Below are positions 1 to 33,168 of a DNA stretch of 33,168 nt, in pieces (the first letter of the stretch is position 1; every line of letters starts with the position of its first letter). The DNA is taken from the UHGV virus genome UHGV-0086211; one strand, written 5' to 3'. The DNA is from a virus. A model generated the notes under the pieces. The model made no database searches and was not told where the DNA came from. It saw only the letters and a program-made list of their open reading frames with translations. The position numbers were made by a program, and so were the translations under genes.

Positions 1-33
1 TTGTCAACGCTTTTTTGAAAAAAATAAAAAAAT

Positions 34-75
34 TCTACCTTGCACAATATTATGAATAACACTATGCAAGGTAGA
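34..75. repeat. 42-bp imperfect inverted repeat: candidate attP and/or integrase terminator
   Basis: TCTACCTTGCA (34-44) and TGCAAGGTAGA (65-75) are perfect arms around centre GA (54-55), 15 nt downstream of the integrase stop. Inner mismatches become G-U pairs on the minus strand, which then continues into a U-rich run. Confidence 0.6.
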
Positions 76-89
76 GGAAATTAAACAAC

Positions 90-1598
90 TTAAAGAAAAG
101 CCTGCTTTAATTTGATTTCAAGCGTGAAATCGGCGGGCTTTGTTTTTTTGTCTTTGAAATAAACAACTTTTTCAATAACCGTTTTTAACAATCGGTTTCT
201 TGTCGAAATATCAGCTTGCCAATAGCAGTTTAATACATCAGATATATTCTGCTTCGTCTGCTCTATGTCAACGATTTTAATACTATCAGCTTGCTTCTTT
301 ACTGCGGCATACTCACTGTTTAGAGTATCTAGTTGCAGCTGTAAGGTTTGCTGGCGGTCAAGGAATGTTGTTACAGAATATATTTCACGCTCTAGCAGTT
401 CGTGTAATTTGCTTTGCTGCTTTTTAATAACTGATATGCTTCCGGCGATAGATTTTAATTGCTCTTCAAAATTATTTTCCTGAATGCGATTGGTTTGTTT
501 CAAGCTGTCATATTTCTTCAATTTCTCTTGCAATGAATTAATAACAGCTTTTTCCAATAGCTCGTATTTAGTGCCAGCTATGCAGCTTCTCTTTAAGCAC
601 AGATAGCGGGCACTTTCGGTCTTTCCATTCCGGTGCCGCTCCGGGGTGCGTGACATTAAGCTTCCGCAATTTCCACAGTAGACAAGTCCGCTGAGGGCGT
701 TTTTTATATCGCCGGTGAACGACGGCGGGTGTGTTCTGTCCTTAATAATGCCCTGTGTCGTCTCCCATTGCTCGTCGCTAATAATAGCGTCGTGCAAGCC
801 CTCTGTTATCGTCCATTTTTCGGGTGGGTTATATATTCTAATATGCTTAGCGTTCCCTCGTGTGCCTTTCTTGATGTGCGTTATCTTATCCCACACGACC
901 TTGCCATTATAAGCATAGTTTTTAAGTATTGACATAACAGAAGTACGGCCCCACTTGTCTGTCCTGTGTGGGCTTACGCCCATGGCATTTAAGCGGTCGG
1001 CAATAGTTTGACAGCCGTACCCGTTGTTGTATAAGTCAAACATCATTCTTACATATTTAGCCTCCGGCTCGTATATTTCAAGCGTGCTGTGCTTGTTAAC
1101 TTTCGTGTTCCTATAACCATATGGAGCACAAGCAAGGTAGCAGCCCTCCTGCACCGATTTCCGCGTGCCGGCTTTCATACGCTTAGTTATTTGCTTATAT
1201 TCGTATCTTGCAAAAAATGCTGAAAATTCAACATTGCTTTCGTCCGTTTCGTCGTTTAGGTCATAAGTTCGCTGTGGCGTTACGATTAAAGTGTCGTTCT
1301 GCTTCAATGTCTCAATAATAACACCTTGGTCACTCATTCCGCCACGCCCCAAGCGGTCAATGTCCATACAGAGTATTCCCGTGTAAGCTCTGCAGCTCAC
1401 GGCTTCCAGGAGCTTCAACATCTGCGGGCGTGCGTACAAGCTCTCGCCCGAAACGACTTCCTCATATACATCTTGTACAGATAAGTCGTGACTGATAGCG
1501 TATGCTATCAATGTTTCCTTATGCCTGCGTAAAGTATCTTCAAGCGTTTTATCCTGGTCAGCTCTTGACTTTCGCAAGTACATTGCATATTTTTCCAT
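90..1598 (-). CDS. Large serine recombinase (phage integrase)
   Basis: Catalytic YLRKSR, IDRLGR, APYGY, HDAIIS, zinc ribbon (CGNCG...YLC), coiled coil. Start moved to ATG 1598 (MEKYAMY) because of the upstream AAGGGAG RBS. Confidence 0.95.
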   Translation of the reverse strand: MEKYAMYLRKSRADQDKTLEDTLRRHKETLIAYAISHDLSVQDVYEEVVSGESLYARPQMLKLLEAVSCRAYTGILCMDIDRLGRGGMSDQGVIIETLKQNDTLIVTPQRTYDLNDETDESNVEFSAFFARYEYKQITKRMKAGTRKSVQEGCYLACAPYGYRNTKVNKHSTLEIYEPEAKYVRMMFDLYNNGYGCQTIADRLNAMGVSPHRTDKWGRTSVMSILKNYAYNGKVVWDKITHIKKGTRGNAKHIRIYNPPEKWTITEGLHDAIISDEQWETTQGIIKDRTHPPSFTGDIKNALSGLVYCGNCGSLMSRTPERHRNGKTESARYLCLKRSCIAGTKYELLEKAVINSLQEKLKKYDSLKQTNRIQENNFEEQLKSIAGSISVIKKQQSKLHELLEREIYSVTTFLDRQQTLQLQLDTLNSEYAAVKKQADSIKIVDIEQTKQNISDVLNCYWQADISTRNRLLKTVIEKVVYFKDKKTKPADFTLEIKLKQAFL

Positions 1599-1687
1599 AA
1601 ACAACACTCCCTTTTTTATTAATATGCAAAAAAATATTTTAAATGTCCAACTAATGGGACAGCGACAACGTTTTACAAATTTTGTTA

Positions 1688-1734
1688 TTGACAATAACAA
1701 ACAGATGTTTTACAATATATACAAACATTTGTTT
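1688..1734 (+). promoter_or_regulatory. SigA promoter with two SOS/LexA-box-like motifs
   Basis: TTGACA (1688-1693), 17 nt, TACAAT (1711-1716). AAAC-agat-GTTT (1699-1710) lies in the spacer and AAAC-attt-GTTT (1723-1734) at the transcription start. Confidence 0.65.
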
Positions 1735-1762
1735 TAATATTTTTATTGGAAAATATTTCCTG

Positions 1763-1791
1763 TTGAAAATCCCTGCTCACAGCTGTAAAAT
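1763..1791 (+). promoter_or_regulatory. Second tandem SigA-like promoter
   Basis: TTGAAA (1763-1768), 17 nt, TAAAAT (1786-1791). Confidence 0.45.
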
Positions 1792-1835
1792 ATTAGTGTA
1801 TTAGGGATTATAAATTGTAAGGGGTGTAAACAAAA

Positions 1836-1949
1836 ATGGCAGACAAATACAAAAAATACATAATAAAAATGATTATGCGAATAACGGACGAAAAGACGCT
1901 CAAAAAAATATGCGTAATCATAGACAGATTTTTTGTAAAAAGTGATTAG
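1836..1949 (+). CDS. 37-aa protein, candidate SOS-induced antirepressor (not in ORF track)
   Basis: AAGGGGTG RBS, ATG 1836, MADKYKKYIIKMIMRITDEKTLKKICVIIDRFFVKSD, TAG 1949. Own promoters upstream and a terminator directly downstream. Confidence 0.7.
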   Translation: MADKYKKYIIKMIMRITDEKTLKKICVIIDRFFVKSD

Positions 1950-1950
1950 C

Positions 1951-1995
1951 AAAAGGTGGTTGACCTCTTAACCGGTCAACCACTTTTTTGTTTTT
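1951..1995. terminator. Bidirectional intrinsic terminator
   Basis: GTGGTTGACC-8 nt-GGTCAACCAC, with an A-run before and a T-run after, between the convergent 37-aa ORF and the repressor. Confidence 0.85.
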
Positions 1996-2350
1996 ATTTG
2001 TCAAAAATCGAAGAAAGATATTTCTTAAAAGCTGCACGCTGTTCTACTGGCAACTTTATATACAGCTGTATTATTTTAATGTCTAGCTCATCGAGCTTAT
2101 ATTCGTCCGCCAGTTCTTCAAGTAAAATGTTATCGTAATTATTATACATATCGCCGACACCCTCTGTCAGCCACAGATAATTGACACGATATTCCTTGCA
2201 TACTTGCTTTAAAAATAATTCCTTAGGTTCTACAAGCTTTCGTTCGATATTCTTAATAACTCCTATTGTCACACCGACACGCTCTCCAAATTCTGTTTGC
2301 GAGAGCTTTTTTTCTTTCCGCAGTAATTTCAATCTATCCGATATATCCAT
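1994..2350 (-). CDS. XRE-family CI-like repressor (118 aa, no S24 autoprotease domain)
   Basis: HTH RLKLLRKEKKLSQTEFGERVGVT...VNYLWL. GGAGGTGA RBS before ATG 2350. Divergent from the early operon. Confidence 0.9.
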   Translation of the reverse strand: MDISDRLKLLRKEKKLSQTEFGERVGVTIGVIKNIERKLVEPKELFLKQVCKEYRVNYLWLTEGVGDMYNNYDNILLEELADEYKLDELDIKIIQLYIKLPVEQRAAFKKYLSSIFDK

Positions 2351-2378
2351 ATTATAAATCACCTCCCTCAGTAATTCT

Positions 2379-2407
2379 ATTATATTACATAGTCGTTAGA
2401 TTGTCAA
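2379..2407 (-). promoter_or_regulatory. Repressor (lysogenic) promoter
   Basis: Minus strand TTGACA (2407-2402), 17 nt, TATAAT (2384-2379): perfect consensus. Confidence 0.85.
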
Positions 2408-2484
2408 TCCAAAAAAATGCAATATTTTTTCAAAAAATAGATTGACAATCTATAAATTGTGTTATATAATGTATTTACAATCTA
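2397..2484. promoter_or_regulatory. Three 15-bp palindromic operators
   Basis: TAGATTGTCAATCCA (2397-2411), TAGATTGACAATCTA (2438-2452, perfect arms), TGTATTTACAATCTA (2470-2484). They cover both -35 boxes and the rightward transcription start. Confidence 0.8.
2442..2470 (+). promoter_or_regulatory. Early lytic promoter
   Basis: TTGACA (2442-2447), 17 nt, TATAAT (2465-2470): perfect consensus. Confidence 0.85.
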
Positions 2485-2499
2485 TTTGGAGGTGATTTT

Positions 2500-2667
2500 A
2501 TGGATTACAGAACAAATTACACATCTCTCAAAAGAGACGCAGAAGACTTAGTTGAAAATCGACTGCAGGAAGCAACGCAACAGCAAAAAGAGGACATAGT
2601 CAAAGCACTGGTAGCCTTTATTGCTGGAGCAGAGAGTGCAACTATTAATGTTGACAAGTCGGCATAA
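2500..2667 (+). CDS. 55-aa protein in the cro position, no HTH (not in ORF track)
   Basis: GGAGGTGA RBS, ATG 2500, MDYRTNYTSLKRDAEDLVENRLQEATQQQKEDIVKALVAFIAGAESATINVDKSA, TAA 2667. Confidence 0.8.
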   Translation: MDYRTNYTSLKRDAEDLVENRLQEATQQQKEDIVKALVAFIAGAESATINVDKSA

Positions 2668-2715
2668 GAGAATAACGCCGAACAAAGGCGAATAAAAATG
2701 TTAGGAGGTGATTTT

Positions 2716-2913
2716 ATGGAAGCTGCACCGCAGACCGAAGTTAAGTACATTGACCAAGGAAAATACGGAACGACGAAGGTTATCATCAGGACGCCAGGCA
2801 TTTCAGATGTTGAGGAAGCGAGGCGAAACACTGAAAGCCAGTGCCGGGCGTTTGAGGCTATGCTGTCAAACGCTTATGGCGGCAAGTGGAAAGTAAGCAG
2901 AAAGGAGCATTAA
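2716..2913 (+). CDS. Hypothetical early protein (65 aa)
   Basis: AGGAGGTGA RBS before ATG 2716; in operon orientation. Confidence 0.75.
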   Translation: MEAAPQTEVKYIDQGKYGTTKVIIRTPGISDVEEARRNTESQCRAFEAMLSNAYGGKWKVSRKEH

Positions 2914-2915
2914 AA

Positions 2916-3014
2916 ATGACACTATGGTATATGCTGATGTATGGTCTACGCAAGGCGATAGACTACTGCGAGCAATTCATGCAAGACTGTATGAATTGTT
3001 ATACTGAAAAATAA
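2916..3014 (+). CDS. 32-aa hypothetical peptide
   Basis: AAAGGAG RBS, MTLWYMLMYGLRKAIDYCEQFMQDCMNCYTEK; fills the gap between neighbouring genes. Confidence 0.5.
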   Translation: MTLWYMLMYGLRKAIDYCEQFMQDCMNCYTEK

Positions 3015-3029
3015 AGGAGAAAAAAGGCA

Positions 3030-4115
3030 GTGGGAAAAAATTTAATGACGCCGGAATTAGTAAACGAACGGGAGCGTAAAATTTCTGATTTTATCGTTAA
3101 ACAAAAGCAAACTTACGACTTCAAAATTCGCTATGCAGAAATAAGAGTACGCGAATTCATAAGAGAGTGCAATATTCGCGACTTAAACACTCATGTTTCT
3201 GTAGGCGGTCTTGACAGCATTACGCTGTATTTATTTATAAAATCGCTTGGATATAGCGTTCCGGGCGTATCTGTTTCAATACTTGAAGACAAGTCAATAC
3301 AAGAGATACATAAGCAGCTAGGCGTAACAATAATAAAGCCATATAAGAGCAAGACGCAAGTGATTAATGAATACGGGTTCCCTGTTTTATCTAAAGAAAT
3401 AGCGGCTAAGATTGAGCTGCTACAAAATCCGACAGAGAAGAACAAAACAGTAAGACACGCTATTGTCACAGGAGAAACAGGAGAGTACGGCGGCTTTCAA
3501 AAAAACAGTCGTATGAAAATGTCGCAAAAGTGGCTTGAAAAGTTCGGTGGTTATGCAAACGACTGCGAGGGTACAAACTATCAAACGCCGAATTTTAAGG
3601 TATCGTCGAAATGCTGCTACTATCTCAAAGAGAAGCCTTGCAACGACTGGGCAAAACAACATAACAGTGTTCCATTTTTGGGACTAATGGCTAGCGAGGG
3701 CGGACGACGTGCAAAATCACTAATGCTTAACGGCTGTAATTATTTCGGTAAATCTACCATCCGCTCAGCTCCGTTTGCTATTTTCTCGAGACAAGACATT
3801 TTACAGCTTGCCCTTGACCTAAATGTGCCAGTTCCTGAGATTTATGGAAGAATTGAGAAAGACGAGAACGGACTTTTGAGAACAACAGGAGCTCAAAGAA
3901 CTGGATGTAGTATGTGTGGGTTTGGCATACAACTCGAGAAAAGTCCAAACCGTTTTGAGCGGCTAAAAGCACATAATGAAAAGGAATGGGAATACTGGAT
4001 GTTTAAGTGCTGTACCGATGAAACGGGGGAAAAATACGGCTGGAGCAGAGTGTGCGACTATATCGGTGTTCCGTGTGGAATAGAAAAGGGAGAAGCAAAT
4101 GGAAAGATTCATTAA
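3030..4115 (+). CDS. PAPS/APS-reductase-family (PP-loop) protein
   Basis: PP-loop-like SVGGLDS, SKCCYYLKEKP and RTGCSMC motifs. Confidence 0.8.
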   Translation: MGKNLMTPELVNERERKISDFIVKQKQTYDFKIRYAEIRVREFIRECNIRDLNTHVSVGGLDSITLYLFIKSLGYSVPGVSVSILEDKSIQEIHKQLGVTIIKPYKSKTQVINEYGFPVLSKEIAAKIELLQNPTEKNKTVRHAIVTGETGEYGGFQKNSRMKMSQKWLEKFGGYANDCEGTNYQTPNFKVSSKCCYYLKEKPCNDWAKQHNSVPFLGLMASEGGRRAKSLMLNGCNYFGKSTIRSAPFAIFSRQDILQLALDLNVPVPEIYGRIEKDENGLLRTTGAQRTGCSMCGFGIQLEKSPNRFERLKAHNEKEWEYWMFKCCTDETGEKYGWSRVCDYIGVPCGIEKGEANGKIH

Positions 4116-4311
4116 TAGAAACTGCTTTGCAATGACTGACTTAGGCGAATGTTCTGCATTGATAAGAACGCAGTGCGAAAATTGCAAGTTCTGCAAGGGC
4201 AAGGCACAAGTCGAAAGAGAACGAAAAGTAGCTATGGCAAGGCTCAAGAGGATAAGCAACGGAAGCTACTACCTACAGAAATATCATCCTGGGGAGGTGA
4301 GTGCGCGATGA
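4099..4311 (+). CDS. Small Cys-rich hypothetical protein
   Basis: C-x7-C...CENCKFC pattern; RBS present; overlaps the upstream stop. Confidence 0.65.
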   Translation: MERFINRNCFAMTDLGECSALIRTQCENCKFCKGKAQVERERKVAMARLKRISNGSYYLQKYHPGEVSAR

Positions 4312-4439
4312 ACAGCAATAAAAAAAGTGCCTGCGGCACAGCAACTGCCACAAGCACAAAGAACAATAAAACCGATTTAATTATATCCTCTGCGGCGGAA
4401 AAAATCAAGTTGTTGCAGTGGAAAAAATTAAGGATATAA
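4308..4439 (+). CDS. 43-aa hypothetical protein overlapping an antisense unit
   Basis: GGAGGTGA RBS and ATGA overlap at 4308; MNSNKKSAC... Confidence 0.5.
   Translation: MNSNKKSACGTATATSTKNNKTDLIISSAAEKIKLLQWKKLRI
4318..4408 (-). ncRNA. Candidate ~55-nt antisense sRNA with own promoter and terminator
   Basis: Minus strand TTGATT (4408-4403), 17 nt, TATAAT (4385-4380). 12-bp hairpin 4327-4357 (G-U pairs only on the minus strand) followed by 7 U. Confidence 0.55.
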
Positions 4440-4449
4440 ATATCAACTT

Positions 4450-4626
4450 ATGAAATATTACATACTCAGCCTAAAGGACCCTGAAATCCTCGCGCTATAC
4501 AATAGATTTAAGGCGCGGAAAGGCATTATGCCTAGCTACCCCTGCAGCGACAAAGAACGCGAAGAATTTGAACGATATGTTTTAGGCGATGAAAAGTACG
4601 AAAAGCTCAAAGGAAAGGTTGAATAA
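4450..4626 (+). CDS. 58-aa hypothetical protein (not in ORF track)
   Basis: MKYYILSLKDPEILALYNRFKARKG...KGKVE; fills the gap; weak RBS. Confidence 0.6.
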   Translation: MKYYILSLKDPEILALYNRFKARKGIMPSYPCSDKEREEFERYVLGDEKYEKLKGKVE

Positions 4627-4628
4627 TT

Positions 4629-4814
4629 ATGGAGCGAATAGAAAACGAATGTGTTGATTGTGGGCTGCCTTGCCTTGGCGACGCATGCCCATATAGAAAT
4701 GTACGAAGGCTATACTGCGACCGCTGCGACAGCGAAGAAAAGATGTTATACAAAGTTGAAGGCGAGGAGCTTTGCGAAGCGTGCGTGCTAGAAAGTTTCG
4801 AGGTGGTTACATGA
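4629..4814 (+). CDS. Small zinc-binding hypothetical protein
   Basis: CVDC..C....C, CDRC and CEAC motifs; GAAAGGT RBS. Confidence 0.7.
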   Translation: MERIENECVDCGLPCLGDACPYRNVRRLYCDRCDSEEKMLYKVEGEELCEACVLESFEVVT

Positions 4815-5749
4815 GCAGAGTTTTGACACCGACCAAAAACATATCGCACGAAAAATGGCTCGAGTATAGACGGACAGGCATAGGAGGCTCTGACGCATCA
4901 ACGATTGTTGGGCTCAATCCTTACAGCAGTTTGTTTAAACTATACGCGGATAAAAAAGGGCTAATATCATCACCAGCGGATAATGAGGCTATGCGACAGG
5001 GCAGGGATTTCGAAGAATATGTTGCAAAACGATTCACGGAAGCAACAGGCAAAAAGGTTCGCAGAAGGAACTACATGTTTCAGCACGATGATTACGATTA
5101 TATCTTAGCAGATATCGACAGAGAGATAATCGGAGAAAGCGCCGGTCTTGAGTGTAAAACAACATCAGTGTTCAACAAATCGGACTTCGAAAATGGTGAG
5201 ATACCTCTTACATATTATGTACAAATGACACACTACATGGCCGTTATGGGATATGAAAAGATGTATCTTGCAGTGCTTATACTCAGCAAAGGCTTTTACT
5301 GGTTCGTAATTGAAAGAAACGAAGATGAAATCAACAGCTTAGTAAGTGCTGAAAGCAATTTTTGGAACAGCTATGTAGTGCCGGGAATACCACCTGAGTT
5401 GGACGGTTCAGAGGCTACAAAAAACGCTATAGCAGAAATATATCCGTCTGAAACTGATACAGAAACAAGTGTAATCTTGTCTGAAGAGTTAATGTCTGAA
5501 TACAAGCGTGTTAATGAAGTGTTTTCAAATTCGAAAGTTAGACTTGAAGAGATTAAAAACACAATAAAAGAAACTCTCGGACAGTGTGCTTACGGAAAAT
5601 CGAGCAGTTACAATATCAGCTTTAAGAAACAGGAAAAAGCTACAGTTGATTCAAGAGCACTCAAGCAAGCTTACCCTAATATTTACAAGCAATTTTTGAA
5701 GAAGAGCTCTAGCCGAACTCTTAGAATATCATTAGTGAAGGAGAAATAA
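4811..5749 (+). CDS. YqaJ-like viral recombinase / lambda-type exonuclease
   Basis: WLEYRRTGIGGSD, ADIDR, LECKT, YYVQMTHYM; GAGGTGG RBS before ATG 4811. Confidence 0.92.
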   Translation: MSRVLTPTKNISHEKWLEYRRTGIGGSDASTIVGLNPYSSLFKLYADKKGLISSPADNEAMRQGRDFEEYVAKRFTEATGKKVRRRNYMFQHDDYDYILADIDREIIGESAGLECKTTSVFNKSDFENGEIPLTYYVQMTHYMAVMGYEKMYLAVLILSKGFYWFVIERNEDEINSLVSAESNFWNSYVVPGIPPELDGSEATKNAIAEIYPSETDTETSVILSEELMSEYKRVNEVFSNSKVRLEEIKNTIKETLGQCAYGKSSSYNISFKKQEKATVDSRALKQAYPNIYKQFLKKSSSRTLRISLVKEK

Positions 5750-5751
5750 TA

Positions 5752-6591
5752 ATGGCAGTTACAACAAACACAGCCGGAGCAATAGCAAAGGCTAGCAGTA
5801 CCCAAATTAAATCCAAGAAGGCACCCAGCACAATAAAAGATTATATCAATCTTTATTCGAAGGAAATCGCAAAGGCATTGCCGAGCGTGCTTACGCCTGA
5901 AAGGTTCAGCCGTATGGCCATGACAGCAATTACAAAGACACCAAAACTTGCCGAATGTTCGCCGCAAAGCTTTATAGGCTCGTTGCTGACAGCTGCACAG
6001 CTTGGACTTGAGCCGAACACTCCACTTGGACAGGCTTATCTTATACCGTTTTACAACAGCAGAAAGCGTATATATGAGTGTCAATTTCAAGTTGGTTACA
6101 AGGGAATGATAGACCTCTGCAACCGCAGCGGAGAGATTAAAAACATTGAAGCTCATATAGTGTACGAAAATGATGAATTTGAGTTTGAATACGGCTTAGA
6201 CAGCAAACTTAAGCACAAACCTTGTATGAGCGATAAAGGTGCTCCTGTGTGGGTTTATGCGCTGTATCGTCTTAATAACGGTGGCTACGGCTTTGAGGTT
6301 ATGAGCGTAGACGATTGTATGGCTCACGGCGAGAAGTACAGCGAGGCATTTAATAATTCCCCTTGGCAGACAAATCCGGAGGAAATGATGAAAAAAACAG
6401 TGCTTAAGAAAGTCTTGAAGTACGCACCGGTTCGTTCAGACTTCGTGAAAGGTACTGTTGCAGACGAGACAATACAAGTTGCAGATTTCGGAGATACCGA
6501 GGACGGCGAAATTAATGTAATCCCCGTAGATGTTGAAAATAGCAACGAGGTTGAAATTGATACGAAAACAGGGGAAGTAAAGGAGGATTGA
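5752..6591 (+). CDS. recT: RecT-family single-strand annealing protein
   Basis: AAQLGLEPNTPLGQAYLIPF, QFQVGYKGMIDL, SPW...EEMMKKTVL; follows YqaJ. Confidence 0.95.
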   Translation: MAVTTNTAGAIAKASSTQIKSKKAPSTIKDYINLYSKEIAKALPSVLTPERFSRMAMTAITKTPKLAECSPQSFIGSLLTAAQLGLEPNTPLGQAYLIPFYNSRKRIYECQFQVGYKGMIDLCNRSGEIKNIEAHIVYENDEFEFEYGLDSKLKHKPCMSDKGAPVWVYALYRLNNGGYGFEVMSVDDCMAHGEKYSEAFNNSPWQTNPEEMMKKTVLKKVLKYAPVRSDFVKGTVADETIQVADFGDTEDGEINVIPVDVENSNEVEIDTKTGEVKED

Positions 6592-6595
6592 TTAA

Positions 6596-7063
6596 ATGCT
6601 AAACAAAGTAGTGCTAATGGGGCGGCTTACATCCGCCCCGGAGCTTAAAACAACAGGTTCGGGCATTTCTGTATGCAGCTTTGCATTAGCGGTTGATCGC
6701 AACTATGTTAAGCAGGGTGCAGAGCGTCAAACAGACTTTATAAATGTAGTTGCCTGGCGACAGACTGCGGAATTTATATGCAGATACTTTGCCAAAGGTC
6801 AACTGATTGCCCTTGACGGTTCATTGCAAAGCAGAACCTATCAGGACAGAGACGGCAACAACCGCTCTGTTACTGAGGTTATTGCAGACAATGTTTACTT
6901 TACAGGGGACAGAAGAGGAAAGACCTCAAGCGAAAACGACAGCAATTACGGTGCTTCTGCACCGCAGGAACAACCAGCTCAGCAAAACGCAGCAAACACA
7001 TATGCAAGCGGTACAGCTGAAGACTTTGAAGAACTGTTAGACGACGGTGATTTACCGTTTTAA
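6596..7063 (+). CDS. ssb: Single-stranded DNA-binding protein
   Basis: MLNKVVLMGRLT, TDFINVVAW, acidic DDGDLPF tail. Confidence 0.97.
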   Translation: MLNKVVLMGRLTSAPELKTTGSGISVCSFALAVDRNYVKQGAERQTDFINVVAWRQTAEFICRYFAKGQLIALDGSLQSRTYQDRDGNNRSVTEVIADNVYFTGDRRGKTSSENDSNYGASAPQEQPAQQNAANTYASGTAEDFEELLDDGDLPF

Positions 7064-7094
7064 ATAATTAAACATTGCACAAGGAAGTGATTAG

Positions 7095-7934
7095 ATGGCA
7101 CGCCCAAAGAAGAGAGGGCTAGATTACTTTCCTTTTGATGTTGATTTTTTCGATGATTACAAAATAATGGACCTAATGAATAAATATGGTCCGATTGGTG
7201 TTTCCGTGTACCAAATCATCCTGAGCAGGGTGTATAAAAACGGCTATTACTTGGATGTTCCTTTAGATAAATTGGTTTCTCAGATAATCCGAATTATTGG
7301 GAATAGGTGGGTAAAAGACAAAAACTTTGTGTTACAAGTTATTCAGTATTGTGCGGATATAGGGCTCTTTAACGATGCACTCTTGACACAATCTGTTATA
7401 ACCTCTGTTGGAATTCAGCGCCGCTACTCCGAAGTGACTGTTAGAAACAAAGTTGATATGAGCAATTATTGGCTTCTTGATGAAAAATTAGACCAGGAAG
7501 CTTTAATAAGTGCATCTAAAAATAATGTTTCTGTTGCAAAAACTCAAGTAAATGTTGCAAAAACTCAAGTAAATGCATCAAAAAAACCACAAAAGGAAAG
7601 TAAATTAAATGAAAGTAAATTAAATGAAAGAAGAGCAGCGTTTCAACTTCCGTGCACAAACGGGAATTATGTTGTAACGCAAGAACAAATAGACACTCTT
7701 CAGCAGGCTCACAAGAGTATCGATGTAGTACAATCGCTGCGGAAAATGTTTGATTATCTTAAATGCCATCCCAGCTCGCAGAGACCTGTTGATGCTATTG
7801 AAAATAGAGTGATCATATGGCTTCAGCAAGATAATGAAAAAGCAATGGCAAAATCTAAACAGCCGAGGCAGAGTAAGCAATCTGATACATCATATGACAT
7901 TAACAGCTTTAAAGATTATGATATTTTTGACTAA
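7095..7934 (+). CDS. Phage replication initiator (DUF4373/Lin1244-like N-terminus)
   Basis: MARPKKRGLDYFPFDVDFF and ITSVGIQRRY motifs; internal repeats; located after ssb. Confidence 0.8.
   Translation: MARPKKRGLDYFPFDVDFFDDYKIMDLMNKYGPIGVSVYQIILSRVYKNGYYLDVPLDKLVSQIIRIIGNRWVKDKNFVLQVIQYCADIGLFNDALLTQSVITSVGIQRRYSEVTVRNKVDMSNYWLLDEKLDQEALISASKNNVSVAKTQVNVAKTQVNASKKPQKESKLNESKLNERRAAFQLPCTNGNYVVTQEQIDTLQQAHKSIDVVQSLRKMFDYLKCHPSSQRPVDAIENRVIIWLQQDNEKAMAKSKQPRQSKQSDTSYDINSFKDYDIFD
7532..7630 (+). repeat. Iteron-like tandem repeats, probable replication origin
   Basis: Two copies of TGTTGCAAAAACTCAAGTAAA (7532-7573), then two-plus copies of GAAAGTAAATTAAAT (7596-7630), inside the initiator gene. 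Confidence 0.7.
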
Positions 7935-7958
7935 TTTAACTAAGGAGGGAAGCGGAAT

Positions 7959-8378
7959 ATGGAAGTATCTCTTGTTATCCTAGGAGAGCCACGAGGCAAG
8001 GCTCGTCCTAGGGTGGTTAAAAACAAATACACAGGCCGGAGCGTTAGTTATACTCCGGCGAAAACAGCAGCTTACGAAGAACTTGTAAGGGCCGAATACA
8101 TAAAAGCAGCGCCGATGATTAAGTTTGACGGTCCGGTTATGGTTACTGTCAAGGCTTATTTAGGCATACCCGAGAGTAAGAGCAAAAAAGCAAAAGCTCA
8201 AATGCAGAGCGGTGCGATTTTGCCTACAAAAAAGCCCGACTGCGATAACATAGCGAAAATAGTTTGTGATGCACTTAACGGCTTAGCGTATAATGACGAT
8301 TCGCAAATCACAAAGCTGGTAGTGGCTAAATTTTACAGCGACGAGCCGCATGTAAGAGTGCTAATTGAAGAAAGTTAG
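7959..8378 (+). CDS. rusA: RusA-family Holliday junction resolvase
   Basis: GEPRGKARPR and KKPDCDNIAKIVCDALNGLAYNDDSQI. Confidence 0.93.
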   Translation: MEVSLVILGEPRGKARPRVVKNKYTGRSVSYTPAKTAAYEELVRAEYIKAAPMIKFDGPVMVTVKAYLGIPESKSKKAKAQMQSGAILPTKKPDCDNIAKIVCDALNGLAYNDDSQITKLVVAKFYSDEPHVRVLIEES

Positions 8379-8392
8379 GAGGTTAAAAACAT

Positions 8393-8818
8393 ATGAGAGA
8401 AATATTATTCAGAGGCAAGCGTTTAGATAACGGTGAGTGGGTTAAAGGATTTATAACAGCAGCTTGTGATTGTGCAGGACGGTTATATTTTATAGAACAG
8501 CCTGCCCAAGACCTTGACGATTGTAACCACAGTTGGGAAGTTGACTTTACTACCATCGGTCAGTATACAGGTTTAAATGACAAGGACGGTACTAAGATTT
8601 TTGAGGGTGATATTGTGGAGTTCACTGACTTCAATGGTGATACAACACCCTACGAAGTCTTTTATGACGGCAATAACGGCAAGTTCGCCGTTGCAGAAAA
8701 CGGCAACAGAAATTTTGTTGATGATTTTGAACTGTTTGAGCGAAACGAATATTTTAAGTGGTTTACTGTCATCGGAAATGTATACGATAACCCAGAGCTT
8801 TTAAAGGGGGGGCATTAA
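8393..8818 (+). CDS. YopX-family protein
   Basis: MREILFRGK, GQYTGLNDKDGTKIFEGDIV, VIGNVYDNPELL. Confidence 0.93.
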   Translation: MREILFRGKRLDNGEWVKGFITAACDCAGRLYFIEQPAQDLDDCNHSWEVDFTTIGQYTGLNDKDGTKIFEGDIVEFTDFNGDTTPYEVFYDGNNGKFAVAENGNRNFVDDFELFERNEYFKWFTVIGNVYDNPELLKGGH

Positions 8819-8819
8819 A

Positions 8820-9116
8820 ATGACACATCAAAACAATCAAAAATGTTTAGAAATCCTGAAACACTACGGTGTCTCTCCTCAGCTGAGAAAATTAGCTGAG
8901 GAGTGCGGCGAAGCTGTACAAGCTGCTTTGAAGTATGATTACAGAGCAAACGAAATCACAAAGCAGGCACTAATCACAGAAATTGCCGACTTAGAAATAA
9001 CGGTGCAGCAAATTAAGTTTGTAGTCGGATATGAAAAGGTCGATAAGGAAATCGACTTTAAGCTAAACAGGCAGCTGGAAAGGATTAAAAATGCGAGGAA
9101 GATTGAGGAGGAATAG
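8820..9116 (+). CDS. MazG-like nucleotide pyrophosphohydrolase
   Basis: KLAEECGEAVQA...TEIADL acidic helical motifs. Confidence 0.7.
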   Translation: MTHQNNQKCLEILKHYGVSPQLRKLAEECGEAVQAALKYDYRANEITKQALITEIADLEITVQQIKFVVGYEKVDKEIDFKLNRQLERIKNARKIEEE

Positions 9117-9120
9117 TTAA

Positions 9121-9429
9121 TTGACTATCGTTTCAAAGGACAAAAAACACATAATAAATTTCGATTATGTGACGGATATATTTATAGGCTCAAACGAAGT
9201 GAGCATTAAAGTTAATTTTAGTGACGGCAAAGGTTGTGAGCTTGAAAGATATTATAGTCAAAAAGACGCTAGCGTAGCAATGGAAATGCTCTGTGATGCT
9301 ATTAGCAGAAATGCAAGTAAGTTTGAAATGCCAACGGAAAAGCAAATACAGGCCAAAGTTGTCCAATACCACGATACGCCAAGCAGACACATTTCCGGTA
9401 AGAAAAATAAGGGGCACGGTGGTTCCTAA
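9121..9429 (+). CDS. Hypothetical protein
   Basis: GAGGAGG RBS, TTG start, tightly packed. Confidence 0.7.
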   Translation: MTIVSKDKKHIINFDYVTDIFIGSNEVSIKVNFSDGKGCELERYYSQKDASVAMEMLCDAISRNASKFEMPTEKQIQAKVVQYHDTPSRHISGKKNKGHGGS

Positions 9430-10394
9430 TGGCTGACTATTCTATAAAATCAATTCGGCAGGATTTTAAAAACAAAGGTATTTTTTACACACCTGAAAAG
9501 CTAAGCAAGTTTATGAGAAATTTATTGCCAGCGGAAGTTGATGAAATATACGACCCAACTTGTGGAGCTGGAAATCTGCTCTCTGTTTTCGACGATGAAG
9601 TAAAAAAATATGGTCAAGACATCAACAGCGAACAGGTCGAATTTGCAAAAACGAGGCTTAAAAACTTTGAAGGCGTTGCAGGTGATACTTTGAAATTGCC
9701 TGCTTTCAAAGGCAAGAAATTCAACTACATAATTGCAAATTATCCGTTCAGCATTAAGTGGGAACCCTTTGCTGATGAACGATTTGAAAAATGCCCGGTA
9801 TTGCCGCCGCCAAGTAAAGCCGATTATGCTTTTATTCTACACATCATTCATTATTTAAGCGATAGCGGCAAAGCTGCGGTAATGGGGTTTCCGGGAATTT
9901 TATATCGAGGTGGCCGAGAACAGAAAATCAGAAAGTGGATTGTCGACCAAAACTATATTGAGAAAATAATTCACATACCTGGCAACAAATTTACTGATAC
10001 AGCCATTTCGACAATTGTTATAGTATTTAATAAAAATAAAACTAACAGTGATATAGTTTTTGTTGATGACGAAAATGGATTAGAAAGAACTGTAAAAATA
10101 ACAGAAATTCAAGAAAACAACTATTGCTTATCGGTTCAGAATTATGTTCAAAAGGAAGAGATAAAAGAAAAAATCAATCCATTGGAATTGATGAAAGAAA
10201 CAAGAAATATTTTCTATAACCACCTAAAAAAAGAACTTGAATTTGAAAAGGCAGTTTGTCTATTAAACAATTGGAATTTTTATGAATTTGTTGACGAATT
10301 GCAAATTATTTTAAACCAATATAAGCAAGGAAAGGAAGTAAACAAAAATGACAAAGAAACTAACGGCAGAAGAAAAGATAAGAAAGATAGTTGA
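9429..10394 (+). CDS. N6-adenine DNA methyltransferase, HsdM-like catalytic core
   Basis: GIFYTP, motif I YDPTCGAG, YGQDIN, motif IV variant ANYPFS, ADYAFILH. Confidence 0.88.
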   Translation: MADYSIKSIRQDFKNKGIFYTPEKLSKFMRNLLPAEVDEIYDPTCGAGNLLSVFDDEVKKYGQDINSEQVEFAKTRLKNFEGVAGDTLKLPAFKGKKFNYIIANYPFSIKWEPFADERFEKCPVLPPPSKADYAFILHIIHYLSDSGKAAVMGFPGILYRGGREQKIRKWIVDQNYIEKIIHIPGNKFTDTAISTIVIVFNKNKTNSDIVFVDDENGLERTVKITEIQENNYCLSVQNYVQKEEIKEKINPLELMKETRNIFYNHLKKELEFEKAVCLLNNWNFYEFVDELQIILNQYKQGKEVNKNDKETNGRRKDKKDS

Positions 10395-10713
10395 TTACTG
10401 CAAGGAAGCAAAAGGCAGAGCAAGAGACTGCGAATATAGTGTGTTTTTCATAATTGAACTTGAAAATACAGAAGGGCAGACAGAAACAGGAGTATGCTCG
10501 CGAGGCTCGCAATACACAGGCTATTATGCATCTGTTAATGCAGTAAATCGTGCACTTAAAGAGGCGGTAAAGGAAGCACAGTGGAAAAGTAAATGTTTCA
10601 ACAATCTATTCACTGCAAGAGTATGGATAAAAACATACTTCGGTAGCAGATTGGTTGACGAGGAAATTGCAAACGACTACGAAATAACATTCAAGGGAGG
10701 TGTTGAAGTATGA
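10348..10713 (+). CDS. Hypothetical protein
   Basis: AAAGGA RBS; operon packing. Confidence 0.65.
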   Translation: MTKKLTAEEKIRKIVDYCKEAKGRARDCEYSVFFIIELENTEGQTETGVCSRGSQYTGYYASVNAVNRALKEAVKEAQWKSKCFNNLFTARVWIKTYFGSRLVDEEIANDYEITFKGGVEV

Positions 10714-11027
10714 CACTAGAAGAAATCAAAGCAGAAGCGGTGCAGGGCATCGACAATAAAATCTTTACTGCTGTTGAACTTGTTAATGAGATAGTTAGTA
10801 TGATGCAAATTCATAAAGAATACGCTATTAAGATACTAACTATGAATTTTTGCACAAACCTCAAGATACAAGCTGTTTCAGAAAGACTACATTATATTGA
10901 GGCACTTGCGGATTTTCTTCATAATTTAGGCGTTAACACAACATGTTTAGCTATTCTTAAAGATGAAATGTCTCTGCAAAACATTTTAGCAATGCTACAC
11001 AGGCAAGATGTTAGCATTGCTAAATAG
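10710..11027 (+). CDS. Hypothetical protein
   Basis: GGAGGTG RBS; ATGA overlap. Confidence 0.7.
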   Translation: MTLEEIKAEAVQGIDNKIFTAVELVNEIVSMMQIHKEYAIKILTMNFCTNLKIQAVSERLHYIEALADFLHNLGVNTTCLAILKDEMSLQNILAMLHRQDVSIAK

Positions 11028-11057
11028 GCAAGAAGAAGAAAAGGAGCTTTGTATTTT

Positions 11058-11378
11058 ATGAAAGCAAGAATACCGTTTAAAAACTCGGTTAGTAAGAAAA
11101 GACTTGCCGAAGCTGAGGAGTTTATACATAGCGAGCTGAAAAAAGGCAAGCAAGAGGAAATCACACGCACGCTTAAAATTATTGCATTTAGTTTGTATAT
11201 GTTTTTAGGTTTTGGTGAAAAGCGTGTTAAACAGTTTTTAGATGATTTATCAAAACTTATGAACGAATGTGATGAATTGTTTTGGGACAGGGTTGACGAT
11301 GTGCTGTTTGAAAGGCTGCACCTCGACGACTATTTCAACCGTGAAAACTACGAAGAAAGAGAGGAACTGTTGAAATGA
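11058..11378 (+). CDS. Hypothetical phage protein
   Basis: AAGGAG RBS; GFGEKRV motif common in Bacillota phage proteins. Confidence 0.7.
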   Translation: MKARIPFKNSVSKKRLAEAEEFIHSELKKGKQEEITRTLKIIAFSLYMFLGFGEKRVKQFLDDLSKLMNECDELFWDRVDDVLFERLHLDDYFNRENYEEREELLK

Positions 11379-11620
11379 GGTATAAGCGTTTTAAACAATG
11401 TGAACGGGACGGCTGTCTATATCACGCGTCGTCTAATCAGCCTAATGGCTGCGATTATTGTTTGCTCACAGGACAGCCACGGGGATGTCCGGCAGGCACG
11501 GTTTGTGATAAGTACAAACGGGTATCATCAAAACGTAAACAAGCAATCCGAAATACCTTGCTTAATATACAGGGCAGCCTAGGCAATGGAGCTATAAGCA
11601 TACAGGAGGTATTAGAATGA
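11375..11620 (+). CDS. Cys-rich hypothetical protein
   Basis: CERDGC..CDYC..RGC....CDKY pattern; ATGA overlap. Confidence 0.7.
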   Translation: MRYKRFKQCERDGCLYHASSNQPNGCDYCLLTGQPRGCPAGTVCDKYKRVSSKRKQAIRNTLLNIQGSLGNGAISIQEVLE

Positions 11621-11793
11621 CAACACAAAAAAACTGGTATTACTACAAAATCATTGATAACAAAACAGGCAAAACTGAAAGCTATGTAAAAGCTTCTTGG
11701 CAGATAAAGCCAGAAGATCTCTGTGAAATAGTTAAAAATAAAGAGTATTACTACGCTGTAGAAATTACAAAAGATGAATACGAGGAGGGATAG
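11617..11793 (+). CDS. 58-aa hypothetical protein (not in ORF track)
   Basis: AGGAGGT RBS, ATGA overlap, MTTQKNWYYYKIID...EYEEG. Confidence 0.7.
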   Translation: MTTQKNWYYYKIIDNKTGKTESYVKASWQIKPEDLCEIVKNKEYYYAVEITKDEYEEG

Positions 11794-11795
11794 CG

Positions 11796-12209
11796 GTGAC
11801 AGCAAAGAAATATCTAAACCAAGCTAGAAAGCTCAACACGGCGATAAACACCAAAGTCGAAGAATTACACCAGCTACAGTTAAAAGCCTCCTGTGTTCAA
11901 AGTGTGGCGATAACAGAGCGTGTTATGAGTAGTCGCGACAACAGCGGCAACAAAACGATTGACAAAATCGTTGACCTGCAAAACGAAATCAACGCAGAAG
12001 TTGCCCACCTTGTGGACTTACAAGCGGAAATTCGGGCTAAAATAGCAAATGTTTATAATCTGACTTACATAAGTGTGCTGACTAATCTGTACATAAATTG
12101 TCTTACTATAGAAAAGACAGCTGAAAAAATGGGTAGTGACCGTAGCACAATTTGCAGATGGCACGGCCAGGCATTACAGGTTTTCAGAAAAGAAAACAAA
12201 ATGGTATAA
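11796..12209 (+). CDS. ArpU/RinA-like (DUF1492-type) late transcription activator
   Basis: MTAKKYLNQ start, C-terminal sigma4-like HTH (EKTAEKMG..RSTICRWHGQAL); last early gene. Confidence 0.8.
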   Translation: MTAKKYLNQARKLNTAINTKVEELHQLQLKASCVQSVAITERVMSSRDNSGNKTIDKIVDLQNEINAEVAHLVDLQAEIRAKIANVYNLTYISVLTNLYINCLTIEKTAEKMGSDRSTICRWHGQALQVFRKENKMV

Positions 12210-12250
12210 TGTACAAAATACACAAAAAATCAGCTTGCTGTTTGTAAGCC

Positions 12251-12286
12251 AATGCCACTGTATGCGACCCCCGTAAGTGATAAACT
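12251..12286 (+). promoter_or_regulatory. Candidate activator-dependent late promoter
   Basis: Direct repeat AATGCCAC/TATGCGAC at 10-bp spacing, then extended -10 TG-A-TAAACT; no consensus -35. Confidence 0.5.
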
Positions 12287-12463
12287 TGTATTGTGAAATA
12301 CGGCGAAAGCTCTATTTCAAGCATATTTTGGTGGGCGGTAGAGAGTACTTCTTCTGACAGGTGCTCCTCCGTCAACAATTTGCATATTGCTTTTTCTTGT
12401 CTTTATCGTCGACCCAGATACAAAAAGCCTTTCCAAAACGGGGCCAGCAATGGCTCCAAATGC

Positions 12464-12540
12464 TGTGAAGTAGCTCAGTTGGTTAGAGCAATGGCCTTAT
12501 AAGCTGTGTGTCACAGGTTCAAGTCCTGTCTTCACGACCA
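12464..12540 (+). tRNA. tRNA-Ile(UAU)
   Basis: Cloverleaf: acceptor TGTGAAG/CTTCACG, D stem GCTC/GAGC, anticodon stem ATGGC/GCTGT with loop CT-TAT-AA, T arm ACAGG-TTCAAGT-CCTGT, discriminator A, encoded CCA. Confidence 0.85.
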
Positions 12541-12577
12541 CTTATGACAATACCCCTAAAACAAAAACACACGCATT

Positions 12578-12605
12578 AGCCGCCCACTTGGGCGGCTTTT
12601 GTGTT
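12578..12605 (+). terminator. Intrinsic terminator after the tRNA
   Basis: AGCCGCCCA-CT-TGGGCGGCT followed by TTTGTGTT. Confidence 0.75.
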
Positions 12606-12631
12606 AAGTAAAATAAGGGAGGTGAGGAGGT

Positions 12632-12961
12632 TTGGCGAATGAAAAAAACTTAATACCAAACGAAGAACGCACTCCCGAAGAACGCCGAGAGAATGCTCGT
12701 AAAGCCGGCATTGCCTCAGGTGCTGCAAGGCGAGAGCGAAAGCTTTTAAAGGATATAGCAGAAACAGTTCTTGCAATGCCGCTGAATGGTAGCAAGAAAG
12801 AAAACCTTGAAGCCATACAGAGCTATGCAGAGCTCAAGGGCAAGAACTTGACGGTTAAAGAAGCAATGCTACTGGCACAGCTTAAGAATGCTTTAGACGG
12901 AGACCTTAAGGCGTTTGAGGCAATAAGAGACCTTATCGGCGAAAAGCCTCCGGAATGGTGA
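12632..12961 (+). CDS. KGG-repeat-like / small-terminase-like protein
   Basis: MANEKNLIP..RTPEERRENARKAGIASGAARR and GDLKAFEAIRDLIGEKP, a pattern I recognise from proteins upstream of terL in other phages. Confidence 0.6.
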   Translation: MANEKNLIPNEERTPEERRENARKAGIASGAARRERKLLKDIAETVLAMPLNGSKKENLEAIQSYAELKGKNLTVKEAMLLAQLKNALDGDLKAFEAIRDLIGEKPPEW

Positions 12962-12965
12962 TGTT

Positions 12966-13661
12966 ATGAATGAAAATTTTTATTCATCGAAAAAATGGCG
13001 TAATTTAGTAACTGCGTTGAAGGTTGAAAGAGCAAAAGACGGTATCGTGTACTGCGAGCACTGCGGAAAACTTATTAAGCACGATTATGACATCATTGCA
13101 CACCACGTCATTCAACTAACTGCAACGAATGTTAAAGACGCAAATATTGCACTTAATCCTGATAACATAATGCTTGTACATCATCGCTGCCACAACCTTA
13201 TCCACGGCCGTATAGGATATGTAAAACCAGTAGTGTATATCGTATATGGAGCACCTTGCTCGGGTAAATCGACTTATGTACAGTCGCAGCTGCACGAAGG
13301 CGACCTGCTTATTGATATTGACAAGTTGTGGTATGCCGTATCAGGTTTGGGAATGTATGAAAAACCCGGACGGCTAACGACAAATGTTATGGGTGTTTAT
13401 AACAAGCTCCTCGATGATGTTCGTGTGCGTAATGGTCAATGGCAGCGCTGCTATATTGTCGGGGGTTTCAAAAACAAAATACAGCGTGAAAGACTGGCTG
13501 ACAAGTTAGGAGCGAAGCTTATTTTAATAGACACGCCGAAAGCGGAGTGCTTATATCGTCTTGAACATTGTCGAGACGGAAGAAGCAAAGCAGATTGGCG
13601 AAAATATATTGACGAGTGGTTTGCTTTCAACAGTCTCACCCCCCAGGGCTTGAAGCTTTAG
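12966..13661 (+). CDS. HNH endonuclease fused to a P-loop NTPase
   Basis: CEHC...AHH...DN....HHRCHNLIH, then Walker A GAPCSGKST. Confidence 0.88.
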   Translation: MNENFYSSKKWRNLVTALKVERAKDGIVYCEHCGKLIKHDYDIIAHHVIQLTATNVKDANIALNPDNIMLVHHRCHNLIHGRIGYVKPVVYIVYGAPCSGKSTYVQSQLHEGDLLIDIDKLWYAVSGLGMYEKPGRLTTNVMGVYNKLLDDVRVRNGQWQRCYIVGGFKNKIQRERLADKLGAKLILIDTPKAECLYRLEHCRDGRSKADWRKYIDEWFAFNSLTPQGLKL

Positions 13662-13725
13662 GGGTGGAAAAAGGTGGGGAAGGGGTCACATCTTAACCCG
13701 CACAAGAAAAATCGAGATTTTTTAA
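13640..13725. other. Probable cos region
   Basis: C-run and G-rich stretch between the HNH gene and terS, the usual cos position in HK97-type packaging modules. Exact cut site not determined. Confidence 0.4.
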
Positions 13726-13746
13726 AAAAATCGGAGGTGATACAGC

Positions 13747-14043
13747 GTGAACGCAAGAGAAAAAACGATATATGAGTACATCGACGAAAACCCGATTTAC
13801 AAGCCGTTGGTGCAAGAAATGGTTGCACTTGAAAAAGAATTGGTTAAGCTTCGCAAAGAGCCCACGGTGTTGCAGCATCCGATATATTCCGAAAAAATCA
13901 AACCAAATCCTTTGGCGAAAATGCGTAAGGAATTTTTACAGCAGTACATAAATATCGTAAAAGCCCTTGAACATATTGCAAAAAAGGATGTGGGCACAGA
14001 GGTATCGCCTCTAAGAGCGTTTTTAGAAAAATATAATGAGTAG
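13747..14043 (+). CDS. terS: Terminase small subunit (P27-like)
   Basis: Helical protein with KPNP...SPLRAFL; overlaps the terL start; GGAGGTGA RBS. Confidence 0.7.
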   Translation: MNAREKTIYEYIDENPIYKPLVQEMVALEKELVKLRKEPTVLQHPIYSEKIKPNPLAKMRKEFLQQYINIVKALEHIAKKDVGTEVSPLRAFLEKYNE

Positions 14044-15700
14044 CTATTTACTTGAATACCTGGCAGAAATTGAAGCTGGCAGAATAACGGTAGGTCAAGA
14101 GCTATATCAAGAATTAAAAAATCTCGAGGACGATATAAAGCACGATAGTGAATATGTGTTTATTCCACAGAGGGCCGAAAGACGAATTAAGTTTATTGAA
14201 GGAATATGCCGAATGACTAAGGCACCGTTCTACGGCCAACCTCTCTCCCTCCTGCTGTGGGAAAAGGCGTTTATAGAAGCGATGTATGGCTTTGTTGATG
14301 CCTGCACACAGAAAATTGACCGTTTTAAAAAAGTGCTTATGATGATAGGCAGAAAAAACGGGAAAACGGAATTTATGTCAGCTATCGCTTGTGCTGAATG
14401 GGTATGTGGTGCTCGAGGGTCGCAAATTGTATGTGCGTCGATGAACGACGAAAACGCAGGAATTGCGTATGATACGATAGACGAAATGCGAATGCAATTT
14501 GACCCGCAGAACACTGACACCTGGCGAAATCGCAAGGGCTTAAAAAACCTTGTCACAGGCTCGTCAATATTTAAGATGTCTGATGAACAAAAACATATTG
14601 ACGGAAAGAATATTGACTTTGCACTTATTGACGAAGAGCACGAGCTTAAAGATAACAGATTATATATGGCTATAAGTCAGTCACAGTCTGTTAAGGAAAA
14701 CCCGAAAATTGTCAGCATAACTACAAACGGATTTATTACTGACGGTTTTTTGGATAGCGAATTGGAAAAGGCACGAGCTGTTATTAACGGCGAAGATACA
14801 AGCCTTGCCGGACGGCGTTTTTTACCATGGTTATACACCCAGGACAGCGAGGAGGAGATTTGGCAGGACGAAAGCTCCTGGATAAAAAGCAATCCCTCCC
14901 TTGGTGTGGTAAAGAGGCTGGACTATTTAAGAGAGCAAGTTGACCTTGCAAAGAAGTCTAAAACTGACAGGGTGTTTGTCCTGGCTAAAGATTTCAACAT
15001 ACATCAAAACACCGCAGAGAGCTGGCTAAACCAAGAGGACTACGATTATCCGGCAACATTTGACCTTGAAGAATTTAGAGGCTGCCAATGCCTAGCTGCC
15101 GTAGACCTCGCAGAAACGACAGACCTTTGCTCGGTTAAGATTTTGTTAATGCGTAAAGGCAGCAGGGTTAAATATGTTTATTCACATTACTTTATTCCGG
15201 CAACAAAACTCGGAACAGATATTACCGCAGGAGCTAAATACGAACAGTGGGTAGCCGACGGATATGTTACCGTTGCCGGCGATAATATGGTCGATGAAAG
15301 CTTTATTGCAAATTGGTTTTATGAAAAGCTGTATCAAGAACACGGCATAATGTTGTACAAGCTAGGTTACGACCAAAAATTTGCGTTGTCGTTCATAAAT
15401 CAGATGGTCAACTACGGTTGGCAGAAAAACACTGATTTAATAATGCTGCAACAAGGCACAGCATTAGGCGGAGCGTTGAAAAAAGCTGAAACTGATTTCA
15501 GCTGTAAATATATCAACTATAACGAGAACGCTGTAGACCGTTGGTGTTTTGAAAATGCGAAGCTAAAGGTAAACAGTTACCAAGTCGGAATGCTTGTGAA
15601 ATCCGAAAGTCAAAAAAGAATAGACGGTGCTGTAACCCTTGTAATGCTTGAAGAGATGTACAGCCGCTATGCTAACGATTTTCAAAATTTATTAAAGTAA
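14036..15700 (+). CDS. terL: Terminase large subunit (HK97/cos type)
   Basis: Walker A GRKNGKT, Walker B ALIDEEH, ITT, NPSLG, AVDLA, RIDG. Confidence 0.96.
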   Translation: MSSYLLEYLAEIEAGRITVGQELYQELKNLEDDIKHDSEYVFIPQRAERRIKFIEGICRMTKAPFYGQPLSLLLWEKAFIEAMYGFVDACTQKIDRFKKVLMMIGRKNGKTEFMSAIACAEWVCGARGSQIVCASMNDENAGIAYDTIDEMRMQFDPQNTDTWRNRKGLKNLVTGSSIFKMSDEQKHIDGKNIDFALIDEEHELKDNRLYMAISQSQSVKENPKIVSITTNGFITDGFLDSELEKARAVINGEDTSLAGRRFLPWLYTQDSEEEIWQDESSWIKSNPSLGVVKRLDYLREQVDLAKKSKTDRVFVLAKDFNIHQNTAESWLNQEDYDYPATFDLEEFRGCQCLAAVDLAETTDLCSVKILLMRKGSRVKYVYSHYFIPATKLGTDITAGAKYEQWVADGYVTVAGDNMVDESFIANWFYEKLYQEHGIMLYKLGYDQKFALSFINQMVNYGWQKNTDLIMLQQGTALGGALKKAETDFSCKYINYNENAVDRWCFENAKLKVNSYQVGMLVKSESQKRIDGAVTLVMLEEMYSRYANDFQNLLK

Positions 15701-15708
15701 GGTAAAAA

Positions 15709-17217
15709 ATGGAATTACTTGAATTTAAAAACAAAATATTAAAACTTTGTAATGTTTCAGAAGTAAAAGATATTGGCGAAGCTTTAATGAAAGTTGTATT
15801 AAATAACGAAACATATTTTTTTGACGAATACAACGAAATTGTCGATGATAGCAAAGATTGGTTACAAGCGTTGTGGCAGTATTACGAAGCAGATAGAGAA
15901 GAAAAGAAGCAAGACTTTACGCCAAAGAGTCTTGCTAAGTTAGTAACTGCATTAGCAGGAAATTGTAAAACACTTTATGACTGCTGCGGGGGAAGCGGCG
16001 CCTTGACTTTGCAAATGATTAAAAATCATAAAGTGGAAAATGTTTATATTGAAGAACTAGATAAAAATGTTATTCCGTTTTTATTATTCAATCTCTGCTT
16101 ACACAACGCAAACGGCTATGTTATTAACGGCGATGTGTTGAAGCAAGAAAAATTTAAAATTTATAAGCTAAGTAGTGACAAAAAATATAGTACGGTAAAA
16201 ATTGCGGATGATATGCCGAATTTTAAAGTCGATGTTGCGATTAGTAACCCACCGTATAACATCAAATGGCAACCACCAATGCTATTAGAAAATGATAGTC
16301 GATTTCCTGTTATACCTCCTGCTGGCAATGCTAACTATGCTTTTGTTTTGAACTGCTTAGCAAAAGCTGACAAGTCTGTTTTAATTTTGCCAAACGGAAT
16401 ATTTAATCAAGATAATGAAATTGATATAAGGAAGTACTTAGTTGATAATGACTTAATTGAAACGGTCATTGTTATGCCTGATAAAATGTTTGAAGTAACA
16501 AGTATTTCAACCTGTGTTTTGGTTTTAAATAAAAACAAATCACATAAAGGCGAGATTTGTTTTATTGACAGCCGTAAAAACTTTGTATTTGAAGAGCGAG
16601 AACAAAACGGCCAATTTGGTGGAAAATCTCACACAAAACGAACATATAAAAAATCGTATAATGTATTAGCTGATGAAAACATTAAAAAAATAATTGATGT
16701 GGTTGACGGTAGAAAAAATATTCCGGAATTTTCAGCCATAAAAACAAATAACGAAATTGCAAAAAATCAGTATATTTTTATTCCGTCAAAATATATAGAA
16801 TTTGAGGAAAAAGAACATAAGCACCGAGATTTTCAAGAAATAGCCGACAATATCAACTACATTACTAAAATGCAGAACGCTTGCAAATTAGTAATCAATG
16901 AGACGATTGCTAAAAAAATGGGGTTTGATATTCAGCTTTATAAAAATGAGTTCAAAAATTCAAATCAACTTGCAGATGAACAGTCTAAATTATTAGGCAT
17001 TAAGATTGAAAAGTCTGATTATATCCAATTTACCAAAAACAAAAATGAATTTATGTTCAAGTGTAACGATAAAGAGTTGTTGCCGGATATATTTATTCAT
17101 TTTTTAACAATATGGAAAAATCAGATTGCTTTACTTAATACAATGCAAAATCAATATTTATCAGAATTAAGGGACGCAATATTGCCAGATTTAATGAATG
17201 GTAAAATTGAATTATAA
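15709..17217 (+). CDS. N6-adenine DNA methyltransferase (HsdM-like) with HsdS-like C-terminal helix
   Basis: QDFTP, motif I YDCCGGSG, motif IV SNPPY; ends LSELRDAILPDLMNGKI; visibly AT-rich. Confidence 0.88.
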   Translation: MELLEFKNKILKLCNVSEVKDIGEALMKVVLNNETYFFDEYNEIVDDSKDWLQALWQYYEADREEKKQDFTPKSLAKLVTALAGNCKTLYDCCGGSGALTLQMIKNHKVENVYIEELDKNVIPFLLFNLCLHNANGYVINGDVLKQEKFKIYKLSSDKKYSTVKIADDMPNFKVDVAISNPPYNIKWQPPMLLENDSRFPVIPPAGNANYAFVLNCLAKADKSVLILPNGIFNQDNEIDIRKYLVDNDLIETVIVMPDKMFEVTSISTCVLVLNKNKSHKGEICFIDSRKNFVFEEREQNGQFGGKSHTKRTYKKSYNVLADENIKKIIDVVDGRKNIPEFSAIKTNNEIAKNQYIFIPSKYIEFEEKEHKHRDFQEIADNINYITKMQNACKLVINETIAKKMGFDIQLYKNEFKNSNQLADEQSKLLGIKIEKSDYIQFTKNKNEFMFKCNDKELLPDIFIHFLTIWKNQIALLNTMQNQYLSELRDAILPDLMNGKIEL

Positions 17218-17238
17218 AGAACACAGCGCAGAAAGGCG

Positions 17239-18498
17239 GTGAGAAACATTAATGTTTTTAAAAAGCTATTACAAAGATTTAGCAAAGCCTACACTTATGT
17301 AAAACTGCTTAACGGCAGCACTCCAATCTTTTCAAATTTTGGTTCAGACATTCTCGCCTCTGATGTGGTTATGCAATGCATTTCCTGCATTGCGAGCGAG
17401 GTTTCTAAGCTTCGCCCACAGCATACCAAGGACAGCGGATATGATACGATACCAATATCGGACGACTTACAGAAGCTTCTCGAAAATCCTAACCGGAGGA
17501 TGACTTCGGCAGATTTTTTGGAAAAAATTTGTTTTATGCTTTTGAGCACAGATAACTGCTATGTTGTTCCGATTTTTGACGAATTTACAAATGCGGTTAC
17601 AGGTGAAACAAGGCGAGTTTATAAGGCATTATATCCAATTAACCCCCGACTTGTTGAGCTGATTGAAGACAGTGCTGGCACGGAATTTTTAAGGTTTAGT
17701 TTTGCAAACGGCGAGCAAATCGCTATGAATTACGATGATGTTATCCACATCAGAATGAATTTCTCAGCGAATGAATTTGCTGGCGGAGACAGTGCCGGCA
17801 GAAAAAACAACACTGCGTTGTTGAAAATTTTGCAAGTCAACGAAACATTGGTTGAGGGCGTTGCGAATGCTGTAAAAGCAAATTATGGCATTACCGGTAT
17901 CGTGAAAACAAATACAATGCTTGCTGACGACAAACGCACAAAGGTTGCAGATGAATTTATTGACACTATCGAGAGCAACTCAAGAAAAATCGGCGTCTTG
18001 GATATACAGCAAGAATTTCAACAGCTTAACACTGAAACAAAATTTGTCGATAAAGACACGCTAGAGTTCATTGACAAGAAAATTTGTAGAAGTTTTAAGA
18101 TGTGCTTGCCGGTACTTGAAGCAAACTATACCACACCCCAATATACAGCGTTCTATCAAACTTGCATTGAGCCGATAGTTATACGGCTGTCGCAAGCATT
18201 TACAAAAGCACTGTTTAACGGAAATCAGAGGTCCAGAGGAAATAAAATACAGTTTTATCCAAAGGACCTCGTATTTTTGGATATGCAACAAACTATTGAG
18301 GTTATGCGTATTTTGGGCGACGCCGGAAGTGTCTTTGAAAACGAGAAAAGGCAAGCTTTTGGTTTACCTCCTCTCGCTGAATTGGAGGGCGTGAGAATGC
18401 AGAGCTTGAATTATGTTAATGCAAACGATGCGCGACAATACCAAATAGGACAGACACAGACAGGAGGTGAAGACGGTGCGAAAACAAGTCGAACTTAA
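17239..18498 (+). CDS. Portal protein (HK97 family); true start possibly ATT at 17248
   Basis: LLENPNRRMTSADF, DVIHIR, FYQTCIEP, NEKRQAFGLPP; located between terL and the protease. Confidence 0.93.
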   Translation: MRNINVFKKLLQRFSKAYTYVKLLNGSTPIFSNFGSDILASDVVMQCISCIASEVSKLRPQHTKDSGYDTIPISDDLQKLLENPNRRMTSADFLEKICFMLLSTDNCYVVPIFDEFTNAVTGETRRVYKALYPINPRLVELIEDSAGTEFLRFSFANGEQIAMNYDDVIHIRMNFSANEFAGGDSAGRKNNTALLKILQVNETLVEGVANAVKANYGITGIVKTNTMLADDKRTKVADEFIDTIESNSRKIGVLDIQQEFQQLNTETKFVDKDTLEFIDKKICRSFKMCLPVLEANYTTPQYTAFYQTCIEPIVIRLSQAFTKALFNGNQRSRGNKIQFYPKDLVFLDMQQTIEVMRILGDAGSVFENEKRQAFGLPPLAELEGVRMQSLNYVNANDARQYQIGQTQTGGEDGAKTSRT

Positions 18499-19174
18499 AA
18501 ATGGCACAATTACATTCAAAGCACAGAACAACAGCGATTCAGCAGAGCTGATATTCTATGGCGACATCTGTATGGATGTTTACAGCAAATGGAGCAGCAC
18601 CGACAGGTGCCCTGTAGATGTTGTTAATTTGCTTAGTAATTTAGATGATTACAAGGCAGTAAATATCCACATTAATTCGGGTGGCGGCGACGCTTTCGGT
18701 GGTATTGCGATTTATAACCTGCTTAAATCTTACGCAGGACACAAGACGGTTTATATCGACGGTTTAGCGGCAAGTGCTGCGTCTATTATTGCAATGGCAG
18801 GCGATAAAATCATAATGCCAACATCAGCGCAGCTTATGGTACATAGCCCTTCTGCGTGTGGTTATGGTAACGCAGATGATATGAGAAAATTAGCTGAAGC
18901 TTTAGATAATTGTGAAGAGAGCATTTTAAATGTGTATTATGAAAACCTTGCAGACGGCGTGAGTAAAGAAACTATTGCGGAAATGGTTGCAGCAGAAACT
19001 TGGCTTACAGCTGAAAAAGCACAGCAATATTTTAAAAATATTGAAGTCGAACATAGAAGCATCAACTTACAGAATTGCGGTTCTCAATTTTATAATTTTT
19101 ATAAAAACACACCGCAAGAGAACGAAGACATCAATTTAACTGAAGAGCTTAAAAAGCTTTTAATAATTTATTAG
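18476..19174 (+). CDS. ClpP-type prohead maturation protease
   Basis: HINSGGGDAF, DGLAASAASII, LMVH, ETWLTAE; GGAGGTGA RBS favours GTG 18476. Confidence 0.93.
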   Translation: MRKQVELKNGTITFKAQNNSDSAELIFYGDICMDVYSKWSSTDRCPVDVVNLLSNLDDYKAVNIHINSGGGDAFGGIAIYNLLKSYAGHKTVYIDGLAASAASIIAMAGDKIIMPTSAQLMVHSPSACGYGNADDMRKLAEALDNCEESILNVYYENLADGVSKETIAEMVAAETWLTAEKAQQYFKNIEVEHRSINLQNCGSQFYNFYKNTPQENEDINLTEELKKLLIIY

Positions 19175-19186
19175 GAGGACATAAAA

Positions 19187-20410
19187 ATGGAAATGAAAAA
19201 GTATTTTGAAAACAAAATTGAAACTCTGTTAAATAAGCGTACAGAGCTTAAAAACGGCATTGAAAACTTGTCGGCTGAGGAAATCAAGGACAGATTTTCA
19301 CAAATTGACAGTATTGACACAGAGATTGCCGACTGCAAAGCACAGCTTGCAGAAATTGAGAATGCTTGGCAGGCACAGCAGAAACCACAGCCGAAGGGCA
19401 GTGTGGATGTTAAGGGCACAGCAGGCGGCACAGCTGTAACAGATAAGTTCAATACAACTGAGTACAAGAACAAGTTTATGGATTTCTTCTGCCGCGGTAC
19501 AAAAATTAAAAACGAAGCCGGCATAACAACTACAACAGATGCGTCGGCTGTTATTCCTACCGAACTGTCAACCGAGATTATTCAAAAGGTTGAGAGTTAT
19601 GGCAACCTTTATGCTAAGGTTACAAAGACCAATATTAAGGTTGGCTACTCTATTCCAGTACTTTCACTGAAGCCAACAGCAACTTGGTTTGGCGAAGGTG
19701 CTACAACTGATGCACAGAAAATTAAGGCTGATGAAAAGATAACTTTCAACGCATATGGACTTGAAGTTAAAGTTAGCCGTTCACTATTTGTCGAAGTTAT
19801 GGCATATGACCAGTTCAAGGCATTGTTTGTGCCTCTGATGACTGAGGCAATTGTCAAGGCGATTGAAAGTGCTATTGTAAACGGCACCGGCACAGACAAG
19901 CCGCTGGGCATAACAAAGGACACAAGGGTGCCAACTGGCAATGTTATCTCACTAACAGAGGCAGAGTTTAAGTCCTGGGAGGCTTGGCAGAAGAAGGTTG
20001 TTGCTAAGATCAAGAAGTCTTACCAGAACGGCGAGTTCATTATGGAGCAAAGCACATACAGCGGTTATATCAATGGTATGGTAGACGCTGACGGTCAGCC
20101 TATAGCACGCACAAACTACGGTATTGACAACGGCGAGACTTACTATTTCGCAGGCAAGCACGTTGAAACTACCGAAGGGGATATTATTAAATCGTTTGAT
20201 AGTGCTGCTGTTGGCGATGTTGTTGCAATTTTCTGTGACCTCAAAAATTATGTTTTGAACAGCAATTTGCAGATTACCGCAAACGAATGGTACGACCACG
20301 ATACACACGAAACTAAAAACAATATGGTTCTTATCTGCGACGGTAAGCTTGCTGACACAAACGGCGTTTACCTGATTAAAAAGGCCGCAACTCCTAGCTC
20401 AGGTAAATAA
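19187..20410 (+). CDS. Major capsid protein (HK97 fold with N-terminal delta domain)
   Basis: Coiled-coil N-terminus, VIPTEL, IVNGTGTDKPLGI, DADGQPI; follows the protease. Confidence 0.93.
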   Translation: MEMKKYFENKIETLLNKRTELKNGIENLSAEEIKDRFSQIDSIDTEIADCKAQLAEIENAWQAQQKPQPKGSVDVKGTAGGTAVTDKFNTTEYKNKFMDFFCRGTKIKNEAGITTTTDASAVIPTELSTEIIQKVESYGNLYAKVTKTNIKVGYSIPVLSLKPTATWFGEGATTDAQKIKADEKITFNAYGLEVKVSRSLFVEVMAYDQFKALFVPLMTEAIVKAIESAIVNGTGTDKPLGITKDTRVPTGNVISLTEAEFKSWEAWQKKVVAKIKKSYQNGEFIMEQSTYSGYINGMVDADGQPIARTNYGIDNGETYYFAGKHVETTEGDIIKSFDSAAVGDVVAIFCDLKNYVLNSNLQITANEWYDHDTHETKNNMVLICDGKLADTNGVYLIKKAATPSSGK

Positions 20411-20422
20411 GGGTGATGTTCT

Positions 20423-21439
20423 ATGACGATTGACGAAATCGCAGTTAAAGTTTCATTACTTTTACAACGCTCAACTGATGAAAATTTCCTTTCTGTTCTG
20501 CCTCTGTATTGCACGGAGGCTCAACAGATTATAAAAAGTGCAGGTGTTAAAGACACTGTAGCGGAGAGTGCCAAAGCTGTTGGAGTTATAGCCCGTGGCG
20601 TCCTCGACCTGTGGAATTTTGGTGCCGGCGAGGGTAAGTTTTCACCGTTATTTTTTCAGCTTGTCGAACAGCTGAAATATGATGATGGTACCAACGGCAA
20701 GTTAATACTTGACGTTGAGCAAGGCGGCGGTTGGTTTAAGCTGAAATATACTGACGGCACCGAGAGCGAAGAAATACCTTGTGTCGGCAAGCCCGGTCCA
20801 CAAGGAGAACAGGGACCTAAGGGCGACAAAGGCGACACCGGCCCGAGAGGTCCTGCCGGTCCACAGGGTGAGCCTGGCAGCGACTATGTGCTCACAGATA
20901 AAGACAAGCAGGACATTGCAACCGTTGTTACTAGCGATTTGTCAAACAAGCTTGATAGTAAGCAAGACAAACTTATTGCAAGTAAAAACATTAAAACTAT
21001 CAATAATCAATCAATTTTAGGCGAAGGAAATATCAAAACGGAAAAAGAGTATAAAAGGGCTTATGTTCAAACAACAGAAGAAGTTAAGCAAATATTTCTT
21101 GAAACAGATGATTTTGATGTTTGTTTTTTAAATGTCTACACAAAAGGTATTTTATGTAAATTCAAGCCGTCTTATTATTACAAAAAAGCAACGAGCAGCT
21201 ATAAAATCTATACATACACAGCAGCTTACTCAGTACAATATGGTATATGTTTGAAAATTGAAAAACACCCAGCTACTTTTCCCTACAATGACTGTTCGTT
21301 TAGAGTTTATAGTAATGCTATTGCAACAATGAATCCTACATATACAACCGACGAAGCGAAAAATGGAATTACTATTACTGTATCATCAGATGCAGATGTA
21401 TTCCCTGTCGGAACAAAATTTGAAGTTTATTATAAATGA
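20423..21439 (+). CDS. Head-tail connector (gp6-like) fused to collagen repeat and fibre-like domain
   Basis: Residues 1-86 connector-like (IKSAGV...GVIARGVLDLWN...FSPLFFQLVEQL), directly after the capsid gene. 11 Gly-X-Y triplets, then DYVLTDKDKQDIA and KQDKL...NIKTINNQSILGEGNI fibre-like segments. Confidence 0.7.
   Translation: MTIDEIAVKVSLLLQRSTDENFLSVLPLYCTEAQQIIKSAGVKDTVAESAKAVGVIARGVLDLWNFGAGEGKFSPLFFQLVEQLKYDDGTNGKLILDVEQGGGWFKLKYTDGTESEEIPCVGKPGPQGEQGPKGDKGDTGPRGPAGPQGEPGSDYVLTDKDKQDIATVVTSDLSNKLDSKQDKLIASKNIKTINNQSILGEGNIKTEKEYKRAYVQTTEEVKQIFLETDDFDVCFLNVYTKGILCKFKPSYYYKKATSSYKIYTYTAAYSVQYGICLKIEKHPATFPYNDCSFRVYSNAIATMNPTYTTDEAKNGITITVSSDADVFPVGTKFEVYYK
20786..20884 (+). repeat. Collagen-like (Gly-X-Y)11 repeat
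   Basis: GKP GPQ GEQ GPK GDK GDT GPR GPA GPQ GEP GSD. Confidence 0.95.
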
Positions 21440-21451
21440 TGAGGTGCGAGT

Positions 21452-21628
21452 ATGAGAATTTGTGATAATGGCGTATATCGTGATATGACAGCCGATGAAG
21501 AGCGAAACTATAAAGAATTAATTTTGGCAAGCGATGTAAGTACAGAAGAAGATAAGCTAGAAAAACTCGAGCAAGAAATAACAGCAACCCAGGAGGCTCT
21601 ATGTGAACTTTATGAGTCGGTTGTATGA
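21452..21628 (+). CDS. 58-aa fibre-associated (XkdW-like) coiled-coil protein (not in ORF track)
   Basis: GAGGTG RBS; MRICDNGVYRDMTADEE...KLEKLEQEITATQEALCELYESVV. Confidence 0.7.
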   Translation: MRICDNGVYRDMTADEERNYKELILASDVSTEEDKLEKLEQEITATQEALCELYESVV

Positions 21629-21659
21629 ATTAATTACATCATTTAAGGAGGTGGCAACT

Positions 21660-21788
21660 GTGGCAGTAATTTACGCTACTCTTATTATAAAGGGTAAAAG
21701 AACTTTTAAGAGTGTGCCAAACAGGCTTAAGGGTGAAGTTAAAGAAATATTGATTTCACTGGAATGTGAAAATCTAGTGGAGGAGTGA
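21660..21788 (+). CDS. CD1375-family small protein
   Basis: AAGGAGGT RBS, GTG 21660, MAVIYATLIIKGKRTFKSVP..LK.EVKEIL. Confidence 0.8.
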   Translation: MAVIYATLIIKGKRTFKSVPNRLKGEVKEILISLECENLVEE

Positions 21789-21794
21789 TAACAA

Positions 21795-22793
21795 ATGGCT
21801 ATTACTAAAAAGCAAATGAAAAAGCTAGTAAGTATAGCTAAATCGCAAGTAGGTAACGGACCATATAAGTACCGCAAATGGTATTATGGCAGTGAGCAGT
21901 ATGGTGTTGCTTGGTGTGCAGTGTTCGTCAGCTGGTGTCTTGCTCAAGCAGGTATTACAGGCATAAAAACGGATGGAGCAGGGTGTTTCGCTCGAGAATA
22001 TCAGACACAGGGTAAATGGTATGAAAGCGAATATACATCATCATCTACAACGCCAAAAGCTAGTGACATCGTGACATTTACTTGGAACTATGCCGGCAGA
22101 TACACAAATCAAGATAGGTACTACAGCGACCACGTCGGCATCGTGTACGCTGTAGATAATACATACATCTATACTGTCGAGGGTAATGCAGGCAATAGTA
22201 ACGATACAAGTACAGTTAAACTAAAGGCGTATAATCGTACAAGCGGATGTATTAACGGATATTTCCGATTAAACACGGAAAGCGAGGTAGGCGAAATGAA
22301 TTTCAAAAAAGGCGATAAATCAGACGGGGTTTTGGCATATAAGTCATTGCTGCAGCAAGCCCAGAAATTGGGCATAATTAAGTCAAAGGTAGACAATACA
22401 AACAGCTTTGGCGGCGGTACTTACAAGGCAACTTTGGAGGTGCAGAGAAAATACAAGCTAGAAGTTGACGGAATAGCGGGCGTTAAGACTATAACAGCTT
22501 TGCGAAACGCTATAAATACAAAGATAACCGCAACGCCAAGGTTTAAGCAGTTAAAGGTTGGCGACTGGAATTTAGGCGTCGCTTGTTATAAAACCGTGTG
22601 TGATATAGCTAGACGACTTAAGCTTATCAACGCTAAGACGGATACTAAGCTAGGTTTTGGCGACGGTACCAGAGAGGCTACAAAGCAGATTCAGGAGCTT
22701 ATTGGCGAAAAAGAAACAGGTATTGTTACTGAATATACTGTTTCAAAAGCTAGAGTAATCATCAATAACGCTTTGGATAAGCAGCTGAAATGA
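21795..22793 (+). CDS. Endolysin: CHAP domain plus two peptidoglycan-binding repeats
   Basis: AWCAVFVSW, DHVGIV, TVEGN, then two repeats ending VQRKYKLEVDGIAGVKT and IQELIGEKETGIV. Confidence 0.92.
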   Translation: MAITKKQMKKLVSIAKSQVGNGPYKYRKWYYGSEQYGVAWCAVFVSWCLAQAGITGIKTDGAGCFAREYQTQGKWYESEYTSSSTTPKASDIVTFTWNYAGRYTNQDRYYSDHVGIVYAVDNTYIYTVEGNAGNSNDTSTVKLKAYNRTSGCINGYFRLNTESEVGEMNFKKGDKSDGVLAYKSLLQQAQKLGIIKSKVDNTNSFGGGTYKATLEVQRKYKLEVDGIAGVKTITALRNAINTKITATPRFKQLKVGDWNLGVACYKTVCDIARRLKLINAKTDTKLGFGDGTREATKQIQELIGEKETGIVTEYTVSKARVIINNALDKQLK

Positions 22794-23074
22794 GTGTGAT
22801 GTATTTGGAAGCAGTAATCGTGGCACTTATCAGCCTTGCAGGCTCTGCACTTGGCAGCTTGTTCGGTATAGTTGTTAATACTAAATTAACTAATTATCGC
22901 ATTGAGCAGCTCGAAATTCGAGTTAATAAACATAATAATTTAATTGAACGCACATACGAGCTTGAAAAAACAACTCGTGTTCAGGCGGAAAAAATCGCAG
23001 TAGCAAACCATCGCATTGAAAATTTAGAGAGGAGATATGAATACGAAAATGATAAATTGGCAAGTGAGATTTAA
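22790..23074 (+). CDS. Holin-associated membrane protein (N-terminal TM, coiled coil)
   Basis: Hydrophobic VIVALISLAGSALGSLFGIV, then YRIEQLE..VNKHNNLIERTY; lies between lysin and holin. Confidence 0.7.
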   Translation: MSVMYLEAVIVALISLAGSALGSLFGIVVNTKLTNYRIEQLEIRVNKHNNLIERTYELEKTTRVQAEKIAVANHRIENLERRYEYENDKLASEI

Positions 23075-23303
23075 AAACAAAAATTTCTGGCTAAGTTTTA
23101 TTCCGGCAGTTTTGTTATTAATACAAGTTATAGCAAGCGTTTTTGGTTTCAACTTTGATTTCGGCGACCTCGGCAACAAATTAATCGCGGTTATCAATGC
23201 GGTTTTTGTTGTCCTCTCCCTTCTCGGTGTTGTTACAGACCCAACAACCGCAGGAGTAAGCGACAGCGAGCGTGCATTGACTTACACACGGCCGAAGGAG
23301 TGA
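23049..23303 (+). CDS. Holin (phiLC3-like)
   Basis: MINWQVRFKNKNFW, two TM segments, GVVTDPTTAGVSDS. Alternative ATG at 23037. Confidence 0.92.
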   Translation: MINWQVRFKNKNFWLSFIPAVLLLIQVIASVFGFNFDFGDLGNKLIAVINAVFVVLSLLGVVTDPTTAGVSDSERALTYTRPKE

Positions 23304-23310
23304 GCGAGAA

Positions 23311-23655
23311 ATGGCATATAGTTTTCCACAACGGCTTAATACATTGTTTTGGTTAATGCTGCCAACAACCAAACGCACTGAATATGGCACGCTCGAAATA
23401 GGTTACACGAAAGGTAACGGCTTTTGGGCTTGTAAACGCACCTTTGGTGGCACAGAGGAAGTCGTCAACGGAGTAACTGTTATTAAGAACACAGCTGTAG
23501 TCGACTGCTATTTTAACGATAAGATAACAGCTAATTGCAGACTAAAAGACAAAGAAGGTCGCTTGTGGCGAATAATTACTTCGCCCGAAAACATCAACGG
23601 CGAAAATAAGTATTTGCAGTTTAAAATTGAAATTATTGAGGGCGTGAATAAATAA
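23311..23655 (+). CDS. Head closure / head-tail adaptor protein
   Basis: Beta-rich 114 aa, FGGTE...PENING; first gene of the closure-gp10-terminator-MTP series. Confidence 0.7.
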   Translation: MAYSFPQRLNTLFWLMLPTTKRTEYGTLEIGYTKGNGFWACKRTFGGTEEVVNGVTVIKNTAVVDCYFNDKITANCRLKDKEGRLWRIITSPENINGENKYLQFKIEIIEGVNK

Positions 23656-23656
23656 T

Positions 23657-24097
23657 ATGTCAAAGAAATGGGGCATTGAATACGGTGCTTTGCAAGAGTT
23701 TTTAGACGAGTTACGGCGTCTTGAAGCTGACACAAAAAGCACTGTCGAAAAGGCACTAATTGCGACACAAGACTACATAGCACAGCAAGCGGACAAGCAC
23801 ACCGAAGATAAATATTTGCCTGCCAAAGGCAAATATAGGAGCGACCCGTCACAGATTAAATCGTCAATAATTAAAGACCACGAGGTCGAGTGGGAATTGT
23901 CAAAAGCTCAAATTGATACAGGATTTGATTTTGCGAAAGCTCCACACTCAATTTACTTGATGAACGGCACGCAAACAATGGAGCCCGCCAAGGGTTTAAA
24001 AAATGCTGTGCAAGGCGCAAAGGCAAAGAAAGCTGTTGCCGAAATACAAGAAAATATATTCTACAAATCTTGCGAGGAGGCACATAAAAATGGCTGA
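23657..24097 (+). CDS. HK97 gp10-like neck/tail completion protein
   Basis: SIYLMNGTQTMEP motif and gene position. Confidence 0.65.
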   Translation: MSKKWGIEYGALQEFLDELRRLEADTKSTVEKALIATQDYIAQQADKHTEDKYLPAKGKYRSDPSQIKSSIIKDHEVEWELSKAQIDTGFDFAKAPHSIYLMNGTQTMEPAKGLKNAVQGAKAKKAVAEIQENIFYKSCEEAHKNG

Positions 24098-24446
24098 AAA
24101 TCCGATAAAATGGCTTATACGGTTTCTGAATACCAAGGGCTATGAAGTATATAGACAAGGCTCATTGTCGGAAAACATAGCTTATCCCGAGAGCTTCTTC
24201 ACATATTATAATACTTATACAGAATACAGTGCTTATTTCGACAATAGTGCAACGACGCTTGAATATGCTGTTAGCTTGTATTTCTACAGCACAGATATAA
24301 CGCAGCTGTATACAGTGTTTGAGCAAATGCGCAAAGAGCTTAAAGCATACGGGTGGCTCTGTCCCGATGACGGTGCAGACACACCGAGCTCGGACAAGGA
24401 ACATTTTGGAAGAATATTTGAAATTTATTTTAAAGAAACGAGGTAA
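24090..24446 (+). CDS. Tail terminator-like protein
   Basis: GAGGAGG RBS before ATG 24090; YPESFFTY, ELKAYGW; directly before the major tail gene. Confidence 0.7.
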   Translation: MAENPIKWLIRFLNTKGYEVYRQGSLSENIAYPESFFTYYNTYTEYSAYFDNSATTLEYAVSLYFYSTDITQLYTVFEQMRKELKAYGWLCPDDGADTPSSDKEHFGRIFEIYFKETR

Positions 24447-24451
24447 AATTT

Positions 24452-25090
24452 ATGGCAAATGAAATTGAAAAGGTAAGATTTAGAGGAATTGAAGGAGCCG
24501 TAATCGCAGAAGTGACTAAGGACGACGACAGCGGTATTACATTTGGCGAAGTTACTTCGCTTATGGGTACCAGCGAAATAGGCAAGGCTGTGGATAGTAA
24601 GTCAGACACTTATTACTGTGACAACATTGCTGCTGAAACATTGACGGCAAAGGGCCCAACGACATTAAAGTTAAAAGGTACGGTTCTAGGAAACAAAGTT
24701 AAAGCACTTATCACAGGAAATTCATACATTAGCGAAAGCGATAGCATTGTTGAAGTAGCGTCACCTGATATTAAGTATTTCGCCCTGGGCTATCTATATA
24801 AGCTAACTAGCGGTCAGAGGATGCTTGTGTGGAACTACAAGGGCACTTTCGCAATTGGTGACGAAACATACGACACAGAGACAGACGGCACAGAAGCTAC
24901 AGAGCAGGAAATCACATACACAAGTATTGATACCGTGTGTAAGTTTACATTGCCGGCACCGTCAGGCACCGGTAATGTCACCAAGAGCATAAGGAACTAT
25001 ATTGTTCCTGAAAGCACGACAGTCACTGCGACTAAATTTTTCCAAAAAGTCACACTGCCAGTTGAAGCTAGCTCGGTAGCAACACAATGA
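24452..25090 (+). CDS. Major tail protein (phi13-like siphovirus)
   Basis: FRGIEG, YYCDN, YFALGY, WNYKGTF motifs. Confidence 0.88.
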   Translation: MANEIEKVRFRGIEGAVIAEVTKDDDSGITFGEVTSLMGTSEIGKAVDSKSDTYYCDNIAAETLTAKGPTTLKLKGTVLGNKVKALITGNSYISESDSIVEVASPDIKYFALGYLYKLTSGQRMLVWNYKGTFAIGDETYDTETDGTEATEQEITYTSIDTVCKFTLPAPSGTGNVTKSIRNYIVPESTTVTATKFFQKVTLPVEASSVATQ

Positions 25091-25527
25091 TTAGTTTATA
25101 TAAATTAACTTTCAAAAATGTGCTGCGTCTTTTTGAATTATGCGAATTTAACGAAACAACAGATATTGACGACTTTGCACAGAAGCTTTCCACAAACTAC
25201 CAAGAGTTGATGTCGATACTTAGCGTTGACAGCAGCGAGTTGATGTGCGCTATTCTGGAAATACAAAAGCAAATTTTTGACTATTGCAACAATAAATTAA
25301 CACCCAAAATTTCAAAGGGCGGTACAGGCGGCGACCCTGTGCCGTCCTTTTTTTTAAGTTTATGCAGCGTTAAATTCAATTCGGTTATTAATTTTAATTG
25401 CACAATTTTTGAAATCGACAACGCTCTTTTTGTTGATGTAATTGACAATGTTTCGCAGTTCTTACAAGTCAGACGCATTTCAAAAGAAAGCAACAGGGTG
25501 AGAGCTAAAGACGACGATTTATTTTAA
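25087..25527 (+). CDS. Tail assembly chaperone (single ORF spanning G and T parts)
   Basis: Only ORF between the major tail gene and the tape measure; contains in-frame T TTT TTA. Confidence 0.6.
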   Translation: MISLYKLTFKNVLRLFELCEFNETTDIDDFAQKLSTNYQELMSILSVDSSELMCAILEIQKQIFDYCNNKLTPKISKGGTGGDPVPSFFLSLCSVKFNSVINFNCTIFEIDNALFVDVIDNVSQFLQVRRISKESNRVRAKDDDLF

Positions 25528-25545
25528 GGAAGCAGGTGAGCCGAA

Positions 25546-28500
25546 ATGGCGAGAAAAGACGAAGCGTCATATAAGTATAGCATTGATATTTCAGAGCTGA
25601 AAAAGGGCATTACAGACGCTAACAGGAAGATTAAAGAGGCACAGTCAGAGTTCAGAGCTGCCAGTGCGGCTATGGAGGATTGGGAAGATACTACTGACGG
25701 GCTGGAAGCAAAGTTGAAGTCGCTGGATAAAGTGCAAGAGGAAGAGAAGAATAAACTCGCACTTGTAGAAAAGCAGTTGAAGCTGACAAACGAGCAGTAT
25801 GGCGAAAACAGTGCCCAGGCGACTAATATGCGTATTAAGCTTAATAATCAGCAAGCTGCGTTGAATAAGGTCGTTAATGAATATAACAAATATTCGCAGC
25901 GACTTGACGATGTAAGAGCTGCGGAAAAAGAAGCAACAAATGCAGCAGATGATTTAGCTGAAAGTTTTGAAGAAGCAAACGACGCAGCAAGCAAAACAGA
26001 CGGCTATACTATGGCTAAAGATGTGATGTCAAATTTAATGTCGGACGGCATTGAGAAAGTCACAGGAAAAATCAAAGATATGGTGCTTGAATTGTCTAGT
26101 GCACAATCTGCTTATAACTCTTTTTCAGCCAAGACGGGTGCTATTGGTAAAGAATACGATGAGGCTATTGATAGCCTCTACAATAACGCATACGGCAGTG
26201 ACAGGACGGCTATAGCTGAGGCAATGGCTGAGGTACAACAGCAAACTAACGAAATGGACAGCACTAAGCTTGAGGACTACACCGCAAAAGCAATGTTGCT
26301 TGAGGAAACATTCGGCTATGATGTTCAAGAAAGTATGCGGGCTGTGAATATGCTGGTTGAGCAGTTCGGCACGACTGGCGACGAAGCGTTCAATATGCTT
26401 ACACAAGCTTCACAGGCTGGACTTAACAAAAACGGCGACCTGTTAGACACAGTAAATGAATATTCTGTGCATTACAAGCAGCTGGGCTTCAGTGCGGAAG
26501 AAATGTTCAACAGTTTGCAAAACGGTACAGCTGAGGGAACATTTAGCGTCGATAAGCTAGGCGACGCTATGAAAGAGTTCGGAATCAGGACTAAAGACAC
26601 AGCGACTACTACACAAGAGGGATTCAGCCTGCTGGGCTATTCTGCCGAAGCTACGGCGGAACAAATGGAAGACGGAAGCGAGAGTGCGAGCGACAGCATT
26701 GCTGATTTACAGTCTAGGTTTGCGAAAGGCGGCGAAACTGCGAAGAAAGCGACCAACGAAGTTTTAAAAAGGCTTTTCAATATGCAGGACAAAGTCAAGC
26801 AGAATCAGGCGGGCGTTGATTTATTCGGCACAATGTGGGAAGACCTCGGCGTTGATGCTGTTAAGGCATTAACCGACACGCAAGGGGAAATCAGCAAGAC
26901 CACAGACGCTATGACTGAAATTAAAGATTTAAAATATGACGATGTAAATACTCAGCTTACCAAGATGTGGCGAGAAATTGAAACAGATTTTGTAAAGCCC
27001 GTTGTTGAAAAAGCGATTCCTGAAATCAAAAATGGCGTAGTTTGGGTGAAAGCTAACCTACCGACTATTGTGCCGGTACTAACGACGATAGCCGGGATTA
27101 TTGCAGGAATGTGGACTATAACCAAAGTCGGTAATTTTATCTCAGCTATAACATCAATAGCTACGCCAGTAGGCGCAGTTACAGCTGTAGTTGCTGCACT
27201 TGCTGCAGCCATCGGCGGCGTAGCTCTTGCGTTGCAGCAGAACAGCTTCTCACTCCCTGCCGATGTGCAAGAGCATATTGATAAAGTAAATGAGCTTAGT
27301 GACGCTTACACTAGCACCCACGAAAGCATTAAGAAAGCTGCCGACGATAACACAAGCAAATATAGCTACTACGAGGGCTTGTGGGATGAAATGCAGAAAA
27401 TTGTCGACCAAAATGGCGAAATAAAAGACGGCTATGAAGAGCACGCCCAATTTATCGCGAACGAACTTAGCGAAGCAATGGGCGAAAATGGCGAAATCAA
27501 AATTGTAGACGGCGTTGTGGAAAAGTGGAAAGAGCTGAAAGGCACTGTTGAAGATACGCTGAAATTGCAACAGGCTAAGTCGATGTTAAGCTCATATGAG
27601 GATAGCTATAGCGAGGCTGTAACGAAACAAGGCTCTGCGCAAGATAATTATAACAAAATACTTTCAGATATAAGTGCTTACGAAAAGCAGAAAGAGCAGC
27701 AACAGAATGAGCTTAAAAAACTAACGCAACAAATCAGTAATACTGATAAGCTCGATGTATATAAGTATAACAAATTAGTCACACAGAAAGTACAAACGCA
27801 AGCAAATATACGCAGAATTGACGACGCGTTAAAAAGCGGCGACAATGCACTTTATACAAAATTAAATGAAGCTGAAAAAGTTTTGTCTGGATACAATGCG
27901 ATTATCGAAAATTACGGAAGGACGCAAGAAGCGATTATTAGCGGCGACACGAAAAAGGTGCAGGAAGCTTTATCTCGGCTGAAAAATGAATTTGTTACAG
28001 CTGATTCAGGCACAAAGAAAACGCTCGAAGCACAAATACAAACTTTAACAAGTAAGTACAACGAAATGAAAGCAGCTAGTCAGGTTGAGGGTGCTAAGGT
28101 CAATAAGCAAGAGCTAACGAATATGGAATCGCTTATTAATTTAGCAAAACAAGAACTTGAAAAGTACAAAGCGACCACGCAACAGAAAACTAACGCTACG
28201 AATAAGAGTGCCAGGAAGTCAGGCGAAGAGCTTACCGAAAACCTTAAAAAAGGTATACGGCAAGGCATAAAAGACGGAAAAATAAAAAACGCTGCTGATG
28301 AATTTAAGGCAACTATCGAAAAAGAGTTAAACCGTGAATATTTCAGAAAACTTGGCACTAAAGCAGGCGAGGAAATCATCAACGGAGCTATGAAAGAACT
28401 CTCTGAACGTGGCGGAGCGTTAAACTATTTCGGTACCTGGGGATTTGCCGAACAGGCCGAAAAAGATAATTCTCAAAATCCGCTTACTTCAAATTACTAT

Positions 28501-28587
28501 AACACCGAAATTCACCAAAATTTTATGAATCAAGGATTATCGGCATTTGATGTTTACCGTAACACTAAAAATGTTTTTAACAAATAA
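25546..28587 (+). CDS. Tape measure protein
   Basis: 1013 aa helical; DLLDTVNEYS, DKLGDAMKEFGIR, LFGTMWEDLG; central hydrophobic segment. Confidence 0.95.
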   Translation: MARKDEASYKYSIDISELKKGITDANRKIKEAQSEFRAASAAMEDWEDTTDGLEAKLKSLDKVQEEEKNKLALVEKQLKLTNEQYGENSAQATNMRIKLNNQQAALNKVVNEYNKYSQRLDDVRAAEKEATNAADDLAESFEEANDAASKTDGYTMAKDVMSNLMSDGIEKVTGKIKDMVLELSSAQSAYNSFSAKTGAIGKEYDEAIDSLYNNAYGSDRTAIAEAMAEVQQQTNEMDSTKLEDYTAKAMLLEETFGYDVQESMRAVNMLVEQFGTTGDEAFNMLTQASQAGLNKNGDLLDTVNEYSVHYKQLGFSAEEMFNSLQNGTAEGTFSVDKLGDAMKEFGIRTKDTATTTQEGFSLLGYSAEATAEQMEDGSESASDSIADLQSRFAKGGETAKKATNEVLKRLFNMQDKVKQNQAGVDLFGTMWEDLGVDAVKALTDTQGEISKTTDAMTEIKDLKYDDVNTQLTKMWREIETDFVKPVVEKAIPEIKNGVVWVKANLPTIVPVLTTIAGIIAGMWTITKVGNFISAITSIATPVGAVTAVVAALAAAIGGVALALQQNSFSLPADVQEHIDKVNELSDAYTSTHESIKKAADDNTSKYSYYEGLWDEMQKIVDQNGEIKDGYEEHAQFIANELSEAMGENGEIKIVDGVVEKWKELKGTVEDTLKLQQAKSMLSSYEDSYSEAVTKQGSAQDNYNKILSDISAYEKQKEQQQNELKKLTQQISNTDKLDVYKYNKLVTQKVQTQANIRRIDDALKSGDNALYTKLNEAEKVLSGYNAIIENYGRTQEAIISGDTKKVQEALSRLKNEFVTADSGTKKTLEAQIQTLTSKYNEMKAASQVEGAKVNKQELTNMESLINLAKQELEKYKATTQQKTNATNKSARKSGEELTENLKKGIRQGIKDGKIKNAADEFKATIEKELNREYFRKLGTKAGEEIINGAMKELSERGGALNYFGTWGFAEQAEKDNSQNPLTSNYYNTEIHQNFMNQGLSAFDVYRNTKNVFNK

Positions 28588-28603
28588 GGAGGATGTATAA
28601 AAA

Positions 28604-29416
28604 ATGATAAGATTTGGCGTTACTTTACCGAGCGGACAACGCAAATGGCTCGGCGAAGAGGGGCACAAGGTCATTTTCGCCAGCGGCTTTGACAGCGTAA
28701 CAGAGCTTGCTACATCTGCTTGTGCAAACGGTGTAGGTGTGAACATCGAAGGCGACAGTAAGCCGTCCAGGATTATGCAGCTGAAAATTGTTCCGAGCGG
28801 AAATGACGCTGAGGACGGAAGATATAAGCTGTTCAATTTAATGCCTTCTGGCACAGAAAGGCGTTTCTTAATACGCACTGATACAGAAAACTATTACATA
28901 TACGCCACTGTGACGGCGTTTGAAGTAAGTCCGTTTTCTGAACAAGTGCAGAAACAAATCGTAACAGTTACTCTAACAGCGACAAATCCACTGTTTTATC
29001 TATTTACACCAGAATCGCAAACAAAAACTATTAGTGCCACAAGCCCCGCTGTTTTCAGCTGTAATAATGACGGCGAAGCAACAGGATTTAAGCTCACGGT
29101 TAAGACCAACACTACGAGCAGCAATTCAATGATGAACCCAATCGTAAAACTTGGCTCTGACACTCTGAAATTTATATTAAATATTTCCACAGGCGGCTCG
29201 TTGATAATAAATACCGTGAAGGGCAGTAAATCTGCAAAGCTCACATATTCGGCCGCTGGCGGTACGGTCGTATCTGATGTTATTCCAAAAAGGGCTGACG
29301 GCTCGACATTTATACAGCTGCCTGCACGCTCGGTTTCAAAACTCACAGTTAATGTCGAAGGAACAGGAGCGGGAACCGTCACGCTCAACTATAGACAGTG
29401 CTTTGATTTTATATAA
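28604..29416 (+). CDS. Distal tail protein (Dit)
   Basis: Follows the tape measure; beta-rich; LTATNPLFY, NNDGEATG, IINTVKG. Confidence 0.75.
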   Translation: MIRFGVTLPSGQRKWLGEEGHKVIFASGFDSVTELATSACANGVGVNIEGDSKPSRIMQLKIVPSGNDAEDGRYKLFNLMPSGTERRFLIRTDTENYYIYATVTAFEVSPFSEQVQKQIVTVTLTATNPLFYLFTPESQTKTISATSPAVFSCNNDGEATGFKLTVKTNTTSSNSMMNPIVKLGSDTLKFILNISTGGSLIINTVKGSKSAKLTYSAAGGTVVSDVIPKRADGSTFIQLPARSVSKLTVNVEGTGAGTVTLNYRQCFDFI

Positions 29417-29435
29417 TTTTCGTGGGGTGAAAAAT

Positions 29436-30491
29436 ATGGAAATGTATGTTTATGATTTAAATTTCAAATATTGTGGAATTTTGGAAGATAGTCAATGCTC
29501 TAGTATCATTTGGACTACGAATTTTTATGATTGTGACGAGTTTGAAATCAGAATGCCGTATTTTGACGGCATTCTTGAATTGATTAAGCAAGACAGGCTA
29601 TTACAGAAAGATAGTTCTGACAGGGCTATGATTATTGAAAAAATATATATCACGCAGCAGTTTAACGATGGTCAAAAAACGCCTGTTGTTAAAATCGCAG
29701 GAAGAGGAGCGGACAGCTTGCTCGACCGCCGAGTTTCTCTCGAAAACAAAGCCTATTCGGGTGCTGCGGACTATATATCACGCCGCTTGGTAATTGAGAA
29801 CATCATCTCGCCGTCGAATACTACTAGAAAAATTGATACAGTTGCATTAGGCAGCTACCCTGCCCTGACCGGTAGTGGCGAACAGTTGACGCTCGGACAG
29901 AACATAGGCGAACTCACACGCTTAATGCTCAAAGAACAGAAATTAGGGAGCTATTTTAAAACTGATTTTTCTAACAAAAAAATGTTATACACGATTTATG
30001 CAGGAAAAGATAGAACGAAGGAAAACCTGAACAAAGTCGAATTTTCGCCCGACCTTGATAATTTCTCACAAATTGAATACTATTCAGATGCTGCAACTCA
30101 GTATAATATATGTCTTGCAAAAACGGGCCCCGATGTTAACGACAACTGGACTATTGTTCCCGGTTCTAATGAAAATCTTGGTTCCGGAACTAAACGCCGC
30201 GAGGTGTGGGCAGACCTTAGCAGCTACGATGTTTCAGGCGCAGGCTCTTCAACGGCTGTTGATGTGTTAGTTTCGCCTTTGGCAGAACAAGAACTCGCAA
30301 AGAAAATAACGGAAGAAGCTATCACAGGAAATATCATTGACGGAATTCTCTATACTTACGGTAAGAATTATGAAGTTGGCGATATAGTAATATTAAACGA
30401 CGGTTACAAACATAAGCTGAATAAGCGACTTGTACAAATGATAGAGTATTATCAAAATGGGCGAAAAACCTTAACGCCGACTTTTGAATAA
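29436..30491 (+). CDS. Tail tip hub (ReqiPepy6 Gp37-like / Tal-like)
   Basis: SIIWTT.FY..DEFEI, AMIIE, LLDRR, GKDRT, FSPDLDN, YGKNYEVGDIV...TPTF. GGGGTGA RBS before ATG 29436. Confidence 0.85.
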   Translation: MEMYVYDLNFKYCGILEDSQCSSIIWTTNFYDCDEFEIRMPYFDGILELIKQDRLLQKDSSDRAMIIEKIYITQQFNDGQKTPVVKIAGRGADSLLDRRVSLENKAYSGAADYISRRLVIENIISPSNTTRKIDTVALGSYPALTGSGEQLTLGQNIGELTRLMLKEQKLGSYFKTDFSNKKMLYTIYAGKDRTKENLNKVEFSPDLDNFSQIEYYSDAATQYNICLAKTGPDVNDNWTIVPGSNENLGSGTKRREVWADLSSYDVSGAGSSTAVDVLVSPLAEQELAKKITEEAITGNIIDGILYTYGKNYEVGDIVILNDGYKHKLNKRLVQMIEYYQNGRKTLTPTFE

Positions 30492-30500
30492 CGGTATAAG

Positions 30501-30534
30501 AAAGCCCCTCAGTGACTGAGGGGCTAGTTTTTTT
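30501..30534. terminator. Terminator between the late operon and the convergent accessory operon
   Basis: AGCCCCTCAG-TGA-CTGAGGGGCT followed by a T-run. Confidence 0.85.
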
Positions 30535-31429
30535 ATATTTTGGTATCGGGTATTTTTATCGTTGAATATTCGCCGTTTTCTTGATTGTATAACCTAAATT
30601 GTCCGCCTGCCGAAGACACAGACAAGTCTGTGTCAACAAAATCGTCATTTATCTGCGGGTCAATAAGCGACTGCGTATCACCTTGTACATAATCTGACAA
30701 AATGATAAAATTATAAGTTTTTTTGTTTAGCGTTATATAATCGCATTGTATTAAGTAAGTATCTTTTGTTTTGTTTTCAACAGTAAAATAAGTGTTTAAA
30801 TCATCATAGCTTGGCTCTACTTTTACAAAATAAAAAATAAATTTATCGTCTTCGTAAATCTTCGTCCCCACTGTTGCCTCCGTCGGAGCTTCTGTAGGAG
30901 CTTCTGTCGGAGCTTCTGTAGGAGCTTCTGTTGGTGGTTCTGTTGGTGGTTCGGTAGGGGCTTCGGTCAAAGGCTCTGCCGGCGGAGCTTCAGTCGGTGG
31001 GTCGTTGAAGAATTTGTTAGCTGTGATTTTCTTGCCGTTCAGCATAATTTCTGTAACTATCAAATAATTACTTGCCGACCTGGTACTTCTTTGTGTGTCG
31101 AATTTTCCGTAAAAAGTCGCCACATCCCCGCTGTGACTTTCAAAATAATATTCCGCCGCTTCCGGAGTGCTCCGTTCTGGCTTAAACTGTGCGTACCAAG
31201 TGTTGTATTCGTCCTTGCTTTCTGCGACAAGAACAATTACGATATACCCGTCTTCGTCCTGGTATGCATACGAAATTTTACCCGTTGCACTCACTAAACC
31301 GTCATAACCTATTAACTCGCTACGCTCTGCCGTTGTGATGTCCCTAACGCCGCTGTTGCTGCCGTTACAGCCTGCACAAGATACGCAAATAAGCGCTGCT
31401 GTTGTTATGATTGCTAATAATTTTTTCAT
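30533..31429 (-). CDS. Lipoprotein with Pro/Thr/Glu linker (candidate superinfection exclusion)
   Basis: MKK, hydrophobic stretch and CAGC lipobox; two globular domains separated by TEAP/TEPP repeats; AGGAGG RBS. Confidence 0.8.
   Translation of the reverse strand: MKKLLAIITTAALICVSCAGCNGSNSGVRDITTAERSELIGYDGLVSATGKISYAYQDEDGYIVIVLVAESKDEYNTWYAQFKPERSTPEAAEYYFESHSGDVATFYGKFDTQRSTRSASNYLIVTEIMLNGKKITANKFFNDPPTEAPPAEPLTEAPTEPPTEPPTEAPTEAPTEAPTEAPTEATVGTKIYEDDKFIFYFVKVEPSYDDLNTYFTVENKTKDTYLIQCDYITLNKKTYNFIILSDYVQGDTQSLIDPQINDDFVDTDLSVSSAGGQFRLYNQENGEYSTIKIPDTKI
30872..31000 (-). repeat. 12-bp tandem repeats encoding (TEAP/TEPP)n
   Basis: About ten degenerate GGAGCTTCTGTN-type units. Confidence 0.9.
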
Positions 31430-31475
31430 AAATTTAACCCCTCCTAAAATTTATATGTGAGCAGCAGGCTCTAGG

Positions 31476-31955
31476 CTAATTATTATTCGCTATTTGAAGC
31501 AGCTTATCAACGACAAGTGTTTCAACATATTTCGCCGGCTTGTAAGTATCGCTTTCCCAGTTCTCAATCGTTCGCTGGGGAATTCCAAGTTTTTCAGACA
31601 TTCCTTTTTGAGTTAATCCAGCCTCTTGCCGGGCATATCTTATCGCATTAAATTTAATACCTTTCCTTTCACAAAAAGCCTTATGAAATTCTAGGCGATA
31701 TGTGCTATACTGTGTTGTGTCAATCAAAAACTCGGCGAGCTTATCAGGCACAAAGCATTTTACATCTTTACCATAAACAATTTGCGTTTCATTGCTCACA
31801 TAAATTTTGCAAAAGAATTTTGGTATTTGGTAATCAAGCTGTTTGGTGTCTACAAATGAAAAATGCACATATGGGTCATTTTCCCCAGTATATAGGTTGA
31901 AACAATCCTGAAAAATTCTGCTTTTTCCTAAATCTAAAACCATTATTCTAGCCAT
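31476..31955 (-). CDS. Unknown N-terminal domain plus C-terminal XRE HTH (Aca-like position)
   Basis: IRYARQEAGLTQKGMSEKLGIPQRTIENWES..KPAKYV; AGGAGG RBS. Confidence 0.85.
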   Translation of the reverse strand: MARIMVLDLGKSRIFQDCFNLYTGENDPYVHFSFVDTKQLDYQIPKFFCKIYVSNETQIVYGKDVKCFVPDKLAEFLIDTTQYSTYRLEFHKAFCERKGIKFNAIRYARQEAGLTQKGMSEKLGIPQRTIENWESDTYKPAKYVETLVVDKLLQIANNN

Positions 31956-32009
31956 ATAATTTTCCTCCTGTATTCCCCCTCCCTTATGTCGGGAGGGAGC
32001 TTTTAAAAA

Positions 32010-32339
32010 TTAAAATTTAATGTTTAATTTTTTCGCAACAGTTTTGCAGTTATACGCTTCTACAAACTGTCTGTTGAAATTTTCAATAAAATCAAATTTG
32101 TCAGTGCCGTTGTAGTAAATTTCAATTTCTTGAACAAGTTTCGACAAGTAATTTAACGCTAATTTATAATAGTCGTCTCCCTCTCTGTGTGCCGGAAGTG
32201 GAGCGCAGAATGTTCCGTACTCCTTAGTTTCGATAATGTAAAAATCCTGATTATAAACTGTAGGTCTGATTTCAATATCAACCTTGATTTCTTTTGTGTT
32301 CAATGCTCTTTTGGCTGTACAAAATTCATTAAATGTCAT
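32010..32339 (-). CDS. Hypothetical protein, accessory operon
   Basis: AAAGGAG RBS; 109 aa. Confidence 0.8.
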   Translation of the reverse strand: MTFNEFCTAKRALNTKEIKVDIEIRPTVYNQDFYIIETKEYGTFCAPLPAHREGDDYYKLALNYLSKLVQEIEIYYNGTDKFDFIENFNRQFVEAYNCKTVAKKLNIKF

Positions 32340-32367
32340 TGTTTTAATCTCCTTTAAATTTTATTTT

Positions 32368-32799
32368 TTAGTTAAGCTCTTCCTTTATTTCAATAACATC
32401 TGCGTCGGGGTCATCTTCATCAAAATTCGTATACGGTGCGATGTACCATTCCCACGCATCAATACCACTGAAATAATCACCCTCGGATAAGTCATTAAGG
32501 CTTTCATCATCGCCCAAAAGTTCCTTGTGTTCTTCTTCCGCAATTGAGCATAAGAAGATTTCGTCAAAGGTAATATACCACGAATGATATTTATATTCGA
32601 CAGAAGTTTCGCAAAATTCTTTCTGCTTTTCAAAGAAAGCTTGTGCTTCCTCTTTCGTTGAAAAGATTTTTAAAACCTGAGCCCATTCCTCTCTTCTATC
32701 GTTTCCTAGTTGGAGCAGATTTTCCGTAGTTTTTACTTTTCTGATACTTGAAGTTGAAACTTCAATATCATTTTCCTTGGTAACAAACCATTTTTCCAT
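32368..32799 (-). CDS. Highly acidic hypothetical protein, accessory operon
   Basis: AAGGAGG RBS; roughly 37 D/E versus 14 K/R by hand count. Confidence 0.8.
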   Translation of the reverse strand: MEKWFVTKENDIEVSTSSIRKVKTTENLLQLGNDRREEWAQVLKIFSTKEEAQAFFEKQKEFCETSVEYKYHSWYITFDEIFLCSIAEEEHKELLGDDESLNDLSEGDYFSGIDAWEWYIAPYTNFDEDDPDADVIEIKEELN

Positions 32800-32811
32800 A
32801 TTAATGCCTCC

Positions 32812-33114
32812 TTAATTATACATGTCCCAATGGTCTTTGAAAAGTTCGCAAGCCTTTTCGTAATCGTCTGTGTAAATAACTGCTCTGTCGTCTCCCTGCT
32901 CAACATCTTTTGAAATCAATGCAGATTTTGGTATCCACATTGTTTTCTTTTGATAACTTCCAACGCTCAACATTGCGTACACAGCTTTTTCTGTTTCTTT
33001 TAAAATTGCGAACACATAAACATCAAAATATAAATTTCTTTGCAACTCGTTTGCGATTTTGTTAGCAAGCCATTCTTTAACTATCATTTCCTTGCTTCCT
33101 ACTGTTACTGTCAT
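32812..33114 (-). CDS. Hypothetical protein with ETEKA...WIPKS motif
   Basis: AAAGGAG RBS; first gene after the junction promoter. Confidence 0.8.
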   Translation of the reverse strand: MTVTVGSKEMIVKEWLANKIANELQRNLYFDVYVFAILKETEKAVYAMLSVGSYQKKTMWIPKSALISKDVEQGDDRAVIYTDDYEKACELFKDHWDMYN

Positions 33115-33146
33115 ATTTAACAGCTCCTTTCCTTTATCTTGTCTAT

Positions 33147-33168
33147 ATTATACCACCGTGACGGCGGT
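33147..33168 (-). promoter_or_regulatory. Strong SigA promoter and palindromic operator (the -35 box is at window positions 2-7)
   Basis: Across the junction: TTGACA (7-2), 17 nt, TATAAT (33152-33147), with TGn extension. Spacer occupied by ACCACCGT-G-ACGGCGGT (33152-33168). Confidence 0.8.

Follow-up and report, generated by a model that had tools for sequence, protein, structure and literature searches.

The window analysed here, a stretch of 33,168 nucleotides (virus genome UHGV-0086211), holds the genome of a temperate siphophage. It has genes for a serine recombinase, a repressor, RecE/RecT and replication; terminase, portal, ClpP-type protease and capsid genes are followed by the neck, tail tube, tape measure, Dit and Tal genes. 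We treated the genome as presumably complete, because a second record (G000, 33,170 bases) contains this sequence with a different starting point, as a circular assembly would give. One relative, L082, is a prophage integrated in Oscillospiraceae bacterium LCP25S3_E10, with 84-88% nucleotide identity to the window across the structural genes. The window also encodes an N6-adenine methyltransferase between terminase and portal (15709-17217), which is absent there in L082, and a protein with a PAPS-reductase domain in the early region (3030-4115). Scans of the window for promoters and terminators were no better than chance, and public sequencing runs contained just 7-8% of its words and no more than short contigs. 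The features discussed below are the following.

19187..20410, plus strand: HK97-type major capsid protein, upstream neighbour of the fusion (PF05065, 82.9 bits; phrog_10)
20423..21439, plus strand: fusion ORF, made of the next five segments
20423..20680 (residues 1-86), plus strand: gp6/gp15-type head-tail adaptor domain, a helical bundle, supported by homologs, gene slot and fold
20681..20785 (residues 87-121), plus strand: conserved linker, inside several PHROG fibre matches
20786..20884 (residues 122-154), plus strand: (Gly-X-Y)11 collagen stalk, by triplet count
20885..21040 (residues 155-206), plus strand: helix and short beta motif, predicted trimer interface (from the model and its interface residues)
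21041..21439 (residues 207-338), plus strand: exchangeable low-GC beta-sandwich tip, type A, a putative glycan-binding head
21452..21628, plus strand: 58-aa fibre-associated small gene, which follows the same tips in L112, L115, L116 and L117
21603..21788, plus strand: CD1375-like small protein (PF23792, E 5e-4; phrog_1382, E 2e-14)
21795..22793, plus strand: CHAP endolysin with a peptidoglycan-binding domain, displaced into the neck module (PF05257, PF01471)
22790..23074, plus strand: small membrane-anchored lysis-cassette gene, weakly XhlA-like (PF10779, E 0.004, below the cut-off; phrog_1863)
23037..23303, plus strand: holin, last gene of the relocated block (PF04531, 103 bits)
23311..23655, plus strand: head-closure (gp16-like) protein, from which point the neck genes are in their usual order again (PF05521, 30 bits, above the cut-off; phrog_25)
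28604..29416, plus strand: Dit, 270 aa, without a large insertion (phrog_33)
29277..30491, plus strand: short Tal (hub), last gene of the late operon (PF14594)

The fusion ORF is a single open frame of 338 codons with the major capsid gene (19187-20410) upstream and the head-closure gene (23311-23655) downstream, as described in the first-pass annotation, which had placed an uninterrupted 338-aa ORF in the connector slot. At the junction between adaptor and fibre, both other frames carry stops and the coding frame carries none. The frame is open near 20680, the same fusion occurs in 36 protein clusters, and a contig of an unrelated public run covers 20506-20741 with one letter different and no gap (weak evidence, at depth 2). 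No slippery heptamer was found near the junction, and internal in-frame starts occur only at 156, 173, 277 and 303, none with a clear ribosome-binding site. A short stand-alone adaptor, made by an internal start or a programmed frameshift, has no supporting signal in the fusion ORF.

The N-terminal 88 or 90 residues of the window protein matched no Pfam, PHROG or NCBIfam model directly; hence, the identification of the adaptor rests on homologs and on fold. Residues 1-90 are 41-44% identical to stand-alone proteins of 87-103 aa, and the stand-alone homolog of L002 passes the cut-off of PF05135 (34.4 bits vs 21.2). Homologs that match adaptor family models are 30-46% identical to the window domain. 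Among 85 aligned members of this adaptor subfamily, 67 matched PF05135 and 24 matched TIGR01560 (E ≤ 0.01). Across 104 loci encoding the subfamily, the capsid gene was at most 1.5 kb upstream in 97 of the 98 loci where it was found, and the head-closure gene at most 100 nt downstream in 80 of 98. A 92-aa member occupies the same gene slot in the cultured Butyrivibrio virus Bo-Finn. The adaptor of the window sits directly after the capsid gene, and head closure comes after the inserted block.

The structure model of the adaptor domain (pLDDT 92) was matched by VIA exclusively to phage neck or portal-tail chains at ranks 1 to 35. The best match had a Z of 8.5 (rmsd 3.2, 86 aligned) and HK97 gp6 a Z of 6.6 (rmsd 3.3, 84 aligned), single values that are modest and common among helical bundles. 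With the same model Foldseek returned nothing significant (HK97 gp6 at rank 18, E 6.3, TM 0.61). The adaptor profile had no real match in a sequence search of the PDB, where the best hit was a designed bundle and an "adaptor protein" had an E of 0.87. Homology, gene slot and predicted fold together support a gp6/gp15-type adaptor, and the connector-like N-terminus proposed at first is borne out by this indirect route. The dN/dS of the adaptor was 0.02-0.16 in five of six comparisons (the sixth pair is identical), which indicates purifying selection. The ORFs of the window that were scanned include no further gene for an adaptor or a fibre.

The linker is 97% identical in five close relatives and 57% identical in one distant relative. 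Several PHROG fibre matches overlap it (for example phrog_13892 from residue 109 and phrog_17587 from residue 100), and it is likely to be a beta-hairpin unit like those that border the collagen of fibres. The stalk has exactly the 11 consecutive Gly-X-Y triplets claimed earlier (residues 122-154); its PF01391 score, 25.5 bits, is slightly below the cut-off of 27.2. The segment after the stalk (residues 155-206) is also present in fibres with other anchors, and it is here that tip swaps cross over. The fibre part was proposed to be trimeric, and a three-copy prediction for residues 155-338 scored 0.77, against 0.04 for the best control, with at least 90% contact agreement between runs and a partner pLDDT of at least 76. 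The score mark used was reached by 20 of 30 known homo-pairs and by one of 23 single chains, counts that apply only roughly here. These residues are therefore predicted to form a homotrimer.

The tip has a GC content of 0.31, vs 0.40 for the genome. The monomer model of residues 155-338 (mean pLDDT 52) has a helix at positions 5-22, i.e., residues 159-176, and then beta strands. Its best match, for a low-confidence model, was a jelly-roll of the galactose-binding-like kind (Z 7.4, rmsd 2.8, 91 aligned), followed by CBM47, CBM32 and discoidin rows at Z 5.3-6.4. Foldseek found nothing in the PDB at E ≤ 0.001, and in BFVD just uncharacterised or loosely named phage proteins. Direct family scans of the tip gave no match, its Atlas matches were all below 0.9, and the tip alignment, used as a query against viral contigs, recovered none of them. 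Glycan binding stays a guess because the tip model is weak and the fold matches are all below Z 8 or not significant; they point to a common fold and to no function. Within 21100-21300, the changes in tip classes A and B are concentrated at a few positions and in many cases replace Asn, a pattern like that of diversifying receptor sites. None of the ORFs scanned in the window was recognised as a reverse transcriptase. In L002, a phage with a stand-alone adaptor, an ORF upstream of the packaging genes (394-1437) looks by eye like a reverse transcriptase, which we take to be of the DGR type.

We searched for homologs with and without the fusion. Using residues 1-92 as query, 36 of 116 candidate clusters among proteins of 185-592 aa share the N-terminus (63-100% identity), so the fusion is no assembly accident. 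Among proteins of 50-161 aa, three of six candidates matched, none above 55% identity. At least five Gly-X-Y triplets were present in 35 of the 36 fused clusters (range 5-24). The 37 fused proteins, window included, fall into tip classes C (18), A (7), A' (4), B (4) and D (1); the other three, the distant members P0034-P0036, are short and have no globular tip. The six lineage representatives form one clade (support 0.986). The post-collagen module had a dN/dS of about 0.3-0.4 in five of six pairs, the remaining pair being identical. Judged by these sequences, the adaptor-collagen fusion is a trait of the lineage, and the fusion first noticed in one genome recurs, conserved and under selection, in 36 clusters. 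In 50,697 records we found no cultured phage that has the fusion; three of these records match the adaptor part only.

Tips are exchanged between otherwise similar genomes. Across their structural regions the window and L001 share about 96% identity, with the exception of 21030-21562, which takes in the tip and the first part of the 58-aa gene: the two genomes have different tips and a lysin region that is again about 96% identical. Comparisons between tip classes A, B, C and D by hhalign gave probabilities of at most 2%, with shallow profiles that leave room for kinship. Type A tips that are 86-90% identical, and A' tips at 49% identity, occur on proteins with unrelated N-termini. No model matched these N-termini, which we presume to be BppU-like. 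The A' module of L112, which is anchored on the adaptor, has the same nucleotides as that of L115, which is on another anchor (although the left end of L112 may be a chimera). Behind type C tips lies a gene for 197 aa (L082:10851-11444, L114:1135-1797). Among named Atlas clusters, ConA-like lectins come closest to it (0.94, with just 108-112 features in common; a lead), and its product is possibly a separate lectin head docking on the type C tip.

The same tips lead to the usual site of tail fibre genes. In L116 and L117, fibres that have A' and B tips are encoded downstream of Dit, Tal and other tail genes, and these fibres are followed by the same small gene, the CD1375-like gene and the CHAP lysin. 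The fibre cargo of the adaptor would thus come from the end of the late operon, and the C-terminal part described at first as fibre-like indeed has tips in common with fibre genes at the post-Tal site. The beginning of the window's 58-aa gene varies along with the tip. This gene matched phrog_18126 (function unknown, E 9e-4) and had no Pfam match at E ≤ 0.05, XkdW included, an absence that weighs little in so short a protein. The CD1375-like gene, which probably starts at the GTG at 21660, scored 20.4 bits, below the cut-off of 27. The first-pass annotation had named the two small genes XkdW-like and CD1375-like: the second name stands as a match below the cut-off, and the first is not borne out. 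The rearrangement is larger than was noticed at first: the fibre took the lysis cassette along, and baseplate genes no longer follow Tal.

The end of the tail module is correspondingly bare. The Dit-slot genes of relatives encode 265-423 aa (median 284, n = 66), and Tal has about 356 aa, vs a median of 371 in relatives; by their lengths, Tal and Dit have no compensating extensions. The gene after Tal is on the opposite strand in the window and in G001, G002 and G003, whereas a further same-strand gene, mostly of one baseplate-type family, follows Tal in 48 of the 51 relatives with at least 600 bases beyond it. The post-Tal baseplate gene of L116, used as query without a positive control, was not found in G001-G003, a weak result. 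A lipoprotein-like gene with a Pro/Thr/Glu/Ala-rich repeat (window 30533-31429, minus strand) is conserved right after Tal in G001 and G002. It matched no family, and by analogy we presume that it may act in superinfection exclusion. In the distant member G003, whose terminase and tail tube are 70% and 46% identical, an adaptor-collagen gene for 190 aa precedes a homolog of one of the L116 tail genes, and lysin and holin lie directly before head closure. These loci are spread over three contigs of one bin, and their linkage is inferred. Since G003 has both the adaptor-collagen gene and the lysin and holin before head closure, the rearrangement is probably old.

Extensions of the adaptor are not confined to this lineage. 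A search of 1.84 billion representatives with the adaptor profile retrieved 416 proteins at E ≤ 0.001. We took a census of 143 of the 150 matches listed, leaving out six lineage members and one repeat protein. Among these listed matches, 59 of 143 extend at least 40 residues past the adaptor, 32 at least 100, and five hold at least four G-X-Y triplets. Clustering at 50% inflates the share of extensions, and extensions of at least 90 residues occur in only five of 100 non-lineage loci. The cargo of 44 scanned proteins from the same matches includes collagen, Ig-like domains of the SbsC-type and CHB_HEX_C kinds, BspA/DUF285 repeats and a polysaccharide deacetylase. The collagen-fused adaptors may have separate origins: the tree needs four changes for ten rows, but an AU test did not reject a single clade (p 0.33). 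Long extensions required 21 changes on a FastTree of 148 rows, vs 33.9 for shuffles, on about 86 columns only. Scans for the genome context of P0126, P0056 and P0148 (collagen or LRR adaptors) gave matches to the cargo only and no adaptor.

Several of these loci are worth describing. Adaptors with C-terminal domains of 100-226 aa are encoded at L005:4829-5521, L019:6612-7304, L038:9938-10498 (SbsC-type Ig-like) and L094:8767-9705; the first three genomes keep a gene right after Tal, and L094 has a post-Tal gene after holin and lysin. P0075, P0120, P0148 and P0172 are adaptors that carry either a polysaccharide deacetylase (838 aa) or repeats of the BspA/DUF285 type; no genome context was retrieved for them. 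Three loci, L035:7645-9616, L042:5740-7154 and L087:9932-11503, encode an adaptor with a short acidic motif at its end, and a fibre-like gene for 240-360 aa with a similar terminal motif, together with a gene for about 95 aa, lies between adaptor and head closure. The products of these genes possibly dock tail to head in a chain, giving neck fibres that are held together non-covalently. A like terminal motif occurs in ten representatives.

Neck fibres are already known as separate proteins. The window protein resembles adaptors of the HK97 gp6/SPP1 gp15 type (Ad1; PF05135, TIGR01560) in gene slot, homology and helical-bundle fold, but these are single domains of about 100-115 aa, to which it adds 250 fibre residues, and their genes have no lysis cassette between adaptor and head closure. 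The neck passage structure (NPS) of lactococcal phages (TP901-1, 936 group) is similar in design, being described as trimeric neck fibres with a near-invariant anchor and exchangeable binding domains (PMC6669499, PMC10684548); near-identical N-termini are reported with seven C-terminal groups (PMC6669499). In these accounts the NPS is a separate protein with a BppU-like beta-sandwich anchor and a coiled-coil stalk, modelled as 6x3, and it coexists with a baseplate receptor-binding protein. In the window, the adaptor itself is the anchor, the stalk is collagen, there would be at most four trimers, and no baseplate fibre gene was found. Its N-terminus, an all-helical adaptor, also differs from the BppU-like beta-sandwich that defines the NPS (PMC6669499).

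The phi29 gp12 appendages, the T4 collar and whiskers, XM1 gp40 and the Bas63 collar-whisker likewise place fibres at the head-tail junction, and those of phi29 recognise host wall teichoic acid (PMC9863714, PMC12609058). Unlike the window fibre, all are encoded by genes of their own and attach to the neck of podo- or myophages without being fused to the adaptor. Siphophage SPP1 displays a collagen-like trimer, gp12, on its virion, but it is described as a non-essential protein of 64 aa that binds the capsid surface and is encoded by a separate gene upstream of the capsid gene (PMC6316719). Nocturne116, a c2-like Lactococcus phage, is reported to have an all-helical adaptor and a tail tip without typical receptor-binding proteins, but its adaptor is described as a plain 96-aa protein without a fibre (PMC13595954). 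In titles and abstract openings, with few subscription journals covered, we found no published adaptor-fibre fusion. This case contributes a seemingly complete genome of a tailed phage that combines the fusion with a relocated lysis cassette, the loss of post-Tal genes and ongoing tip exchange.

Connectors of the gp6/gp15 type are proteins of about 100 aa that form 12-mer rings, and collagen is trimeric. By arithmetic on these stoichiometries, a ring of the window protein would carry at most four trimers. The adaptors of NF5 and Nocturne116 are reported in twelve copies with a C-terminal arm or helix on the portal clip (PMC12917162, PMC13595954), an arrangement also given for solved adaptors in PMC12609058. 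Because the C-terminal helix or arm of solved adaptors binds the portal clip, the extension would, by analogy, emerge at the head-neck junction. The display of fibres at the neck as such is, we think, quite probable.

From this we propose how the phage may work. In an ancestral rearrangement, the terminal part of the late operon would have been inserted at the 3' end of the adaptor gene, so that the adaptor took the place of the anchor that the fibre once had; the genes of the baseplate would have been lost or moved elsewhere. Once the DNA is packaged, a set of twelve adaptors would attach to the portal clip with their C-termini on the portal-facing side, and neighbouring subunits would zip, three by three, into collagen trimers. 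On presumed rise values, the collagen would measure about 9 nm and the tail about 147 nm; we estimate the whole whisker at 20-25 nm. The whisker is far shorter than the tail and would therefore not act at the tail tip as an ejection trigger; without that reach, its likely role is a first, reversible capture, with Dit-Tal doing the final step. Whiskers of about 20-25 nm would hold the virion on the cell wall while the irreversible step is left to the bare Dit-Tal tip, which the flexible tail would carry to the cell surface. New tips would arrive by recombination at the conserved helix motif, from other phages of the same hosts. We lean, by a little, towards the adaptor-fibre of the neck ring being the primary, host-selective adhesin of the phage, making the first contact with surface sugars.

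The whiskers might instead be accessory, an adsorption aid or a hold on mucus or biofilm, while Dit-Tal sets the host range by binding a protein receptor. The lactococcal NPS is a precedent, with weak cell binding and a non-essential role reported in TP901-1 (PMC6669499), and Nocturne116 has a minimal tail tip (PMC13595954). The whisker's reach is short, members without a globular tip exist, and the donor fibres of L116 and L117, which lie just before the small genes and the lysin, may themselves be neck-passage proteins. However, the NPS-bearing 936 phages also have a baseplate receptor-binding protein, none of which was found in the window genome; Tal and Dit have gained no extensions; and the tip cassette is the chief difference between close relatives that share about 96% nucleotide identity. 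On balance we consider an accessory role unlikely.

It is improbable that the protein is a precursor, cut after the adaptor or kept at full length in only some subunits of an ordinary ring, with the fibre released or docked elsewhere. The phage does encode a ClpP-type prohead protease, and sorting twelve chains into four trimers right under the capsid may be sterically costly. Yet the linker is as conserved as the adaptor, no internal start or frameshift signal was found, and the fibre part, having no N-terminal anchor like that of its homologs, would have nothing to dock by; besides, the C-terminal domains on many adaptors of the subfamily suggest that this terminus tolerates cargo. We give very little credence to a third explanation, that the tip is a tolerated but unused passenger of recombination driven by exchange of the adjacent endolysin cassette. 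The tip, small genes and lysin do move as one block (blastn between the window and L116/L117, L001 and L117, L112 and L115), but the frame is open in 36 of 36 clusters with length changes in whole triplets, the tips are complete domains with a dN/dS of about 0.3, and the window and L001 differ in tip while sharing the lysin region at about 96%. Finally, an assembly chimera or a missed stop codon is largely refuted, even if L112, which starts with an unrelated host-like gene, illustrates that single metagenome contigs can be chimeric: the fusion occurs in 36 clusters from several sources, with the genes arranged alike in one provirus record and in the genome of a named bacterium, and with synonymous divergence across the junction.

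The reading of the adaptor-fibre as the primary adhesin has wider consequences, which we put forward tentatively and as a whole. The entire host-recognition apparatus may have moved from the tail tip to the neck, with the baseplate dropped; four covalently anchored trimers on a twelve-fold ring may set the host range by tip exchange; and the C-terminus of the adaptor may be, across a large subfamily, an unrecognised display site for collagen fibres and for Ig-like, leucine-rich-repeat and polysaccharide-deacetylase cargo. An essential twelve-fold ring that sorts into trimers would be an unusual assembly problem, and the L082 prophage in an Oscillospiraceae genome gives an experimental route. 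If the adaptor terminus does tolerate large natural cargo, it would be a candidate display site for phage engineering. The host range of siphophages is normally read from the genes after Tal. In this phage those genes are absent, and the only fibre is hidden in the connector slot, under the label "collagen-like" or "hypothetical"; pipelines for annotation and host prediction would therefore miss it.
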